Origin: an uncultured Gemmatimonadales bacterium
GTDB lineage: Bacteria; Gemmatimonadota; Gemmatimonadetes; Gemmatimonadales; GWC2-71-9
Length of the DNA: 64,000 nt
Reading direction: 5' to 3'
Assembly: GCA_963828735.1 (NCBI GenBank)
Contig: CAWHFW010000005.1
Span: 1,376,001 to 1,440,000 of the forward strand
Shown: one piece after another, positions 1 through 64,000 of the stretch
How the letters are laid out: each line of letters begins with the position of its first letter
Position numbering within the stretch: position 1 is the first letter of the stretch
Translations under genes and position numbers: made by a program
The notes under the pieces: model-generated
Database searches by the model: none
What the model saw: the letters and a program-made list of their open reading frames with translations, nothing else
Told to the model about the DNA's origin: nothing

Positions 1-822
1 ATGACGGCCCCCACCTCCTCATGTCCCGCCTGCGGCAGCCCTGCCTCCGGCAACTTCTGCAGCGCATGCGGCGCCAGCCTCGTGGCCCGAAGCTGCCCGG
101 GGTGCCGGGCCGACCTGTCCCCGCAGGCGCGGTTCTGCCATCGGTGCGGCCGGCCGGCCACGCGAGCCAGGGGCACCGCCGCGGGTCTTCCCGCTCGCGA
201 GCGGACGGCGTGGCTCGTGGCCGGGGCGCTGTGCGTGGTGCTCCTCGCGCTGATCATCTTGAAGGTCGTCCGCGAGGCGCAGCCGGCCGCGGCGCCCGAG
301 ATGGCGAACGCGGGTGCGCAGAGCGCCCGTGAGACCGTTGGACCCACCGGTCTCGGCGGCACGGCCGGGGGCCAGGCGCCGGACATCAGCCAGATGACCC
401 CGCGCGAGCGATTCGATCGGTTGTTCAATCGGATCATGCAGGCCGCGGAGAGCGGCGACACCGCGCAGATCGACCGCTTCACGCCGATGGCGCTCGGCGC
501 CTACGCCCAGCTCGACACGGTGGATGCGGATGCCCGCTACCATGCGGCGGTGCTCCGCATGCAGGTGGCCGACCTGCCCGGCGCCCTCGCGCTCGCCGAC
601 ACCATTCTGGCCCAGAATCCGGGCCACCTCTTCGGCTACGTCATCCGCGGTACGGTCGCCGGCTTCCAGGGGGATACCGCCCGGCAGCTCCAGGCGCAGC
701 GGGACTTCGAGGCCCATTTCGCCGCCGAGAGCGCGGCGGGCCGCGTCGAGTACCAGGAGCACCAGCCGGTGATCGACGAATTCAGGAAGACGGCGGAGAC
801 GAGGATCAAGGCGGTCAGGTAG
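1..822 (+). CDS. Double zinc-ribbon membrane protein with C-terminal helical/TPR-like domain
   Basis: Four N-terminal CxxC pairs (CPAC, CSAC, CPGC, CHRC), one TM helix (WLVAGALCVVLLALIIL), helical C-terminus. The ATG is at the window edge. Confidence 0.75.
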   Translation: MTAPTSSCPACGSPASGNFCSACGASLVARSCPGCRADLSPQARFCHRCGRPATRARGTAAGLPARERTAWLVAGALCVVLLALIILKVVREAQPAAAPEMANAGAQSARETVGPTGLGGTAGGQAPDISQMTPRERFDRLFNRIMQAAESGDTAQIDRFTPMALGAYAQLDTVDADARYHAAVLRMQVADLPGALALADTILAQNPGHLFGYVIRGTVAGFQGDTARQLQAQRDFEAHFAAESAAGRVEYQEHQPVIDEFRKTAETRIKAVR

Positions 823-865
823 CCCCACGCCAATTTCACCGCTTCGCGCTTCAAGCGGAGGTCCC

Positions 866-1708
866 ATGCCCCGCACCATCCGTGTCGCCCACAGCCCTGA
901 TTCCGATGACGCGTTCATGTTCTACGCGCTCGCCGAGGGCAAGATCGACACCGGCGACCTGCGCTACGTCCACGAACTCTCCGACATCGAGTCGCTGAAC
1001 CAGCGGGCGCGCCGGGCGGAGCTCGAGGTCACGGCCGTCTCGATTCACGCCTACGCGTATCTGTGGCGCGACTACGCCCTGCTCGGCTCCGGATCGTCGA
1101 TGGGCGACGGGTACGGCCCGAGGCTGGTGGCGACACGATCGCGGCCCGGCGACCCGCGGGAAGCCGTACGCGGGCTCCGGGTGGGTGTCCCCGGCATGCT
1201 CACCACCGCCTACCTCGCGCTCAAGCTCTACCAGCCCGACGTGATGGAGGTCGTGATCCCGTTCGACCAGATCGAGGATGCGGTCCACCGGGGGGACGTG
1301 GATCTCGGCCTGTTGATCCACGAGGGCCAGCTCACCTACGCCGACTCCGGGCTTCATCTCTGGGCCGACCTTGGCGCCTGGTGGCTGGAGGACACCGGGT
1401 TGCCCCTTCCGCTGGGTGGCAACGCGGTCCGCCGCGATCTCGGGCGGGCGGTCATCGACCAGATCGCACGCGACCTCCGGGCAAGCATCGTCTACGGCCT
1501 CGAGCACCGCGCGCCCGCGCTGACCCACGCGAAGCAGTTCAACCGCGGCATCGGGGACGAGCGAACGGACGCGTTCGTGGGGATGTACGTCAACCAATGG
1601 ACGGTGGACTACGGAGCACGCGGCCGCCGGGCCGTCCAGACTCTGCTGGATCGGGGCCACGCCGCCGGGCTCATTCCGGACCGGGTGCAAGTGGAGTTCG
1701 TGGGCTGA
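866..1708 (+). CDS. mqnD: MqnA/MqnD/SBP family protein, probable 1,4-dihydroxy-6-naphthoate synthase (futalosine pathway)
   Basis: HSPDSDDAFMFYAL, IHEGQLTY, LPLPLG and MYVN motifs. GGAGG RBS. Confidence 0.75.
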   Translation: MPRTIRVAHSPDSDDAFMFYALAEGKIDTGDLRYVHELSDIESLNQRARRAELEVTAVSIHAYAYLWRDYALLGSGSSMGDGYGPRLVATRSRPGDPREAVRGLRVGVPGMLTTAYLALKLYQPDVMEVVIPFDQIEDAVHRGDVDLGLLIHEGQLTYADSGLHLWADLGAWWLEDTGLPLPLGGNAVRRDLGRAVIDQIARDLRASIVYGLEHRAPALTHAKQFNRGIGDERTDAFVGMYVNQWTVDYGARGRRAVQTLLDRGHAAGLIPDRVQVEFVG

Positions 1709-1826
1709 CCTAGCCGGCGTGGGGCCCGCTTGCCCCGGCCGTTCGCGCGCTCTACTTTCCGTCCATCCCCCGTTCAAGCCAGCCGGTCGCCGCCTCCGGC
1801 GTCCGGTCCCGAGTGAAGGAGCCCGC

Positions 1827-2891
1827 GTGTCGCTGAGCGGTGGCCCCGTGACGCTCCTCGTCGTGGATGACGAGGAGGCGATTCGCAACGCCGTCCGCAA
1901 GTACCTCGTCCAGCTGGGTTACGAGGTGGTCGTCGCGGCGTCTGGGGAGGAGGCGCTGGGGGTTCTGGGGCGACGGAAGATCACGGGCATGCTGCTCGAC
2001 GTGAACCTGCCCGGCGCCAACGGCATCGACCTGGTCCCCCGAATCATGGAGCTCGACCCGACGGTTGCGCTCCTCATGCTCACCGCCGTCAACGACGCGA
2101 CCTCCGCCGCACTCTGCATGCAGCGAGGCGCGCTCGATTACCTCCTCAAGCCGATCGACCTCGCCCACCTCGGGCACGCCGTCGCGCGTGCCCTCGAACG
2201 GCGGCGCGCGCTGCTCGAAGGCCAGCAGATGAACCGCAGACTCGAGGAGGAGGTGGCGCTCCGCGTCGCCGAGCGGCGGCTCGACCAGGCCGCGCAGGAG
2301 CGGGTCTCGGTCGCCACCTTGGAAGCGCTGGTCAACGCGCTCGAAGCCAAGGATCCCTACCTCCGCGGCCACTCCGCGCGCGTGGCGGACCTCTGCGCCT
2401 CCGTGGCCGCCCATCTCCAGCGGCCCGACGAGGAGATCGAGGCGGTCCGGACCGCTGGGCGGCTGCACGACATCGGCAAGATCGGGATCCGCGAGGAAAT
2501 CCTGAACAAACAGGGGCCGCTGTCCGACGAGGAGTACGAGCACGTGAAGCAGCACGTGCTGGTCGGCTGCCAGATCCTGGCGCCTCTGGTCCACCTCGGA
2601 GACGTCATCACCCTGGTCCGGAGTCATCACGAGCGCTGGGACGGCTTCGGATACCCCGACCGCCTGGCCGGCGAGGCCATTCCTCTCGGCGCCCGCATCA
2701 TCGGCGCCGTCGAAGTCTTCGACGCGCTCACGACCGCGCGTCCCTATCAGGAAAAGATGCCGCCCGAGGAGGCGGTCGAGCGCATGCGCGAGCTCGTCGG
2801 CACGGCCATCGACCCGACGATCCACGACGCGCTCGAGGCGGTGGTGTCCCGCCGCCAGGCGCTGGTCTTCCTGGACGACCCTCAACGGTGA
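1827..2891 (+). CDS. Response regulator with HD-GYP c-di-GMP phosphodiesterase domain
   Basis: REC domain, then HDIGK and HHERWDGFGYP. GTG start after AAGGAG. Confidence 0.9.
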   Translation: MSLSGGPVTLLVVDDEEAIRNAVRKYLVQLGYEVVVAASGEEALGVLGRRKITGMLLDVNLPGANGIDLVPRIMELDPTVALLMLTAVNDATSAALCMQRGALDYLLKPIDLAHLGHAVARALERRRALLEGQQMNRRLEEEVALRVAERRLDQAAQERVSVATLEALVNALEAKDPYLRGHSARVADLCASVAAHLQRPDEEIEAVRTAGRLHDIGKIGIREEILNKQGPLSDEEYEHVKQHVLVGCQILAPLVHLGDVITLVRSHHERWDGFGYPDRLAGEAIPLGARIIGAVEVFDALTTARPYQEKMPPEEAVERMRELVGTAIDPTIHDALEAVVSRRQALVFLDDPQR

Positions 2892-2949
2892 CGTGAGCGC
2901 GCCCTGCCCGGTCATCGACGGTGACCCGGTCGAGCACAACAAGGTCCAG

Positions 2950-3497
2950 GGTCGGCGGATCGCATTTCTGCCGCATCCGGTGACCTGGACCGAGGTGCCA
3001 GAGACGCTCGACTCCCTCCGCAGGCAGTGTGGCCGCTGGTACCGGGGGCTGTCGCGAGTCCCTCCGCTATGCCGACGTTCTGGATCTTCGAGTATTTCGG
3101 TCCGCTGGTGGAAGCGTGCGGCTATGTTCTGATGCTGTTTCTCGTCGCCGCGGAGAGGCTGTTGGGATACCGATTCCTCGACTACGACTATCTGTGGGCC
3201 TTCCTGCTCGCTTCGCTGGGCTATGGCATGCTGGTGAACGTTCTCGCGGCCCTCGTCGGCGCGTGGCGTTTCCGCCTCGGCCTCGCCGACCAGCTGCAGC
3301 GCGGCCTCGTGCCGTTCAGCGGCCGCCGGGACGTCCTGGTACTGCTCCTCTACGCCGTGCTCGAGAACGTCGGCTACCGCCAGCTCACCCTGTATTGGCG
3401 GATGCGTGGCCTGTGGGACGCCTGGCGCGGGAAGACCGGCTGGAAAAAATTCGCGCGGGTGGGCTTCCGCGAGGGAACGGCGCCGGCGCATGGCTGA
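2950..3497 (+). pseudogene. Remnant C-terminal part of a family 2 glycosyltransferase (PgaC/IcaA-like)
   Basis: WTEVPETLDSLRRQCGRWYRGL (QxxRW) in one frame and the TM tail (MPTFWIFEYFGP...ENVGYRQL...W) in another. No N-terminal catalytic domain. Confidence 0.7.
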
Positions 3498-4551
3498 TCC
3501 CGTGCCGGGCCCGCGCGTCCTCGTCGTCGACGACGACCATACGGTCGCGCGTCTCGTGCTGCAGGTCGTGCGGTCGCTGGGGTTCGGCGCCGCTTCGCAC
3601 GTGAGGACCGGGCGGGAAGCGCTCGAAGCGGGCGAAGGCGCCGACATCGTGCTGCTCGACCACCAGCTGCCCGACGCGAACGGACTCGACGTCCTCGAGG
3701 CCATCCGCGCGCGGCCCAATCCGCCGGCCGTCATCCTGGTCACTGCGCATGGCACCGAGTCGCTCGCGGCGGCCGCCCTCCGGCTCGGCGCCGACGACTA
3801 CCTGGCCAAGGACGATTCGCTGCTCGAGATGCTGCCGCAGGTGCTCGAGCGCGTCCGGCGAAACCGGGAGCTCCGGAAGGCGCTCGCCGCGGCGGAGAAG
3901 GATCTCGTCCGCGCCGAGCGGCTCGCGGCGATCGGCGAGATGACGGTGACGCTGCACCACAACATCAACAATCCGCTCATGTCGGCATCCGCCGACCTGG
4001 AAATGCTGCTGGCCAACCCGGACATGCCGCTGTCGCAGCGCCAGCAGACGCTGAGAGACATCCAGACGGCGCTCCATCGCATCCGCGACCTGGTCCGACA
4101 GATCGGCGATCTGCGGGACGTCCGCACCAAGCCCTATCTCCCGGGCATCCGCATGGTGGATCTCGAGGGCGCTGGGCCGGCGCCACAGACGCCGCATCTC
4201 GGCACGGCGCTGGTGCAGGTGGCGGAGGAGGATCTCGCGCGCGTCGTGGTGCTGCTGTTACGGCACGCGGGGTTCGCGGTGGAGCGCTGCGGCACGGTGG
4301 ACGACCTCCGCAAGTCCGCCGGCCGACTTGGCGTGTCGCTCGTGCTCGTCCTCGGCGGCACCGACGCGGCCGGCGCGCACCCGCTCGGTGGGTTCGACCC
4401 GCCCCCGAACCGGGCCTATCGCGTTGTGGCGCTCGTGGCCGGCGACGGCGCGGCCGCCCGCGCGGCGGGCGCGGACCGTGTGGTCGAGCTACCGTTCGAC
4501 CCCGGGAGCTTCACCGCCGACATGGTCACGCTGCTGGCGAACGAGCCGTAG
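3490..4551 (+). CDS. REC-HisKA-degenerate REC signalling protein lacking an ATPase domain
   Basis: N-terminal REC, H-box TLHHNINNPL, C-terminal REC-like fold ending PFDP. Confidence 0.8.
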   Translation: MADPVPGPRVLVVDDDHTVARLVLQVVRSLGFGAASHVRTGREALEAGEGADIVLLDHQLPDANGLDVLEAIRARPNPPAVILVTAHGTESLAAAALRLGADDYLAKDDSLLEMLPQVLERVRRNRELRKALAAAEKDLVRAERLAAIGEMTVTLHHNINNPLMSASADLEMLLANPDMPLSQRQQTLRDIQTALHRIRDLVRQIGDLRDVRTKPYLPGIRMVDLEGAGPAPQTPHLGTALVQVAEEDLARVVVLLLRHAGFAVERCGTVDDLRKSAGRLGVSLVLVLGGTDAAGAHPLGGFDPPPNRAYRVVALVAGDGAAARAAGADRVVELPFDPGSFTADMVTLLANEP

Positions 4552-4573
4552 GCCGCTCGGATTGCGCGGCCAC

Positions 4574-5596
4574 TCAGGCTTTCGGCGCGGCCACCTCGCC
4601 GAGGTACCCCATCCCCTGCAGCCGGGCGATCCGCTGGCGGATCGGGGGGTGAGACGCCAGCGCGTCGGCGAACGCTCCCTCGCGCGCGGCGAGCAGCCCC
4701 GGCGCCGGATCCACGATGCAGAGATGCGCCGCGCCGAGCGTGATCGCGCGGGTCGGCGCCGAGGCCGCCTCGAGCTTTTCGAGCGCCGAGGCGAGCGCCA
4801 GGGGGTTACGCGTGAACTGCGCGCCAGTCGCATCGGCCAGGTACTCGCGCTTGCGGCTCACGGCCATCGCGAGGATCCGCGAGACGATCGGCGCCACGAT
4901 CAGGGTCAGCAGCCAGAACCCGAGCAGGAGGATCGCGAGCGGGTTGCCGCCCTTGCCACTCTCACCACTTCCCCCGCCGCCGCTCCGGCCGGCTCGCGAT
5001 CCCCGCATCGTCCGCCCCAGCCCATCGGACATCAGCGCGATCGCGCCGACCATGCCGGCGAGCAGGGTCATGAGCCGCACGTCCAGGTTCTGCACGTGCG
5101 CCATCTCGTGGGCGATGACGGCCTGCAGCTCATCCCGGTTCAGCGTCCGGAGCAGCCCCTGCGTCACCGCGATGCTGGCCGTAGCGGCATCGCGCCCCGT
5201 GGCGAAGGCATTGGGGTCGTCGTCGGGCACGATCCACACTCTGGGCTTGGGCAGCCCCGAGGCGATGGCCATCTCCTCGACCACGTTGACGAGCTGTCGC
5301 TCCTCGGCGGTGGCCGGCTCGACCACCTCCCGCGCGCCGGTGGACCACAACACCTGGCGCGGCCCGAAGCGCCACGAGTACCAGCAGATCCCCGCGGCGG
5401 CGAGGGTCGTGAAGATCCCGATGACCGGAATCACGTGATGGTATTCGCCCGCCGGGGCGTCGGCGGTCAGGAGGCCGAAGGCGAGGTCGCCGCCGAATCC
5501 GACCCAGGCGAAGAAGACGATGAAGCCGATGACGAGCCAGGTAGAGCGGCGGCGATTGGATTCCTGCTGGGCGAAGAGGTTCGCCGCCTCGGTCAC
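4574..5596 (-). CDS. htpX: M48 family zinc metalloprotease, HtpX-like
   Basis: PNAFATG, AHEMAH (HExxH), SRKREYLADA. The GTG start overlaps the lemA stop. Confidence 0.9.
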   Translation of the reverse strand: MTEAANLFAQQESNRRRSTWLVIGFIVFFAWVGFGGDLAFGLLTADAPAGEYHHVIPVIGIFTTLAAAGICWYSWRFGPRQVLWSTGAREVVEPATAEERQLVNVVEEMAIASGLPKPRVWIVPDDDPNAFATGRDAATASIAVTQGLLRTLNRDELQAVIAHEMAHVQNLDVRLMTLLAGMVGAIALMSDGLGRTMRGSRAGRSGGGGSGESGKGGNPLAILLLGFWLLTLIVAPIVSRILAMAVSRKREYLADATGAQFTRNPLALASALEKLEAASAPTRAITLGAAHLCIVDPAPGLLAAREGAFADALASHPPIRQRIARLQGMGYLGEVAAPKA

Positions 5597-6168
5597 GGCG
5601 CGGGTTTGTTCATCGAGAGATCGACCGTCGGCACGGCCCGCTCGGTGTCGTCGGTGATCTGCCACAGCTCCACGGGTGTGGCCTTGGCGAGCCCGGCGAC
5701 GAGCATCGTTGGGAAGGTGGCCTGGCGGGTGTTGTACTCGGTGGCGACGTCGTTGTACAGCTGGCGCGCGAACCCGATCTTGTTCTCGGTGCTGGTCAGC
5801 TCCTCTTGAAGCTGAGCCACGTTTCCCGTCGCCTTGAGGTCCGGGTAGGCCTCGGTCAGCGCGAACAGCCGGCCGAGCGCCTGCGTCAGCTCCCCCTCGG
5901 CCTTGGCCGTCTGCGCCACGCCCGTCGCGTTCACCGCCTTGTTCCGCGCCGCGATCACCGCCTCGAGCGTGTTCCGCTCGAAATCCATCGCGCCCTTCAC
6001 CGTGTTGACCAGGTTCGGGATGAGGTCGTGGCGGCGCTTGAGCTGTACGTCGATCTGCTTCCAGCCGTTGGCGACCTTGTTCTTGAGCCCGATCAGGCCG
6101 TTGTAGGCGCCGATGACCCAGAAGGCGACGAGCACGACGATCGCGAGGAGGATGAGCACGGCGATCAT
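5593..6168 (-). CDS. lemA: LemA family protein
   Basis: IDVQLKRRHDLIPNLV, EAYPDLKA, ENKIGFARQLYN. Confidence 0.95.
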   Translation of the reverse strand: MIAVLILLAIVVLVAFWVIGAYNGLIGLKNKVANGWKQIDVQLKRRHDLIPNLVNTVKGAMDFERNTLEAVIAARNKAVNATGVAQTAKAEGELTQALGRLFALTEAYPDLKATGNVAQLQEELTSTENKIGFARQLYNDVATEYNTRQATFPTMLVAGLAKATPVELWQITDDTERAVPTVDLSMNKPAP

Positions 6169-6192
6169 GGCGGATCCTTGCGGGGAGGGGAG

Positions 6193-6828
6193 TTAGGGCG
6201 TCACCAGGCCGGCGAGGGCCTGGCGGAACGCCTCCGCGATGGCGGCGACATCGCCGTTGAGGCGAATGACCGGGTGCTGTTCGTCCACCAGCACCTCGAT
6301 GCCTGGAGCGATGGCGATGCGCCGGCACACGGTAGCCGAGCCACCCGCGTCCTCGACCGGCGTGAGCCAGCCGAGCACCGCGCGCCCCACCCGGCCGCGG
6401 CCGGTACCGGGCGCCTGCAGCAGCGCGAGGCGCTCCGGCCGGGGAAGTGCGGGTCCGAGCACGCCGGCGACACGGCGCTCGATGAGATCGCCGGTGAGCC
6501 CGGCGAACTCCCGGGTCATGGTCTCGAGCGTGGCCCCCTCCATCTGTCGCAGCTTGATGGCGAGCACCTGCAGCAGGTGGCGATAGGAGTACACCGCGGC
6601 AGTGCCGCGGCCCTCGGGCGGACTCACGAGCCCGCGGGCGACGTAGAACCGGATCGTCCGCTCGCTCGGCCGCGCGCGAGCCGCGGCGTTCACGGGCACG
6701 ACGCCCGACGCGTCGAGGATCCCACCCGAGAGCGCAGTCAGGTCCCGGAGACCCCAGGGCGCCAGCGTCCGATACTCCCGTAGCGTGGCGAGCGGATCGG
6801 ACGGGGCTGATACGAGGCCGGCGGTCAT
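6193..6828 (-). CDS. MerR-like HTH transcriptional regulator
   Basis: SERTIRFYVARGLVSPPEGRG...YSYRHLLQ winged-HTH signature. Confidence 0.8.
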   Translation of the reverse strand: MTAGLVSAPSDPLATLREYRTLAPWGLRDLTALSGGILDASGVVPVNAAARARPSERTIRFYVARGLVSPPEGRGTAAVYSYRHLLQVLAIKLRQMEGATLETMTREFAGLTGDLIERRVAGVLGPALPRPERLALLQAPGTGRGRVGRAVLGWLTPVEDAGGSATVCRRIAIAPGIEVLVDEQHPVIRLNGDVAAIAEAFRQALAGLVTP

Positions 6829-7229
6829 GCGGGACCGTGGCTCGCGCGGCCTTCAGTGGGGGGACCCTCGAGGGTCGCCATCACCATGCGCCGAAGGTGG
6901 TCGAGCGTGAACGGCTTGAGGAGGAGCGGGCAGCGCTGCAGATCCCGAGGCCAGTGCTCCGTCTCGGCAAAGGTGTCGCCCGTCATGAGGACGATGCGGT
7001 CCGCCAGGCGCGGCCAGCGGCGTGTCAGCGCGAGGTAGAAGGTGTCGCCGGACATCTGCGGCAGATGCAGATCCAGCAGCACGAGATCGACGTCCGCCTC
7101 GTCGAGGAGCTGGTAGGCCAGATGCGCGTCGGCGGCGGACACCACCTCGCATCCCATGGCGCGAAGCGCCCGCTCGAGCGTCCGGCGCAGGCACGCCTCG
7201 TCGTCCACGACGAGGATACGCGGGCTCAT
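6825..7229 (-). CDS. Single-domain response regulator
   Basis: ILVVDDE, LLDLHLP, MTG, KPF. Confidence 0.9.
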   Translation of the reverse strand: MSPRILVVDDEACLRRTLERALRAMGCEVVSAADAHLAYQLLDEADVDLVLLDLHLPQMSGDTFYLALTRRWPRLADRIVLMTGDTFAETEHWPRDLQRCPLLLKPFTLDHLRRMVMATLEGPPTEGRASHGPA

Positions 7230-8029
7230 GACGCGGCCGCCCGTCGGGCCGGCGTCAAGTACCGGCTGGTGACCATCGCGAGGGCGTCATCGATTGACAT
7301 GGACACGCGGAGCTCTCCCGCGGTGAGGCCGAAGACGGCGCGCAGGTGCATCTGCAGTGTCTTGGTCTTGCTGTAGCCCAGCTTCAGGGCGACGTCCTCC
7401 ACCGTGTATCCCGGATCGAGCAGCAGGCGGTGCGCGTACAGGAGCCGGGTCAGCACCATCACGACGCGGGGCGAGGGAAGGCCGACTTTGGTGAACCAGC
7501 GCTCGCAGGTACGCCTGGTGAGGCGGGCGCGCTCCGCCAGCGCGGTGACGGTCGGCCCCTCGTCGGGCGCGTGCAACATCGCTTCGAGCGCGGTGCGCAG
7601 CTCCGGCGGCAGCTCGCGCAGGATGGGCCCCATGCCCTGGATGACCTGCTGTGACGCGCTCTGCTCCAGCTCCGCCAACAGCGCATTCCTGAGCGATCCC
7701 GGCGCGTCCTCGAACCGATGCACCACGACCCGCCGAATCCCGGCCCGCCCCAGCTCCAGCAGCACGCCCGCCGTAGCCGGGGCGAGCTCCGTGTAGACCA
7801 GGAGCGGCAGGGAGGGGAAGAACTGGCGCAGACGGCCGATCCCGTGGGTTCGGGGCGTCGAGCCGCCCAGAAGCGGGTCCACAACGGCCATCTCTACCGG
7901 CTTCGCGCGAATGCCTTCCACGGCTTCGGGCCAGGTGGCCACGGCCTCCCAGACGAACCGTTCGGGGTCGAGTGAACGGAGTCGGAAAAGGCGTTCGGCG
8001 GGCACGGCGGCGAGAAGAAGATGTCGCAA
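7226..8029 (-). CDS. AraC-family transcriptional regulator with REC-like N-terminal domain
   Basis: C-terminal double HTH (TVTALAERARLTRRTCER; TVEDVALKLGYS). Start uncertain; TTG at 8029 chosen. Confidence 0.8.
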   Translation of the reverse strand: MRHLLLAAVPAERLFRLRSLDPERFVWEAVATWPEAVEGIRAKPVEMAVVDPLLGGSTPRTHGIGRLRQFFPSLPLLVYTELAPATAGVLLELGRAGIRRVVVHRFEDAPGSLRNALLAELEQSASQQVIQGMGPILRELPPELRTALEAMLHAPDEGPTVTALAERARLTRRTCERWFTKVGLPSPRVVMVLTRLLYAHRLLLDPGYTVEDVALKLGYSKTKTLQMHLRAVFGLTAGELRVSMSIDDALAMVTSRYLTPARRAAAS

Positions 8030-8052
8030 AACGGCCCCTATTTGTCGCAAAA
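8022..8052. promoter_or_regulatory. Direct repeat TGTCGCAAAA with 21-bp period, candidate AraC-family operator
   Basis: Exact 10-mers at 8022-8031 and 8043-8052, each followed by GGCC. They lie between divergent genes. Confidence 0.55.
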
Positions 8053-8129
8053 AAGGCCTAAACCGGTCGGTCGGCCCAGGGCAGATTGGCCAGACCCCCA
8101 CATCGCACAGTCAGATGAAAGGGCTTCCA

Positions 8130-8273
8130 ATGTCGCGTACCACGACCAAGTGGCTCGTCCTCGCGTCACTAACACTCGCGGGCCTGAGCTCGGCCGCCTG
8201 CACACGAAACGATGCCACCGGGCCCTCGGAGCAGCCGAAGCCCTCGTTCGAGGGACAAGGCGCAAATAACTAA
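8130..8273 (+). CDS. Small exported (lipo)peptide, 47 aa
   Basis: MSRTTTKWLVLASLTLAGLSSAAC-TRNDATGPSEQPKPSFEGQGANN: basic N-terminus, hydrophobic core, lipobox-like Cys24. Purine-rich RBS (GAAAGGG). Confidence 0.7.
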   Translation: MSRTTTKWLVLASLTLAGLSSAACTRNDATGPSEQPKPSFEGQGANN

Positions 8274-9571
8274 GTCGCCTGCAGGGCGAAATCCCGAAGC
8301 CCGATTGCCACTTCCCGGATGGCCGGCGGATGAACCTCGGCCGACGGGAGGAGATCGAGCTCTCGGAGTTCACAGCCGGACAGGTTGGCGATCGTCTGCT
8401 CGAATCGGAAGAACCACGAGTTGAGGCGGTGGTTCTCGGAGTGCGCCTGCCCCGCCAGGAGCAGGTCGCGCGCGCGCACGAATTGACCGAAGCGGGCGAG
8501 ACCCACTCCGGCCTTGAAGTAGAAATCGGCCAGCATGCTCGGCGGCATGCGGGTGCGCGCCGCGTCGCCCTCGGCCCGCCGCCGCTCGAACGCCATCCGG
8601 TTGCCCACCGCCGATTCCATGTCCATCAGCTCGAGCACCGCGTTTAGGCGAACGCCGAAGCTCGTCTTGGAGCGCAGGACGATGTCGAACGCGTTGCGCG
8701 CCGCGTCGTGTGCCCCGATCCCGAGCAGGGCCACGCCGAGATCGCCGAGCACCCGTGTGCGCTGCAGCAGATCGTCGCTCAGCAGGAACGAGCGGTAGAT
8801 CGCCTGGATGGCGTCCACCTGCCGGCCCTCGACCAGCAGCACCGCGCCCAGGTCCGCGTAGGCCATGGCCTCGACCTCTCGGAGCCCCGCGCGATCGGCG
8901 CCAGCCGCGACCTCCTCGGCGATCTGCCGCGCCAGCGGCAGGTTGCCCTGGCCGCGGAGCACGGCGCCACGGCCAAGCCTTGCCCGCAGCACGAGCACCT
9001 TGTCTCTCGCGGTGTCGGCGGCCGACTCGGCCGCGGAGTAGCAGGCCGTGGCAGCAGGCCAGCGCGCCAGGAGACGGTTGAGGCGGCCCGCGAACAGTGC
9101 GGAAGCGGCGAAATCCGGAGCCGGAACGCCCGGGCCATGGGTTCGAACGGCCAGCGCGAGCACCTCGAGCGCCTCTTCGAGCCGGCCCTCGTGCTCGAGG
9201 AAGTAGGCGTATGCCATCAGGCTGAGGCGGAGGCTGGCGAGGGACTGAGCGCCGACGGGAATAGCGTCGGTGATGCCGTGCAGGTGAGCGCTTTCGGGGG
9301 AATCGGCCGGCAGCTCGCGGAGATGACGGCGCACGGCATCCAGCTGCCAGAGCATCCCCTCCTGCCCTCCGGTGCTGTCATCCCGCATCAGCATCCGGTC
9401 CACCAGCCGCGAGACGAGATACGCTCCCAACGCCAGGCGGGCGGACAACTCGCGATCCCGCTCATGTTCGCCACGCGCGCGCTCGAGAAATGGAGCGTGC
9501 GTCAGAACATCGGCGGACGACTCGACCTCACCGAAGAGCTGCTGCGGCGTGAACAGATCGCGTCCTTCCAT
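8270..9571 (-). CDS. Tetratricopeptide-repeat-like helical protein
   Basis: Repeated TPR-type helices (ARLGRGAVLRGQGNLPLA, AYADLGAVLLVEG, VLGDLGVALLGIG, FYFKAGVGLARFG). No signal peptide seen. Confidence 0.75.
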   Translation of the reverse strand: MEGRDLFTPQQLFGEVESSADVLTHAPFLERARGEHERDRELSARLALGAYLVSRLVDRMLMRDDSTGGQEGMLWQLDAVRRHLRELPADSPESAHLHGITDAIPVGAQSLASLRLSLMAYAYFLEHEGRLEEALEVLALAVRTHGPGVPAPDFAASALFAGRLNRLLARWPAATACYSAAESAADTARDKVLVLRARLGRGAVLRGQGNLPLARQIAEEVAAGADRAGLREVEAMAYADLGAVLLVEGRQVDAIQAIYRSFLLSDDLLQRTRVLGDLGVALLGIGAHDAARNAFDIVLRSKTSFGVRLNAVLELMDMESAVGNRMAFERRRAEGDAARTRMPPSMLADFYFKAGVGLARFGQFVRARDLLLAGQAHSENHRLNSWFFRFEQTIANLSGCELRELDLLPSAEVHPPAIREVAIGLRDFALQAT

Positions 9572-9699
9572 GAAAAGTGTCGGGGGTCAGGAGCTAGTAT
9601 CGCCCCCCGGGCTCCCCCAGGCAAGGGCACGCAATTTCCGGCAGCCGACGGCAAAAATTGGGTGCCGATCGGGCGGGGGCGCGTCCCTATTCTGGCCCC

Positions 9700-10125
9700 A
9701 TGCGACGCGGCGTTACCATCCTCGAGCTTGCGCTGGTCCTGGTCATCATGGGCCTGGTCACCGGCATCGCGGTGCCCCGGTTCCAGCGGGTCGCCGACGG
9801 CCTCGCGGTTCGCCACGCAGCCCTCGAAGTCGTCTCGGCACACCGGCGCGCCAGGATGAGCGCCATCCTTCAGAATCGCCTTCTCGAGCTCGTTGTCACC
9901 GCCGACACCCTCGCCATCCGGGTTCCCGGAGCGGCGGTCGATCTGTGGCACACCCCGGGGCCGGCGTCCGAGCGGGTGACACTCACGGGCCCCACACGAG
10001 GGCCCGTCTTTTCGCCGGTGGGCCTGACGGTAGGCGTGTCCAATGGGACGTATCGCCTGACTCGAGGCACAGCCACCATCTCGGTTATCGTCTCCCGTCT
10101 CGGTCGCATTCGGCTCGGACCGTGA
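9700..10125 (+). CDS. Prepilin-type N-terminal cleavage/methylation protein (FimT/GspH-like)
   Basis: MRRG|VTILELALVLVIMG type IV prepilin motif with E5, and a C-terminal GR motif. Confidence 0.85.
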   Translation: MRRGVTILELALVLVIMGLVTGIAVPRFQRVADGLAVRHAALEVVSAHRRARMSAILQNRLLELVVTADTLAIRVPGAAVDLWHTPGPASERVTLTGPTRGPVFSPVGLTVGVSNGTYRLTRGTATISVIVSRLGRIRLGP

Positions 10126-10212
10126 GCGCGCGGCCCCTCGGCTAGCTCGAAGGATGACGGCACCTTCGATGAGGGGTCGCGCGCTCAGAACGCGGGGCCG
10201 GTGTCCCCACGG

Positions 10213-10731
10213 TCATTCCCCCCCAACACGCACGAAATCCGCGGCGGTCGCCTGGCTCTCGAAGGACACGGCTCCGGCCCTCACGTGCCCCGCAGGCATC
10301 GGTGGCTGCGCCCGCGGGCCGGCGGACTGCTCGAAGATCGCCAGCGCGAACGCTCCGGCCGCGGCCAGGCCGTACTTACGCACCTTGTGCAGCAAGGTGG
10401 AGCGGGAGATGCCGAGGAGAAGAGCGGCCTGCCGTTTGTTGCCGCGGGTGTGTCGCAGCATCAGAGCAATGTGACGTCGCTCGGCGGACTCGAGCGAGTC
10501 GGGAGCCGCCGGCTCCGCCGGGGCGAGCGCCTCGCGCAACCGTGCAAGATCCAGGTCGGCCACCCTGAGATCCAGCAGGAGCGCATCGAAGCCCGGCACT
10601 CCGATCGCGGCCGCCGCGGCTGGCGCGTCGGGCGCCGCTGCAGCGTGGTGACCCGACGCGCGCAGCATGGCGAGGACGGCGTCGCGCCGCTCGGTGTCGC
10701 GCTCGAGCACCAGCACGTGCATCGGGATCAT
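10213..10731 (-). CDS. Degenerate REC plus Fis-type HTH protein
   Basis: SLESAERRHI...GNKRQAALLLGISRSTLLHKVRKYGL. No AAA+ domain. Confidence 0.75.
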   Translation of the reverse strand: MIPMHVLVLERDTERRDAVLAMLRASGHHAAAAPDAPAAAAAIGVPGFDALLLDLRVADLDLARLREALAPAEPAAPDSLESAERRHIALMLRHTRGNKRQAALLLGISRSTLLHKVRKYGLAAAGAFALAIFEQSAGPRAQPPMPAGHVRAGAVSFESQATAADFVRVGGE

Positions 10732-10838
10732 GGACGGAAGGTACTGCAGAAAATCCACCCAAGACAGGCGGAGGAAATCTGATTTCGGCCTCATCGGCCT
10801 CCTCGGGCCAGCCCGCGGTACTCCGCGCCGAACCCGCC

Positions 10839-11834
10839 GTGCTCGCGGCCGACCTCAGGTCGCTCCCGATCGGCACGCGGGTGGATTGTCCGATGCTGGT
10901 CATGGCGGTGGAGCGTCGCGACTCCAGTCGCGGCGGATTCGTCACGCTTTTGCTCGGCAACTCTCGTGGCCGGCTGTCGACATCGCCCTTCTGGCCGGAG
11001 GATCAAAGGCGTCTTCTTGGCATCGAGCCAGGCGTGGTGGCGCTGGTGGCGGGCGAGGTGGGGGAGTTCAACGGGCGGCGCCAGCTCAAGGTCACATCGC
11101 TCGTCGCGCTCCCGCGCGGCGCGGTCGATTGGCGCTGCCTCCTGCCGTCGGTCGCGTCGGTCACACCCTACTGGCGGGCGCTGGATCGGTGGCGCCGGGC
11201 GATCGCGGGACCGCGGCTTCGGCTCACGCTCGATCTGTTCTATGAGGACGAGGGCTTCCGCGGACGCTTCGAGTCGTGTCCCGCCAGCACCGCTGGACAC
11301 CATGCCGAGCTCGGTGGCCTGCTCCGTCACACCTGCGAGGTGGCGGCCATCGGGCGTGCCATCGCCTCCACGTGCCGGGCCGATCGCGACCTCGTGCTCG
11401 CGGGCGCGTTGCTTCACGACATCGGAAAGCTCGAGGCGTACCGCTGGGAGGGCGCGTTCGAGACCACCGCCTCCGGTGCCCTGCTGGGTCACGTCACGCT
11501 GGGCATGCTGATGCTCGATGACCGCCTCCGCCGCCAGGCGTCGCCACCGTGCACGGACGACGAGCGACGTCTTCTCCAGCACCTGATCGCGTCGCACCAC
11601 GGCCGCCAGGAGTTCGGCGCCGCGGTGCCGCCGATGACGCTCGAGGCGGAGATCCTCCATTTCGCGGACAACGCCAGCGCCAAGACCACCAGCATGGCCA
11701 ACGCACTCGCGGATCCTGACAACTTCCCGGCGGGCGAGCACCTCAGCGCGCGGTCGCTCTGGGAGCTGGACAGGCGGCGGGCATATCGCGGGTGGAGTGA
11801 TTGGGGGCGCGGAGACGACGGCACGAGGGGGTAG
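10839..11834 (+). CDS. YhaM/Cbf1-like OB-fold HD-domain 3'-5' exoribonuclease
   Basis: N-terminal OB-fold, HHAELGGLLRHT, LLHDIGK, LLGHV, ASHHG, EAEILHFADNASAK. Confidence 0.85.
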   Translation: MLAADLRSLPIGTRVDCPMLVMAVERRDSSRGGFVTLLLGNSRGRLSTSPFWPEDQRRLLGIEPGVVALVAGEVGEFNGRRQLKVTSLVALPRGAVDWRCLLPSVASVTPYWRALDRWRRAIAGPRLRLTLDLFYEDEGFRGRFESCPASTAGHHAELGGLLRHTCEVAAIGRAIASTCRADRDLVLAGALLHDIGKLEAYRWEGAFETTASGALLGHVTLGMLMLDDRLRRQASPPCTDDERRLLQHLIASHHGRQEFGAAVPPMTLEAEILHFADNASAKTTSMANALADPDNFPAGEHLSARSLWELDRRRAYRGWSDWGRGDDGTRG

Positions 11835-11875
11835 AAAACGGAACGGCCGCCTAGTCGTGGCTAGACGGCCGTCCC
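11835..11875 (-). terminator. Intrinsic terminator for the minus-strand transcript (may also serve the convergent gene)
   Basis: Minus strand GGGACGGCCGUCUAG-CCACGA-CUAGGCGGCCGUUCC followed by GUUUU. Confidence 0.75.
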
Positions 11876-12263
11876 ACGTATGGACTATTCGAGGTCGGGG
11901 CATCGCTGCCACCGTTCTTCTCCTACCTGCCACCGGTTGGCTGATACGCCGCTCGGGAGGGCAAGGTAGAGCCTCGATTTCGATCCCCAGGCCGGATGGC
12001 CATCCCACCTGGTTCGTCCATTCGAGCGCTGCGAGTCAGATCGGGTCGCGGACCGACCGTTCGCACTGCACCCCGAGGCGCAAGATCGGAGTGGATGAAG
12101 CACGCGACTGGCTTCACCTGTTCGAGCCGGGGTGATCACCGGGATCAACGAGAGCCTGAGCCCTTGGTTGCGTCGGCCCCCTCCCCCGATATCCCGCTCG
12201 AACCCGCTTGGCCGGCCGTTACTGTGACTCGGGGTCTCAGCACGTGTCCTTCCTAGCGCGTGG
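11835..12263 (-). ncRNA. Candidate large structured non-coding RNA (~430 nt), class unknown
   Basis: At least nine mutually compatible nested helices, a GNRA tetraloop, G-U pairs favouring the minus strand, an upstream sigma70-like promoter, a downstream terminator, and no convincing ORF. Confidence 0.65.
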
Positions 12264-12267
12264 AACT

Positions 12268-12295
12268 AAAATAGGCACCCGCGAGGATCTCGCAA
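12268..12295 (-). promoter_or_regulatory. Sigma70-like promoter TTGCGA-N16-TATTTT embedded in an inverted repeat
   Basis: -35 at 12295-12290 and -10 at 12273-12268. Dyad TAAAATAGGCAC...GTGCCTGATTTTA spans 12267-12308. Confidence 0.5.
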
Positions 12296-12339
12296 GTGCC
12301 TGATTTTATTCGGGTTACGTCAACTCTGTCTGTGTAGGA

Positions 12340-12411
12340 TGTGGATTCGTAACCCGTGCCTGCCGCGCACCCTAGCCGCTCCATCCACACGATGTGGACA
12401 TGTGAATCCAC
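12340..12411. promoter_or_regulatory. Cluster of four DnaA-box-like 9-mers
   Basis: TGTGGATTC 12340, CCATCCACA 12380, TGTGGACAT 12392, GAATCCACA 12403. Each has 2 mismatches to TTATCCACA and keeps the TCCACA core. Confidence 0.4.
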
Positions 12412-12427
12412 ACTTTCACCCGACCCC

Positions 12428-13039
12428 TCAGGACTCGAGGCCGACCTCCACATACCGGTAGGTTGCATCGGGATCAGGCGAGCCGAACAGGCAGCCGGCG
12501 TTGCTGGCTGCGAACCAGCCCGCCACCAGCGGCCGTGGGACGTCCAGTTGGTGAATGATCTGACCGAGCCAGCGCCGCAGGTGCCGAAGCTCCGGAGCAC
12601 GGCGGCCCAGCATGGCGAGCAAAGCACCGGCGCCGGACGTGGCGCGGAGAAAGTGGGCCAGGGCGTGGGCGCGCTGGGTGAACTCCACAGCCTTCACCCC
12701 GGGCTCGTCGAAGAGAACGGCGCCCTCGTAGACGTCCATCGGCGGCGCGTCGAGACGCGGACCCAAGTAGACGTACCGCCGCCCTTGAGGACCTTTCCGC
12801 TCCACCACGGCCGCGGCGGTCTCGCTTGTGAGCCGCGCGGCATGCAGGAGATCGTCGTCGAGCAGGATCCCGACGGCACCGGTCCACTCGAGCGCGGCGA
12901 GCGCGTTCTCGACCGGGCACCCCAGTGTGTCGTCGAACGCTAGGACCCGTGGGGCTTCCCCCGCGCGGAGGACGAAGTGGGAGAGGCCTTCGGCTCGATC
13001 GGTGAAGGTGCGAACCACCAACGCTTGTGGTGAGGTCAT
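12428..13039 (-). CDS. Hypothetical protein with internal two-fold repeat
   Basis: Coding-like ORF. FTDRAEGLSHFVLRAG and FTQRAHALAHFLRAT form a duplicated motif. Confidence 0.7.
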   Translation of the reverse strand: MTSPQALVVRTFTDRAEGLSHFVLRAGEAPRVLAFDDTLGCPVENALAALEWTGAVGILLDDDLLHAARLTSETAAAVVERKGPQGRRYVYLGPRLDAPPMDVYEGAVLFDEPGVKAVEFTQRAHALAHFLRATSGAGALLAMLGRRAPELRHLRRWLGQIIHQLDVPRPLVAGWFAASNAGCLFGSPDPDATYRYVEVGLES

Positions 13040-13141
13040 GGGCATCAATCTAAGGGGATTCCGGCCGTCGCGTTACCGGAATGGCCCCGTCGGGATGCGC
13101 GGGCTACCTTTGAACAGAGCCAGCTCATCCCGGAGACGCGC

Positions 13142-13663
13142 ATGCACGTGGAGTGGACGACGTACGGTTCGCCGGTCGGCGCGCTGACCGTTGTCGAGTG
13201 CGAGGCGGGTCCGTTGGTCGTCGAATTCCCCCACCGCGCAGCCACGGTCAAGTGGGCGGTGCGCCTTCGCTCGGCCATTCCCGAGCTCCATATCGCCCAG
13301 GGCCCCTGCCGCGCCACGACGCAGTGGCTCGATGAGTATTTCGGCGGGTCGCCTCGACCATTTCCCTTTCCCGACCATTTGAAGCGCTGGTTCGAGCTGT
13401 CTCCCGCGCAGGTCGCCGTCTTCAAGACCCTGCGCAAGATTCCGCTCGGAGAAACACGGTCGTACGAGGACATCGCCCGAGCGACACGGCTGCATCCACG
13501 CCAGATTGGCTGGCTCGTCGCCGCCAACCATCTCGCCATTCTGATTCCGTGTCATCGGGTGGTGGGAAAAGACGGCGCGCTGGTCGGATACGGCGGCGGT
13601 CTGGCGCGAAAGCGCTGGCTCCTGGATCACGAGCTCAGGACGGCGGGAGTGGTGCTGCGATAA
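13142..13663 (+). CDS. ogt: Methylated-DNA--protein-cysteine methyltransferase
   Basis: IPLGETRSY, IPCHRVV active site, GYGGGLARKRWLL. Confidence 0.9.
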   Translation: MHVEWTTYGSPVGALTVVECEAGPLVVEFPHRAATVKWAVRLRSAIPELHIAQGPCRATTQWLDEYFGGSPRPFPFPDHLKRWFELSPAQVAVFKTLRKIPLGETRSYEDIARATRLHPRQIGWLVAANHLAILIPCHRVVGKDGALVGYGGGLARKRWLLDHELRTAGVVLR

Positions 13664-14056
13664 GCCATCCTGCGGAAGTCGGATGGTCACGGACCCGGCC
13701 CACGGAAGCGGCAAGGACCTCGCGGACGCCCATCCCGCGCGAGGAAGCGGCGAGGTTCCGTCCCGATCACGTTCGCTTCCTCACGGTCGCCCGATCGCCT
13801 GACGGTCCGACCGCCTGACTGCCCCGAGCCCGCCCGTCGACCCGCCCCGCCGTCCTGCGATATTGACAAATCCAAAGCCGCGCATGACCTTGGACCATGC
13901 TCCGCGAAGTCCATCCTTTGCATACTTGAGTAATCGCCGGCCGGTCGGACCCAAATGGTCCGAGCGGCTTTTTCTATTTGGGGGCTTCTTCACCCGGCCA
14001 CGAAGGCCGGGGGTTTCCCCGGAGCCTGCGGGCTCCCATTTCAAGAGGTTGCAACA

Positions 14057-14257
14057 ATGGCGAAGGGCACGGTCAAGTGGTTCAATGATGCAAAGGGATT
14101 CGGCTTCATAGCGCAGGACGGTGGTAAAGACGTGTTCGTGCACCACACCGCCATCATCGCCGAGGGATTCCGCTCGCTCTCCGAGGGCGACAACGTGGAG
14201 TTCGAGGTCGTGGAGGGCCCCAAAGGTCTCCAGGCCTCCAACGTCCGCAAGGTCTAA
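14057..14257 (+). CDS. cspA: Cold-shock protein
   Basis: [26 protein letters not shown] motifs. 66 aa, GAGG RBS. Confidence 0.97.
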
Positions 14258-14362
14258 CACCCCGGCGCCCCGCGCCCTTCCGCACCGACGCACGCATTCT
14301 CGCCCGAGCCCCCACCCACCGGTGGGGGCCTTCGGTTCCATGTCCCCAAGCCCAGGCGGACC

Positions 14363-14905
14363 ATGTCGCCCAGTCTCGGCTCGCTCCTGCTTCCCCTCGC
14401 GCTGTTCGGCGCTGAACCGGCTTCCGCACCGACCGTCCGGAGCGACACCGCGGCACTCGAGTTCCACGGCTTTCGCGCGGGCGCACGTCTCGACGAGCTC
14501 GCGGCGGTAGTCCATGGCTTCGACGGCAGCCGTCTCCGGTGCAGCCGCGCGAAGGCCGACCCGCACGTCACCGAGTGCCGCGCCGTGATCAAGGATCCGG
14601 AGCTCGGCGGCAGCGTGAATCTCTGGGTGTCCGCCCTCGACAGCATCGCCGCCGTCATGACCCTCTCGAGCGGTGTATCCGCCGATCAGCTCGACAGCTG
14701 GCGCCAGTCCATCGAGGCGCGCTACGGTCGCGTGGGTGCGCACGTGCAGGGGTCGCAGTGGATGATGCAGTGGGTCCGCCAGGGTCGCATGCTTCGGCTC
14801 ACGTGGCGCGTCGACCGAGGCGAGAAGGTGGCGTCCGTGAGCCTCGTGGACGGCCCCGTGCTCGACGCATGGGGCCGGGCGCGCGGCAAGTCGGCGCGCT
14901 CATAG
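14363..14905 (+). CDS. Hypothetical exported protein
   Basis: Signal-peptide-like N-terminus, paired Cys, coding-like bias. Confidence 0.65.
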   Translation: MSPSLGSLLLPLALFGAEPASAPTVRSDTAALEFHGFRAGARLDELAAVVHGFDGSRLRCSRAKADPHVTECRAVIKDPELGGSVNLWVSALDSIAAVMTLSSGVSADQLDSWRQSIEARYGRVGAHVQGSQWMMQWVRQGRMLRLTWRVDRGEKVASVSLVDGPVLDAWGRARGKSARS

Positions 14906-14932
14906 CCGGCGCGGAACCTCCGCCAAGCCTCG

Positions 14933-15214
14933 CTACCGCAGGCGCACGAGAAAGCTTCCCTCCGAGTCCTCCAGGACGTAGTCCCGCACGACCGCACCCT
15001 GATCGCGTAGGCTCCGGAGCAGGGTGCGCACGCGCGTCCGAATCGGCGCACCGCCACCGGTCCGTCCCCGCCCCGTGATCAAGCGGACCACGGCGCCTGG
15101 CCGTGCGCGCACCTGTGCCCGGAGAAAGCGCTCGGCGTTGGCCTGGGCCTCACTCACGGCCTGGCCGTGGAGGTCGAACGTGGCCTCGGGCGAACGATCA
15201 GTCCAGTCCGGCAT
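14933..15214 (-). CDS. Stand-alone Smr/MutS2 domain protein
   Basis: DLHG and LITGRG motifs, GSFLV C-terminus. Confidence 0.85.
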   Translation of the reverse strand: MPDWTDRSPEATFDLHGQAVSEAQANAERFLRAQVRARPGAVVRLITGRGRTGGGAPIRTRVRTLLRSLRDQGAVVRDYVLEDSEGSFLVRLR

Positions 15215-15381
15215 CGAGTGCCATCCGAGGTGAGTACGTTATTTGCACTTCGACCCGTCCCGCAGGGCAGGACTGGGGCTCGAATCGCCTATTCGAGGCC
15301 GCTTTTCTCGACCTCCTCTGCTGCCGCAAGTACTTCACCTTCACCTACTTACTGCTAGACCACCGTTCCCGGGAGCGGACC

Positions 15382-16548
15382 TTGGCATTGTCTGAACGTT
15401 TGAGGCTATTTGCGCCCCGACCCTGCGCTCTTCTGGTGGCCGCGGCATTGACCGCCGGGTGCCACCGCGACGGCGCGGACGTCGTTCGCATCGGTGTCGC
15501 CGGGTCGTTCAGCGATCCGATTGGCCTTCCGATGCGTCAGGCCGCGGAGCTCGCCGCCGACGAGATCAACGCGTCCGGCGGCGTCAATGGCAAGCGCCTC
15601 GAGCTGATCATCCGGGACGACTACAGCGACCCCGATTCGGCCGTTTTCGTCGCGACCGATCTCTACAATTCGAAGGTTTCCGCCGTCGTGGGGCATCTGT
15701 TTTCCGGGATGACCCTGGCGGCCGCGCCCGTCTACAACGGTGGCGATGACCCGGTCGTCGAGATCAGTCCGTCGTCGTCGTCGCCGGACGTCACCGGGGC
15801 GGGCGATTACACCTTCCGTGTATGCCCGAGCGACCTGGCCCACGGGACCGAGCTCGCCCACTGGGTGCGCGACCGGCTTCACCTCACCCGCGGTGCCGTC
15901 CTGTACCTGAACGATGAGTATGGCCGCGGCATCCGCCAGACCTTCGTCTCCGAGTTCACCCGCCTCGGGGGCGAGCTGGAGGCCGTGGATCCCTATCTCG
16001 GCGACAAGCCCGAGGTCGGTCCCTACCTCGACCGCCTGAGCCGCGGCCACGCACCGGAATTTCTGGTCGTCGCCGGGAACCGGAGCGAGGCCGAAGAGAT
16101 CCTCCGCCAGGCGCGGAAGCGGAGCCTCGGCATGCCGGTCCTCGGCGGCGACGGCCTCGAGGGCATCCAGGATGCCGGCGCGCTGGCCGAAGGAGTCTAC
16201 CTCTCGTCGCCATACTTCCCATCCATTCCCAGCGATGCCAATCATCGGTTCGTCGAGGCGTTCCGCCGCAAATACAACGCGGCGCCCAACCAGCCCGCGG
16301 CCGGCACGTACGACGCGATCTACTTGCTGCGCGAAGTAATCGCTCGGGCGGGCTCGGGCCGCGCGCAGATTCGCCGGGCCCTCGCCGGCGTCGGCTCCGT
16401 CACGCCGCCATTCGATGGGGTCACCGGGACCGTGGCGTTCGACGCGAACGGTGATGTCCCCAATCAGAACGTCTATATCGGCCTGGTGCAGCACGGCGCG
16501 GTGACGGTAGTCAACGGCGTCGAGGAGACCGTGGTGGGGGCACGATGA
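15382..16548 (+). CDS. LivK-like branched-chain amino acid binding lipoprotein
   Basis: LTAGC lipobox, [40 protein letters not shown] start inferred. Confidence 0.85.
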
Positions 16549-18242
16549 CCGTCCTTCGAAGCCTGCGCCACCGTGTCATCGCCGGCATGGTACTGCTGAT
16601 CGCCCTGGTCTTCGGCATCGCGCTGCTCGGGGTGAACTCGATCCGGGCGCTCGACCATTCGGTCAATCACGAGCTGTCCCTGCTGCTCGAGAGCACGGAC
16701 CTCGGGAACGGCCTGGTCTCCTCGGTGGCCTCCGAGATCCGCTCGGCGGAGCAGTACCTCGTCCGGCCCACCGAGCGGCTCCGTGCCTCGACGATCGAAG
16801 AGGGCGACTCGGCCTACGCCTTCCAGCGCCGCTACCGGGGCCTCGCGTCCCTGACCACCGCCGACCGCTACATCGTGAACAAGATCGCGTCGAATCAGGC
16901 GCAGATCGAGGTGGCGTACGGTATGGCGCATGCGCTCACCGATCTCGGCCATCTCGACGACGCGCGACGCATGGCGGATCGCGCCCGCGCGCCGGCCGAC
17001 ACGCTGCTCGGCGACGTTCGCGCGCTCGGTCTTGCGCAGACGACGCGCTCGATCGCCCGGGCCGGTGACCTCCGCCGCCAGGCGGACAGCCGCCGGAACG
17101 CGCTCTGGGGCCTGTTCTTCGCGTCATTGCTGCTGGGCTCGCTCACCTCGTTCTGGACGGTGCGCTCGGTGGACCGCCCGATGGGCCATCTCATCGGCGC
17201 GGCGGAGCGGTTCGGCGCCGGCGACCTCCGGCCCATCCATCTGGGCGGGGGCATGCCCACCGAGATCGAGCGCCTGGCGCGCGCGATGGACGACATGGGC
17301 GGACGTCTGCGAGGGGTAGTGGTCTCGGTGATGGGCGAAGCGAGCCAGATCGGCAACAGCGCGAGCGATTTCAGCGCGATGAGCGAGGAGCTGGCCGCGA
17401 GCAGCGGCGAGATCTCGACGGCCATGGTCAAGATCGCCGCGAGCGCGGAGCAGCAGGTGAGCGGGATGGAGAAGGCCGATTCCTTGCTCGGAAGCCTGCG
17501 CGAGATCGCCGAGGCGAATGCCCAGGCGTCCGCGCGCGTCGCGGAGCTGGGCGACCGCATCCAGGAGCTCGCGGCACGCCACCGCTCAGACGTGGCCGCC
17601 GCCGGGCAGACCCTACTCGACGTGCGCGAGGTGGTGCGGGCGTCGACCGAGCAGGTCCAAGAGCTGACACGCCTGTCCGAGCCGATCACGGCGTTCATCG
17701 ATCTGATCAAGCAGATCTCGTCGCAGACCAACCTGCTGGCCCTCAACGCCGCCATCGAGGCCGCGCGCGCCGGCGAGCACGGACGGGGCTTCGCGGTGGT
17801 CGCGGAGGAAGTGCGCCGGCTGGCCGACTCGAGCGCCTCCGCGGCCGAGGATGTGGCCAAGACGGTCAAACACATCCGAAACCAGGTGCAGCAGGTGGCC
17901 GGCACGATGGAGGTCGGCTCGTCCAAGGTCCAGGGGATCGAAGGCGTCGCCGTCGCGGCCGCCCGCGCGCTCGAGGAGATCTCACATGCGGTGGGCGAGG
18001 TGCACGATGCGGCCGAGGCCGTGGCACGGGAGGTGGCGGCGAACCAGGCGATCGTGGAGCAGCTCGGGCATCGGACGCGCGAGGTGAGCCAGAGCGCCGG
18101 CGAGCATGCCTCCGCGAGCGAGGAGGTCACCGCCGCGGCGGAGGAGCAGACCGCCAGCACCGAGGAGATGGCCGCCGCCGCGGGCGACCTGCTGCAGGGT
18201 GCGACGCGCCTCACCACCTTGATGCAGGAGTTCAAGACCTGA
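16545..18242 (+). CDS. Methyl-accepting chemotaxis protein
   Basis: Two TM helices, [38 protein letters not shown]. Confidence 0.95.
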
Positions 18243-18257
18243 CCCCGCCGGCAACGA

Positions 18258-18297
18258 GCAACGCCCATCCGGCTCGCCGGGTGGGCGTTGTTGTTTT
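18258..18297 (+). terminator. Intrinsic terminator
   Basis: CAACGCCCATCCGG-CTCG-CCGGGTGGGCGTTG then TTGTTTT, between convergent genes. Confidence 0.75.
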
Positions 18298-18313
18298 CGG
18301 TGGCGCTCGGACC

Positions 18314-18682
18314 TCAGCGCTTCTTGGGCTTGGCCGCCTTCTTCACCTTCTTGACCGCCTTCACCGACTTGACGGGCTTCCCCTTCGCCCGCGCCTTGGC
18401 CTTGAGCGCACGCTCCCGGTCCGCCGCCTTGTCCGCTTTCCGCTGCTCCGCGGCGTGCACCTCGGTCAGGAGCCGATCGCCCTCGTCCTGGCCTAACAGA
18501 CCGCGGCGCGTGGCGTAGCGGACCAGCTCCTCCGCATCCTGGACATTGAATTCGGCCAGCCGCGCTCCGGCCCGAATGACGTTGCCGAGCGCGTCCGCAA
18601 CCGGGCTTCGCAGCACGTTCGCGATGCCGGGCAGGGTTTCGAGCAACGTCGAGATCTGTGAACCGCCGAGTTCCGACACCAC
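18314..18682 (-). CDS. Hypothetical protein with Lys/Ala-rich basic tail
   Basis: AAGGAGG RBS. C-terminus KAKARAKGKPVKSVKAVKKVKKAAKPKKR. Confidence 0.75.
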   Translation of the reverse strand: MVSELGGSQISTLLETLPGIANVLRSPVADALGNVIRAGARLAEFNVQDAEELVRYATRRGLLGQDEGDRLLTEVHAAEQRKADKAADRERALKAKARAKGKPVKSVKAVKKVKKAAKPKKR

Positions 18683-18880
18683 GCGTCCTCCTTCGCCTGC
18701 GGGATCGTTCCGAGCCCAAGGCGCCCGGGACGAGTTTCCAGAATTCTCGCACGGGAGCAGCGGTGGCGCTAGTAGTCCTGTTTATTACTACGCCCAGATT
18801 TGTGACCCTGGAACAAGATCGCCCCGCCGGAGACATGGCGGGGCGATTCGCTGTAATCAATTACCGGTGGCTGGCTTGCA

Positions 18881-19297
18881 CTACTTGATCGTAAGAGTGC
18901 CTCGCATGTCGTACGCCCGATGTGGGAGGCAGTAGAATGCGTAAACCCCCGACGGCACCTGCGGCACCGTCATCCGGAAGTCCGCCCCGCTGGCCGTCAG
19001 GAGCGGACTGCTGAGCTCGCCGGACCGGCCGGGCATGGCGGCACTGATCGCCCCGCGGACCCCGGGGGACAACCCCTCGCTCTCGAAAACCACGCTGTGC
19101 GGCGCGCCGCTTACGACGTGGAACACGAGCGCGTCCCCCGGTTTGGCCACCACTTCGGCGGGCTCGAATCGGTAGACGTCGTTCTTCGGGTCCGCGACCA
19201 TCCGCACGACGTGCGTCGCCTGAGCGTGCAGGGCAGTCGAGACGACCGTCAGCAACCCCAAGAGCGCCATGCTCGTCCGCAGTCCCGAGCGCATCAT
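18881..19297 (-). CDS. Plastocyanin/azurin-family type 1 copper protein
   Basis: Signal peptide, PHSVVF, and YCLPHRAYDM (C-x2-H-x4-M) ligands. Confidence 0.9.
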   Translation of the reverse strand: MMRSGLRTSMALLGLLTVVSTALHAQATHVVRMVADPKNDVYRFEPAEVVAKPGDALVFHVVSGAPHSVVFESEGLSPGVRGAISAAMPGRSGELSSPLLTASGADFRMTVPQVPSGVYAFYCLPHRAYDMRGTLTIK

Positions 19298-19417
19298 GTG
19301 AGCCCCCTCTCGCTACGGCCAGCGCAGACAATTGCGCGACCGGACGGCTTCGGTAAATTGAGAATGAAGGTGGGGTAGCCACTTCCGTGCCACCAGACCC
19401 CACCGGAAGGGCCGGTT

Positions 19418-19672
19418 GTGGGACGTCGGGGCATCAAGGAGTATCGCGCGCCGGAAGCGCTGATTCTGATCGCTGCGGATCGGGACCAGAAACCGCTGGT
19501 CTGTCCCTCCTGCAATTCCCCCCAAGTCGAACGCGTGCCCGCCAGATGCTCGTCCGAAGATGCCCAGGGCGGGCGAGTCACGCTCCACTGCGGGGCGTGC
19601 GGCCGTACGGCGGCCTACATCCCTCGCACGCTCAGTCGATCCTCCATGCCCGAGGCGCCCAGGCACGTCTAG
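19418..19672 (+). CDS. Small zinc-ribbon protein
   Basis: CPSC...CGAC pairs. Confidence 0.55.
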   Translation: MGRRGIKEYRAPEALILIAADRDQKPLVCPSCNSPQVERVPARCSSEDAQGGRVTLHCGACGRTAAYIPRTLSRSSMPEAPRHV

Positions 19673-19684
19673 CGCGCCGCCGGC

Positions 19685-20458
19685 CTACTCGGGCTGCGTG
19701 AAGATCCGACCCCAGCGCACAGCGGTCAGGAACGGTAGCGACTTCCAGCTGTTCTGATCGTAACTGAAGTACACGATCAGCGGCCGACCCCGCACGTTGA
19801 CTCGCGGCAGAAAACCCCAGTAGCGCCCGTCGTACGAGCTGTCACGATTGTCGCCCATCATGAAGAACGAGTCCGCCGGAACCACGATCGGGCCCCAGTC
19901 CTGGAGATCGGGCTGGTAGCTCGCGGTGTCGTGCTGGGCGAGGTGCGGCACCTGCCACTCCCGCATCTTGGCCCGCTGAACCGGATCCTCGGACCGATGG
20001 GGATCGCCGTGGACCACGTAGGGCTCGTTGACCCGCTGGCCGTTCCGGTACAGCTGGCCCGCCTCCATCGACAGCGTGTCGCCGGGCATGCCGATCAGGC
20101 GCTTGACGACCTTGAGTCCCTCTTCCTCGACCGAGTCGAACACCAGGATGTCGTTTCGGTGCGGCTCGCGCACGGCGGGAAGGCGGGCGTGGATGAGGGG
20201 GACCTCCGCGCCGTACAGCGCCTTGTTGACGAACAGGAAGTCCCCGATCAGCAGGGTGTTCTCCATGCTGCCCGAAGGAATCCGGAACGCTTCGACGAGG
20301 AAGGTGCGCAGGAGGAACCAGACGAGGAGCGCGACCACGATGGATTTGGTCCACTCCCAGGCCCAGATGATGGCCGAGCGCGAGCGATCGGCGGACCCGC
20401 CCGGCGGGCGGTCGGTTCGCGGGGTGGGCGAGCTGGTGCCGGAAGGGCGCGCGGTCAT
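19685..20458 (-). CDS. lepB: Signal peptidase I
   Basis: IPSGSMENTL, VKRLIG, MGDNRDSSYDGRYWG. Confidence 0.95.
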   Translation of the reverse strand: MTARPSGTSSPTPRTDRPPGGSADRSRSAIIWAWEWTKSIVVALLVWFLLRTFLVEAFRIPSGSMENTLLIGDFLFVNKALYGAEVPLIHARLPAVREPHRNDILVFDSVEEEGLKVVKRLIGMPGDTLSMEAGQLYRNGQRVNEPYVVHGDPHRSEDPVQRAKMREWQVPHLAQHDTASYQPDLQDWGPIVVPADSFFMMGDNRDSSYDGRYWGFLPRVNVRGRPLIVYFSYDQNSWKSLPFLTAVRWGRIFTQPE

Positions 20459-20504
20459 GCTTCATCCATGTAAGGGAACGTTCAAGTATAACGAAACGGA
20501 CCGG

Positions 20505-20972
20505 TCACAGTCCTTCGCGGAGCGCGGCCAGCACCTTCTCAGGATGCTCGGCGGCATCGGGGATCTTCGCCCAATGACGGCGGATCCGCCCGTCGGGACC
20601 GATCCAGACCGTAGAGCGGATCACGCCTATCTTCTTTCGCCCGTACGACATCTTCTCGCCGTAGGCCCCGTAGGCGGTCATGACCGCGTGATCGGGGTCC
20701 GAGAGCAGCGTGAACGGCAGGCGGTATTTGGCAGCGAACTTCGTGTGCGAGGCCGCATCGTCCGCCGAGACGCCAAGCACGGCCACTCCCAGATTCTGGA
20801 GGTCGGTCCACGCGTCGCGGAACCCGCACGCCTCCTTGGTGCACCCGGGCGTGTCGTCCTGCGGATAGAAATAGAGGATGACGTCGCGTCCCGCGAAATC
20901 CTGGAGGGAGACCTGCGTTCCGGTCGCGTCCGCCAGCGTGAATGGGGGGGCCTTGTCGCCGGGCTCGAGCAT
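20505..20972 (-). CDS. bcp: Thioredoxin-dependent thiol peroxidase (BCP/PrxQ)
   Basis: YFYPQDDTPGCTKEAC. Confidence 0.95.
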   Translation of the reverse strand: MLEPGDKAPPFTLADATGTQVSLQDFAGRDVILYFYPQDDTPGCTKEACGFRDAWTDLQNLGVAVLGVSADDAASHTKFAAKYRLPFTLLSDPDHAVMTAYGAYGEKMSYGRKKIGVIRSTVWIGPDGRIRRHWAKIPDAAEHPEKVLAALREGL

Positions 20973-20989
20973 GGAATCTCCTGGATTGG

Positions 20990-22615
20990 TCACGGACGGG
21001 GCAGCGCGTCGGCCGCCACACGCACCGCGGCGCGGACGCGCACGATGGGGTACTCGGCGTGGGGCTGGATCTCGCGGTCGAGCATGTTCCAGGTGGCGAG
21101 TCCATCTTCGGATGCCGGCTCCAGCAGGTACGCGGCCAGCATGCCGAGCGGCTGATCGGTCCGCACCAGGAACCAGCCGGCGTCGGCGGTGAGCGCCGCG
21201 GCTTCTCCCCAGTGGCCCTCCACTTCCACCGGCCGATGCCCTTCAAACAACGTCTCCAGCACCACGGTGTCCACCGTAAATCGCTCGGCCTGGCCGGACC
21301 AGGGCTCACGGAGCCGCTCGACCGCGATCCCCTGCCGCCGGATCAGCGCGGCCAGGTTGCCGAACCGGGAAGGCAGCAGGTAGCCAACTGGGAGCGCCTC
21401 ACGGCGGGAGGCCACGAAACGGTCGAACACCGGCATGCGGATCGTCCGATAGACCCCGCTTCGAATCCGCCGGGCGTAACCACCATTGCCCTCGCCTGCG
21501 GGGCGCGTGATCTCGGCCACCACGTCCTGCGTCGTCGGAGAGCCGAGCACCGACCGCACGGTGACGGAATCGGACGTGCGGTGGAGAGACGCCTCGACCG
21601 CGGCGAGCACGGCCGCGCGCTGCTCGGCCACGGCACTCAACACCTCGCGCACGAAATCGTACGTCGCTTTGACGCGCGTGCGGAAATCGGCGTTGCTGTA
21701 ACCCTCGCTCAGCACCGCCATCTTGCCTCGCAGGCCCATCCAGTTGGTGCCGAACCGCGGGCGCGGATCATACGTCTCCCAGCCGGCCGCGAGCGAATCG
21801 GGATCCTGACTGCGAAAGTTGCCGTACCAGAAGGTCGCGGTGTCGTGCCGTCGGCGCATGCGCTCGCGGACGAGGGGCAGCAGGCGATCGCGCACGTAGT
21901 CCCGCGCGGGATTCCCATTGGGGTTGAGGCCGGGAGCGTATGTGAGCGCGTAGCCGTGATAGCTGCCGTTGGTGGTGTGCAGGTCGATGAACACGTCCGG
22001 ATCCCAGGCTTCGAGCAACTCGGCGGCGCCTCGCGTCTCGGGGGCCTCCATCTTCACGTAGTCGCGGTTGAGGTTGAGCCCCTGCCCGTTCTGGTTGCGG
22101 CCCACGATGGCCGGTCCGTTCTGGCCGGGTCGGTTCTCCTCGCCCGGGGCCCAATGCTCGTTTCCGTCGGTGTTGTAGATGGGAACGACGATCAGGACGA
22201 GACTGTCGAGGAGCGACCGAAGCGGCCCCCGCGTGAGGTCGCGGAGCAGCATCTGCGCCGCTTCCTTCCCCTCCACCTCGCCGGCGTGGATGTTCGCCTG
22301 CACCCAGACGACCGGCTTGCCGCCGCGGTGGGCTTCGGACGGGTTCCCGGCCAGCGGGCGCGACAGCAGCACCCACGGCACCCGACGACCCTCGACACTC
22401 GTCGCGAGCGTGCCGATCCGCACGCCGGCCCCGGCTCGCTCGAGCGAGTCGAGGAAGGCGAGCACGTCGGCGTAGGTGGAAGTCTCGCGGTAGTCGGTGC
22501 GCTCGGCGCGAGTGGTCTGAGCCATCATCAGACGTCCAGCGCCGGAACCCGCCATCAGCAGGATCGACGCGGCGAGGCCGGACAGGATAGGCGGGGCGGA
22601 TAGGCGGACGATCAG
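20990..22615 (-). CDS. M14 family zinc carboxypeptidase, exported
   Basis: IHAGEVEG, NLNRD, DLHTTNGS. Start uncertain. Confidence 0.85.
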   Translation of the reverse strand: MIVRLSAPPILSGLAASILLMAGSGAGRLMMAQTTRAERTDYRETSTYADVLAFLDSLERAGAGVRIGTLATSVEGRRVPWVLLSRPLAGNPSEAHRGGKPVVWVQANIHAGEVEGKEAAQMLLRDLTRGPLRSLLDSLVLIVVPIYNTDGNEHWAPGEENRPGQNGPAIVGRNQNGQGLNLNRDYVKMEAPETRGAAELLEAWDPDVFIDLHTTNGSYHGYALTYAPGLNPNGNPARDYVRDRLLPLVRERMRRRHDTATFWYGNFRSQDPDSLAAGWETYDPRPRFGTNWMGLRGKMAVLSEGYSNADFRTRVKATYDFVREVLSAVAEQRAAVLAAVEASLHRTSDSVTVRSVLGSPTTQDVVAEITRPAGEGNGGYARRIRSGVYRTIRMPVFDRFVASRREALPVGYLLPSRFGNLAALIRRQGIAVERLREPWSGQAERFTVDTVVLETLFEGHRPVEVEGHWGEAAALTADAGWFLVRTDQPLGMLAAYLLEPASEDGLATWNMLDREIQPHAEYPIVRVRAAVRVAADALPRP

Positions 22616-23721
22616 CTCTCCTGGGGGCGAACGGGAGTGCGGTCCACGACCTTGGGAGCCACAGGCGCACCTTCTGACAGCCGCTCCTGGCCGCCGACCA
22701 CGACCTGCTCGGCAGGATCGACGCCGCTCCGCGCCTCCACGAAGCCCGGCGTGCGGACGCCGAGATCCACCTGGCGGCGCGTGGCCTTGCCCTGACGCAC
22801 GACCCACACGAAGGTCGAGCCCTGGAGCGCAACCACGGCGTCCTCCGGAATGACGACGGCCTTGGGCCGAACCGCGGTCGCGAGCCGCGCCTCGATGAAC
22901 ATGCCCGACTGGAGCGACCGCTTCGGATTGGGCGTCAACGCCTTCACCGTGATGGTCCGTCCGGGAAGTTGCACCACCGGGTCCACGAAGTCCACGCGCC
23001 CTGTGAACTCATGGCCCGGGATGGCCGCGACCCGGAAGGTCACCTGCTGGTCCATCCTGAGCTGGTCGGCATACCGCTCCGGCACCTGGAACGCCGCGCG
23101 CTGGGGCGACACGGTCTGGAGCGAGACCAGTCGGGTGTCGGTGGTGACATAGTCCCCCAGGCTCACCAGCCGCTGCCCGACCACCCCGGCGAACGGCGCG
23201 CGCACGGTGGTGCGCGCCAGGCGTACCTTGAGCAGCTGGAGCTGGGCCTCGTTGCTGCGGGCGGTGGCGTCGGCGCGCTCCAGCTCGGATTGAGACGAGG
23301 CCTTCTGCGCCAGCAGGTCCTTGGTACGGACGAGCGACTGCTGGGCCAGGTCGCGGTCGGCCTCGGCCCGCGCCACCTGCGCCTTGAGCTCCGCGTCGTC
23401 CACCTTGAACAGCGGCGTTCCCTGCCCGACGTAGGCGCCCTCGCGCACCAGGATCTCGGCGATCCGCCCCTCGATCTCCGGACGCAGCTCGATCGACTGT
23501 ATCGCCTCGATCTGGCCGGTGGCGAGGATCGCATCCACCACGGTATCGGTCCGTGCCACGGATACCTCGACGGGCATGGCAGGCTGAGCACCGCCGCCTT
23601 CGCCGCCGTTCGGTTTGCCGGCGGATTCCGCCTTCCCGCACCCGGCGAGCGTCACCGCCAGCCACGCCCCGCACGCCAGCGGTGAGGCCAGCCTGTTCGC
23701 CACTGCCTGGATGGATTTCAC
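22612..23721 (-). CDS. RND efflux periplasmic adaptor subunit
   Basis: LAGC lipobox, lipoyl/hairpin pattern, APFAGVVG. Confidence 0.92.
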   Translation of the reverse strand: MKSIQAVANRLASPLACGAWLAVTLAGCGKAESAGKPNGGEGGGAQPAMPVEVSVARTDTVVDAILATGQIEAIQSIELRPEIEGRIAEILVREGAYVGQGTPLFKVDDAELKAQVARAEADRDLAQQSLVRTKDLLAQKASSQSELERADATARSNEAQLQLLKVRLARTTVRAPFAGVVGQRLVSLGDYVTTDTRLVSLQTVSPQRAAFQVPERYADQLRMDQQVTFRVAAIPGHEFTGRVDFVDPVVQLPGRTITVKALTPNPKRSLQSGMFIEARLATAVRPKAVVIPEDAVVALQGSTFVWVVRQGKATRRQVDLGVRTPGFVEARSGVDPAEQVVVGGQERLSEGAPVAPKVVDRTPVRPQES

Positions 23722-25007
23722 GGCACGTCCCTGTTCGTGAAGAGTCGGCGGCCCAGGATCGCCTCGAGGCCGGCGAGCGCCAGCCGTGCGGCGTATCGGG
23801 CCTGCACCAGGTCCGCCTCGGATTGTGTGAGACGGATCTGCGCGTCGAGTACGTCGAGAATCGTCGTGGCCCCCGCCCGGTACCGCGAGTCCTGCACCCG
23901 GTAGTTCTCGCGCGCCACCAGGACACCCGTCTGGGAGAGGTCGGTGGTCGCCCGGGCGGTCACGTAGACCTCGAACGCGGCGGTGACATCGGGGCGCGCC
24001 GCGCGCTCGAGATCCTCGCGGATGGCGCGCGACACGTCCCGGTCCACGCGCGCCTGCGAGATGGCGATCTCACGGCGGCCGGCGTCCCAGATCGGCAACG
24101 ACACGTTGAGGGTGATGTAGGACACGTTCCGTGCGCTCGGGAAGAAGCTGTCGTCGAACCGCACGTGCGTCCCCAGGACCGAGATCTCGGGCAGGTACTG
24201 CCCGCGCTCGCCTTTGAGGAACGCCGATGCCGCCCGCTCGTTGGCCCGCGCGGCCCGGTACTGGGGCCCCTGCGTCACGGCCAGCTGGATGGCCTCCTCC
24301 AGCCCGAGCGGCAGGTCCGGCGCCCTGGCCGTATCCACCGGCTCGGCGTCGACCGGCCCGGGCTCGCCGATGCGCCGCCCGAGCTCGAGGCGCGAGACGC
24401 GGAGCAGCGCGTCCCGCCGGAGCTGGTCGGTGCGAGCCTGGGTCAGCTCGAGCACGAGCTGGAGCGAATCGCTTTGGACCGCGGCGCCCGACACGACCCG
24501 GGCGCGCGCGACGCCCAGGCCTTCCTCCGCGCGCTTGGTGCGGTCGGCGGCGACGCGCGCGAGCTCCTGATTCTGCAGGACCTCGTAGTAGTCGGCCTCC
24601 ACCAGCAGTGCGGTGCGGAACCGTTGCTGGACCTCGCTCGCCTCGGCGCTCTCGAGCTCCGCGTTGGTCCGGCCCAGGTCCGTGAACTTGCGGGCCGTGA
24701 ACAGATCGTAGCGCGCCTGAAGCGTGGCGTTGACCGCCTCGGCCTGGTTCCGGCCGGTGCCGACGTTGAAGAACTCGGTCGAATACCTCGTCGCGTCGAG
24801 CGACACGGTGAGCGACGGCAGGACGAACACCGCCAGCGCGGCGTGCCGTCCCCATTCGGCGTTGTCCACCTGCCCGAGCGCCTGGACGTAGTTCGGGTCG
24901 AGGCGGGTCGCGCGCTCGATGGCCTGCCGCAGGGTGACCCGGGGCGCGGCGGACGGGTCGGGCAGCGGCGCCGAGGCCTGCAGCATGAACAGGAGTCCGA
25001 GAATCAC
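23718..25007 (-). CDS. TolC-family outer membrane efflux protein
   Basis: Duplicated OEP pattern, RYRAGATTILDVLDAQ. Confidence 0.9.
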   Translation of the reverse strand: MILGLLFMLQASAPLPDPSAAPRVTLRQAIERATRLDPNYVQALGQVDNAEWGRHAALAVFVLPSLTVSLDATRYSTEFFNVGTGRNQAEAVNATLQARYDLFTARKFTDLGRTNAELESAEASEVQQRFRTALLVEADYYEVLQNQELARVAADRTKRAEEGLGVARARVVSGAAVQSDSLQLVLELTQARTDQLRRDALLRVSRLELGRRIGEPGPVDAEPVDTARAPDLPLGLEEAIQLAVTQGPQYRAARANERAASAFLKGERGQYLPEISVLGTHVRFDDSFFPSARNVSYITLNVSLPIWDAGRREIAISQARVDRDVSRAIREDLERAARPDVTAAFEVYVTARATTDLSQTGVLVARENYRVQDSRYRAGATTILDVLDAQIRLTQSEADLVQARYAARLALAGLEAILGRRLFTNRDVP

Positions 25008-28000
25008 TCGGCCTCCGCGGCGACGAGGGCGCGAGCCCGGCCTCTGCGGCCGCGCAGGCGCGCGAGGAGCCCGTCGAAGATCACGTAGACTGTTGGGACG
25101 ACGTAGAGCGTGAGCAGAGTGGAGAAGACCAGGCCACCCACGATGGCGTACCCGAGCGGCCGCCGGCTGAGCGAGCCGGCGCCCAGCCCGAGCGTGATCG
25201 GCAGCGCTCCCATCACCGTCGCGACCGACGTCATGAGGATCGGGCGGAGCCGGATGCGCCCGGCCTCCTGCGCGGCCTCGATCGTCGCCATGCCGCGTTC
25301 GCGGAGTTGATTGATGTACTCCACCAGCAGGATCGAGTTCTTGGTGACCAGGCCGATCAGGAGGATCATCCCGATCTGGCTGTACACGTTGATCGTCGAC
25401 CCGGCCACCTTGAGCGTGAACAGCGCGCCGGTCACGGCAAGCGGCACGGACAGAAGCACGGTGAACGGGTGCACCAGCGACTCGAACTGGCTGGCCAGCA
25501 CCATGAACACCACCACCAGGGCCAGCAGGAACGCGAAGTAGAGCGAGGTACCGCTCTCCTCGAGCTCGCGCGACTCGCCCGCGAGGGAGGTGCTGCTCCC
25601 GCGAGGCAGCACCTCGCGCGCGAGCCGGTTGAGCGAATCGAGCGCCTCCCCCAGCGTGAAGTTGGGCGCGAGGCTCGCCGTCAGCGTGGCCGCGCGCACG
25701 CGGTTGAAGTGGTTGAGCTCGCGCGGCCCGACCCCTTCCTTGACGGTGGCGAGCGCCTCGAGCTTGACCAGCGCCGCGTCGCGGCCACGGATGTAGAGCC
25801 CGGTCATGTCGCTCGGGGTCGCCCGGGCCCGCGGGTCGAGCTGGACGATCACGTCGTACTGCTTGTTGGCCCGGGTAAACGTCCCGGTCTTGCTGCCGCC
25901 GAGCAGGACCTGGAGCGTCGTGGCGACATCGCCCACGGGCACGCCGAGGTCCTCCGCCCGGTCGCGATCGAAGCTCACCTCGAGTTGCGGCTTGTTGACG
26001 CGCAGGTCGCTGTCCACGTTCACCAGGCCGGCGATCTGGCGCGCCCGCGCCAGCAGCGTGTCGTTGCCGCGAGCCAGGGAGTCGAAGTCCGGGTGCTGGA
26101 TGACGAAGTTGACCGGGCTGCCGAACCCGAAGGCCGGCGGATTGTTGGCGAACACGAACACGCCCGGGATGCCGAAGAACTGGGGCTGCACCTCGTTGAT
26201 GATGTCCTGCACCGAGCGCTTCCGCTTGGACCAGTCGTCGAGGTTGGTGAAGATCATCCCGCGGCTCACGCCATCGCCCAGGTTCACCACGCTGAAGTAG
26301 CTCTCGACGCCTTTGGTCTTCCCCAGGATAGCCTCGGCCTGACGCTGGTAGCCGTCGGTGTAGGCCAGCGACGATCCCTCGGGCGCGATGACGAAGTTGA
26401 AGAACCAGCCCTTGTCCTCCGGGGGCACGAATTCGCGCTTGAGGGAGCGGAAGACCACCACGGCGCTGCAGGTGACGAGGGCGGCGCCGACCACCACGGC
26501 CAGCCGGTGCCGAAGCGCCTGCCGGAGGGTGCGGGCGTAGCCGGAGGCCAGCCGCGTGAACCCGGACTCGAGCGCCCGATACAGCACACCGTGACGCTGG
26601 GGCACCCGGAGGATCTTGGCGCAGAGCATGGGCGTGAGGGTGAGCGCGACGAAGCCCGAAATGATCACCGAGCCCGCGACGGCGATGCCGAACTCGTTGA
26701 ACAGGCGCCCGGTGGATCCGGTCAGGAACGCGAGGGGGGTGAAGACCGCGACCAGTGCAATCGTGGTCGAGAGCACCGCGAAGCCGATCTCGCGGGTGCC
26801 GTTGATGGCCGCCGCCTCGGGGGCTTCGCCGAGCTCCTCCTGGTGGCGGTAGGCGTTCTCCAGCACGATGATCGCGTCGTCCACCACGATGCCGATGGCC
26901 AGGGTGAGCGCGAGCAGCGTGAAGTTGTTGATCGAGAACCCCATGAAGTACATGATGGCGAAGGCCGCCACGATGGACGTGGGGATGGCGAGGCCGGGGA
27001 TGATCGTCGCGCGCAGGTTGCGGAGGAAGATGAAGATGATGATCACGACCAGCAGCGCGGCGATCCCCAGCGTCTCCTCCGCCTCCTGGATCGAGCGCTT
27101 CACGAAGATCGATTCGTCGAACGCGGTATTGATATGAACGCCCGGCGGCAGCGACTGCTGGATGCGGGGCAGCTCGCCCCGGATATGGTCGGCCACCTGG
27201 ATCACGTTGGACTTGGACTGCCGCACCACGCCGATGGCGACCGCGGCCGTTCCGTTGTAGCGCAGCGCGCTCCGCTCGTCCTCGGCCCCGAGCTCCACCC
27301 GCCCGACGTCCTTGAGCTTGACCAGTACCCCGTTCGCGTTGCTCACCACCAGCTCGGCGAACTCCTGCGGCGTCTTGAGCTCGCCAAGCGAGCGGACGGT
27401 GAACTCACGACGGTCGGACTCGATACGTCCGGCGGGCACCTCCACGTTGCGGCTCCGGATGGCCGACTGCACATCCTGCACGGTCAGTCCGCGCGCCGCC
27501 AGCTCGGACGGATCGATCCATACGCGCATCGAGAACCGGCGCTCGCCGAAGATGCGAGCCTGCCCCACCCCGGGCAGCGTCTGCAGGCGGCTCTTGACCA
27601 GCCGGTCACCGATGTCGGAGAGCTGAAGCAGGTCGTAGTTCTCGCCTGACAGCGCCAGCCAGTAGAACGGCTGCGCATCGGCGTCCTGCTTGGCGACGAC
27701 CGGCTCCTCGACGTCCTGGGGCAGCCGCTCGCGCACCCGGGCCACCTTGTCGCGCGTGTCCTGGGCCGCCGCCTCGACATTGCGGTCGAGGTTGAACTCG
27801 AGCGTGATGTTGCTGACGCCCTCGCCGCTCGAGCTGGTGAGCGTGCGTAACCCCTCGACGGTGCTCAGCTCCTCCTCGAGGATGTCGGTCACCGCCGACT
27901 CGACCACCTGCGGATTGGCGCCCGGCAGGACGGTGGTGACCGAGACGAACGGCGCATCGACGTCGGGAAACTCGCGGACCGCGAGCCGGCTGTACCCGAG

Positions 28001-28078
28001 TGCCCCGAAGAGCACGAGCGCGAGGCTCGCCATGCTGGCGAGAACAGGGCGGCGAATGGAGAGATCGGAGAGCTTCAT
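25004..28078 (-). CDS. RND efflux permease (AcrB/MdtC-like)
   Basis: SIRRPV, GIVVDDAIIVLEN, GLVTKNSILLVE, RLRPILMT. Confidence 0.95.
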   Translation of the reverse strand: MKLSDLSIRRPVLASMASLALVLFGALGYSRLAVREFPDVDAPFVSVTTVLPGANPQVVESAVTDILEEELSTVEGLRTLTSSSGEGVSNITLEFNLDRNVEAAAQDTRDKVARVRERLPQDVEEPVVAKQDADAQPFYWLALSGENYDLLQLSDIGDRLVKSRLQTLPGVGQARIFGERRFSMRVWIDPSELAARGLTVQDVQSAIRSRNVEVPAGRIESDRREFTVRSLGELKTPQEFAELVVSNANGVLVKLKDVGRVELGAEDERSALRYNGTAAVAIGVVRQSKSNVIQVADHIRGELPRIQQSLPPGVHINTAFDESIFVKRSIQEAEETLGIAALLVVIIIFIFLRNLRATIIPGLAIPTSIVAAFAIMYFMGFSINNFTLLALTLAIGIVVDDAIIVLENAYRHQEELGEAPEAAAINGTREIGFAVLSTTIALVAVFTPLAFLTGSTGRLFNEFGIAVAGSVIISGFVALTLTPMLCAKILRVPQRHGVLYRALESGFTRLASGYARTLRQALRHRLAVVVGAALVTCSAVVVFRSLKREFVPPEDKGWFFNFVIAPEGSSLAYTDGYQRQAEAILGKTKGVESYFSVVNLGDGVSRGMIFTNLDDWSKRKRSVQDIINEVQPQFFGIPGVFVFANNPPAFGFGSPVNFVIQHPDFDSLARGNDTLLARARQIAGLVNVDSDLRVNKPQLEVSFDRDRAEDLGVPVGDVATTLQVLLGGSKTGTFTRANKQYDVIVQLDPRARATPSDMTGLYIRGRDAALVKLEALATVKEGVGPRELNHFNRVRAATLTASLAPNFTLGEALDSLNRLAREVLPRGSSTSLAGESRELEESGTSLYFAFLLALVVVFMVLASQFESLVHPFTVLLSVPLAVTGALFTLKVAGSTINVYSQIGMILLIGLVTKNSILLVEYINQLRERGMATIEAAQEAGRIRLRPILMTSVATVMGALPITLGLGAGSLSRRPLGYAIVGGLVFSTLLTLYVVPTVYVIFDGLLARLRGRRGRARALVAAEAE

Positions 28079-28220
28079 GGGGGACCGCCTGCTAGTAGTA
28101 GCCGAGCATACGTTGTGTCCCGAGGGGAGCCGATACCGGCTCACGGTGCCGTACGAAACGCCTCGGCTGGAGATTCAGCCGCAGATTAGATTACGCGTCT
28201 CCCTCCTTTGCATCGGGCCC

Positions 28221-28580
28221 ATGGGCACCAAACTCTCGTCACGACAGCAGGCTCAGCTCGCGTACCTCGAGTCGCTGAAGCCCCGATTCGGCCGCATCCA
28301 CTCCGTCATCGAGGAGATGGCCGCGCTCCGCGCCGACGACGTGGTCGTCCGCGGACTCGCGCGGCTGCTCGACCAGATCAAGGGCGAGTCCGGGGCCTTG
28401 AGTCTCACGGGACTGGCGGATACGGCCGGGCTCATGAGCACGTTGACCCGGCGAGGGGGAGGACTCCAGATGAAGGTGCGCGGGCTGCGGGAGCTGTTCG
28501 GCAGCCTCAAGATCAACTACGAAGCGGCGATGCGGTCAGCGACGACGCCGGAAGCCGGCGCCTCGCCCTCGGAGGAGTGA
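28221..28580 (+). CDS. Small helical protein, HPt-like without the phosphoacceptor His
   Basis: LLDQIKGESGALSL aligns by eye with the HPt HxLKGxAxxxG motif. The fold assignment is tentative. Confidence 0.6.
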   Translation: MGTKLSSRQQAQLAYLESLKPRFGRIHSVIEEMAALRADDVVVRGLARLLDQIKGESGALSLTGLADTAGLMSTLTRRGGGLQMKVRGLRELFGSLKINYEAAMRSATTPEAGASPSEE

Positions 28581-28786
28581 TCCGGGGGCGCCGGCGCAAC
28601 AAATCCACGGCATGACCGCGTAGGGGTCTGAAGGCGAGATCGGGCAGGCCTAAGAGAAGGACGGCGGAAGGCGGGCGGGACCGCTGGCGCGCGGGAGGGG
28701 GCGCGTTTTCCGTCCCACACCTCGCCACATCGGCCTCGTGACGTGCAGGCCACCGGCAAGACCCATCGGTGGCCGAGCGGGACGGA

Positions 28787-28963
28787 CTACCTCGCGGGGG
28801 TGGGGCCCCCGCGCCGCGCCAGGAGCCGGTCGATGAGCGGACCGCTCACGATGACGATCATGGCGTTGATCAGTCCGCCGATCAGCGTCGACACGAACGC
28901 GAGCGCGCTCAGGATGAGCGTCGCGCCGATCGAGGCCAACAGAACTCCGATCCAGTACCACAT
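28787..28963 (-). CDS. Small hydrophobic membrane protein (58 aa), absent from the ORF track
   Basis: MWYWIGVLLASIGATLILSALAFVSTLIGGLINAMIVIVSGPLIDRLLARRGAPTPAR. GGAGA RBS and strong GC3 bias. Confidence 0.65.
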   Translation of the reverse strand: MWYWIGVLLASIGATLILSALAFVSTLIGGLINAMIVIVSGPLIDRLLARRGGPTPAR

Positions 28964-29060
28964 CACGGGGTCTCCGGTGCTGAGGTTCGGCCGGGCCGTA
29001 GGTTATCCAGCCCGGCCGGCCTCCGCAACCCGTTCCACCTCAACGACCGAGGAACGCCAC

Positions 29061-29744
29061 ATGCGCCCAGCCATGGCCTCCGGCCTGCTTCTCCTTCCCG
29101 CCCTCCTGTTTGCCGCGGGCGGCTCCGCCATCGCCCAGGAAGCGGGCCACCACGACCAGGCCGACCACGATCACGCGGTCGAGGGCGGGGGCACCCTTCC
29201 GGCCGGGTGGTCGGTCCGGACCGACGACAAGGCCGCGACCACCAACGTCAAGGTGGTGTCGATGGGTACCGGCATCCACGTGACCCTTGGCCCGGCCATC
29301 ATTCTCTATCGCGCGCAGCACGCCGGCTCCGGTCCGTTCCACACGCTCGCCACCTTCACGCAGACGAAGCCGACCAAGCATGCCGAGGGCTACGGCCTCT
29401 TCTACGGCGGCAAGGCGCTCGACGGCGCGGCCGAGCAGTACACCTACTTCCTCATCCGGCAGGACGGGACCTACCTGGTCAAACGGCGTGAGGGCGACAA
29501 GACGAGCGAAGTCACGAAGGGTTGGGTCGCGTCTGCGGCCGTGCACAAGCCCGATGCGAAGGGGACCGCCACGAACAAGCTCGAGATCGACAACAAGAGA
29601 GACCCGAGCAAGGTCGTGTTTCTGGTGAACGGCGAGCCGGTCTACACGCTCGACGCGAAGGCCACCGACACCAATGGCACCGTGGGACTGCGGGTGAACC
29701 ACAACCTCGATCTGCACATCGAGGGGTTCGACGTCCATCGGTGA
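29061..29744 (+). CDS. Exported beta-sandwich protein (DUF1080/lectin-like)
   Basis: GAGGA RBS, signal peptide, His-rich N-terminus, beta-rich body. Confidence 0.7.
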   Translation: MRPAMASGLLLLPALLFAAGGSAIAQEAGHHDQADHDHAVEGGGTLPAGWSVRTDDKAATTNVKVVSMGTGIHVTLGPAIILYRAQHAGSGPFHTLATFTQTKPTKHAEGYGLFYGGKALDGAAEQYTYFLIRQDGTYLVKRREGDKTSEVTKGWVASAAVHKPDAKGTATNKLEIDNKRDPSKVVFLVNGEPVYTLDAKATDTNGTVGLRVNHNLDLHIEGFDVHR

Positions 29745-29765
29745 CCATCGGCCATGGGCGCCCGA

Positions 29766-31238
29766 TCACCCCGCGCGCTGGCGCCCGGCCTCGAGGATGC
29801 GGTCCGCCGCGTAGCGCACGACGCCTTCCGCGTCGCGCGCCAGGCGCTGAAGGGTGCCGCGGGCAGTCGGCGCGCTGGTAAGCCCGAGGGCCTCGACGGC
29901 GGCGAGGCGCTGGGTGGTCGAATAGCCCTGGCGGCGGACGATGCTTCGGCGAGTCAGGGCCACGCTCGCGAGCGCTGCGCAGGCCTCGACGGTGGCGAGC
30001 CGACCGAGCACGGCGACGAGCGACTGCCAGGCATCGCGGTCCCGTTCGGTCTCGAGGCAGGCCACGAGCAGAATGGCCAGGACGCCCCCTCGCCACACCC
30101 CGATCGCGCCCGCGGCCGCGGCACGCGTGCGGGGATCCGGGTGGTGCAGCGCCTGACGCAACGCGTCGGCCGCGGCACCCTCGTGGATCTCTCCGATCGC
30201 CTGGACCGCGGCGACCCGCGCGCCTTCGTCCCTGTGGGTCAGCAGCCTCACCAGCTCGTCGACCCCTGACGGTTGCCCCAGCCGGCCCAGCAACGCCGCG
30301 GCATGGCGCACCGTCATCGGACGCCGGCTCGCCAGCAGCGGGATGACGAGCGGATACAAGCCTGGGATGCCGCCCAGGACGTCATAGTAGAAGGCCCGGA
30401 CACCCAGCGCCTCGCCTTCGAGCAGCCGATCGAGCACGACCTCCGCCGCGTCGAGCCCGATCCAGCGCAGCACCTCGGAAGCCCGCCGGCGCTGTTCCGA
30501 CTCCCGCTCGGCCTCGTCCACCAGCGCCTCGATGGCGCGCCGAGGAATGGCGCGCCGCAAGTGGATGCCGAACGTGCGCCGCTCGGCGGCCGGAACCTTC
30601 GGCACCAGCCGGACGAGGGCGAGGGCCGCAGTGAGCGCCACGTCCCAAGCCAGGCTTCGGATGCCCCATCCCAGCAGCTCGTGCAAGCGCACCGACTCCG
30701 TCCGCTGGCCCTCGATCAGCTCGACGCGCCGCTCGCCGCTGGCCCGCCGGTCCTCGGTCTGCCGGCGCTCGATCCCGAGGTACGTCGGGCGCCCCGGGCG
30801 TCGGCGCTCGGACCAGCTCCGACGCTCGATCTCACCGCGGGGGGCGAGCTCGGGCCGCTCGGCCGGAGGAGCGGCGGGGGGAGTCTCTTCGGGCGGTGGC
30901 GCCGGGAACTCCACCATCTCGACCTGAATGTTGGGAGAGCTGCGGACGGGTACGGCGTCGTGCGACAGTGCGCGGGCGAGCGCGAGAAGCTCGTCGGGCT
31001 CGGTACCGGCGGCGATTCGGATCGCCTCCACGTGGCGGGCGAGGAGGCGGCCCTTCAGCGTGAGGTCGTCGGGAATGACGCTCCATTCGATCCCGGCCTC
31101 GACCTCGAGCGGCCCGGTCTCGACGGCCGCGGCCGCCGCCGCGAGCGCCAGGTCCTGCGCCGCGTCGTTGCCTGGATCGGCTCGCAGCAGGGCGACGAGG
31201 TCGCCGAAGCGCTTGATGAAGGTGGACTTGGCGTCCAC
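29766..31238 (-). CDS. HEAT-repeat protein with ERR/DRR-rich linker
   Basis: C-terminal HEAT repeats (VRHAAALLGRLG, ARVAAVQAIGEI, TRAAAAGAIG). GTG start after GAGAGG. Confidence 0.8.
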   Translation of the reverse strand: MDAKSTFIKRFGDLVALLRADPGNDAAQDLALAAAAAAVETGPLEVEAGIEWSVIPDDLTLKGRLLARHVEAIRIAAGTEPDELLALARALSHDAVPVRSSPNIQVEMVEFPAPPPEETPPAAPPAERPELAPRGEIERRSWSERRRPGRPTYLGIERRQTEDRRASGERRVELIEGQRTESVRLHELLGWGIRSLAWDVALTAALALVRLVPKVPAAERRTFGIHLRRAIPRRAIEALVDEAERESEQRRRASEVLRWIGLDAAEVVLDRLLEGEALGVRAFYYDVLGGIPGLYPLVIPLLASRRPMTVRHAAALLGRLGQPSGVDELVRLLTHRDEGARVAAVQAIGEIHEGAAADALRQALHHPDPRTRAAAAGAIGVWRGGVLAILLVACLETERDRDAWQSLVAVLGRLATVEACAALASVALTRRSIVRRQGYSTTQRLAAVEALGLTSAPTARGTLQRLARDAEGVVRYAADRILEAGRQRAG

Positions 31239-31373
31239 GGAGACCTCTCGCGGGGCGTCGATCTCAAGCTGCATGGACCTGGACCGCGCCGCAAGCCGGG
31301 CACGATCTGGAGGGGCGACCTGACGCGGACGCCCCACGCGTCGATGCATCCGAGGCCGGCACGCCGCGACGCC

Positions 31374-31401
31374 TTGACGGTCCGGTGCCGATACGTACAT
31401 T
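31374..31401 (+). promoter_or_regulatory. Sigma70 promoter TTGACG-N16-TACATT
   Basis: Near-consensus hexamers about 180 nt upstream of the porin start. Confidence 0.55.
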
Positions 31402-31470
31402 GCTCATATGCGACCCACCTGCAACTCGAATCGCAACCGCGCCGCCAATTACTACGCGTTCACGTAGGAT

Positions 31471-31541
31471 GTCGAGCCGTCTCGGGTGCAGGATGGTGCG
31501 GTAGTTCCCCGGCCCGCTCGACCTGTTCGAGGGGCTTTTTT
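31471..31541 (+). promoter_or_regulatory. Candidate riboswitch (nhaA-like cation class) with overlapping intrinsic terminator
   Basis: GUCGAG/CUCGAC stem, CCGUCU/GGAUGG hairpin with CGGGUGCA loop complementary to GCCCG. Terminator 31512-31535 plus U6 lies upstream of the start codon. Confidence 0.6.
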
Positions 31542-31581
31542 GTTGGCACCCATCGTGACCACTTCTTCGTCGGGAGAGACA

Positions 31582-32448
31582 ATGAAGCGAGCGATCGTTC
31601 TGGGAGCTGCCATCGTCGTCGCGAGCGCCGTCGCGACCGCGGCACCTGCCGCCGCGCAGGCGGTCGGCGCGGACCTGGGCCTGTACAGCTCGTACGTGTG
31701 GCGTGGGTTGAGCCTCACCAACAAGCCGGTGGCGCAGCCTGACGTGTACGTGACCTTCCCCGCGGGGAAAGCCTCCATCACGGTCGCCGGGTGGGCGAAC
31801 ATCGACCTCGGCAAGTACGATGACCCGGACAACGACATCAGCGAGAGTGGAGGCCTCTCCTCTTTCAATCTCGCCGAGTTCGATCCCTACGCGGAAATCG
31901 CGTTCCCGCTGGGCAAGTCGACGCTCACCGGCGGGATCACCGGCTACTTCTACCCCAACGACGCCGGCCTCACCTCCGATTTCAACACGTGGGAGGTCTA
32001 CGGCAAGCTGTCCTTCGACGAGGTACTGCTCAGCCCGAAGATCTCGGTGTGGTACGACATCGACAAGATCGATGGGCTCTACGCCGAAGCCGCCCTATCC
32101 CACTCGTTGGCCCTCGGGGAAAGCCACTCGCTTGATCTGGGCGCGACGGCGGGATTCAATTCCGGACAGAATGCGGACCTGGACAGCAGCGGCATTCCCC
32201 AGGCCGACTTCTTCAACTTCCAGGACAACGGCTTCACCCACCTCGACCTGTCGGCCGGATTCCCGCTCACCGCGGGAGCGTTCTCGATCACGCCCGTGCT
32301 TCATTTCATCATCAATGGCGACGAGTTCACCAAGGTCACCTCGCCGACCAACAGCAGCGACACCAAGCTCTGGGGCGGGGTGACGATCAGCTGGTCCAAG
32401 GACTACGCCCCGGCGGCGGAAACGTCGGACAGCACCAGCAGCGAGTAG
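31582..32448 (+). CDS. TorF/Gcw_chp family putative outer-membrane porin
   Basis: Signal peptide, SSYVWRGLSLT..P..QP motif, amphipathic beta strands. Confidence 0.75.
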   Translation: MKRAIVLGAAIVVASAVATAAPAAAQAVGADLGLYSSYVWRGLSLTNKPVAQPDVYVTFPAGKASITVAGWANIDLGKYDDPDNDISESGGLSSFNLAEFDPYAEIAFPLGKSTLTGGITGYFYPNDAGLTSDFNTWEVYGKLSFDEVLLSPKISVWYDIDKIDGLYAEAALSHSLALGESHSLDLGATAGFNSGQNADLDSSGIPQADFFNFQDNGFTHLDLSAGFPLTAGAFSITPVLHFIINGDEFTKVTSPTNSSDTKLWGGVTISWSKDYAPAAETSDSTSSE

Positions 32449-32490
32449 AGGCCGAGTCGGCTCGCAGGCTGCGAGCGCGGGCACGACGCC

Positions 32491-32526
32491 ACGACGGGGG
32501 CATGCGTTCGCGCGTGCCCCCGTCGT
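32491..32526. repeat. REP-like palindrome, GGGGGCATGC family
   Basis: ACGACGGGGGCATGCG-TTCG-CGCGTGCCCCCGTCGT. Confidence 0.6.
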
Positions 32527-32566
32527 ATTTGCACATCGTCGAACCTACACACCGGGGAGCAGCTGC

Positions 32567-33229
32567 GTGAACGTCCTCATCTTCGGCGCCACCGGCATGG
32601 TTGGGCAGGGGGCCCTGCGCGAGTGCCTGCTCGACTCCGGTGTCGAGCGCGTGCTCGCCGTCGGGCGCTCGGCGACCGGGCGGCAGTCGCCCAAGCTCCG
32701 CGAGCTCGTGGTGCCGGACGTGGGGAATCTCACCGGCATCGAGGCCCAGCTCGCCGGGTTCGACGCGTGCTTCTTCTGTCTCGGTGTTTCGTCGCTCGGG
32801 ATGGCGGAGGAGCGCTACCGGCAGCTCACCTACGACCTCACACTGGCCGTCGCGCGCACCGTGGTGGCCGCCAGCCCCCAGCTCACATTCGTCTACGTCT
32901 CTGGCGCGGGCACGGACAGCAGCGAGCAGGGCCGCTCCATGTGGGCCCGGGTGAAGGGCAGAACCGAGAACGACCTGCGGCGCCTTCCGTTCAAGGCCGC
33001 CTACATGTTCCGGCCGGGCGCCATCGTTCCACTCCACGGTGTCCGTTCGAAGACGCGCTGGGTCCAGATCATGTACACGCTGGCCTCGCCGCTGGTGCCG
33101 GCATGGCGGGCGCTGTTCCCGAACACGATCACCACGACGGAGCAGGTGGGACTCGCGATGCTCCGGGTGGTGCGCAATGGCTACCCGTCGCCGATTCTCG
33201 AGACCCGCGATATCAACGCCTGTCGGTAA
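32567..33229 (+). CDS. NAD(P)-binding epimerase/atypical SDR
   Basis: GATGMVG Rossmann motif, MWARVKGRTEN, FRPG. Confidence 0.85.
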   Translation: MNVLIFGATGMVGQGALRECLLDSGVERVLAVGRSATGRQSPKLRELVVPDVGNLTGIEAQLAGFDACFFCLGVSSLGMAEERYRQLTYDLTLAVARTVVAASPQLTFVYVSGAGTDSSEQGRSMWARVKGRTENDLRRLPFKAAYMFRPGAIVPLHGVRSKTRWVQIMYTLASPLVPAWRALFPNTITTTEQVGLAMLRVVRNGYPSPILETRDINACR

Positions 33230-33316
33230 GGGGATTTGATTAGATACACCGCTGTGCGGTTTTCTGGAATGCTGTCACGAGGACCACCACCCATTGTCAT
33301 CCACCGGAGCGTCACG

Positions 33317-33640
33317 ATGCTGCTGATCCGCGAAGTCTTCCACTGCCGGCCCGGCAAGGTCCGCGCCCTCCTCGAGAAGTTTCAGGCGATGAACCGCATC
33401 ATGGCCAACGCCGGCCAGGGCAACATGCGCCTGATGACCGATTTCACCGGCGAGCGCTACTGGACGCTGGTCGCCGAGTACGAGACACCCGGCATGGCCG
33501 AGTTCGAGAAGATGATGCAGGGCGGCGGGATGAGCGAGACGGACACGAAGGAGTTCGAGCGCCTCATGGAGGGTTACCATGACCTGATCGACAGCGGGCA
33601 CCGGGAGATCTACCGGCTGGAGCCGACCACCACGGGGTGA
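33317..33640 (+). CDS. NIPSNAP-like dimeric alpha-beta barrel protein
   Basis: REVFHCRPGK...GHREIY pattern. GGAG RBS. Confidence 0.65.
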   Translation: MLLIREVFHCRPGKVRALLEKFQAMNRIMANAGQGNMRLMTDFTGERYWTLVAEYETPGMAEFEKMMQGGGMSETDTKEFERLMEGYHDLIDSGHREIYRLEPTTTG

Positions 33641-33707
33641 TCGGCCTACCATCGTCAAGCTGCGTGCCCGAGGTCGCGGGCCGGGTCTCTACCGCCACTG
33701 AGCCCGA

Positions 33708-35063
33708 TCAGTCCAGGCCGGCCGCGACCTCCTTGAACGTGTCCTCGAGCCGGTTCAGCATCTCCTGAAGCGTCGCCTTCGGAATGCCGAGCGCGGGCTC
33801 GATCCGGATGACCTGCGCCTTGCTGTATGTGCCGGCCACGAGCACGCCGCGCTTGAACAGCCCCGCCGCCACCTGCCAGCCGATCTCCTGGACGGGGAAC
33901 TCCATTCCGATCAGCAGTCCCTTGCCGTGCGCGTCGGCGAGGATCCGGGGGTATTTCCCCTTGAGCCCGGCCAGCTCCCGGAGCAGGTAGTCGCCCTTGG
34001 CCGCGGCCTGGCCGGGGAGATCCTCCTCCAGGGTCACCTGGATCGCCGCCAGGCCCGCGGCGCAGGCGAGCGGATTCCCGCCGAACGTGGTCGAGTGGAT
34101 GATCGGATTCGGGATCATGACCTCCCACACCGTGGGATTCGCGATGAACGCCGACAGCGGCATGACGCCGCCACCGAGCGACTTGCCCAGGCACATGATG
34201 TCGGGCTCGACGTTCCAGTGGTCCATGCCCCACAGCTTGCCGGTGCGGCCCATGCCGGTCTGAATCTCATCGGCGATGAGCAGCGCGCCGAACTTCGTGC
34301 ACGCCGCCCGGGCGCGCGGGAGGTAGTCATCCGGCGGCACCACCCCGCCCGCCTCGCCCTGCACCGGCTCGAGCACCACGCCGGCGATATGGGTCCCGAC
34401 TTCGTCGCAGCGGCGAAGCTCGTCCTCCAACGCGGCCGCGTCGCCGTACGGAACGAACCGCACGTCCTGGAGGCCGCCCTGGAACGGCTCGCGGAACGAG
34501 GCCTTTCCCATCAGCGAGAGTGACCCCATCGACTTCCCATGGAAGCCGCCGATGGTCGAGATGAACGTGTTGCGCTTGGTGTAGAGACGCGCGAGCTTGA
34601 TCGCGCCCTCGATCGCGTCGGTTCCGTTATTGATGAAGAAGGAATTCTGCAGCTCGCCCGGGGTCACCTCGGCCAGCACCTTGGCGAGGGCCGCGCGCCA
34701 CGGTTCGAGCAGCTCCTGGCTGTTGAGCGCCATGCGCTGGAGCTGGTCCGTGAGCGCCTTCACGATCGTGGGGTGGTTGACACCGGCGCTGAAGATGCCG
34801 TAGCCGCCGAGGCAGTCGATATACTCGCGGCCGAGAAGGTCGTGAAGCACGGACCCCTCGCCGCTCCACTCGAGCGCGGCGAACTGCCCGGCCTGGGTGA
34901 CCGACTTCCGGTAGGTGATGAACCCGCGATTGTAGTACCGCTCGTAGCTGTCCACCGTCTCGGCGATGAACGACTGCTTCTCCTCCAGGGACATCTCACG
35001 CCCGGCGATCAGCTCCAGATACCGGGACGTGTGCCGCAATACTTCGGCATTCGGCAGACGCAA
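33708..35063 (-). CDS. patA: Putrescine aminotransferase (class III PLP)
   Basis: YRKSVT, DCLGGYG, SQELL, FHGKSMGSLS, DEIQTGMGRTG, HSTTFGGNPLAC, IRIEP. Confidence 0.85.
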   Translation of the reverse strand: MRLPNAEVLRHTSRYLELIAGREMSLEEKQSFIAETVDSYERYYNRGFITYRKSVTQAGQFAALEWSGEGSVLHDLLGREYIDCLGGYGIFSAGVNHPTIVKALTDQLQRMALNSQELLEPWRAALAKVLAEVTPGELQNSFFINNGTDAIEGAIKLARLYTKRNTFISTIGGFHGKSMGSLSLMGKASFREPFQGGLQDVRFVPYGDAAALEDELRRCDEVGTHIAGVVLEPVQGEAGGVVPPDDYLPRARAACTKFGALLIADEIQTGMGRTGKLWGMDHWNVEPDIMCLGKSLGGGVMPLSAFIANPTVWEVMIPNPIIHSTTFGGNPLACAAGLAAIQVTLEEDLPGQAAAKGDYLLRELAGLKGKYPRILADAHGKGLLIGMEFPVQEIGWQVAAGLFKRGVLVAGTYSKAQVIRIEPALGIPKATLQEMLNRLEDTFKEVAAGLD

Positions 35064-35130
35064 TTAATCGGCGCTCCTTTGGTAGAGGACGGATGGGCCA
35101 TGGGCGGGTGCGGATCCCTTCCGCACCCGC

Positions 35131-36390
35131 TCAGCTCAGCCAATCGCTGACCCTATAATATCCGCCCACGAGCGGCAGAAACCACGGTCGGCCGCCGTAC
35201 AGCGGCACCGCCGGGAACGGGGCCGTGAGTCTCGGCATCGGTCCGGCGCCCGCCAGCGCGTCTCCCATTCGCGTGCCCATCCAGTTCGCCAGCGCGACAC
35301 CGTGACCGCCGTAGCCGAGGGCGTAGTGGATCCCGTCGAGCACGCCAGCGTGCGGCATCTGATCCATCGTAAAGGCCACCTGCCCGCCCCAGGCGTATTC
35401 CACGGGCGCCCCGGCTAGCTCCGGGAACACCTCGACCATTCCGCGCCGGAGGATCGCGGCGCTTCGGGCCACCGGGGTCGGCGTGAACGCGGCGCGACCG
35501 CCGAACACCATGCGACCGTCGGGCGACAGGCGAAAGTAGTACAGCAGATTCTTCGTATCGCTCAGCACGCGCCGCCGAGGAATCAGGCGCCCCGCGAGCG
35601 CCGCGTCCAGCGGCGCGGTCGCGATCAGGTAGCTCCCGACCGGCACCACACGGCGCCGCAACGCCGGCACGGCCGCTCCCGTATACCCATTGGTCGCGAC
35701 GAGCACCTCGCGGGCCGCGATGGCTCCGCGCGCCGTCGTCACCGTGAAGCCCCCACCCGCGCGCGCGACCCGACACACGTCGACCGCCTCGACGAGCCGG
35801 GCGCCCGCCCGTTCCGTCGCGGCGGCGAGCCCCCGAAGCAGGGCGGCCGGCTGGACCGAGCCGGCGAAGGGATCGAGCAGTCCGCCGTGGTATCGACTCG
35901 AGCCGATCTCGTCCCGCAGCTCCGCAGGGGTCAGCACGATCGTCTCGTGCGCGAGCTCGTTGCGGAGGAAGCGGCGGCTCTGGTCGAGTATCCGCAGGTG
36001 CCCAGGCCGCGCGGCCAGCACCACCGTCCCGCAGCGTGCGTAGCCGCAGTCGATTCGCTCCTCGGCAATGGTCGCCTCGAGCGCGCAGACGGCCTCGAGC
36101 GACAGCTCGAACAGCCTTCTCGCCTCCGCGACGCCGCGCTGGCGCGCGAGGGCCTCGATCTCCGGCTTGAAGCCCGGCAGCACGAACCCGCCGTTCCGAC
36201 TGCTCGCACCCCAGCCGATCGTGTGACGTTCGAGCACGGTGACGTCCGCGCCGCGCCGCGCCAGCGCCCTCGCCGCGGCGAGGCCGGTGTAGCCCCCGCC
36301 GAGGATCGCCACGTCCGTCCGCGCCGGAAGCTCGGCCGTCCCGCGCGCCGGCAGCGGCGCGGCGTCCGTCCAGAGACAGCGCTCGATCAG
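35131..36390 (-). CDS. FAD-dependent oxidoreductase, PuuB/DadA-like
   Basis: GGGYTGL, GASSRNGG, YYFR, GYGGHGV. Start uncertain (CTG overlapping the upstream stop). Confidence 0.85.
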   Translation of the reverse strand: MIERCLWTDAAPLPARGTAELPARTDVAILGGGYTGLAAARALARRGADVTVLERHTIGWGASSRNGGFVLPGFKPEIEALARQRGVAEARRLFELSLEAVCALEATIAEERIDCGYARCGTVVLAARPGHLRILDQSRRFLRNELAHETIVLTPAELRDEIGSSRYHGGLLDPFAGSVQPAALLRGLAAATERAGARLVEAVDVCRVARAGGGFTVTTARGAIAAREVLVATNGYTGAAVPALRRRVVPVGSYLIATAPLDAALAGRLIPRRRVLSDTKNLLYYFRLSPDGRMVFGGRAAFTPTPVARSAAILRRGMVEVFPELAGAPVEYAWGGQVAFTMDQMPHAGVLDGIHYALGYGGHGVALANWMGTRMGDALAGAGPMPRLTAPFPAVPLYGGRPWFLPLVGGYYRVSDWLS

Positions 36391-37742
36391 CGGAACAGCC
36401 CCTCGGCGCGCACGCTCTCGCGGAAGACGTCGGTATGGAGGTCCACGTCGTCCTCGGTCACCGCGGGGGCGAGCAGCGCCATATTGTGAAACGGCGTGAG
36501 CAGGATCCCGCGGTTGAGCGCTGCCAGATGCATGTACCGCTCGAGGTCGGGGTCCACCGCCGCGGCTGCCTCCCCACCATTCCGGGGCGGCGTCGGACGA
36601 AACCAGTACTCCACCCGGCACCCGAGCCGCTTCACGATCCAGGGCAGGCAGGACTCGGTGATGACGTCCTCGATGCCGCGCGCGAAGCGCTCGGCCAGCG
36701 GGATCGTGCGTCGAAAACTGGACTCGGTCAGCACGTGCTCCAGGGTGGCGCGCATCGCGGCCGTGGCCAGCGCATTGGCCGCGAGTGTGCCGCCGATCCC
36801 ACCGGTATCGGCCGTTTCAAGGCGCGAGTGCGCGCGGACACGCTCCGCGACCCCTTCGCTCAGGCCGTAGACCGCGCCCGGGACCCCGCCGGCCACCGGC
36901 TTGCCGAGCGTGAGGAGGTCGGGCTCAAGCCCGTGCGTGCGCGTATACCCACCCGGACCCGCGCAGATGGTGTGCGTCTCGTCGATGACGAGCAGTGTGC
37001 CGGCCCGGCGGGTGAGTTCCCGGAGCGCCGAGTGGAAGCCCGGCTCGGGATGCACGATCCCGACGTTGGTGAGCGCCGGCTCGGCCAGCACGCACGCCAC
37101 ATCGCCATGGCGCAGCGCGGCTTCCAGCGCCGGCAAATCGTTGAACTCGACGACGCGTGTCGTGAGCGCCGGGTCCACGGGTGGCCCGATGTTCCCCTCG
37201 CGCGCCACCACGCGGCCGTCCCGAAGCGTCGCGAGCGTCTCGTCGACCGTGCCGTGATAGCACCAGTTGAACACCAGAATCTTGGGGCGGCCGGTAATTT
37301 CGCGTGCCAGGCGGATGGCGAAGCGGTTGGCATCGGTGGCGGTGACGGCGAACTGCCAGTACGGAAGGCCGAAGCGGCGGGCCAGCTCCTCACCTACCCA
37401 AACCGCATCTTCGGTCGGGAGCATGAACGTGAAGCCGAGCCCAGCTTGCGCGCGTACGGCTTCGACGGTGGGGGGCGGGGCATGTCCGGTCATCGCCCCG
37501 GTGTCGCCGAGGCAGAGGTCCAGATAGCGGTGCCCGTCGACGTCGGTGAGGTACCCGCCGTCGCCGGCCGCGGCGAACAGCGGAAACCCGCCGGCCCACC
37601 GCTCCATCCATTGCATGGGCACGCCGCCGAGCAGGGATTGCCGGGCCCGGCGGTACAGCGCCAGCGAGCGCGGGTGCGCGTCGCGGAAGCGTCGCTCCTC
37701 GTCCGCGAGCAGGACGCCGAGGCGCCCGCGGTCGAGGATCAT
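36387..37742 (-). CDS. Class III aminotransferase (GSA-aminomutase-like)
   Basis: GGVPMQWM, CLGDTGAMTGH, IDETHT, GKPVAGG. Confidence 0.85.
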   Translation of the reverse strand: MILDRGRLGVLLADEERRFRDAHPRSLALYRRARQSLLGGVPMQWMERWAGGFPLFAAAGDGGYLTDVDGHRYLDLCLGDTGAMTGHAPPPTVEAVRAQAGLGFTFMLPTEDAVWVGEELARRFGLPYWQFAVTATDANRFAIRLAREITGRPKILVFNWCYHGTVDETLATLRDGRVVAREGNIGPPVDPALTTRVVEFNDLPALEAALRHGDVACVLAEPALTNVGIVHPEPGFHSALRELTRRAGTLLVIDETHTICAGPGGYTRTHGLEPDLLTLGKPVAGGVPGAVYGLSEGVAERVRAHSRLETADTGGIGGTLAANALATAAMRATLEHVLTESSFRRTIPLAERFARGIEDVITESCLPWIVKRLGCRVEYWFRPTPPRNGGEAAAAVDPDLERYMHLAALNRGILLTPFHNMALLAPAVTEDDVDLHTDVFRESVRAEGLFR

Positions 37743-39094
37743 GCCAGCGCCGGCGCCCGTCCCACCGCGGCTTCGAGCGCGGCTCCCATCACGTCGAGAC
37801 CTTCGTCGATCACCGCATCCTCGGCGGTGAGCGGCGCCAGCACGCGGATGGTGTTGCTGAACGTGCCGGACGAGAGCAGCACCAGCCCACGCTCCAGCGC
37901 GGCCGCGACGATTCGACCGGTCAGCGCCTTGTCGGGCGTCCGGCTTTCGCGGTCGGTCACGATCTCCATGCCGATCATCGCCCCGAGGCCGCGCACGTCG
38001 CCGATGCACTGGAACTGTTCCCCCCACTGCCGAAAGCGCGCCTTCACCCGGTCGCCCGTGCGCTGGGCGCGCGCGGGGATGCGCTCGGCCTCCATCGCCT
38101 CGAGGACTGCCAACGCGGCGGCGCACGCGAGCGGATTGCCGCCGTACGTGCCGCCCAAGCCTCCCACCTGCGGCGCCTCCATCACGTCGGCGCGACCGGT
38201 GACGGCCGCGAGCGGCAGCCCGCCGGCCAGCGACTTGGCCGTCGTGATCAGGTCTGGCACGAGGCCGTAGTGCTCGCTCGCGAACATCTTGCCGGTGCGC
38301 CCGAACCCGGTCTGAATCTCGTCAGCAATGAAGAGGATCCCATGCTGCTTCGCGAAGGCGGCGAGCGTCTGCACGTACTCGACCGGCGCCGGGACGAACC
38401 CGCCCTCACCCAGCTCGAGCTCCATGATGACCGCGGCCACCGATCCCGGGTCCACCGTCCCCGCGAGGATCGCCTCCAGGCGCGCAGGACTCGCCATGCA
38501 GCAGCGGTCGCCGCTCGGACCCTCGGTGCAGCGGTAGCAGTAGGGATAGGGAATCCGGTACACCTCGGGCGCGAACGGGCCGAACCCCTTCTTGTACGGC
38601 ACCACCTTGGCGGTGAGCGCCATCGCGAGGTTGGTGCGTCCGTGGAATCCGTGCTCGAAGCAGAGAACCGCCTGTCTCCCGGTGAAGTGGCGCGCCACCT
38701 TCACCGCGTTCTCGACCGCCTCGGCGCCGCTGTTGACGAAGAAGGTGCGCTTCTCGTGGGAGCCGGGCGTCACGCGGTTGAGCCGTTCAGCGAGCGCGAC
38801 GTAGGGCTCGTACGTGGACACCGGGAAACACACGTGTGCGAACCGGTCGAGCTGCTCGCGGACCGCCTCGACCACGCCGGGGTGCCTGTGACCGGTGTTG
38901 ACCACGCCGATGCCGCCGCCGAAGTCGATGAGGCGGTTGCCGTCGGCGTCGGTCAGGATGGCTCCCTCGGCGTGGACGACGGCGATCGGCGTCACGGCTG
39001 GGACGCCTCTGGGGACCGCCTTCGCGCGGCGAGCCAGGAGGGCGCGGCTGTTGGGGCCGGGGATCTCGGTGTTCAGATGGATGACGCCGGACAT
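37739..39094 (-). CDS. gabT: 4-aminobutyrate aminotransferase
   Basis: IDFGGGIGV, NSGAEAVENAVK, FHGRT, DEIQTGFGRTG, AKSLAGG, GGTYGGNP. Confidence 0.9.
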   Translation of the reverse strand: MSGVIHLNTEIPGPNSRALLARRAKAVPRGVPAVTPIAVVHAEGAILTDADGNRLIDFGGGIGVVNTGHRHPGVVEAVREQLDRFAHVCFPVSTYEPYVALAERLNRVTPGSHEKRTFFVNSGAEAVENAVKVARHFTGRQAVLCFEHGFHGRTNLAMALTAKVVPYKKGFGPFAPEVYRIPYPYCYRCTEGPSGDRCCMASPARLEAILAGTVDPGSVAAVIMELELGEGGFVPAPVEYVQTLAAFAKQHGILFIADEIQTGFGRTGKMFASEHYGLVPDLITTAKSLAGGLPLAAVTGRADVMEAPQVGGLGGTYGGNPLACAAALAVLEAMEAERIPARAQRTGDRVKARFRQWGEQFQCIGDVRGLGAMIGMEIVTDRESRTPDKALTGRIVAAALERGLVLLSSGTFSNTIRVLAPLTAEDAVIDEGLDVMGAALEAAVGRAPALA

Positions 39095-39321
39095 GATGGG
39101 CCTCGACGGGGAAGTGCGTGGGACGCGTCATCCCGCGCGTGCGAGCGGGGCACGCATCGTCGCACGCCTCGCTCGCCTACCCGGGTGACTCGCGTGCCTT
39201 GACAGTAAGGCGCCCTCGCGGCGCCCGCCACCCCCGTGCTTCTCAGGCGTGGATTTCCGATGTAGCATTGTACCGAAGGCCCCTCTCGAGCTCAGCCACA
39301 TCTCTCAAGGAGCAGCGTCCC

Positions 39322-40506
39322 ATGACTTGGCGGCGTTCGAGGTTATCCGTGGCCCTGGCCCTCGCCCTGGCCACCATGGTCGGTTCAGGCTGCGGCGGCG
39401 GGGAGAAACCGGCGGCCGCGCCAGCCACGAAAGCGACGAAGATAGCGATCACGCCCACCGGCGACGCGCGCGCGGACGCGAAGACGTACCTGGCCCAGCT
39501 TTGCCCGAAGCCCATCGGCGGCGAGCTGAATTTCATGGTGTGGGAAGGCTACACCGACACGCTGTTCACGCGTCCCTTCGAGGACGCCTGCGGCGTCAAG
39601 GTCAACGCCACCTACATGGGCTCGAGCGACGACCTGGTCGCCAAGCTGCGCGCCGGGGGCGCCGAGACGATTGACCTCATCTCGCCATCGAGCGACGCGG
39701 CCACGGCGATCATCGATGCCGGCCTCGCGGCGCCGCTCGACCTCGCACGCATCCCGAGCTACCCGGATTTGAGCGAGGGGTTCCGCAACCTCAAGGTGGC
39801 CCGAAAGGACAGCACGGTGTTCGGCGTACCGTGGGCCTTCGGACCGAACCCCCTCATCTACGACACCACCAAGATCACGAAGGCGCCCGATTCGTGGGGC
39901 GCGCTGTGGGACAAGAAGTACCGCGGCAAGCTGTCGCTCCAGGACGACATCGCCACGCTGTACATGGTGGCGCAGTATCTCGGGATGGACGACCCGAACG
40001 ACCCGAGCAAGCTGTACAACCTGAGCGACGAGGACCTCGCGAAGGTCAAGGCCAAGATGCTCGAGCTCCGGCCGAACGTCCGGAAGTACTGGGTCACTGC
40101 CGGCGACATGACGCAGCTCTTCCAGAGCGGCGAGGTCGTGGCCGGCGAGGGCTGGCCGCTCATGACGAACCAGCTCCGCCAGGCCAAGTTCCCCGCTGGC
40201 GAGACGATCCCGAAGGAGGGCACCACCGCGTGGGCCGACCACTGGGTCCTCACCAAGGGCGCCAAGAACCTCGATGCCGCCTATGCCTGGCTCGAGTACA
40301 CGGCGCAGCCGTTCACCCAGAAGCTGCTGTACGACGTCACCGCCTACATCGTGGCCAACTCGTCGGCGAAGAGCTACATGAGTCCCGAGCAGGCGGCGAG
40401 CCAGCGCGACATCGCCGACTACGGCACCAAGGTGAACTTCTGGCAGTGGAGCCCGCGGCGTGAGAAGTATCAGGAGATCTGGAACGAGGTGAAGGCCGCC
40501 AAGTAG
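39322..40506 (+). CDS. potD: Polyamine ABC transporter substrate-binding lipoprotein (PotD/PotF-like)
   Basis: Lipobox GSGC, WEGY, PKEGTTAWAD. AAGGAG RBS. Confidence 0.8.
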   Translation: MTWRRSRLSVALALALATMVGSGCGGGEKPAAAPATKATKIAITPTGDARADAKTYLAQLCPKPIGGELNFMVWEGYTDTLFTRPFEDACGVKVNATYMGSSDDLVAKLRAGGAETIDLISPSSDAATAIIDAGLAAPLDLARIPSYPDLSEGFRNLKVARKDSTVFGVPWAFGPNPLIYDTTKITKAPDSWGALWDKKYRGKLSLQDDIATLYMVAQYLGMDDPNDPSKLYNLSDEDLAKVKAKMLELRPNVRKYWVTAGDMTQLFQSGEVVAGEGWPLMTNQLRQAKFPAGETIPKEGTTAWADHWVLTKGAKNLDAAYAWLEYTAQPFTQKLLYDVTAYIVANSSAKSYMSPEQAASQRDIADYGTKVNFWQWSPRREKYQEIWNEVKAAK

Positions 40507-40508
40507 AG

Positions 40509-40596
40509 GAGCGGTGAGCGGTGAGCGGGAGCACCGGAGGTTTCCAGTGCATTGTTCCCGCTCACCGCTCACCGCTCACCGCTGGTCACTCACCGC
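40509..40596. repeat. Inverted array of GAGCGGT/ACCGCTC heptamers
   Basis: (GAGCGGT)x2-GAGCGGGA at 40509-40530 is mirrored by TCCCGCTC-(ACCGCTC)x2-ACCGCT at 40556-40583. Confidence 0.8.
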
Positions 40597-40675
40597 CCCC
40601 CCACCCATGACCACTCCTCCTCTCGACAGCTCCCTCGATCTCGACAAGGTGACGCGGCGGCACGAAACCTATCGG

Positions 40676-41740
40676 ATGCCGATCCTCGAGTTGCGCCGTC
40701 TGACCAAGCGGTTCGGGGACTTCGCCGCGGTGGACGACCTGTCGCTCGACATCGCCGCGGGCGAGTTCCTCACGCTGCTCGGCGCCTCCGGCTCGGGGAA
40801 GACCACGACGCTTCGGATGATCGCCGGGTTCGAGCCGCCCACCTCGGGCGAGATCCTGATGACGGGAACGCCGATCGCCGCCCTGCCGCCGTTCAAGCGC
40901 GACATCAACACCGTCTTTCAGCACTACGCGTTATTTCCGCACATGAGCGTGCGTGACAACATCGCCTATGGCCTGCGGATGCGGCGCGTGCCAGCCGCCG
41001 AGCGCGAGGAGCGGGTGACGAAGGCCCTGGAGATGGTCAAGCTCGACCAGCTCGGCGCCCGGTCGCCCCGTCAGCTGAGCGGAGGGCAGCAGCAGCGGGT
41101 CGCCCTCGCCAGGGCGCTGGTCAACCGCCCGCGCGTCCTGCTGCTGGACGAGCCGCTGGGCGCGCTCGACCTCAAGCTGCGGAAGGAGATGCAGCTCGAG
41201 CTCAAGCACCTGCAGACCCACCTGGGCATCACCTTCGTCTACGTGACGCACGATCAGGAGGAGGCGCTCACCATGAGCGACCGGATCGTCCTGATGCGTC
41301 AGGGCCGCGTCGCCCAGGTCGGCAGCCCGCGCGACCTGTACGACCGCCCGGCGTCGCGCTACGTCGCGGACTTCATCGGCGAGACCAACCTGCTCCCCGG
41401 CACGGTCGTCGAGAGCACCGGCCGGACCGCCACGCTGCGCATGGGCGACGTGACCCTTCGCGGCGTGACCGACGCGCCGCTCGCGCCGGGCGCCGAGGCG
41501 TGGATGACGGTCCGGCCAGAGGCGATCGACCTCTCGGACGGCGCGGTGCCGGCCGGGCACAACGTCGTCACGGGCACCGTGGCCGACGCGGTGTATGCGG
41601 GCTCCGCCCTGCGCGTCCACGTCGCGCTCGCGGGCGGCCGCCGGCTGGTGGCGAACGTGCCGACCGGGACCGTGGCCGCCAACGGCGAGACCGTCACCGT
41701 CAGCTGGCCGGTCGAGCAGGGACGCTGTGTCGGCGATTGA
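40676..41740 (+). CDS. potA: Polyamine ABC transporter ATP-binding subunit
   Basis: GASGSGKT, LSGGQQQR, LLLDEP, TOBE domain. Alternative start at 40607. Confidence 0.9.
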   Translation: MPILELRRLTKRFGDFAAVDDLSLDIAAGEFLTLLGASGSGKTTTLRMIAGFEPPTSGEILMTGTPIAALPPFKRDINTVFQHYALFPHMSVRDNIAYGLRMRRVPAAEREERVTKALEMVKLDQLGARSPRQLSGGQQQRVALARALVNRPRVLLLDEPLGALDLKLRKEMQLELKHLQTHLGITFVYVTHDQEEALTMSDRIVLMRQGRVAQVGSPRDLYDRPASRYVADFIGETNLLPGTVVESTGRTATLRMGDVTLRGVTDAPLAPGAEAWMTVRPEAIDLSDGAVPAGHNVVTGTVADAVYAGSALRVHVALAGGRRLVANVPTGTVAANGETVTVSWPVEQGRCVGD

Positions 41741-42686
41741 GCCCGCCCTCGCGAGGCCCTCGCTGCTCGACCGGATCCGGGCGACCCCTCGCCTCCGGAC
41801 CGCGCTGGCTGCCGCGGTGCCGGTCGGGTTCGTCACCACGCTGCTGTTCATCCCCTACGTGCTCTTGCTGGTCCACTCGTTCTGGCGACTCAAGGGCGGG
41901 GTCATCACCCACGAGCTGACGCTGGAGAACTACCGGCGGCTCTTCGGCACCGACCTCTACCCCAGCACGATCCTGTTCTCCGCCGGCGTCGCCATCCGGG
42001 TCACCATCTTCTCGCTGCTGCTCGCGTATCCGCTGGCCTACCTGCTCGCGTTCAAGGTCAAGCGGCACAAGCAGCTCATGTACATGGCGGTGATCATCCC
42101 GCTGTGGGTGAGCTACCTGGTACGCGCCTACGCCTGGAAGATCATCCTCGGACAGTCGGGAATCCTGAACGGGCTTCTCGAGTCGGCCGGCGTGATCAAG
42201 GAGCCACTCACGTTCCTGCTGTACAGCAGGTGGGCGGTGATCCTGGCACTGACGCACATCTACACCCCGTTCACGCTGATGCCGATCTACGCGGTGCTCG
42301 AGGCCATCCCACCGGCGCTCAAGGAGGCGAGCCAGGATCTCTACGCCAGCCGCTGGCAGACCTTCCGCCGGATCGTGCTGCCGCTCTCCCTGCCGGGGGT
42401 GCTCGCGGGCTCGACGTTCGCCTTCGTGCTCAGCATGGGTGACTTTCTCGCGCCGCAGCTCCTCGGCGGCAACGACAGCGCGCTCATGGTATCGAATCTG
42501 GTCTGGAGCCTGTTCGGGGTCGCATACAACTGGCCGCTCGGCGCGGCGGTGTCGGTCATCGTGCTCCTGTTGACGCTGTTCCTGCTCTGGCTCGCGAACC
42601 GGGTGGAGACCGCGATGAACTACGGCGGCCAGGCTGTCGGGCGCGCGGGCGATCGGCCGGTGGGACTACCGGGCCGGGGCATATGA
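41727..42686 (+). CDS. potB: Polyamine ABC transporter permease
   Basis: IIPLWVSYLVRAYAW, EASQDL EAA loop. Confidence 0.88.
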   Translation: MSAIEPALARPSLLDRIRATPRLRTALAAAVPVGFVTTLLFIPYVLLLVHSFWRLKGGVITHELTLENYRRLFGTDLYPSTILFSAGVAIRVTIFSLLLAYPLAYLLAFKVKRHKQLMYMAVIIPLWVSYLVRAYAWKIILGQSGILNGLLESAGVIKEPLTFLLYSRWAVILALTHIYTPFTLMPIYAVLEAIPPALKEASQDLYASRWQTFRRIVLPLSLPGVLAGSTFAFVLSMGDFLAPQLLGGNDSALMVSNLVWSLFGVAYNWPLGAAVSVIVLLLTLFLLWLANRVETAMNYGGQAVGRAGDRPVGLPGRGI

Positions 42687-43522
42687 CGGCGCGCGCCTCG
42701 CACGACTTCCCGGTCCAACCGTCCGACCACCTGACGCCGGCCCTCTGGCTCGCGGGGACGCTCGTCTTCGCCTTCATCTATCTGCCCCTCGCGGTCGTGA
42801 TCGTCTACGCGTTCCATGATTCGCCGATCATCGCGTGGCCGCTCAAGCTCGGGACGCTCAAGTGGTTCGTCGCGCTGACCCACGATCGGGGCATGCTCGA
42901 GTCCGCGCTCGCGAGCCTGAAGCTGGCGCTGCTCGCCGTCGCGATCGCGCTCCTGATCGGGGTTCCCGGGGCGTTCCTCCTCGATCGCTACGAGTTTCCG
43001 GGGAAGACGGCGTTCCGGCGCCTGGTCCTGCTGCCGCTCATCCTGCCGGGCATCATTACGGGCGTCTCGCTGCTCACCTTCTTCAGCTTCGTGGGCCTCG
43101 GGCTCTCGAGCGGATTCCCCCTGGTGCCAGGCTGGCCGGTGGTGCTGGGTCATGCGGCGGCCCTCACGTCCGTGGTGATTACCCAGGTGTACGCTCGGCT
43201 CCAACGGCTGGATCGCGCGCAGGAGGAGGCCAGCCAGGATCTCTACGCCAACGAATGGCAGACCTTCCGGTACGTGACCTTCCCCAGCATCCGCACCGCG
43301 GTGCTCGGGGCGGGCCTGCTCGTGTTCACGCTGAGCCTCGACGAGATCGCGGTGACGTTCTTCCTGATTGGCCGCCAGAACACGCTCCCGCTCCAGATCT
43401 GGGGCCTCCTCAGACGGGGCATCACGCCGGAAGTGAACGCGGCCGCTACGGTGATCTTCGCGGTGAGCGTGGTGGTGATCGTGGTGTGGGCGCGGCTGAT
43501 GCGGGAGGATCCTGGAAAGTAG
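42683..43522 (+). CDS. potC: Polyamine ABC transporter permease
   Basis: FIYLPL, EEASQDL, FTLSLDE, TLPLQI, TPEVNA. Confidence 0.88.
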   Translation: MTARASHDFPVQPSDHLTPALWLAGTLVFAFIYLPLAVVIVYAFHDSPIIAWPLKLGTLKWFVALTHDRGMLESALASLKLALLAVAIALLIGVPGAFLLDRYEFPGKTAFRRLVLLPLILPGIITGVSLLTFFSFVGLGLSSGFPLVPGWPVVLGHAAALTSVVITQVYARLQRLDRAQEEASQDLYANEWQTFRYVTFPSIRTAVLGAGLLVFTLSLDEIAVTFFLIGRQNTLPLQIWGLLRRGITPEVNAAATVIFAVSVVVIVVWARLMREDPGK

Positions 43523-43761
43523 GAAGGCCGCCCCGCATAAGGCCCATGGCCATCGTCGCCGCCGCGGCTGGATCACGGGCCGGCAGCTTCCAGCTGCCGG
43601 CCCGCCTTGCTTTGGCGGGCCCGGGGTGGCCGAGCCCGGGCGACTGAGAATCCGGACGCCCTCCCCACGTCATACTGGCGCACCCATCGATCCATGCGTC
43701 GCGCGCCAACGCCGGGCGAGTACGCCAGGCCGGTCGCCGGACACCCCAGGAGGGAACGCCC

Positions 43762-44991
43762 ATGTTTCGCATCACCCGCTCGACCCTCGCCACGGCCTTC
43801 GCGCTGGCCGCGCTGGCCCTAGCCGGCACCGGACGTCCCGCCGAGGCGCAGTTCGGCCGGCGGCTCAAGGATGCCATCAAGCACAACGCCGAGGATCGGG
43901 TGATCCAGAAGGCGGTGCAGAAGGAGAACCAGGCGATCGATGGCGCTACCGCGTCGGCCGCGACGAAGGCGACGGCGACGGCGGCTGACGCCGCGGGCGC
44001 GCCGGCCGAAGCCTCGCAAGCCCCTGTCGCCACCGCGATCACCAGGGCCGACACGGTCAAGCCGGGACAAGGCGCGTGGGCCAACTACGACTTCAAGCCG
44101 GGTGAGCGGATCCTGTTCGCCGACGAGTTCGCGGCCGACGAGGTGGGCGACTTCCCGCGGCGGATGGAGTTCAAGGCGGGCTCGCTCGAGATCGTCGAAT
44201 GGCACGGGACGCGGTTCCTCCGCGCCAACTCCGACTCCCGCTGGTTCATCCCCATGACCGAGAGCCTGCCGGAGCGGTACACGATGGAGTTCGACTATTC
44301 GATCCCGACGGGCGGTGAGCTCTGGCTCTCGTTCGGGGAGGAGAACAAGCGCATCCAGCTCGGCGGGGACGGCACCGCGGTGGTCTACAACCACCAGAAC
44401 GGTGTGCGGGCGGATGGCCGGCTGGCCGCGGCCAAGCGGGGCGACATGCATCGGGCCCGCGTGCTGGTGGACGGCGCGTACATGAAGGTGTACCTCGACG
44501 ACACCCGGCTGCTCAACGTGCCAAACGCCGACCTCGGCCGCGGCGCCAGGATCGCGTTCTACACCGACGGCGACGCGACGACGCCCTCCCTCTTCGGCAA
44601 CTTCCGGATCGCGGCTGGCGGCAAGAAGCTCTATGATGCGATCGCGTCTCAAGGCCGCGTGGCGACCCAGGGCATCTACTTCGATACCGGGAGCGACCAG
44701 ATCCGCCCCGAGTCCACCCCAACGCTCAAGGAGATCGGCGCGATGCTCAACGATCATGCGGACTTGAGGCTAACGATCGAAGGTCACACGGACGACGTCG
44801 GCCGCGCCGACGCGAACCAGGTCTTGAGTGAAAAGCGGGCGGCGGCGGTACGGCAGTATCTGATCGCCGCATACCAGATCGACGGCAGTCGTCTCATGGC
44901 CAAAGGGTTGGGCCAGAGCAAGCCGGCCGTGCCCAACAGCACGCCGGAAGGCCGCCAGCAGAACCGGCGGGTGGAGCTGGTCAAGACTTGA
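43762..44991 (+). CDS. OmpA-family exported protein
   Basis: Signal peptide; C-terminal IEGHTD, LSEKRA, NRRVE. Confidence 0.9.
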   Translation: MFRITRSTLATAFALAALALAGTGRPAEAQFGRRLKDAIKHNAEDRVIQKAVQKENQAIDGATASAATKATATAADAAGAPAEASQAPVATAITRADTVKPGQGAWANYDFKPGERILFADEFAADEVGDFPRRMEFKAGSLEIVEWHGTRFLRANSDSRWFIPMTESLPERYTMEFDYSIPTGGELWLSFGEENKRIQLGGDGTAVVYNHQNGVRADGRLAAAKRGDMHRARVLVDGAYMKVYLDDTRLLNVPNADLGRGARIAFYTDGDATTPSLFGNFRIAAGGKKLYDAIASQGRVATQGIYFDTGSDQIRPESTPTLKEIGAMLNDHADLRLTIEGHTDDVGRADANQVLSEKRAAAVRQYLIAAYQIDGSRLMAKGLGQSKPAVPNSTPEGRQQNRRVELVKT

Positions 44992-45312
44992 GTCGGGCCA
45001 GGCCCGGCGGGGACGAGCGAGGGGCGAGCGAGAGAGCCGCCCCTCTTTCGTTTCCATCCAGCCAGGGGTGCAAGAACGCCCCAGGATCCCCTGATGGCGG
45101 CCGGACAGCCTGTCCCGTGCAGCCGGTCGCAATAACAGCCCCCTAGGAGCTCGGCCCTCTCACCGCGTCTCCGATATTTATTCGCGAGCTCCGCATATGA
45201 CATGTCAAGGCGTTTGCAGGCATTCACTTACCGTCCGCATGGCCGAACGGGCCTTTGGTGATGAATGACCGGCGTCCGCAAGGGGGCTGGACAGATGGTG
45301 GGGGTCACGCGC

Positions 45313-45513
45313 TAGAATGGCTATACGCCACCCCACCCGGGGACCGGCGTGTTTGCATCCTCCGACCAAGCGGAGGGTCCACTCTCACAGCTGACCTTCT
45401 CCTTGAGCTGTGAGCCCCCATCAGCGGCGGGGGCGAGGGCGCAGGGGTCCGTCGCCGAACAACGGCGCCTGCAACCAGACCGAGTGCCGCACCAACAATG
45501 AAAAGAGGAGTTT
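45313..45513 (+). promoter_or_regulatory. TAGAAT -10 element and ~190-nt multi-hairpin 5' leader
   Basis: Five consecutive hairpins between the -10 box and the AGAGGAG RBS. Confidence 0.45.
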
Positions 45514-46752
45514 GTGAAAGTCCTGATGTTGGGCGCCGGCGCGGTGGGGACCGTGTCCGCCCTCAAATTCGTGCAGGACGCGATGCTCGAGAAGCTCGTC
45601 ATCGCCGACGCGGTGTCCGCCCGCGCATCCCTCCTTGCGGATCGTCTCTCTGACTCTCGTGCGTCCTCCCGCCGGCTCGACGCCGGCGACCGCGCGGCCC
45701 TCGTGAGCGCGATTCGCGAGACCGGCGCCACCGTCGTCCTGAATGCGGCGCTACCCGCTACCAACCTGGTCGTCATGCGCGCCTGCCTCGAGGCGGGCTG
45801 CGACTATATCGACCTGGCCAGCGGCGGCACCGATGACGACGGCATCCCCAAGCTGGATGACCAGTTCGCGCTCGACGCCGAGTTCCGGGCGGCCGGAAGG
45901 ATGGCGCTGCTCGGCATGGGCGCCGATCCCGGCACCACCAACGTCTACGCCGCCTACGCCGCCAAGCACCTGCTCGATGAAGTCACGGCGCTGCACGTGC
46001 GCGACGGCGACAACTCCGTCTGCCAGGGGCACGACGGCTTCGTGGCGACCTTCAGCCCCTGGGTCTTCATCGACGAGTGCCTGTGCAAGGCGGTGTCGTA
46101 CCGCGACGGGTGCTATCACCTGGAGGCTCCGCTCACGGGGTTCGAGCCGTTCGACTTTCCGGAGCTGGGCGTACTCAACTGCTACCACGTCGACCACGAG
46201 GAGTCGCGCACGCTGCCGCGCTTCTTCCCGAGCGTCAAGGTCGTGGACTTCAAGCTGTGCATGGACGACGTGACCATCGAGACGCTGCGGGTCATGCAGC
46301 GACTCGGGCTCTCCGGTAAGGGCCGCATTCGCGTCGGCGAGACATCCGTCGTGCCACGCGATGTGGTCGTCTCGCTCCTGCCCGACCCCAAGGATCTGGC
46401 CGGCCGCATGCGCGGGAAGACCTGCGTCGGGACGATCGCGCGAGGCCTCAAGAACGGCGAGGAGCGGACCTTCTACATCTACAACGTTGCCGATCACGAG
46501 GCCGTCTACAGCGAGCTCGGCGTGCAGGCGACAGCCTACCAGACGGGCATTCCTCCCGTCATTGCCGCTCGGCTCATGCACGAGGGCCGGTGGGGGGGAC
46601 CGGGCGTGCGTTCGCCGGAGGAGCTCGATCCGGATCCGTTCCTCGAGCGCCTCGCGCGCGAGGGGATGCCGTGGCACGTACGGGACGACTCGGCTCGCGT
46701 CGAGCTGCCCCGGGTGCGGCTTCGGCCCAGCCGGGATGTCGTCGCAGCCTAG
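45514..46752 (+). CDS. Saccharopine dehydrogenase / carboxyspermidine dehydrogenase-like oxidoreductase
   Basis: GAGAVG, DYIDLA, GMGADPG, HEE, YQTGIP. Confidence 0.85.
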   Translation: MKVLMLGAGAVGTVSALKFVQDAMLEKLVIADAVSARASLLADRLSDSRASSRRLDAGDRAALVSAIRETGATVVLNAALPATNLVVMRACLEAGCDYIDLASGGTDDDGIPKLDDQFALDAEFRAAGRMALLGMGADPGTTNVYAAYAAKHLLDEVTALHVRDGDNSVCQGHDGFVATFSPWVFIDECLCKAVSYRDGCYHLEAPLTGFEPFDFPELGVLNCYHVDHEESRTLPRFFPSVKVVDFKLCMDDVTIETLRVMQRLGLSGKGRIRVGETSVVPRDVVVSLLPDPKDLAGRMRGKTCVGTIARGLKNGEERTFYIYNVADHEAVYSELGVQATAYQTGIPPVIAARLMHEGRWGGPGVRSPEELDPDPFLERLAREGMPWHVRDDSARVELPRVRLRPSRDVVAA

Positions 46753-46772
46753 CGGTCATTCGCCGTGAGCAG

Positions 46773-46810
46773 CGCGAAGGGGGCATGCGACGACGCATGC
46801 CCCCTTCGCG
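46773..46810. repeat. REP-like palindrome, GGGGGCATGC family
   Basis: CGCGAAGGGGGCATGCG-ACGA-CGCATGCCCCCTTCGCG, a perfect 17-bp stem. Confidence 0.65.
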
Positions 46811-46920
46811 AACCCACGAGCGGCAGGCGGGCCGCAGGGTGACCTGCCTCGCGCCGTGGAGTACATTAGCCCAGATTCCCTCCCAGGCACCGAGACCAGA
46901 GCAGCGACCGGAGGAGCAGC

Positions 46921-48423
46921 ATGACGAGCACGGCCACGGCGCGAGGCAAGACCCGGAAGTCCGAGGTCGCCTCGTACCAGATGTACATCGACGGGAAGTT
47001 CGTCGATGCGAAGGGCGGGAAGACGTTCGACGTCTACGACCCCTCCACCGAGGGCGTCATCGCCAAGGTGCCCGCCGCCGGCCCGGCAGACATCGATCGA
47101 GCGGTGAAGGCGGCGCACCGCGCCTTCTACGAGGGCGGATGGAAGAGCGTCACCGCGCAGGAGCGGGGACGCGTTCTGCTGCGACTGGCGGAACGAATCC
47201 GCGCGCGCCGAAGCGAGCTCGCCGAGCTCGAGACGATCAACTCCGGCAAGCCGATCGTCGAGTCCGAGTACGACATGGACGATACGGCCACCTGCTACGA
47301 GTACTACGGCGGGCTCGCCACCAAGATCAACGGCGAGGTCCTCCCCGTCCCGGCCGACGCGGTGGCGTTCGCGATGCGCGAGCCGATCGGCGTGGCGGGA
47401 CAGATCATCCCGTGGAACTATCCGCTGCTCATGGCGGCCTGGAAGATCGCCCCCGCGCTGGCCGCGGGGTGCACGGTGGTGATCAAGCCCGCGGAGCAGA
47501 CGCCACTCTCCCTGCTCAAGCTGGCGGAAGACTTCGAGGCGGTCGGGCTGCCGCCGGGCGTCGTCAATGTCGTCACCGGCGACGGCCCCGGTGCGGGCGC
47601 TCCGCTGGTCGCGCATCGCGACGTCCGCAAGATCGCGTTCACCGGCAGCGCGGAGGTCGGAAAGATCATCATGCGCAGCGCGGCCGATCAGCTCAAGCGC
47701 GTCTCGCTCGAGCTGGGCGGCAAGTCGCCCAACATCTTCTTCAGCGACGCCGATTTCGAGAACGCGGTCGATGGTGCCCTCTTCGGAACCTTCGTGAACC
47801 AGGGCGAGGTCTGCTCCGCCGGGAGCCGCGTGCTGGTCCAGAAGGACATCTACAAGAAGTTCGTCGACGCCGCGGCGGCGAAGGCCAAGACCATTCGGCT
47901 GGGCCCCGGCCTCGAGCGCGACACCAAGATGGGGCCGCTGGTGAGCGCGGAGCAGCGGGACCGCGTGGCCGGCTACCTCAAGACCGGGAAGGGCGAGGCG
48001 AAGATCGCGGCGGGTGGCGGCACCCCCAAGCAGTTCGACAAGGGATGGTACGTCGAGCCCACCATCTTCTACGACGTGGACAACTCGGCCAAGATCGCGC
48101 AGGAGGAGATCTTCGGCCCGGTGATGAGCGTCATCCCGTTCAAGGACGAGGCCGACGCGATCCAGATCGCCAACGCCACGCCCTACGGCCTGGCGGCCGC
48201 GGTGTGGACCCGAGACATCTTCAAGGCCTTTCGCGTGGTGAAGGCGCTCGAGGCGGGCATCGTCTGGGTCAACCACATGCAGCCGACCTTCGTCGAAGCC
48301 CCGTGGGGCGGCTATAAGGCGTCGGGGTTCGGCCGGGAACTCGGCCATTGGGGCGTCGAGGAGTATCTCGAGACCAAGCAAGTGTTCATCAACCTCGACG
48401 AGAAGCCGATCGGCTGGTACTGA
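46921..48423 (+). CDS. Aldehyde dehydrogenase (aminoaldehyde/betaine aldehyde type)
   Basis: IIPWNYP, FTGS, LELGGKSP, QGEVC, EEIFGP. Confidence 0.95.
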   Translation: MTSTATARGKTRKSEVASYQMYIDGKFVDAKGGKTFDVYDPSTEGVIAKVPAAGPADIDRAVKAAHRAFYEGGWKSVTAQERGRVLLRLAERIRARRSELAELETINSGKPIVESEYDMDDTATCYEYYGGLATKINGEVLPVPADAVAFAMREPIGVAGQIIPWNYPLLMAAWKIAPALAAGCTVVIKPAEQTPLSLLKLAEDFEAVGLPPGVVNVVTGDGPGAGAPLVAHRDVRKIAFTGSAEVGKIIMRSAADQLKRVSLELGGKSPNIFFSDADFENAVDGALFGTFVNQGEVCSAGSRVLVQKDIYKKFVDAAAAKAKTIRLGPGLERDTKMGPLVSAEQRDRVAGYLKTGKGEAKIAAGGGTPKQFDKGWYVEPTIFYDVDNSAKIAQEEIFGPVMSVIPFKDEADAIQIANATPYGLAAAVWTRDIFKAFRVVKALEAGIVWVNHMQPTFVEAPWGGYKASGFGRELGHWGVEEYLETKQVFINLDEKPIGWY

Positions 48424-48565
48424 GTCGGACGGCGGGCGATCAGGCGGTCGCCCGCCTGCCTCACCGCTTCAGCCCCTCCGCCTGCAACGGCGGGCCGTCC
48501 ATCTGGCCGAGCCGCGCGCACCAGGGGATGTTGCGCCTGGTGCTTTCCGGTCGTTTGTTTCGGCT

Positions 48566-50341
48566 GTGATCCAAGGGCCGATACCCCCAGCCACCGACAT
48601 CGAGCTCGACGCCGCCCTGCTTCAGGCCGCCATCACGGGGGCCCTAGGCCTGCTTTGCGCGTTCCTGTTTGCGAGGTATCGGAAGCCCTACTTCGCCTGG
48701 TGGGCGCTCGCCTGGGGACTCTATCTGCTCCGGGTCGGGGCGATCACGAGCTTCATGCTGAGCGGCGAGCGCATCTGGCTCTACTGGCATCAGGTCGTCA
48801 CGGGCTGGACGGCGCTTGCCTTGCTGTACGCCGCCCTGGTGTTCTCGCAGAGTCTCCGGTGGCGCCCCTGGTACCTCGTCGCCGTGCTGTTCCCGCCGGT
48901 GTGGTCCTACGTAGCCATCTACCGTCTCGACCATTTTCTCTGGGCCGCCGGACCCGCCGTCCTGTTCCTCAGTCTGGCGACGCTCTGGACCGGGTGGGTG
49001 TTCTACCGCTACCGGCGGCGTGTCGCCTCGAGTGGGGCGGGCCTCCTCGCAGTGGCCTTCGCGCTCTGGGGTCTCCACCACCTCGACTATCCGTTCCTGC
49101 GCGCGCGGGGGACGTGGGCGCCGTGGGGCTACTACCTCGACATCCTCTTCGCGCTCGCCGTCGGCGCCGGCATCCTGCTGCTGGTGCTCGACGATCTGCG
49201 TCGAGGGCTGAGCGCGCTGTCGGCCCTGTCCGGCGATCTGCAGCGCGCCGGCCGGGAGCCGGACGTGCTCGCCGCGCTCCTGGCGCGCCCGCTCACGCTT
49301 CCCGCTGTTCGCGGCAGCGCGCTCTATCTGTACGAGGAAGGTCGGCCGCGGCTCGTGCGGGGCGCCGGCGTCTACGAAGGCCGCGCGCCGGACCTCGACG
49401 CCTCGGCGGCGGTCGTGCTCGCGCGCGCGCGAGAGACGGGTCTCCCCCAGGTCACCAGTGACTGGCGTGAGCCCGGTACGCCGGCGTTTCCGTACGCGGC
49501 CGTGCTGCCGCTCTTTCGCCGCGAGGAAACCATGGGGGCGCTGGTGCTCGTGGGCGACGCGCGCGATCCCTTCACCGCGCTCGATGACCGGTTCCTGGTG
49601 GCGCTCGGACAGCAGGTGGGAGCCGCGCTCGAGAACGCCGACCTCTACACTCGCCTGCACGACCGCACCCTCGAGCTCGGCCGGCTGTCCGCCCGAATGG
49701 TCGAGCAGCACGAGGAGGAGCGCCGCCGCCTCTCGCGCGAGCTGCACGACGAAACGGCGCAGGTGTTCTCAGCGGTCAAGATGGAGCTGGGCCTGTTGCA
49801 GGACGCCGTCGGACCCGACCAGTCCGCGCGCCTCGACCGCGCGCTGGCGCTGATCGACACCGGGATCCGCAGCATCCGGAACGTCACCAACGATCTGCGC
49901 CCGTCCCTGCTCGACGATCTTGGCCTCCTGCCGGCATTGCGCTCCCTCGTGGCGGATTTCGGGGCACGAAGCGACATGCACGTCGGGTTCGCAGCGCCGA
50001 GCACCCTGCCACCCCTGTCCAAGGAGGCCGAGCTGGCCCTGTTTCGTGCGCTCCAGGAGGCGCTCTCGAACGTGCGGCGCCACTCGGATGCCGGGCGCGT
50101 GGACATCCGACTCTCGGTCGATGCCTCCGTGCTGAAGCTCGGTGTTGCCGACGACGGCCGGGGTCCTCCCGAGCTCAGCCCAGAGCGCCTCGAGCGTGAA
50201 GGCCACATGGGGCTGGCCGGAATGCGGGAGCGGATCAGCGCGCTCGGCGGCAGCGTACGATTCGGCCGCTCGCCGGAGCGCGGCGCTTCGCTCGAGATCG
50301 CGATGCCCCTCGAGGCCGTGGACCCGGCGCCGACGCCGTGA
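48566..50341 (+). CDS. Multi-TM GAF HisKA_3 sensor histidine kinase
   Basis: About 7 TM helices, GAF, ERRRLSRELHD, QEALSNVRRH, DDGRG, GLAGMRER. Confidence 0.92.
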   Translation: MIQGPIPPATDIELDAALLQAAITGALGLLCAFLFARYRKPYFAWWALAWGLYLLRVGAITSFMLSGERIWLYWHQVVTGWTALALLYAALVFSQSLRWRPWYLVAVLFPPVWSYVAIYRLDHFLWAAGPAVLFLSLATLWTGWVFYRYRRRVASSGAGLLAVAFALWGLHHLDYPFLRARGTWAPWGYYLDILFALAVGAGILLLVLDDLRRGLSALSALSGDLQRAGREPDVLAALLARPLTLPAVRGSALYLYEEGRPRLVRGAGVYEGRAPDLDASAAVVLARARETGLPQVTSDWREPGTPAFPYAAVLPLFRREETMGALVLVGDARDPFTALDDRFLVALGQQVGAALENADLYTRLHDRTLELGRLSARMVEQHEEERRRLSRELHDETAQVFSAVKMELGLLQDAVGPDQSARLDRALALIDTGIRSIRNVTNDLRPSLLDDLGLLPALRSLVADFGARSDMHVGFAAPSTLPPLSKEAELALFRALQEALSNVRRHSDAGRVDIRLSVDASVLKLGVADDGRGPPELSPERLEREGHMGLAGMRERISALGGSVRFGRSPERGASLEIAMPLEAVDPAPTP

Positions 50342-50991
50342 GCGACGCCGTCATTCGGGTGCTCGTCGCCGACGACCACGCCATCGTGCGGACCGGCATC
50401 CGTCACGTGCTGGAGACCGAATTGGGCTTCTCGGTGGTCGGCGAGGCGTCGAACGGCACGGAAGCGCTCGCCATCGCGCTCGAGCTCCGTCCTGATGTGG
50501 CCGTCCTCGATATCTCGATGCCCGGCGTGTCCGGTCTCCAGACAGCGGCGGAGCTGCGACGACGCCTCCCGGATACGCGAATTCTCGTCCTCAGCATGCA
50601 CGACAACACCGAGTACGTGCTCGAGAGCCTGCGGGTCGGGGTGCACGGGTATCTGCTCAAGGACAGCGCCGCCGCCGAGCTCGGCGCCGCAATCCGCGCC
50701 GTCTGTCGGGGCGAGTCGTTCTTCAGTCCACCGGTGGCCCGGCAGCTCGGCGCCGTGGTTCGCGGCGAGATCGGCGGCATTCGTGCCGGCGCGCTGGCCC
50801 AGCTCACCGCGCGAGAGCGGCAGGTGCTCATCGGGGTCGCCGGAGGCCGGACCAACAAGGAGATCGCCCAGGAGCTGGGGATCAGCCACCGGACAGTGGA
50901 GAGCCATCGCGAGAGCTTGATGCGGAAGCTCGACGTCTACACTGTCGCCGGCCTGACGAAGATCGCGCTGGAAGCAGGCCTGGTACCCTGA
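50338..50991 (+). CDS. NarL/LuxR-family response regulator
   Basis: ADDH, LDISMP, LTARERQV, TNKEIA. Confidence 0.95.
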   Translation: MSDAVIRVLVADDHAIVRTGIRHVLETELGFSVVGEASNGTEALAIALELRPDVAVLDISMPGVSGLQTAAELRRRLPDTRILVLSMHDNTEYVLESLRVGVHGYLLKDSAAAELGAAIRAVCRGESFFSPPVARQLGAVVRGEIGGIRAGALAQLTARERQVLIGVAGGRTNKEIAQELGISHRTVESHRESLMRKLDVYTVAGLTKIALEAGLVP

Positions 50992-51011
50992 GTGACGACT
51001 ATATTGCCCGG

Positions 51012-52124
51012 ATGAGCAAGGTGAAGACGGGCATCGTGATGATGAACCTCGGCGGCCCGGCCAATCTCGACGAGGTGGAACCCTTCCTGCTCGAGCTGTT
51101 TGCCGACCGCGAGATCATCAAGCTCCCCTTTCAGCGCTGGCTTGGCCCGTTCATCGCGCGGCGACGCGCCCCCAAGGTGCGTGGCCTGTACGAGAAGATC
51201 GGCGGCGGGTCACCCATTCTCCGCTACACCCGAGCCCAGGGCGAAGGCATGGTGGCGCGACTCGACCTGATCTCGCCCGAGACCGCTCCTCACGGCTTTT
51301 ACATCGCGTTCCGATACGTGCAGCCCAAGAGCGAGGATGCCCTCCGGGCCATGGCCCGGGACGGGGTCGAGCGGGCCGTCGCCTTCACGCAGTATCCCCA
51401 GTTCTCCTGCAGCACCACCGGGTCCAGCTTGAACGAGCTCTGGCGTGCCGCCGATCGCACGGGCCTGCGGGACGCCTTCGCATGGAGCATCATCGATCGC
51501 TGGCCCCTGCACGAGGGATTCGTCGCATCCATGGCCCAGACGATTCGCGAAGGCCTCGAGCAGTTCGAGCCGGCGGACCGCGACCGCGTCCTGGTCCTCT
51601 TCAGCGCGCACTCGCTTCCGCTCGACGTGATCGATCGTGGCGATGCCTACCCGCAGGAGATCGGCGCGAGCGTTCAGGCCGTGGTGGACCGGCTCGCGGC
51701 GCCGAACCCGTACCTCCTGGCGTACCAGTCGGAAGTCGGGCCGGTGCGATGGCTCGGGCCGAGCACGGAGCGGGTGATCCGGCGCCTCGGCGCGCGCGGC
51801 CAGAAACACCTTCTCGTGGTCCCGATCGCCTTCACCAGCGACCACATCGAGACGCTGTCAGAGCTCGATCGCGAGTACGGCGAGGTGGCTCATCGCGCGG
51901 GAATCACGCACTACAAGCGAACGCCCGCCCTGAACGACCGGACGCAGTTCATCGACGCCCTCGCGGACATCGTACGCGAACATCTCGCCTCGGGTCGGCC
52001 GTACGGGCGGTTGTATCGCACGCGCTGTCCGGGATGTGAGAACCCAGAGTGTCGGCAGATCCTGAGCCCCGTGACGGACGGGGCCCTGCCCGAGGCCCCG
52101 GTCGCGAGGACGCCCCGGGGCTGA
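51012..52124 (+). CDS. hemH: Ferrochelatase with [2Fe-2S] cysteine motif
   Basis: NLGGP, IGGGSP, YPQFSCSTTGS, FSAHSLP, FTSDHIETL, C-terminal CPGCENPEC. Confidence 0.95.
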   Translation: MSKVKTGIVMMNLGGPANLDEVEPFLLELFADREIIKLPFQRWLGPFIARRRAPKVRGLYEKIGGGSPILRYTRAQGEGMVARLDLISPETAPHGFYIAFRYVQPKSEDALRAMARDGVERAVAFTQYPQFSCSTTGSSLNELWRAADRTGLRDAFAWSIIDRWPLHEGFVASMAQTIREGLEQFEPADRDRVLVLFSAHSLPLDVIDRGDAYPQEIGASVQAVVDRLAAPNPYLLAYQSEVGPVRWLGPSTERVIRRLGARGQKHLLVVPIAFTSDHIETLSELDREYGEVAHRAGITHYKRTPALNDRTQFIDALADIVREHLASGRPYGRLYRTRCPGCENPECRQILSPVTDGALPEAPVARTPRG

Positions 52125-52144
52125 TCGGGGGGAGGTCCAAGAAT

Positions 52145-52180
52145 GACAGCGGGGGCATGCGTCGGCATGCCCCCGCTGTC
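52145..52180. repeat. REP-like palindrome, GGGGGCATGC family (between convergent genes)
   Basis: GACAGCGGGGGCATGC-GTCG-GCATGCCCCCGCTGTC. Confidence 0.65.
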
Positions 52181-52211
52181 CATTCCGAACGACTCCGACC
52201 GCGACGCCTGC

Positions 52212-53408
52212 CTACTCGTCCCGCAGGGATCGGCTCACCGGGTACAGCACCCGGCGCACCAGCCGCTCCGCCATCTGCTTCACGATAAGCCGCTCGCGCT
52301 CGGTCAGGTTCGCCAACTGGGCCAGCGCCCGGACGGCTTCCTGCTCCGCCACCTCCGCACCGCGGCGGTGCAACTCGGCCAGGCGCGGCGCCGCCGCCCG
52401 GCCACGGAGCTGCTGCTCCAAGCGAACGATTTCCTCGTCGAGCACGCACTCGGCATCATGCAGCGCGGCCGCGGGTGCCGCGGCGGCCGGGCAGCACAGC
52501 TGCTGCAGATCATCGAGGTCGAAGAGTCGCACCCCCGACAGCGCCCGCGACTCGGGTTCGACGTTGCGCGGGACCGACAAGTCCATCGTGATCAGCGGCG
52601 CCGGCCGCCCCGCGACCGCCGCGGCGAGCTCGGCGGCCGACAGGACCGGCCGCGCGGCGGCTGTGGCGACGAAGAGGAGCTCCGCGGACGGGAGGCGCTC
52701 GGCGAGTGTCTCCCAGCCGTGGGCCGACGCTCCCCAGGCTTCGGCGAGGACGCGAGCCCGCTCCGGATTCCGATTGACCAGTGCCACCCGAGTGGCGCGG
52801 CAGGCGTGCAACGCACGGAGCACGCCCTCCGCGGCTTCGCCCGCCCCCAGCACGACGACCGCCCGGTCCCCGATGCCGTCGGTCCACTCTCGAGCGGCGA
52901 CCTCGACGGCGGCCGAGCTCACCGAGGTGGGGTGCCGGCCCAGGGACGTCTCGTTGCGTACCCGGCGCCCCGTGGACAACGCGGCGGAGAAGATCGCGTC
53001 CATATCCCGGGTCGTCGTGCCAACGGCGCGCGCCGCATCATAGGCGCGGCGAACCTGGCCAAGGATTTCGGTCTCGCCCAGGATCTGCGAGTCGAGGCCC
53101 GCGGCAACTGTGAAGAGATGACGCACCGCCGCGACGTCGTCCTTGCGAACCAGGGCCTCCGAGAGGGTCGCGCCACGCGCGCGGGCGAGGTCCCGGAACC
53201 ACGACTCGTAGTCGTGCGACCCCGACCAATACAGCTCGAACCGATTGCAGGTGGAGAGGAGCAACGCGGACCGACCCGCTGCGCGTTCGCGCGTTAGCAG
53301 GTCGTCGAGCTCGGCGGGGGTGAACGCAAACTGCTCCCGTACGCCGACGGTGGCGGTGTGGTGGCTAAAGCCAACGACATGGAATGACAGATCTTGGAGC
53401 ACACCCAA
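52212..53408 (-). CDS. hemA: Glutamyl-tRNA reductase
   Basis: LSTCNRFE, GLDSQILGETEILGQ, GAGE, DLSVPRNVE. Confidence 0.95.
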   Translation of the reverse strand: MGVLQDLSFHVVGFSHHTATVGVREQFAFTPAELDDLLTRERAAGRSALLLSTCNRFELYWSGSHDYESWFRDLARARGATLSEALVRKDDVAAVRHLFTVAAGLDSQILGETEILGQVRRAYDAARAVGTTTRDMDAIFSAALSTGRRVRNETSLGRHPTSVSSAAVEVAAREWTDGIGDRAVVVLGAGEAAEGVLRALHACRATRVALVNRNPERARVLAEAWGASAHGWETLAERLPSAELLFVATAAARPVLSAAELAAAVAGRPAPLITMDLSVPRNVEPESRALSGVRLFDLDDLQQLCCPAAAAPAAALHDAECVLDEEIVRLEQQLRGRAAAPRLAELHRRGAEVAEQEAVRALAQLANLTERERLIVKQMAERLVRRVLYPVSRSLRDE

Positions 53409-53524
53409 CCCTACAAGCCGGCTGGAAAGGCGACAATCCGCATCCGTGCGGACCCGCTCTCCGTAGAACTACGGAAAACACCGTTTGAGGCCTGAGCTGC
53501 GCCTGGGGGTACTCGCGATCCAGG

Positions 53525-54451
53525 TCAGCGCTCGAGGATGGTGATGGGATGCGTGCGGGAGAAGAGGATCATGGCGTCCGCTGCCATGCGGATGGGAAAC
53601 CGCGACGGCCAGAACTCCAGGCTGTATCCCTCCTGCTCGACGTCGTACAATGGCTCGCGAACCGCGTCCAGCGTCGAATCCATGACCGCCGCGAAGTTGA
53701 CGCCGGGCCCCCTGGAGGCCAGGGCATCGAAGACGCGCGTTGCAGCGTGTCCCGCGTCCTGCAGTGCATCGGAGAGGATGGTGTACACCTCGAAGCCATC
53801 GTCGGCCAGATATCCCGCGAACCAGTGATCGAAGCGGTCGTGCGCCTTGCCGAGCTTCACCTCGCCACCGACGACCCTGAGCCCGTGGTAGCCCCCCATG
53901 AAAATCAGGGTCCGCCACTCCGGATGCTGCTCGAGCGCTTTGCGGAAGGCGGCGGCCATCCAAACGTCGCGATTCACGAAGCCACCGGTGGCCATGTGCT
54001 CGGTGAGCGAGGCGATGGGCCAGCCCCGGATGTCGGCCGCGAGCACGTGGACCGCGCGATCGGGGTGATCGGCATTCCACCGGTATACGGCCCGATAGAT
54101 GTCGAGGTACTCCACGCTGGCGCCCCAATGCGACCGTAGGGTGCGCGGGTTGTCGAGGAGAATCGTCGTGTCTTCGGGCACCGAGGCGAGGTAGTGGTCG
54201 ATGGCCTCCTGCTGTTCCGAGGCTACCTCGAGCGCCAGGAGATCGATCGACGCTCCGGGCGCCTGCTCCCGGATGAGACGCGCCAGCAGCAGCTTGGGCT
54301 CGGCGAGGGGATGGATGTCGCCCAGGAAGACGATGCGGTGCCGGCCGAGCGCGGACTGTGCGAACTCGAAAGGATCGTAGGTCTGGGCGCGAAGCGGGGA
54401 CGCGGCGATGGCAAGTGGGAGGAGAACCGAGCGGAGAACCCGTGAGCCCAT
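53525..54451 (-). CDS. Exported ChaN/EreA-like fold protein
   Basis: Signal peptide, IVFLGDIH, LALEV, RD..MA, GGYH. Confidence 0.6.
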   Translation of the reverse strand: MGSRVLRSVLLPLAIAASPLRAQTYDPFEFAQSALGRHRIVFLGDIHPLAEPKLLLARLIREQAPGASIDLLALEVASEQQEAIDHYLASVPEDTTILLDNPRTLRSHWGASVEYLDIYRAVYRWNADHPDRAVHVLAADIRGWPIASLTEHMATGGFVNRDVWMAAAFRKALEQHPEWRTLIFMGGYHGLRVVGGEVKLGKAHDRFDHWFAGYLADDGFEVYTILSDALQDAGHAATRVFDALASRGPGVNFAAVMDSTLDAVREPLYDVEQEGYSLEFWPSRFPIRMAADAMILFSRTHPITILER

Positions 54452-54488
54452 GGTGAGGGTACCCGGTGGGGCGACGAAGGCTCCCGGA

Positions 54489-55591
<1,103 letters not shown>

Positions 55592-55595
<4 letters not shown>

Positions 55596-57022
55596 TCGCG
55601 GAACCGGTTCCGTCCGTCACTCTTCGCGCGGTACAGGTGGCTGTCCGCCAGGCGCAGCAGAGATTCGCCATCGGAGACCCGCTCGTCAGGGTACGAGGCG
55701 ATGCCGACGCTGATGGTCACGCGCACGGGTTTGCCCGGCTCGCCGAAGTCGTGGGTCGCGACCCGCCGCAGAATGCGCTCGGCGAAGTTCCGCGACTCGG
55801 CCGACGTGGTTTCGGGCAGCAGCACCACGAACTCCTCGCCGCCATACCGCGCGACGATGTCCACCGACCGCTGCTCGCGCTTGAGCAGGTTGGCCAGCTG
55901 CTTGAGCACTCGGTCGCCCACGAGGTGGCCGTGCGTGTCGTTGATCTGCTTGAAGTTGTCGATGTCGATCATCATCCCGGTGAGCATGGTGGCGTACCGG
56001 GCGGCGCGGTCCATCTCCTGCTCGAGCTTCTCCATCAGTGCGCGGCGGTTGAAGCAGTTGGTCAGCGGGTCGGTCTCCGCGAGGTGCCGCATCTGCTCCT
56101 GGCCCATGACCGCGTTCTCGAGGTCGTACGCCTTTTCGAGCGCCGACACCGCCGCGACGATCACCTGCTCGGAGAACTGGACGTCCTGCTCGTTGAGGGG
56201 CGCGTCCTCGGTCGTGGTTCTGAGGAAGAAGACGCCCGCCGGCTGGCCCCGAAGCGAGAATCTGAGGGCGATCGCGGACCGGGTCTGGACCGGCTGCGGC
56301 TCGTTGGACCAGCCGTTCCGGACGGCCTCGTAGAGGGGATCGGTCGTCGCGTCCCGAATCAGCACGACCTCGCCGCTGACGAGCGCGCGACGGATCTCGG
56401 GGTACTTGCCCAGGTCCACGGACAGGTTGCGGAGCATCGGGTCCTCGAATGCCGCGACGACGGTGCCGGTCTCGTCGTCGGGGCCCGCGACCACGATGGA
56501 ACAGCGGGAGATATTGAGCCCGTGCGCAACCCGCCGGACGAGGACCTGATAGATCTCCTCCGGCTTGAGCGAGGCCGTCATCTCCTGCATGATGTCCATC
56601 ATCTCCGACCGCGACCGCGCTTCCGCGCGGGCCTGGTTCAGCTCGCGGCCGACGCGGAGGTGGGCTTTCACCCGCGCCAGGAGCTCGCGCACGCGGAACG
56701 GCTTGGGAATGAAGTCGGCGGCGCCGAGGCCGAGCGAGCGCACGGTCGCCTCCTCCGGCGGCATCGACGAGATCATGAGGACCGGGAGGTCCTTGTAGCG
56801 ATGGTCGGACTTGACCTTCTGCAGGAGCTGGAGGCCGTCCACCTTGGGCATCATGATGTCGAGCAGGAGGAGGTCGAACGGCTCCGCTTCCAGATGGTCG
56901 AACAGGTGCTCACCTCCCGGTACGGTGAGCACGTCGTAGCCGTTCTCCTTGAGGATCCAGGACAGGGTGCGCGACAGCGCCTGGTCGTCGTCCGCGACGA
57001 GGATCTTCGGGGAGAGCGGCAT
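55592..57022 (-). CDS. REC-GAF-GGDEF diguanylate cyclase
   Basis: REC, GAF, DIDNFKQIND, RSVD I-site, RYGGEEF. Confidence 0.95.
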
Positions 57023-58000
57023 TCAGCCTACCAGGCGTTGATAGAGGTCGGGGTCGACGTTGCCGCCGCTCACGACGGCGACCGTGGGCCCTTCGGGCCG
57101 CACACGGCCCGCGAGCAAGGCCGCCACGGCAACGGCGCCGGACGGCTCGGCGCGGAGGTCGGCGTGGTGGTGCAGATGTCGAACGGCCTCGGCGATGTCG
57201 TCCTCGGAAACGGTGACGGCCTCGCGCACGACTCGCCGGAGCAGATCGAAGGTGAGGGTCCCCACGGAGCGGGACAACAGGCCGTCGGCCATGCTGGCCG
57301 TCTGCTCGAGCGTGCGTGGAGCGCCAGCGGCCAGGGCGGCCGTCAGCTTGGCGGCGCCGGCGGGCTCGACCCCGATGACGCGCACCGAAGGCGCCAGCGC
57401 GGCCACCGCGACCGAGATGCCGGCGATGAGCCCGCCACCGCTCACGGGCACGAGGATGGTGCGCACGTCCGGCCGCTGCTCGAGGATCTCGAGGCCGATG
57501 GTGCCCTGTCCGGCGATGACGTCGGGGTGATCGAAGGGAGGGATGAGCGCGAGCTCCTCCTCGCGTGCGATCGCCTCGGCGCGGGCGCCCTGCTCCGCCG
57601 AGCGCGTCGCGCCGGCCAGGACCACTTCGCCGCCGTGCTGCCGAACGCCGTCGATCTTCACCTTCGGCGTGGACTCGGGCATCACGACGACGGCCCGGAG
57701 CCCGAAGCGCCGTGCGGCGAACGCCAGGGCCTGCCCGTGGTTCCCGCTCGACGCCGTGACCACGCCCCGGGCGCCGCCCCGGCCGACGAGCCGGGCGAGG
57801 GCGTGGTAGGCCCCGCGGATCTTGAAGGCGCCGATGGGCTGGAGCAGCTCGCACTTGAGAGCGACCGGGACGCCGACCCGCGCGGACAGCTCGGGCGCAT
57901 CGCGGAGGGGAGTACGCATCGCGACGCCGGCGAGCACGCGAGCGGCCGCTCGGACAGCGTCCAGCGTCACGGGAGAAGTCGGATCGGCGGTCTGCAGCAT
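57023..58000 (-). CDS. Threonine/serine dehydratase (PLP, fold II)
   Basis: GAFKIRGA, ASSGNHGQ, GQGT, SGGN. No ACT domain. Confidence 0.9.
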   Translation of the reverse strand: MLQTADPTSPVTLDAVRAAARVLAGVAMRTPLRDAPELSARVGVPVALKCELLQPIGAFKIRGAYHALARLVGRGGARGVVTASSGNHGQALAFAARRFGLRAVVVMPESTPKVKIDGVRQHGGEVVLAGATRSAEQGARAEAIAREEELALIPPFDHPDVIAGQGTIGLEILEQRPDVRTILVPVSGGGLIAGISVAVAALAPSVRVIGVEPAGAAKLTAALAAGAPRTLEQTASMADGLLSRSVGTLTFDLLRRVVREAVTVSEDDIAEAVRHLHHHADLRAEPSGAVAVAALLAGRVRPEGPTVAVVSGGNVDPDLYQRLVG

Positions 58001-58055
58001 AGGATGTCCTGCTAAATGCGCCGGGGGGGCCGCTTAGGCAAGCCCCCCCGCGCCG

Positions 58056-60554
<2,499 letters not shown>

Positions 60555-60728
60555 ATCGGTCGCTGGCTATTGGGAAAAGACCTGCGACCCCGGCGGAAGC
60601 CGAGGCCCCCAAATATACCCCGGAGGCGTTCCCGGACGCAACGGTCACAACCGCACGGAAGTGCCTGACGGATATGGGGTTAGGATGATGGCTAACAGCT
60701 CGAATGCGAAGTGATGCTGAGGGCGACG

Positions 60729-60762
60729 GAAGGGGGCATTGCCGGCAAGGCTTGCCCCCTTC
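60729..60762. repeat. Degenerate GGGGGCA palindrome / terminator
   Basis: GAAGGGGGCA...TGCCCCCTTC downstream of the M28 peptidase. Confidence 0.5.
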
Positions 60763-60793
60763 GCTCGACTCCGGTGATTCGCGGCTCAGGACG

Positions 60794-62485
60794 TCACTGC
60801 TGACACGGCGCCTGGGGATCTGGCTTGGGCTTGTCGACGACGACGCGGTGGTCCAGATCCGCCACCTTGATCACCAGGGCATCCACGTACTGCACGACGC
60901 GGACGTACTTGTCGTAGTCGAGGAACTGGGCCTCGTCGGTCACCTGATGGTAGTCGCGGTGGGCGCCGGTGCTGAAGAAGACGATCGGGATGCCGTATCT
61001 GGCGTAGTTCGCGTGGTCGCTCCGGCAATAATACTGGTCGGGGTGACCGTTGGCATCGTATGCGTAGTTGAACGTGAAGCCGAACTTCCCGGCCACGTTC
61101 ACCTGCTCCGCGAGGGCGCCAAGCTCGGTGGAGAGCCGCCGCGATCCGAGGACCTCGAGGTAGCCCGGACCACCCGCGGCCACGTCGCCCGGATCGCCAC
61201 GGGCGATCATGTCGATGTTGATCTGCGCCACGATGGAGTCGCGTGGCACCGTCGGATGATCGGTGAACCAGTGGCTGCCCTGCAGGCCCGACTCCTCGCC
61301 CGTGTGCCAGACGAACAACAGCGACCGCTTGGGCTTGACGGCGCCGCGCGCCGCGGCTTCCGCGATCTCCAGCAGGCCCATGGATCCGGACCCGTCATCG
61401 TCCGCGCCGTTCACGATAGAGTCCACCCGCGCGGGATGCTGCTGGCGGAGACTGTCCACGATCGCCGTGATGCGCGCCGCTTCTGCCGCCGTCGGCTCGC
61501 GCGGCACGTCGTTGGCGCCGCGCGGGCGGATCACCGTGTTGTACGCGCGCAGGCTGTCGTGATCCACGGGCGGCACGATGCCGATCGCATCGTTGTGCGC
61601 GCCGAGGGCCACGTACTGTCCGCGAAGGGCGGGGTCCGAGCCTTCCAGCACGGCCACCACGTTGGTGGCGGGCAGCTCCGTTCCGGCGTACGTCACCTCG
61701 CCCTGAAGCGCCGGGCCCGTGTCGCCGGGACGTAAGGCGTCGAGCGGCTTGCCGAAGATCTTCTCCACCGACGCAGTCGGGATGAAGAGCATCCGCGGCT
61801 GCGTCGCCCCTGGCGGCGTGTAGGTCGCCTCCCTGATCTCTACCTTCGGGCCGCGCAGGTAGTCCGCGAACTGCGACAGCAGCGGATCGATCTCCGTCAC
61901 TCCGATCCCGGCGATGAGCCCGAGCGGGCCCTGGGGGCTCAGGTCGGGCGCACCGAGCGAGTTGCCCGAGGCGGAGCTCCGGAAGACGACCACCTTGCCC
62001 TTGAGCGCATCCCTGGACGGCAGCGATGCCGAGTCGGCCTTGGTGCCGATGTAGACCACCCGCGCCCCCGTGATGGGGCGGGCGGGCAGGGCAAAGGTCG
62101 GCTGGTAGGGATAGTAGTCCGCGAAGGGCACCAGCGACGCGGCTCCGGCGTGAAGCGTGGCCGAGGTTGAATCGAGCGCGTAACTCACGAGCGGCACACG
62201 TTGCAGGTAGCTGCCGTCGTCGCCCGCGGGCCGGAGCCCGAGCCGCGCGACCTCCGCGGCGATGTACGCGTTGCCGCGGACATTTCCGATCGTGCCCGCC
62301 CGGCGGCCCAACATCGAATCGTCCGCGAAGATCGAGATTCTCGCCTTGAGATCGGCCGCGGCTATGGTCGGTGTCGTGCCGCCCGAGGGGGCGGCGGGCT
62401 TGGCGGCGGCTTCTGGAGTTCGGCCGCCACCGCATGCGGCGGCGGCCGGCAGGAGGACGAGCGCGAGGGACCAGGACAGACGCAT
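60794..62485 (-). CDS. M28 family metallopeptidase lipoprotein
   Basis: AAAC lipobox, GAHND, NGADDDGSG, GEESGL, NIDM, RSDH, DYH. Confidence 0.92.
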   Translation of the reverse strand: MRLSWSLALVLLPAAAACGGGRTPEAAAKPAAPSGGTTPTIAAADLKARISIFADDSMLGRRAGTIGNVRGNAYIAAEVARLGLRPAGDDGSYLQRVPLVSYALDSTSATLHAGAASLVPFADYYPYQPTFALPARPITGARVVYIGTKADSASLPSRDALKGKVVVFRSSASGNSLGAPDLSPQGPLGLIAGIGVTEIDPLLSQFADYLRGPKVEIREATYTPPGATQPRMLFIPTASVEKIFGKPLDALRPGDTGPALQGEVTYAGTELPATNVVAVLEGSDPALRGQYVALGAHNDAIGIVPPVDHDSLRAYNTVIRPRGANDVPREPTAAEAARITAIVDSLRQQHPARVDSIVNGADDDGSGSMGLLEIAEAAARGAVKPKRSLLFVWHTGEESGLQGSHWFTDHPTVPRDSIVAQINIDMIARGDPGDVAAGGPGYLEVLGSRRLSTELGALAEQVNVAGKFGFTFNYAYDANGHPDQYYCRSDHANYARYGIPIVFFSTGAHRDYHQVTDEAQFLDYDKYVRVVQYVDALVIKVADLDHRVVVDKPKPDPQAPCQQ

Positions 62486-62554
62486 GGGGGATCCGCCAGA
62501 GATGTGGGAAGCGAGTGGGTCGCCTCCCACTACCCCGGACGCCCCGAAATCGTT

Positions 62555-62830
62555 TCAGGCCGCCGCGTCTGCGACGCGCTCGGTCTCCCTGCGCAGCAGC
62601 ACCGTCCCCGCCCCCGCCCCCAGGACCGGCTCGCCTGCCGGCGCCACCACGCGACCGATCGGCCGGTCGCCTTCGAGCAGCACGTACACCATTGTCGGGT
62701 CCCGCTTCGCCAGTTGCACCATCGCCCGGTCCAGCCTTTCCGCATTGATTGAAGCGACCGGCCGTCCGGCCGCGTACCGTTCAGTGATCTCGGCCGGCTC
62801 GGGTCCCGCCGGGTCACCCCGTCGGGCCAC
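62555..62830 (-). CDS. Hypothetical small protein
   Basis: 91-aa ORF filling the gap, with GAGG upstream. No motif recognised. Confidence 0.4.
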   Translation of the reverse strand: MARRGDPAGPEPAEITERYAAGRPVASINAERLDRAMVQLAKRDPTMVYVLLEGDRPIGRVVAPAGEPVLGAGAGTVLLRRETERVADAAA

Positions 62831-62947
62831 GCCGGCGCCTCAGGATGACCGGTCCTTAGAGTCCCACGGCGGCCCCAGGGTTGCTTGGCCGGGGCCGGCC
62901 GTTCCGCGCAACCCTTTCTGCCGCCCCTGTGTCAGAGGGCCGGTGAC

Positions 62948-63505
62948 TTGAACCTTCACGCGCCGGAGTCCGTGGACGACCGTGAACTGATCGGCCGAGT
63001 GCTTGCCGGCGACGCCCGGGCCGAGCGCGAGTTGTACGACGCGCACGTGGACCGCGTCTTCCGGCTGGTCTACCGCATGGTGGGCGACACCCATCGCGCC
63101 CAGGACTACACCCAGGAAGCATTCATCCGCGGCTTCCGGCGGCTGGCCGATTTCCGGGGAGAAAGCGCGCTGTCAACCTGGCTCTGCGCGATCGCGGTGT
63201 CGGTGACCCTGAACGGCCTTCGGAGCCTCAAGCGGGCCCGGGAGCGGGAAGTGACGCTGGACGAGGCACCCGCGATCGGCAGTCGGTCGGTGGAGGCCGA
63301 CCCGGACCTCAAGGTCCGACTATCGCGGGCGATCGACGGACTGCCGGAGGGGTACCGCACCGTGTTCGTGATGCACGACGTCGAGGGCTACACGCACGAG
63401 GAGATCGCGACGACGCTGGGCGTCCAGCCCGGCACCTCGAAGGCGCAGCTGTTCCGGGCGCGCGCCCGGCTGCGCGAAGCGCTCGCTGATTTCGCGAGGG
63501 ACTGA
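62948..63505 (+). CDS. ECF RNA polymerase sigma factor
   Basis: AQDYTQEAF, STWL, region 4 GYTHEEIA..LG...GTSKAQLFRAR. Start 62948 or 62972. Confidence 0.92.
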   Translation: MNLHAPESVDDRELIGRVLAGDARAERELYDAHVDRVFRLVYRMVGDTHRAQDYTQEAFIRGFRRLADFRGESALSTWLCAIAVSVTLNGLRSLKRAREREVTLDEAPAIGSRSVEADPDLKVRLSRAIDGLPEGYRTVFVMHDVEGYTHEEIATTLGVQPGTSKAQLFRARARLREALADFARD

Positions 63506-63506
63506 G

Positions 63507-64000
63507 ATGACGGACGACGATCCGCTGGACGAGACGATCCGCGCCACGGCACGCGAATACCACCGACCGCCCGATACGCCGCGCGAGGCGATGTGGCGGG
63601 AGATCGAGCAGTCGCGCCGGCTCGACCGTGCCCGGCGGCCCGCGCCCAGGCGCTGGCGACCGTGGGGCGCCGCGGCAGCGGCCGCCGCGGTGCTGGCGAT
63701 GGGGATCGGGATCGGGCGGCTGTGGCAGCCGACCGTTCCACGAGAGACCGCGCCTGGCGCGGTCGCGAGCGGCCCGCCGTCCACCGCGCCGCGCGTGAAC
63801 GGGACCGCCTATCGCCTCGCAGCGGTCGAGCATCTGGGACAGGCGGAGGCGTTCCTCACCCTGTTCCGCGCGTCGGTCCGAACGGGCACCCAGGAGCGCC
63901 TCGCTTCGGCGACCGCTCGGCAGCTTCTGGCCAACAATCGGCTGCTGCTGGACTCGCCGGCGGGGCAGGACCGGAAGACCCGCCTGATCCTCGAGGATCT
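63507..64000 (+). CDS. Probable anti-sigma factor (truncated by window end)
   Basis: MTDDDPLDETIR...AMWREI, TM helix AAAAAAVLAMGIGIG. Directly follows the ECF sigma factor. Confidence 0.7.
   Translation, partial: MTDDDPLDETIRATAREYHRPPDTPREAMWREIEQSRRLDRARRPAPRRWRPWGAAAAAAAVLAMGIGIGRLWQPTVPRETAPGAVASGPPSTAPRVNGTAYRLAAVEHLGQAEAFLTLFRASVRTGTQERLASATARQLLANNRLLLDSPAGQDRKTRLILED

Follow-up and report, generated by a model that had tools for sequence, protein, structure and literature searches.

The small open reading frame at positions 8130–8273 (forward strand) of the window, the 64,000-nucleotide stretch of Gemmatimonadales DNA analysed here, is a real gene under purifying selection. It encodes a 47-aa propeptide (MSRTTTKWLVLASLTLAGLSSAACTRNDATGPSEQPKPSFEGQGANN) and belongs to a cassette with a convergent gene for a TPR protein and a divergent gene for an AraC-type regulator. 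All the elements named in a preliminary description of this DNA, that is the ORF, its leader, the stop overlap, the divergent AraC gene and the TPR gene, are present in the sequence. We found no published description of such a lipopeptide-TPR-AraC cassette. The reading that we favor, that the cassette is a Rap-Phr-like peptide circuit in which the C-terminal unit of the propeptide is the ligand of the TPR protein, has in our judgement about an even chance of being correct.

Conservation and a coding signature identify the propeptide gene. The ORF was kept in 30 of 30 same-genus loci, with a median dN/dS of 0.28. Differences among these loci fell on the three codon positions at 0.28, 0.18 and 0.48, the third being the highest, and pN was 0.23 versus a pS of 0.54. 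Only one of the six reading frames of the region, that of the ORF, is free of stop codons. A Shine-Dalgarno-like GAAAGGG (8117–8123, forward strand) lies 7 nt 5′ of the ATG and is conserved among the upstream sequences of the genus. Throughout the family, all 93 detected members start with ATG and 87 have a Shine-Dalgarno-like 4-mer, compared with 15% at random control positions. The whole 4.78-Mb genome contains 118 ATG-initiated ORFs of 28–110 aa with a lipoprotein-like head as judged by our heuristic. Since ORF 8130–8273 is the only one of the 118 with the C-terminal motif class, and is also retained in every genus locus, its occurrence goes beyond chance. A weak transcription signal came from low-depth contigs in RNA libraries, which are strandless and may reflect DNA carry-over.

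Residues 1–23 are predicted to form a signal peptide and Cys24 (codon 8199–8201) is the predicted lipobox Cys, leaving a predicted mature part of 24 aa; signal peptides and lipoboxes were called by in-house heuristics throughout. The n-region carries R3 and K7, the hydrophobic core reaches a maximal 15-residue Kyte-Doolittle mean of 1.79, and the lipobox reads S-A-A-C24. Long lipoprotein-like ORFs in this genome most often have a lipobox of this x-A-A-C type (LAAC 23, AAAC 13). The Cys is invariant in 31 of 31 genus sequences, and its presence in 93 of 93 detected family members follows from the construction of the detector. After it, 79 of the 93 members have a short conserved x-T-[AG]-P segment. 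The leader had been described as a signal or lipoprotein leader; a leader is indeed present, and it is specifically of the lipoprotein type with an invariant Cys, which had been listed as one option only.

The last seven residues, EGQGANN (8250–8270, forward strand), are the predicted signal or ligand part, as judged from genus conservation and in-frame repeats. The genus consensus is E-x-Q-G-[AGS]-N-N, with E41, Q43, G44 and N47 invariant in the 31 sequences. At five loci the unit is present in 2–4 in-frame copies that differ synonymously, and three further loci elsewhere carry HTIGSGN three times, the seven-residue G-P-D-A-G-S-H four times and GGLVLGSGN twice, respectively. In-frame tandem copies of 7–9 residues, kept by selection, suggest a processed unit and not a folded domain. 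By eye, a G-S-x-[NTH]-type ending recurs across clades, and a looser pattern that also accepts NN ends fits 48 of the 93 family members. The mature parts contain no further Cys in 52 of the 93 and exactly two in the other 41, never an odd number, and in some species the unit is placed in a two-Cys loop. This parity fits disulfide formation outside the cytoplasm. Members of one clade share a conserved unit, which changes from clade to clade and among the paralogues of a single genome: paralogous cassettes in nine genomes always differed in their unit, and each of two TPR orthogroups retained in five genomes keeps its own loop type. The unit hardly varies within the genus, whereas identity between the TPR proteins drops to ∼50% there. 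A scan for mutual information between peptide and TPR columns yielded no usable signal, being confounded by phylogeny.

The TAA stop of the propeptide gene (8271–8273) shares bases with the stop of the TPR gene (8270–9571, reverse strand), the two reading CTAA/TTAG at 8270–8273, which confirms the overlap noted previously. At 93 of 115 Gemmatimonadota loci we counted an ORF with a lipoprotein signal that lies no more than 480 bp from the TPR stop and on the opposite strand. The corresponding controls gave 1 of 115 on the same strand, and 0 of 115 and 0 of 115 within the TPR gene body. When the count was confined to well-matched loci (TPR-HMM E ≤ 1e-20 and 300 bp or more of DNA downstream, n = 90), 84 had a convergent ORF of 40–80 aa with a lipoprotein-type signal peptide, and in six the peptide was undetected. 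The proposed check, whether TPR homologues consistently adjoin a small signal-peptide ORF, was thus nearly always answered in the affirmative. Stop-codon bases are shared by 26 of the 93 pairs, and 39 more pairs lie within 30 nt of each other. One genome with 11 TPR paralogue loci retains the peptide at eight of them and the AraC gene at only two, which marks the peptide-TPR pair as the core of the cassette; many such pairs elsewhere also have no adjoining AraC gene. What is conserved, then, is TPR and peptide, usually with AraC and sometimes with a receiver gene (REC). The TPR family occurs in 201 of 401 genomes of the phylum Gemmatimonadota, with up to 11 paralogues per genome. The homologues were named as Gemmatimonadales or Gemmatimonadota, and none as Firmicutes/Bacillota.

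The TPR gene encodes a cytoplasmic all-TPR protein of 433 aa, the predicted peptide receptor. It scored 27.6 bits against Pfam TPR_12, below the cut-off, which homologues pass, and gave no NCBIfam match. It has neither a signal peptide nor a TM-like segment (maximal 19-residue hydropathy 1.04), and Pfam detected no HTH in it or in eight homologues. The AF2 model (pLDDT 89.4) is an all-TPR superhelix of ∼21 helices. A PDB profile search matched it to TPR proteins, with NprR at an E of only 0.012–0.015, and no significant sequence homology to Rap was found. By structure (Foldseek and VIA) the model matched LGN, NprR and Rap, the best bacterial VIA matches being NprR (Z 22.0), RapH-Spo0F (21.6, aligned over model residues 43–384), Rap of pLS20 (21.6), RapJ (21.0) and RapF-ComA (20.4). 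Eukaryotic LGN/Pins scored higher (Z 24–25.7, 288–292 residues aligned at ∼17% identity), and generic TPR proteins scored Z 18–19. Since LGN ranks above Rap and NprR, the fold match to the latter two is not specific. The preliminary description had proposed a quorum-sensing-like analogue of the RRNPP systems. This is partly supported: the gene adjacency holds and the C-terminus is specific to clade and paralogue, while the likeness to Rap and NprR does not rise clearly above that to generic TPR proteins.

The lipobox Cys and the x-T-[AG]-P segment behind it would also suit an envelope mini-lipoprotein in the periplasm or at the surface, with a structural, adhesive, lytic or kin-recognition role. 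The TPR and AraC proteins would then control it or read the state of the envelope from it, and the TPR protein would never touch the peptide. In size and composition the propeptide seems similar to colicin lysis proteins, entericidins and other known mini-lipoproteins. Disulfide loops suit an extracytoplasmic role, and a variable surface tag would diversify between paralogues too. We nevertheless consider this explanation unlikely. The tightest and most widespread linkage is that of peptide and TPR protein, even without an adjacent regulator, and the TPR protein cannot regulate a gene alone because it has no DNA-binding domain. The selected tandem copies suggest processing, and the propeptide matched no known lipoprotein family in Pfam or NCBIfam.

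Divergent from the propeptide gene, as had been described, lies the AraC-type gene (7226–8101, reverse strand; Pfam HTH_18, 2.3e-13). Its longest ORF starts with GTG at 8101, and the true start is likely TTG at 8029. The AF2 model of the product (pLDDT 89.1) has a (βα)5 fold at residues 27–145, the first ∼25 residues having a pLDDT of 40–54, and the best Foldseek hits were FixJ, PorX, RcsB and CheY. In our alignment D75-P76 is kept while the acidic pair after β1 is replaced (LLAAVP). Because of this replacement, and because Pfam Response_reg gave no match, we regard the N-terminal part as a pseudo-receiver. A stand-alone canonical receiver of 134 aa follows (6825–7229, reverse strand; Response_reg, 1.1e-16), with its DD, D, T and K motifs visible in the sequence. 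It shares 4 nt at its start with the end of the AraC gene, and it in turn overlaps by 4 nt a gene for a MerR-type regulator (6193–6828). LemA (5593–6168) and an M48/HtpX-like peptidase (4574 to ∼5560) are encoded beyond, these three genes being on the reverse strand and assigned by Pfam. REC stands downstream of AraC in the family of this cassette (f1) and at some loci of a second family (f2). In contrast, the MerR-LemA-M48 block adjoins the cassette in f1 only and is absent from paralogues and other families. MerR-lemA-htpX, which had been suggested as the output of the system, is by synteny a neighbor in one family only and lies outside the conserved core.

A direct repeat, TGTCGCAAAA, at 8022–8031 and 8043–8052 (forward strand) is the predicted operator of the AraC-type regulator. 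It is placed upstream of the propeptide gene, in the control region that this gene shares with the divergent AraC gene. Its spacing of 21 bp from start to start was kept in 30 of 30 genus loci, and only one other near-match occurs in the genome. Other genera have repeats at a spacing of 20–21 bp whose sequence is clade-specific. A conserved box, CAGATTGG (8082–8089, forward strand), noticed on visual inspection of the aligned upstream sequences of the genus ∼45 nt 5′ of the propeptide ATG, may be the core promoter or the region of transcript start; no match to a σ70 consensus was found there.

In the favored Rap-Phr-like circuit, Lgt and Lsp would process the precursor at Cys24 and a protease would free the small hydrophilic C-terminal unit, repeats giving several copies. 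The unit would leave through porins, return through an Opp-type permease and bind the concave face of the TPR protein. The genome encodes one Lsp and four full OppA-type binding proteins. The TPR protein, without a DNA-binding domain, would act as Rap does on ComA or Spo0F, binding the pseudo-receiver-AraC protein, the stand-alone receiver or both, an interaction that the peptide would either relieve or trigger. The AraC protein would bind the direct repeat and drive both the peptide gene and its own operon, an autoinduction loop. We believe that the RRNPP analogy is strengthened because the unit is tandemly duplicated, the regulator is of receiver type and the operator co-varies. Two features are less comfortable. 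The invariant lipobox Cys predicts a membrane anchor, which would be awkward for a diffusible signal and would require a releasing protease. Disulfide loops would be reduced once imported into the cytoplasm, which would count against the circuit.

A circuit with no need for release, outer-membrane crossing or an importer is conceivable. The TPR protein would hold the C-terminal unit of the cytoplasmic precursor, and export would free it to act, or stop acting, on the AraC-type regulator, with no re-uptake. Such a partner switch would monitor Sec/lipoprotein export capacity, which would fit envelope-quality neighbors such as lemA and htpX; the f1 cassette does lie upstream of the MerR-LemA-M48 peptidase genes, and unit repeats would titrate more TPR protein. 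A TPR protein, an AraC-family regulator and an exported protein also match the logic of IpgC-MxiE as given in excerpts of PMC3299695 and PMC10701871. We doubt this explanation. The strict parity of further Cys residues points to an exported, oxidised form as the functional one, the lemA-htpX neighborhood is missing from paralogues and other families, many TPR-peptide pairs lack an adjacent AraC gene, and no secretion-system genes were found in the flanks examined. Least probable by far is a bacteriocin- or RiPP-like precursor with the TPR protein as scaffold or immunity factor and AraC as its regulator: the short gene, leader, hypervariable core, Cys pairs and multi-core repeats would suit it, but the neighborhood of the pair has no conserved modifying enzyme, dedicated transporter or membrane protein of the immunity type, the leader is a Sec/lipoprotein signal and not a RiPP leader, and the unit is strongly conserved across the whole genus.

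In textbooks, the reading of peptide signals by cytoplasmic TPR receptors belongs to the biology of Gram-positive bacteria. If the Rap-Phr-like circuit is correct, RRNPP-style quorum sensing would not be a Gram-positive speciality and would extend to bacteria with an outer membrane. It would provide ready-made orthogonal peptide/receptor pairs from a diderm and a first means of approaching cell-cell or envelope signalling in a soil phylum that is abundant but little studied. A wider version, which we rate as slightly less probable, is a phylum-wide peptide language in Gemmatimonadota: lipid-anchored mini-propeptides, with 1–4 unit copies or disulfide-closed, would release a unit that Rap-like TPR receptors read inside the cell, and these receptors would control the pseudo-receiver AraC regulators. 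The circuit would raise the question by what route a propeptide with a lipid anchor is set free and passes two membranes, and the paralogue-specific units (linear, repeated or disulfide-closed) make specificity directly testable. Even if the signalling interpretation is wrong, there remain a real micro-gene family, widely missed or unnamed, and a class of pseudo-receiver AraC regulators with a defined candidate operator.

Among known systems, LGN/Pins is a eukaryotic polarity protein whose TPR superhelix binds extended peptides on its concave face; the match is structural only, with no functional link. Colicin lysis proteins and entericidins are 40–50 aa long with a lipobox and a Gly/Ser/Thr/Asn-rich mature part of ∼25 aa, and are not known to be paired with TPR proteins. 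Enterococcal sex pheromones such as cCF10 are cut from lipoprotein precursors, and the pheromone is part of the signal peptide; they share the source of the signal with the cassette, whereas the unit here is C-terminal. In Salmonella the TPR chaperone SicA is a co-activator of the AraC-family regulator InvF. In Shigella, secretion activity is reported by the TPR chaperone IpgC together with the AraC-type activator MxiE, and this system too joins a TPR protein with an AraC-family activator and an exported partner protein in one regulatory unit, according to passages in PMC3299695 and PMC10701871. The TPR protein here differs, having 433 aa and ∼21 helices and a 47-aa Sec/lipoprotein precursor as partner, and did not fall among the class II type III secretion chaperones.

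In NprR-NprX, PlcR-PapR, AimR-AimP, PrgX and Rgg, too, a TPR protein serves as the peptide receptor and the propeptide gene lies next to it; among bacterial structures NprR gave the best match (Z 22.0). In the HTH-TPR members of RRNPPA a receptor-dependent promoter drives the peptide gene, as the direct repeats suggest here; the TPR protein here has no HTH, DNA binding being left to a separate AraC-type protein. Rap-phr is a co-directional operon, while the genes here are convergent and often share stop-codon bases. A Cys pair closes many of the units here, and the output regulator is of the AraC type. Within the genus the unit is near-invariant, in contrast to the rapid pherotype turnover typical of Rap-Phr. 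The host is a diderm of the Gemmatimonadota, whereas RRNPPA systems are described in Firmicutes/Bacillota in the portions of PMC10075063 and PMC9765709 available to us. The lipoprotein-type signal Cys is invariant here, while SEC/SPII signals were predicted for a minority of RRNPPA propeptides, 211 of 2,734, in the part of PMC9765709 that reports them. Tandem pheromone copies, in turn, are a known trait of Rap-Phr propeptides (extracts of PMC11343458 and PMC9765709). The cassette further resembles Rap-Phr in placing a cytoplasmic all-TPR protein without a DNA-binding domain beside the gene for a propeptide that is exported by Sec and carries its variable, specific part at the C-terminus. With Z 20–21.6, Rap proteins stand near the top of the bacterial structural matches, and the ComA-like regulator and the Spo0F-like single receiver that Rap targets are paralleled here by the pseudo-receiver-AraC protein and the stand-alone REC.

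The small ORF at 8130-8273 (+) occupies the 168-bp gap separating two minus-strand genes, one for a TPR protein (8270-9571) and one for an AraC-type regulator (7226-8101), from which it is divergent. A preliminary description had taken it for a tiny exported product whose stop overlaps that of the convergent TPR gene. Both observations were confirmed: the 47-aa product has its start, a leader with a basic n-region and a hydrophobic core, S-A-A-C24 and, after Cys24, TRNDATGPS, a Pro-containing spacer and the polar tail FEGQGANN, and the two stops have the bases CTAA in common. By a heuristic scan, x-A-A-C is the most frequent lipobox among the long lipoprotein-like ORFs of this genome. The same kind of heuristic, applied to the whole genome, found a lipoprotein-like head in 118 small ATG-ORFs, of which the peptide ORF alone has this tail class. 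Searches of Pfam and NCBIfam with the peptide gave no match, and exact copies of its sequence exist in public collections, labelled only "hypothetical protein".

The signalling proposal hinged on conservation of the ORF. In tblastn searches, each of the 30 genus loci fetched had the small ORF in the corresponding position, on the strand opposite to the TPR gene; every copy begins with ATG and its frame is unbroken. The 4-nt stop overlap is kept at 20 of these loci, and in the remainder the two genes are 3-61 nt apart. Pairwise differences at codon positions 1, 2 and 3 were 0.28, 0.18 and 0.48, with a median dN/dS of 0.28 (mean pN 0.23 versus pS 0.54), and over the 30 sequences no stop was present in the peptide frame, compared with 16-40 in the other five frames. 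Residues M1, R3, A23, C24, T30, P32, S33, E41, Q43, G44 and N47 do not vary within the genus. In the wider family, ATG is the start codon of all 93 propeptides, and an SD-like 4-mer is found at -18 to -5 in 87 of the 93 genes versus 15% at random positions. On this sequence evidence the small ORF is a genuine gene. Contigs from soil metatranscriptomes were also found, one of 151 nt (run X20) that matches 8119-8269, very nearly the extent of the peptide ORF, without a single difference, and another of 387 nt that differs at 16 positions from 7920-8303. In single runs parts of the stretch had no contig cover; the RNA libraries were available as contigs only, which are silent on absence, strand and level. 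Given low depth, strandless contigs and possible DNA carry-over, we regard these matches as a weak hint of expression.

We also followed the pairing of the two genes through the Gemmatimonadota. The TPR protein is single-copy in G000, whose contig C5 contains the window at 1376001-1440000. Of 36 further genomes from the genus, 35 encode it, with 50-84% identity; among its homologues, the named ones are from Gemmatimonadales MAGs. With a cut-off of E<=1e-8, a profile built from 43 TPR proteins matched 201 of 401 sampled genomes, with up to 11 paralogues in one genome. (The tally counts one unpublished genome, G198, from which no locus was drawn.) By family, matches were found in 96/166 genomes of f1, which includes the window's genus, 73/93 of f2, 13/70 of f7, 4/4 of f8, 4/7 of f4, 3/3 of f11 and 2/3 of f12. 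The matches in f11 and f12 (E>1e-19) have neither an AraC gene nor a peptide and were set aside as generic TPR proteins that do not belong to the family. We scanned 115 loci for an ORF of 40-80 aa that encodes a lipoprotein-type head. Within 480 bp of the TPR stop, such an ORF (median 47 aa) is present on the strand opposite to the TPR gene at 93 of them; in control scans the same detector gave 1/115 for the TPR strand and 0/115 twice for the TPR gene body. The check proposed earlier, a search for small exported ORFs beside TPR homologues, thus came out in favour of the pairing, with a peptide at 84 of 90 loci that have a TPR-HMM match of E<=1e-20 and 300 bp or more of DNA downstream. Stop-codon bases are common to the peptide ORF and the TPR gene in 26 of 93 cases, and a further 39 ORFs lie within 30 nt. 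No peptide ORF was detected at L038, L041, L055, L057, L068 and L094, nor at weak phylum-level TPR matches; L044 had just 136 bp of DNA available, and the peptide of L098 is present and was missed by the stricter detector. At L045 (G015:C37) the matches to TPR and to AraC are each broken up between several frames and the peptide ORF is intact, which may reflect cassette decay or assembly errors.

The surroundings of the pair are less constant. Downstream of the AraC-type gene, and overlapping it by 4 nt, is a gene for a canonical receiver, REC (6825-7229 (-)), followed by a MerR-type gene with another 4-nt overlap, LemA and an M48 peptidase. The AraC-REC-MerR-lemA-htpX order described earlier therefore stands in the window, but it does not extend beyond the main copy in f1, where the full order is a divergent pilin-like gene, TPR, peptide on the opposite strand, AraC, REC, MerR, LemA and M48 peptidase. 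Paralogues and f2 loci retain only TPR-peptide-AraC, sometimes with REC. In G312, a genome of f8, the peptide is present at 8 of 11 TPR loci and an AraC gene at just 2 of 11, the other neighbours being unrelated; the TPR-peptide pair is therefore the core of the cassette. The ORFs at the AraC position beside the G312 paralogues are not AraC-like (hhalign probability <1%). The pilin-like neighbour (9658-10125 (+)) has weak matches to GspH and N_methyl; it and the TPR gene are divergent, and across f1 it is conserved beside the main cassette copy. The MerR-type protein (6193-6828 (-)) has 211 aa, its HTH begins only at about residue 48, its C-terminal half has no Pfam assignment, and it is strongly conserved beside LemA in f1. 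At L094 (G293:C191), a natural variant, MerR-LemA-M48 peptidase comes immediately after the TPR gene, and AraC, REC and peptide genes were not detected there.

Propeptide tails differ by clade. In the window's genus they follow E-x-QG[AS]NN; other f1 genera and f2 have tails with two-Cys loops, such as CDQNSQNTCH, CESQGSGNVVCH and CPITSGSSTCLTH; and those of f7 and f8 end in Φ-G-S-G-[NHT]. A short x-T-[AG]-P-type segment follows the Cys in 79 of 93 propeptides. Five genus genomes (L018-L022) carry the unit [LV]E[NST]QGSNN in 2-4 in-frame copies that differ by synonymous changes, which indicates that the amino-acid unit is maintained by selection. Other units are also repeated: HTIGSGN three times, the seven-residue G-P-D-A-G-S-H four times, GGLVLGSGN twice and a short M-G-S-G-[GN] motif three times. 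Further Cys residues number zero in 52 of 93 propeptides and exactly two in 41, with an odd number in none, as predicted if disulfides form outside the cytoplasm. Wherever one genome has paralogous cassettes (G020, G043, G095, G265, G302, G377, G390, G130 and G312), their tails always differ. A maximum-likelihood tree of 30 TPR proteins places an old duplication, retained in five genomes, with support of 97-100; CD[VWY]… loops go with one orthogroup and CD[TI][NS]… loops with the other. Since kin share loop labels, this pattern shows stable cognate pairs, not independent co-evolution. Mutual information between peptide positions and TPR columns in 31 genus pairs gave no usable signal, the top pairs merely tracking phylogeny. 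Two genus loci, L017 and L030, have 2-4 extra residues (GPKP and GK) beyond the conserved …QGANN end; if the unit is the ligand, its C-terminus must therefore be trimmed or need not be free.

Pfam matches the TPR protein (433 aa) weakly, to TPR_12 (27.6 bits). The protein has neither a signal nor a TM-like segment, no HTH or other further domain, and no NCBIfam family. Its AF2 model (pLDDT 89.4, pTM 0.83) has about 21 helices. R166, Y178, N210, R271, D277 and R292 are among the residues conserved in the TPR family. A PDB profile search ranked generic TPR proteins best (CTPR 3e-9, LGN 8e-8), with NprR at just E 0.012-0.015. In Foldseek the top match was LGN (4e-6), with Rap pLS20 reaching 5e-5. 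VIA-align gave Z 24-25.7 for LGN/Pins, 22.0 for NprR, 21.6 for both RapH-Spo0F (model 43-384) and Rap pLS20, 21.0 for RapJ and phi3T Rap, 20.4 for RapF-ComA and 18-19 for generic TPR proteins. Judged from the predicted model, RRNPP receptors are the best bacterial structural matches, yet not clear of the TPR background. In a protein atlas the nearest clusters were Gemmatimonadota TPR proteins; Bacteroidota and Ignavibacteriota rows scored 0.94 and are leads only. The f7 open frames (L048, L050-L053 and L056) encode 590-626 aa, with about 170-200 aa extra at the N-terminus in which no Pfam domain was found at E<=0.01.

The AraC-type protein (Pfam HTH_18, 2.3e-13) is modelled by AF2 (pLDDT 89.1) with a (beta-alpha)5 receiver fold at residues 27-145 and an HTH; its best Foldseek matches are FixJ, PorX, RcsB and CheY. 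D75-P76 is retained; since the acidic pair after beta-1 and a Pfam receiver match are both missing, we term this part a pseudo-receiver. The longest ORF begins with ~25 residues of pLDDT 40-54 whose coding DNA is a direct repeat; translation therefore probably starts at TTG 8029. The repeat, TGTCGCAAAA, lies at 8022-8031 and 8043-8052 with 21-bp spacing at 30 of 30 genus loci, and other clades have their own repeats at the same place with 20-21-bp spacing (TGCCGCAAAA, TGTCCCAAAA, TGGCACAAAA, TGATAGGAAA, TTTCCCACGG and TGACGGAAT). Direct repeats two helical turns apart beside a promoter are typical of AraC/XylS-type activators. By this analogy the regulator would bind the repeat and control two units, the divergently oriented peptide gene and the regulator's own operon. 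A sigma-70 scan of 7800-9800 returned 0 matches, and the sigma-70 consensus may not be this phylum's promoter type. An intrinsic terminator for the TPR transcript (hairpin 8080-8057(-); 2 matches versus 1.4 expected) was rejected, since folding the 30 genus loci gave no conserved hairpin. An Asn-codon attenuator was also rejected: there is no downstream gene in the same direction, only one genus has the Asn pair, and conservation extends to the signal peptide. The genome's only other near-match to the double half-site (G000:C5:1931278, outside the window; L116/L117) has one mismatch and a similar spacer, and is ~95 nt upstream of a gene for a secreted 333-aa protein with no Pfam match. Its GDSW…GGND…HP motifs suggest that this protein may be an SGNH/GDSL-type hydrolase. 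A search of 30 other genomes from the genus at E<=1e-20 did not recover it, and thus no conserved regulon member emerged.

We believe that a Rap-Phr-like circuit is the most economical reading of the cassette, and give it roughly an even chance. The facts behind it are genomic, and we infer all of its biochemical steps. The propeptide would be exported and its lipobox processed, a protease would free the hydrophilic C-terminal unit or units, and the freed unit would be re-imported and bind the TPR protein; this in turn would control the pseudo-receiver-AraC protein and/or the stand-alone receiver, and the AraC protein would drive the peptide gene. Genes for a single Lsp and for four complete OppA-type binding proteins are present in the genome. 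Against the circuit, the unit is near-invariant within the genus, disulfide loops would be reduced inside the cell, release of the unit and an outer-membrane route are unaccounted for, and the fold similarity is non-specific, with unit-TPR binding a predicted step. The invariant lipid-anchor Cys also counts against it. An envelope mini-lipoprotein, merely regulated by the TPR and AraC proteins, is rather unlikely. Ranking next, and also improbable, is a secretion-coupled partner switch like that of IpgC-MxiE (PMC3299695 and PMC10701871). A bacteriocin or RiPP-like precursor seems very improbable.

The Rap-Phr-like circuit can be set beside known systems. PMC10075063, PMC9765709 and PMC11343458 treat RRNPP(A) systems as belonging to Firmicutes/Bacillota; in the last two, multi-copy propeptides are common, and in PMC9765709 SPII-type signals are a minority of RRNPPA propeptides (211/2,734). 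In the literature searched, with full text in subscription journals largely outside it, we found no description of a cassette of this kind from any diderm, Gemmatimonadota included. On present evidence the cassette may work like Rap-Phr, but it differs in phylum and output; since its homology scores also lie within the TPR background, we place it beside Rap-Phr and do not file it as a member.

Follow-up and report, generated by a model that had tools for sequence, protein, structure and literature searches.

Large, ornate classes of bacterial noncoding RNA are few, and those of known function do fundamental jobs. Precedents for a large orphan RNA are OLE, raiA, ROOL, and GOLLD. OLE is ∼600 nt long, compared with ∼425 nt for the RNA described here, and its gene is linked to an adjacent protein gene. 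This linkage is alluded to in PMC10861870. OLE, with OapA/OapC, has a palindromic loop that switches from GGCC to GAUC, and ROOL and GOLLD are ornate RNAs with kissing loops between chains (PMC12286853). The raiA motif (RF03072) is an abundant, trans-acting RNA that has a compact core with two pseudoknots, arms that are optional, and a minimal variant (PMC12968392, PMC10861870). Like the RNA described here, 6S RNA (RF00013) and Ms1 are products of stand-alone RNA genes of the 200- to 400-nt class with a sigma-70 promoter and an intrinsic terminator; 6S contains a ∼180-nt rod with a central bubble, and Ms1, at ∼300 nt, has a central bubble, terminal hairpins, and synteny with HAD-hydrolase/oxidoreductase genes (PMC9130861).

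We analyzed a 64,000-nt stretch (the window) of the genome of an uncultured Gemmatimonadales bacterium, for which an initial annotation had proposed that the minus strand encodes a large structured RNA that stands alone, belongs to a possibly undescribed class, and is served by a dedicated promoter and terminator. Our analyses support that proposal. The gene and its surroundings are laid out as follows, in window positions:

11835 to 12261, minus strand: noncoding RNA of ∼425 nt, its ends placed by the promoter and terminator
12268 to 12295, minus strand: sigma-70-type promoter (−35 TTGCGA at 12295-12290, 16-nt spacer, −10 TATTTT at 12273-12268)
12309 to 12318, minus strand: conserved upstream element GTAACCCGAA, also in the promoter consensus
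12340 to 12452, no strand given: five TCCACA/TGTGGA hexamers, clustered upstream of the promoter
11835 to 11875, minus strand: intrinsic terminator, a covarying 16-bp hairpin plus U tract
12428 to 13048, minus strand: orphan protein gene (203 to 206 aa) beside the RNA, candidate RNA partner
10839 to 11834, plus strand: YhaM-like HD-domain gene, convergent with the RNA (PF01966; NF010007, E 5.7e-31, under its cut-off)

The complementary stretches listed in the initial annotation, the TTGCGA-N16-TATTTT promoter, and the U-tailed hairpin (11875-11835) are all present in the sequence. Comparison of homologs revealed that both promoter boxes are conserved and that the spacer is variable; the promoter pattern was present in 175 of 198 unique loci, and GTAACCCGAA in 149 of the 175 family loci having an identified promoter. 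The promoter at 12268 to 12295 is absent from the list of a consensus promoter scan, and the terminator at 11835 to 11875 from that of a simple terminator scan. In the terminator hairpin, 87% of alignment cells are paired, with two-sided changes at 14 of 16 pairs. Sequence conservation begins at the promoter elements and stops past the U tract, and the three ORFs that overlap the RNA are open and in frame in only 16, 15, and 12 of 93 homologs. Main-form RNAs have a median length of 425 nt, 103 of the 122 measured falling within 400 to 449 nt by a rough heuristic. Both the main copies and the extra copies described below have their own promoter and terminator. The next gene is convergent in the window and in all eight sister-family loci examined, the terminator follows in every form of the RNA, and no common gene lies 3′ of the extra copies. 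Judged by this comparative record, the locus is an independent noncoding gene. These same features make it extremely unlikely that the RNA is a riboswitch or other cis-regulatory leader, although a co-oriented response-regulator/Fis gene does lie past the terminator in some genomes. A 13-bp hairpin with a T tail (12273-12301) overlies the RNA promoter and could terminate the orphan-gene mRNA; this hairpin is not conserved, and the spacer lacks self-complementarity in most homologs.

The hexamer cluster at 12340 to 12452 is the sole 150-nt stretch in the genome with five such hexamers (background, 0.25 per kb), and at least three related hexamers occur in 120 of 128 main-copy promoters, versus 0.45 expected. 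The cluster resembles degenerate DnaA boxes and is a putative regulator site. A further TCCACA-rich stretch of the same genome (contig C2, ∼467300) lies upstream of a putative class II ribonucleotide reductase gene, and its hexamers may be NrdR boxes. The genome also contains a 770-aa open frame with two Bac_DnaA domains (C2:232565-234214); the canonical dnaA is at C5:1603453.

Folding energies agreed with the claimed minus strand, which gave z = −3.16 (1 of 100 shuffles equally good), whereas the plus strand, at z = −0.57, was no better than shuffles. Once the terminator was removed, the minus-strand score was only −1.49, with 4 of 60 shuffles equally good. Thus, the case for the RNA is carried by covariation and not by energy.

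The claim of novelty also stood: Rfam 15 gave no match in the window at the gathering threshold, and when relaxed to E 10 its best match at the locus had an E of 9.6, with no ribozyme or riboswitch among the matches. At an extra copy, the best match (E 0.23) was a terminator-driven one to Pxr. Likenesses to group I intron P4/P5, the TPP riboswitch, and a k-turn, seen by eye, were dropped for want of Rfam support. The RNA is neither RNase P nor tmRNA, whose signatures the initial annotation had found lacking; the genome's RNase P (C5:1597854) and two tmRNAs lie elsewhere. The two tmRNA genes, found with ARAGORN at C4:172777-173139 and C5:2756475-2756829, encode different tag peptides; the contamination estimate for the genome is 5.2%. 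Our literature search found no description of the RNA, and recent (2026) preprint catalogues of prokaryotic noncoding space do not contain the string "Gemmatimona-" in their main text, while their supplements might include the motif. We are all but certain that this is a real noncoding RNA class outside Rfam.

The constant element of the RNA is a ∼95-nt core (12118-12025), in which three hairpins are locked by two pseudoknots:

12094 to 12118, minus strand: core hairpin A (96.5% paired, two-sided changes at 7 of 8 pairs)
12069 to 12093, minus strand: core hairpin B (98.8% paired, two-sided changes at 6 of 8 pairs)
12030 to 12065, minus strand: core hairpin C, with a purine-rich internal loop (stems 96% paired)
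12025 to 12029, minus strand: GCGCU strand pairing with loop B as pseudoknot 2 (99.7% paired)

The loop of hairpin A, GUCGCG (12108-12103), is the 5′ strand of pseudoknot 1 and kisses the hairpin C loop, CGCGAC (12050-12045); this pseudoknot is 98.1% paired, with two-sided changes at 3 of 6 pairs (GC/AU/CG/UG; CG to AU; GC to AU). The loop of hairpin B, UGCGC (12082-12078), is the 5′ strand of pseudoknot 2, which has two-sided changes at 2 of 5 pairs (CG to UA, 8 rows; GC to AU, 1 row). Over the whole core, 97.5% of 2278 cells are paired and two-sided changes occur at 28 of 38 pairs in a set of 60 cores <93% identical, taken from 103 unique cores; one truncated row, unpublished rows, and rows present only in the first alignment were left out. 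None of 500 shuffles, which are uncorrected for relatedness among rows, scored as high, and slid controls were 33 to 42% paired. RNAalifold, run on 26 rows, returned 120 pairs, 60 of them with two-sided changes. Mutual-information ranking is confounded by phylogeny and was not used for new pairs. Comparison of homologs shows that the three adjacent hairpins form a compact core, which two pseudoknots close.

The initial annotation had drawn a fully nested, two-domain fold. We scored its helices on 93 long-form homologs <90% identical, chosen from 129 rows. The local helices, like the terminator, were borne out; the cells paired amounted to 89% for the long-arm base, 99% for GUGAAGC/GCUUCAU, 90% for AUGGAC/GUCCAU, 87% for CCAGG/CCUGG, 97% for UCGAGG/CCUCGA, 90% for UGCC/GGCA, and 91% for GGCA/UGCC. 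Support for the CUCUACC arm base was only partial (49 to 79% paired, depending on register). Neither long-range helix held: the end-closing CCACG/CGUGG is 63% paired, with no more than a single pair broken in 38 of 93 rows, whereas the helix proposed to close domain 1 is 76% and 70% paired (47 and 23 of 93 rows). The 3′ strands of both instead contribute to hairpins B and C, which are local (98%; 92 of 93 rows). The nested drawing had overlooked the two pseudoknots.

Small ribozymes typically hold double pseudoknots, and the RNA could be a ribozyme or ligand-binding RNA, with the core as its active site and the orphan protein as a cofactor or unrelated. Across 93 diverse rows, conservation reaches ≥95% in 95 of 455 columns, many of which are unpaired positions, and the core alone is retained as a gene. 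However, Rfam yielded no ribozyme or riboswitch up to E 10, there is no linked substrate, exon, or mobile gene, and the minimal genes lack flanking RNA to process; we consider such an activity unlikely.

The core also invites comparison with raiA. The 9-mer GCCAGUCGC occurs in 142 of 198 family loci and is, in both RNAs, a hairpin loop that forms a 6-bp pseudoknot (PMC12968392); each RNA also has a pair of pseudoknots, peripheral arms that are optional, and a minimal core of ∼110 nt. The RNA could on these grounds be a remote, rewired relative of the raiA motif (ModT) that keeps the P3b-loop/PK1 module, but the 9-mer match is partly built in, because the raiA set was gathered by a pattern containing that 9-mer. 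RF03072 had no match at the locus, and its sole match in the genome (E 1.34) lies elsewhere; as a positive control, it placed 18 of 20 pattern loci above gathering, and on three actinobacterial genomes it matched nowhere, controls included, which makes that comparison uninformative. Conversely, our model R2 reached a best E of only 0.65 in 32 raiA-pattern loci, and profile-to-sequence comparisons a best E of 0.7, so that no model or profile match is significant. The connectivity differs as well. The closing P1 of raiA, which has GU and GGU bulges, joins the 5′ and 3′ ends, and is described by He et al. as remarkably conserved (PMC12968392), is absent here, where the end-closing helix is the poorly kept one noted above and minimal forms begin at hairpin A; in place of a linker inside P4, the strand that completes PK1 in this RNA belongs to a hairpin loop lying outside helix B. 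In raiA, the three-dimensional core is a triangle made of P3a-P3b, P4, PK1, and PK2. The Gemmatimonadales RNA also has extra copies and a candidate partner gene, whereas Soares et al. (PMC10861870) found no partner gene for raiA. Kinship with raiA appears quite improbable.

Around the core lie modules that vary among homologs:

12205 to 12258, minus strand: variable 5′ domain with helices P1 (12258-55/12208-05) and P2 (12242-38/12224-20), 73% and 84% paired, with two-sided changes
12120 to 12203, minus strand: long arm P3, an optional module, 89 to 94% paired
11877 to 12024, minus strand: 3′ multi-helix domain D, with D1 (12024-16/11885-77), D3 (11977-72/11894-89), and arms D4 and D5
11987 to 12012, minus strand: hairpin D2, with the self-complementary loop GGCC (12001-11998), a predicted symmetric dimer contact

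The alignments show that the core is kept in every copy and that the 5′ domain, long arm, and 3′ domain are optional. The 5′ domain is missing from extra copies and minimal forms. P3 has conserved internal-loop motifs (GGGGAG and GAUCC), its upper part is deleted in L036 and L040, and many extra copies have a short hairpin instead. Domain D has conserved linkers (GAAC, GGGAUNGAA, and AGAAGAAC); D1 is 90% paired with two-sided changes at 9 of 9 pairs, and D3 is 97% paired. This domain is partly or wholly lost in L044, L045, L047, and L131-L134. In several lineages the upper half of the long arm, domain D, or everything 5′ of the core is gone, and natural lengths range from ∼150-200 nt up to ∼425 nt. 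The minimal genes (L044, L131-L133) consist of the core and little else, and in the shortest forms the promoter comes directly before hairpin A.

This modularity bears on a role as an RNA-polymerase-binding RNA, 6S- or Ms1-like, which the initial annotation had put forward. The polymerase form bound is the holoenzyme for 6S and the core enzyme for Ms1. In its favor, the size is near that of Ms1 (PMC9130861), P3 is a long rod with internal loops, and RF00013 was found in 0 of 72 and 0 of 2 genomes of the RNA-carrying families (12 of 150 overall). However, P3 can be lost, and what stays invariant is a compact, pseudoknotted core with neither a rod with a central bubble nor an open-promoter-like bubble. 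Rfam matched neither 6S nor Ms1 at E values of up to 10, the fold and neighbors differ from those described for Ms1, and the genome has a separate 6S candidate (C2:729266-729121, E 8.5e-11), whose downstream gene is the one that also follows 6S in class-mates. The suggestion is weakened to the point where we regard it as very unlikely. The candidate itself, which Rfam does not detect, emerged from synteny and a profile of 12 phylum sequences, one of them the unpublished G126, which place a probable 6S RNA at C2:729286-729116 (minus strand; locus L388). Because RF00013 scores 0 of 72, the family's 6S may be generally unannotated.

Hairpin D2 provides a signature of a different kind. Among 129 long rows its apex is GGCC in 121, GAUC in 4, GCGC in 1, and nonpalindromic in 3. 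The GAUC rows represent three lineages, in which only the two adjacent central bases deviate from the consensus; overall, the change to GAUC or GCGC took place in four independent lineages, each time with the two adjacent bases changing together and the palindrome kept. The closest relatives of L256 and L201 (92% identical) carry GGCC, and no further conserved column changes alongside the loop in the 129 rows. Adjacent bases are unable to pair with each other inside one chain. In OLE, bridge B3, seen by cryo-EM, is marked by the same switch (GGCC to GAUC or AGCU), which Kretsch et al. took as support for an intermolecular bridge of the OLE dimer (PMC12286853); in the Gemmatimonadales RNA the likeness is a sequence signature only. 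The full-length RNA probably dimerizes by symmetric kissing of two GGCC loops. The palindrome is absent from most extra copies (24 of 36 rows so classed), as it is from the three nonpalindromic main rows, and dimerization would not be universal, because minimal forms lack hairpin D2.

In other respects the RNA differs from these precedents. It has no Rfam match to OLE, belongs to another phylum, and has a core that can stand alone; the OLE partner is a membrane protein, whereas the orphan protein model described below looks soluble. Compared with ROOL and GOLLD, it likewise lacks an Rfam match and is smaller, chromosomal, and near-universal in its clade, with no true match in the viral contigs scanned.

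In the genomes sampled, the RNA is confined to one clade. BLASTN located the stretch in 30 of 41 genomes, with 21 of 24 in its own genus, 8 of 8 in the sister family (∼72% identity), and none among 8 of a third family. Two core covariance models each matched 74 of 150 Gemmatimonadota genomes (one, G087, unpublished). The matches comprise 71 of the 72 genomes of the same family and both sister-family genomes, with none among 75 genomes from ten further families. By record title, carriers are Gemmatimonadales or Gemmatimonadota. An exact core pattern run over genome contigs of all species found at least 119 stretches; among the matches listed, 75 of 80 titled stretches were Gemmatimonadota. The other five fail model R2 and are apparent coding DNA, and two viral pattern matches were chance ones that also fail the model.

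Two or three RNA copies occur in 19 of the 74 genomes, including the one studied here, where a second copy is present:

C7:∼37205-36885 (L062, ∼9886-10205), minus strand: second RNA copy, ∼315 nt, with its own promoter and terminator

In this copy a short hairpin replaces the 5′ domain and the GGCC apex is missing; its neighbor is a UPF0182 gene. In a midpoint-rooted FastTree phylogeny of 78 of 168 rows, 21 extra copies from across genera form one clade (support 0.877), a pattern as after an old duplication, to judge from the tree. Several of 21 extra-copy loci adjoin Usp, CBS, BON, Hsp20, RtcB/S30AE, or phosphoribosyltransferase genes, some of these neighbors being stress or dormancy genes, which favors a stress link; many extra copies adjoin unrelated genes (MFS, SnoaL, UPF0182), and none has the orphan gene alongside. 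At L063:4545-6600, an extra copy lies immediately 3′ of rtcB and of a gene from the ribosome-hibernation family S30AE; a gene of this latter type is what usually follows raiA RNA. The multiple copies and their varied neighbors would suit a selfish or mobile RNA element or a nonautonomous repeat. However, 73 of 74 genomes have one syntenic main copy, the extra copies form the one old-looking clade, no transposase, integrase, or reverse transcriptase occurs among 80 flanking ORFs, and the viral matches fail the model. A mobile origin is therefore highly improbable.

The orphan protein gene has the same distribution as the RNA, namely the same 74 of 150 genomes by both single-sequence and profile searches, and in 73 of the 74 an RNA core is no more than 963 nt away, the exception being an RNA near a contig end. 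Only one sampled family genome, G107 (97% complete), lacks both RNA and orphan gene, through joint loss or a missing contig. The gene is upstream of and co-oriented with the RNA here and downstream and convergent in 8 of 8 sister-family loci. Its product matches no family in Pfam or NCBIfam and is mildly acidic (pI 5.87; 20 R+K versus 24 D+E), and 12 of its 18 arginines are ≥95% conserved in 74 rows, an alignment that close homologs dominate. The structural model is confident (pLDDT 82.8) and shows a soluble-looking mixed α/β domain, apparently composed of two α/β repeats. No usable match was found in the ESM Atlas (best 0.86, leads only), PDB sequences, the Foldseek PDB and viral sets, or with VIA-align (best Z 5.2, rmsd 2.5-3.0, 56 to 68 residues aligned), which does not establish a new fold. 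The orphan protein may well be a dedicated partner that binds the pseudoknotted core, though we stop short of calling this probable: RNA and gene are both confined to one clade, and the partnership is put forward conditionally because shared ancestry alone can account for their co-occurrence.

The YhaM-like gene, named in the initial annotation as the neighbor of the RNA, does adjoin it here but proved not to be a constant partner. Of 72 family genomes, 40 have it; it was not found in the other 32, and almost all of these retain both the RNA and the orphan gene. In a family that has neither of the two, 16 of 31 genomes carry it. The YhaM-like gene is a neighbor, not an obligate partner. Y RNA tethers the Ro protein to PNPase, and by analogy the RNA could tether the orphan protein to the YhaM-like 3′-5′ exonuclease, whose gene lies directly past the orphan gene in 5 of 8 sister-family loci. 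The counts just given, together with the lack of any R2 match by yhaM in 15 outgroup loci (best E 0.54), leave this reading only a slim chance.

Sequences of the RNA are present in environmental RNA data. Among 24 listed runs, 19 RNA-labeled ones (soil or plant, 11 studies) hold the RNA query, containing 26 to 35% of the words sampled from its 751 nt. Contigs free of differences came from four studies: X1 (11988-12272), X3 (11988-12250), X18 (11988-12140), and X6 (12152-12249). In three of the four runs examined, contigs fall on the RNA and not on adjacent genes; X18 covers three RNA bins only, and X3 and X6 cover RNA bins and a cold-shock gene only, the uncovered flanking genes in these three being no sign of silence. 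X1 covers 22 of 30 bins, and one of its contigs reaches 12272, inside the promoter. Because the runs were chosen by this sequence and consist of contigs, they do not give strand, ends, or level.

Taken with the fold, these observations are compatible with a model in which a sigma-70 promoter transcribes a stand-alone ∼425-nt RNA that would act in trans as the scaffold of a ribonucleoprotein particle built on the double-pseudoknot core. The long form would dimerize through GGCC-GGCC kissing loops, and the adjacent orphan protein would bind the core. That the RNA is such a trans-acting structural scaffold, OLE- or raiA-like, is in our judgment plausible, at somewhat less than an even chance. The particle might serve under stress or during dormancy or slow growth. 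A TCCACA-binding regulator, DnaA being one possibility, would act at the main promoter, and the extra copies would be controlled in some other way; this role and its regulation are speculative and, on balance, doubtful.

The family supplies natural controls in the form of a deletion series down to the core, a palindrome-free second subfamily, compensatory pseudoknot variants, and one candidate protein partner. Therefore, the claims of structure, dimerization, and binding are testable in vitro without culture of the host. The RNA is new as a class, failing every family tested, and it is near-universal in a major soil-bacterial lineage and present in the soil RNA data sets of 11 studies. Tentatively, it may represent a housekeeping-grade, abundant RNA class with a new double-pseudoknot fold, which would dimerize with itself, form a ribonucleoprotein with a protein of new fold, and carry out a catalytic or dormancy-control function without known counterpart, the ∼150-200-nt forms being its working minimum.
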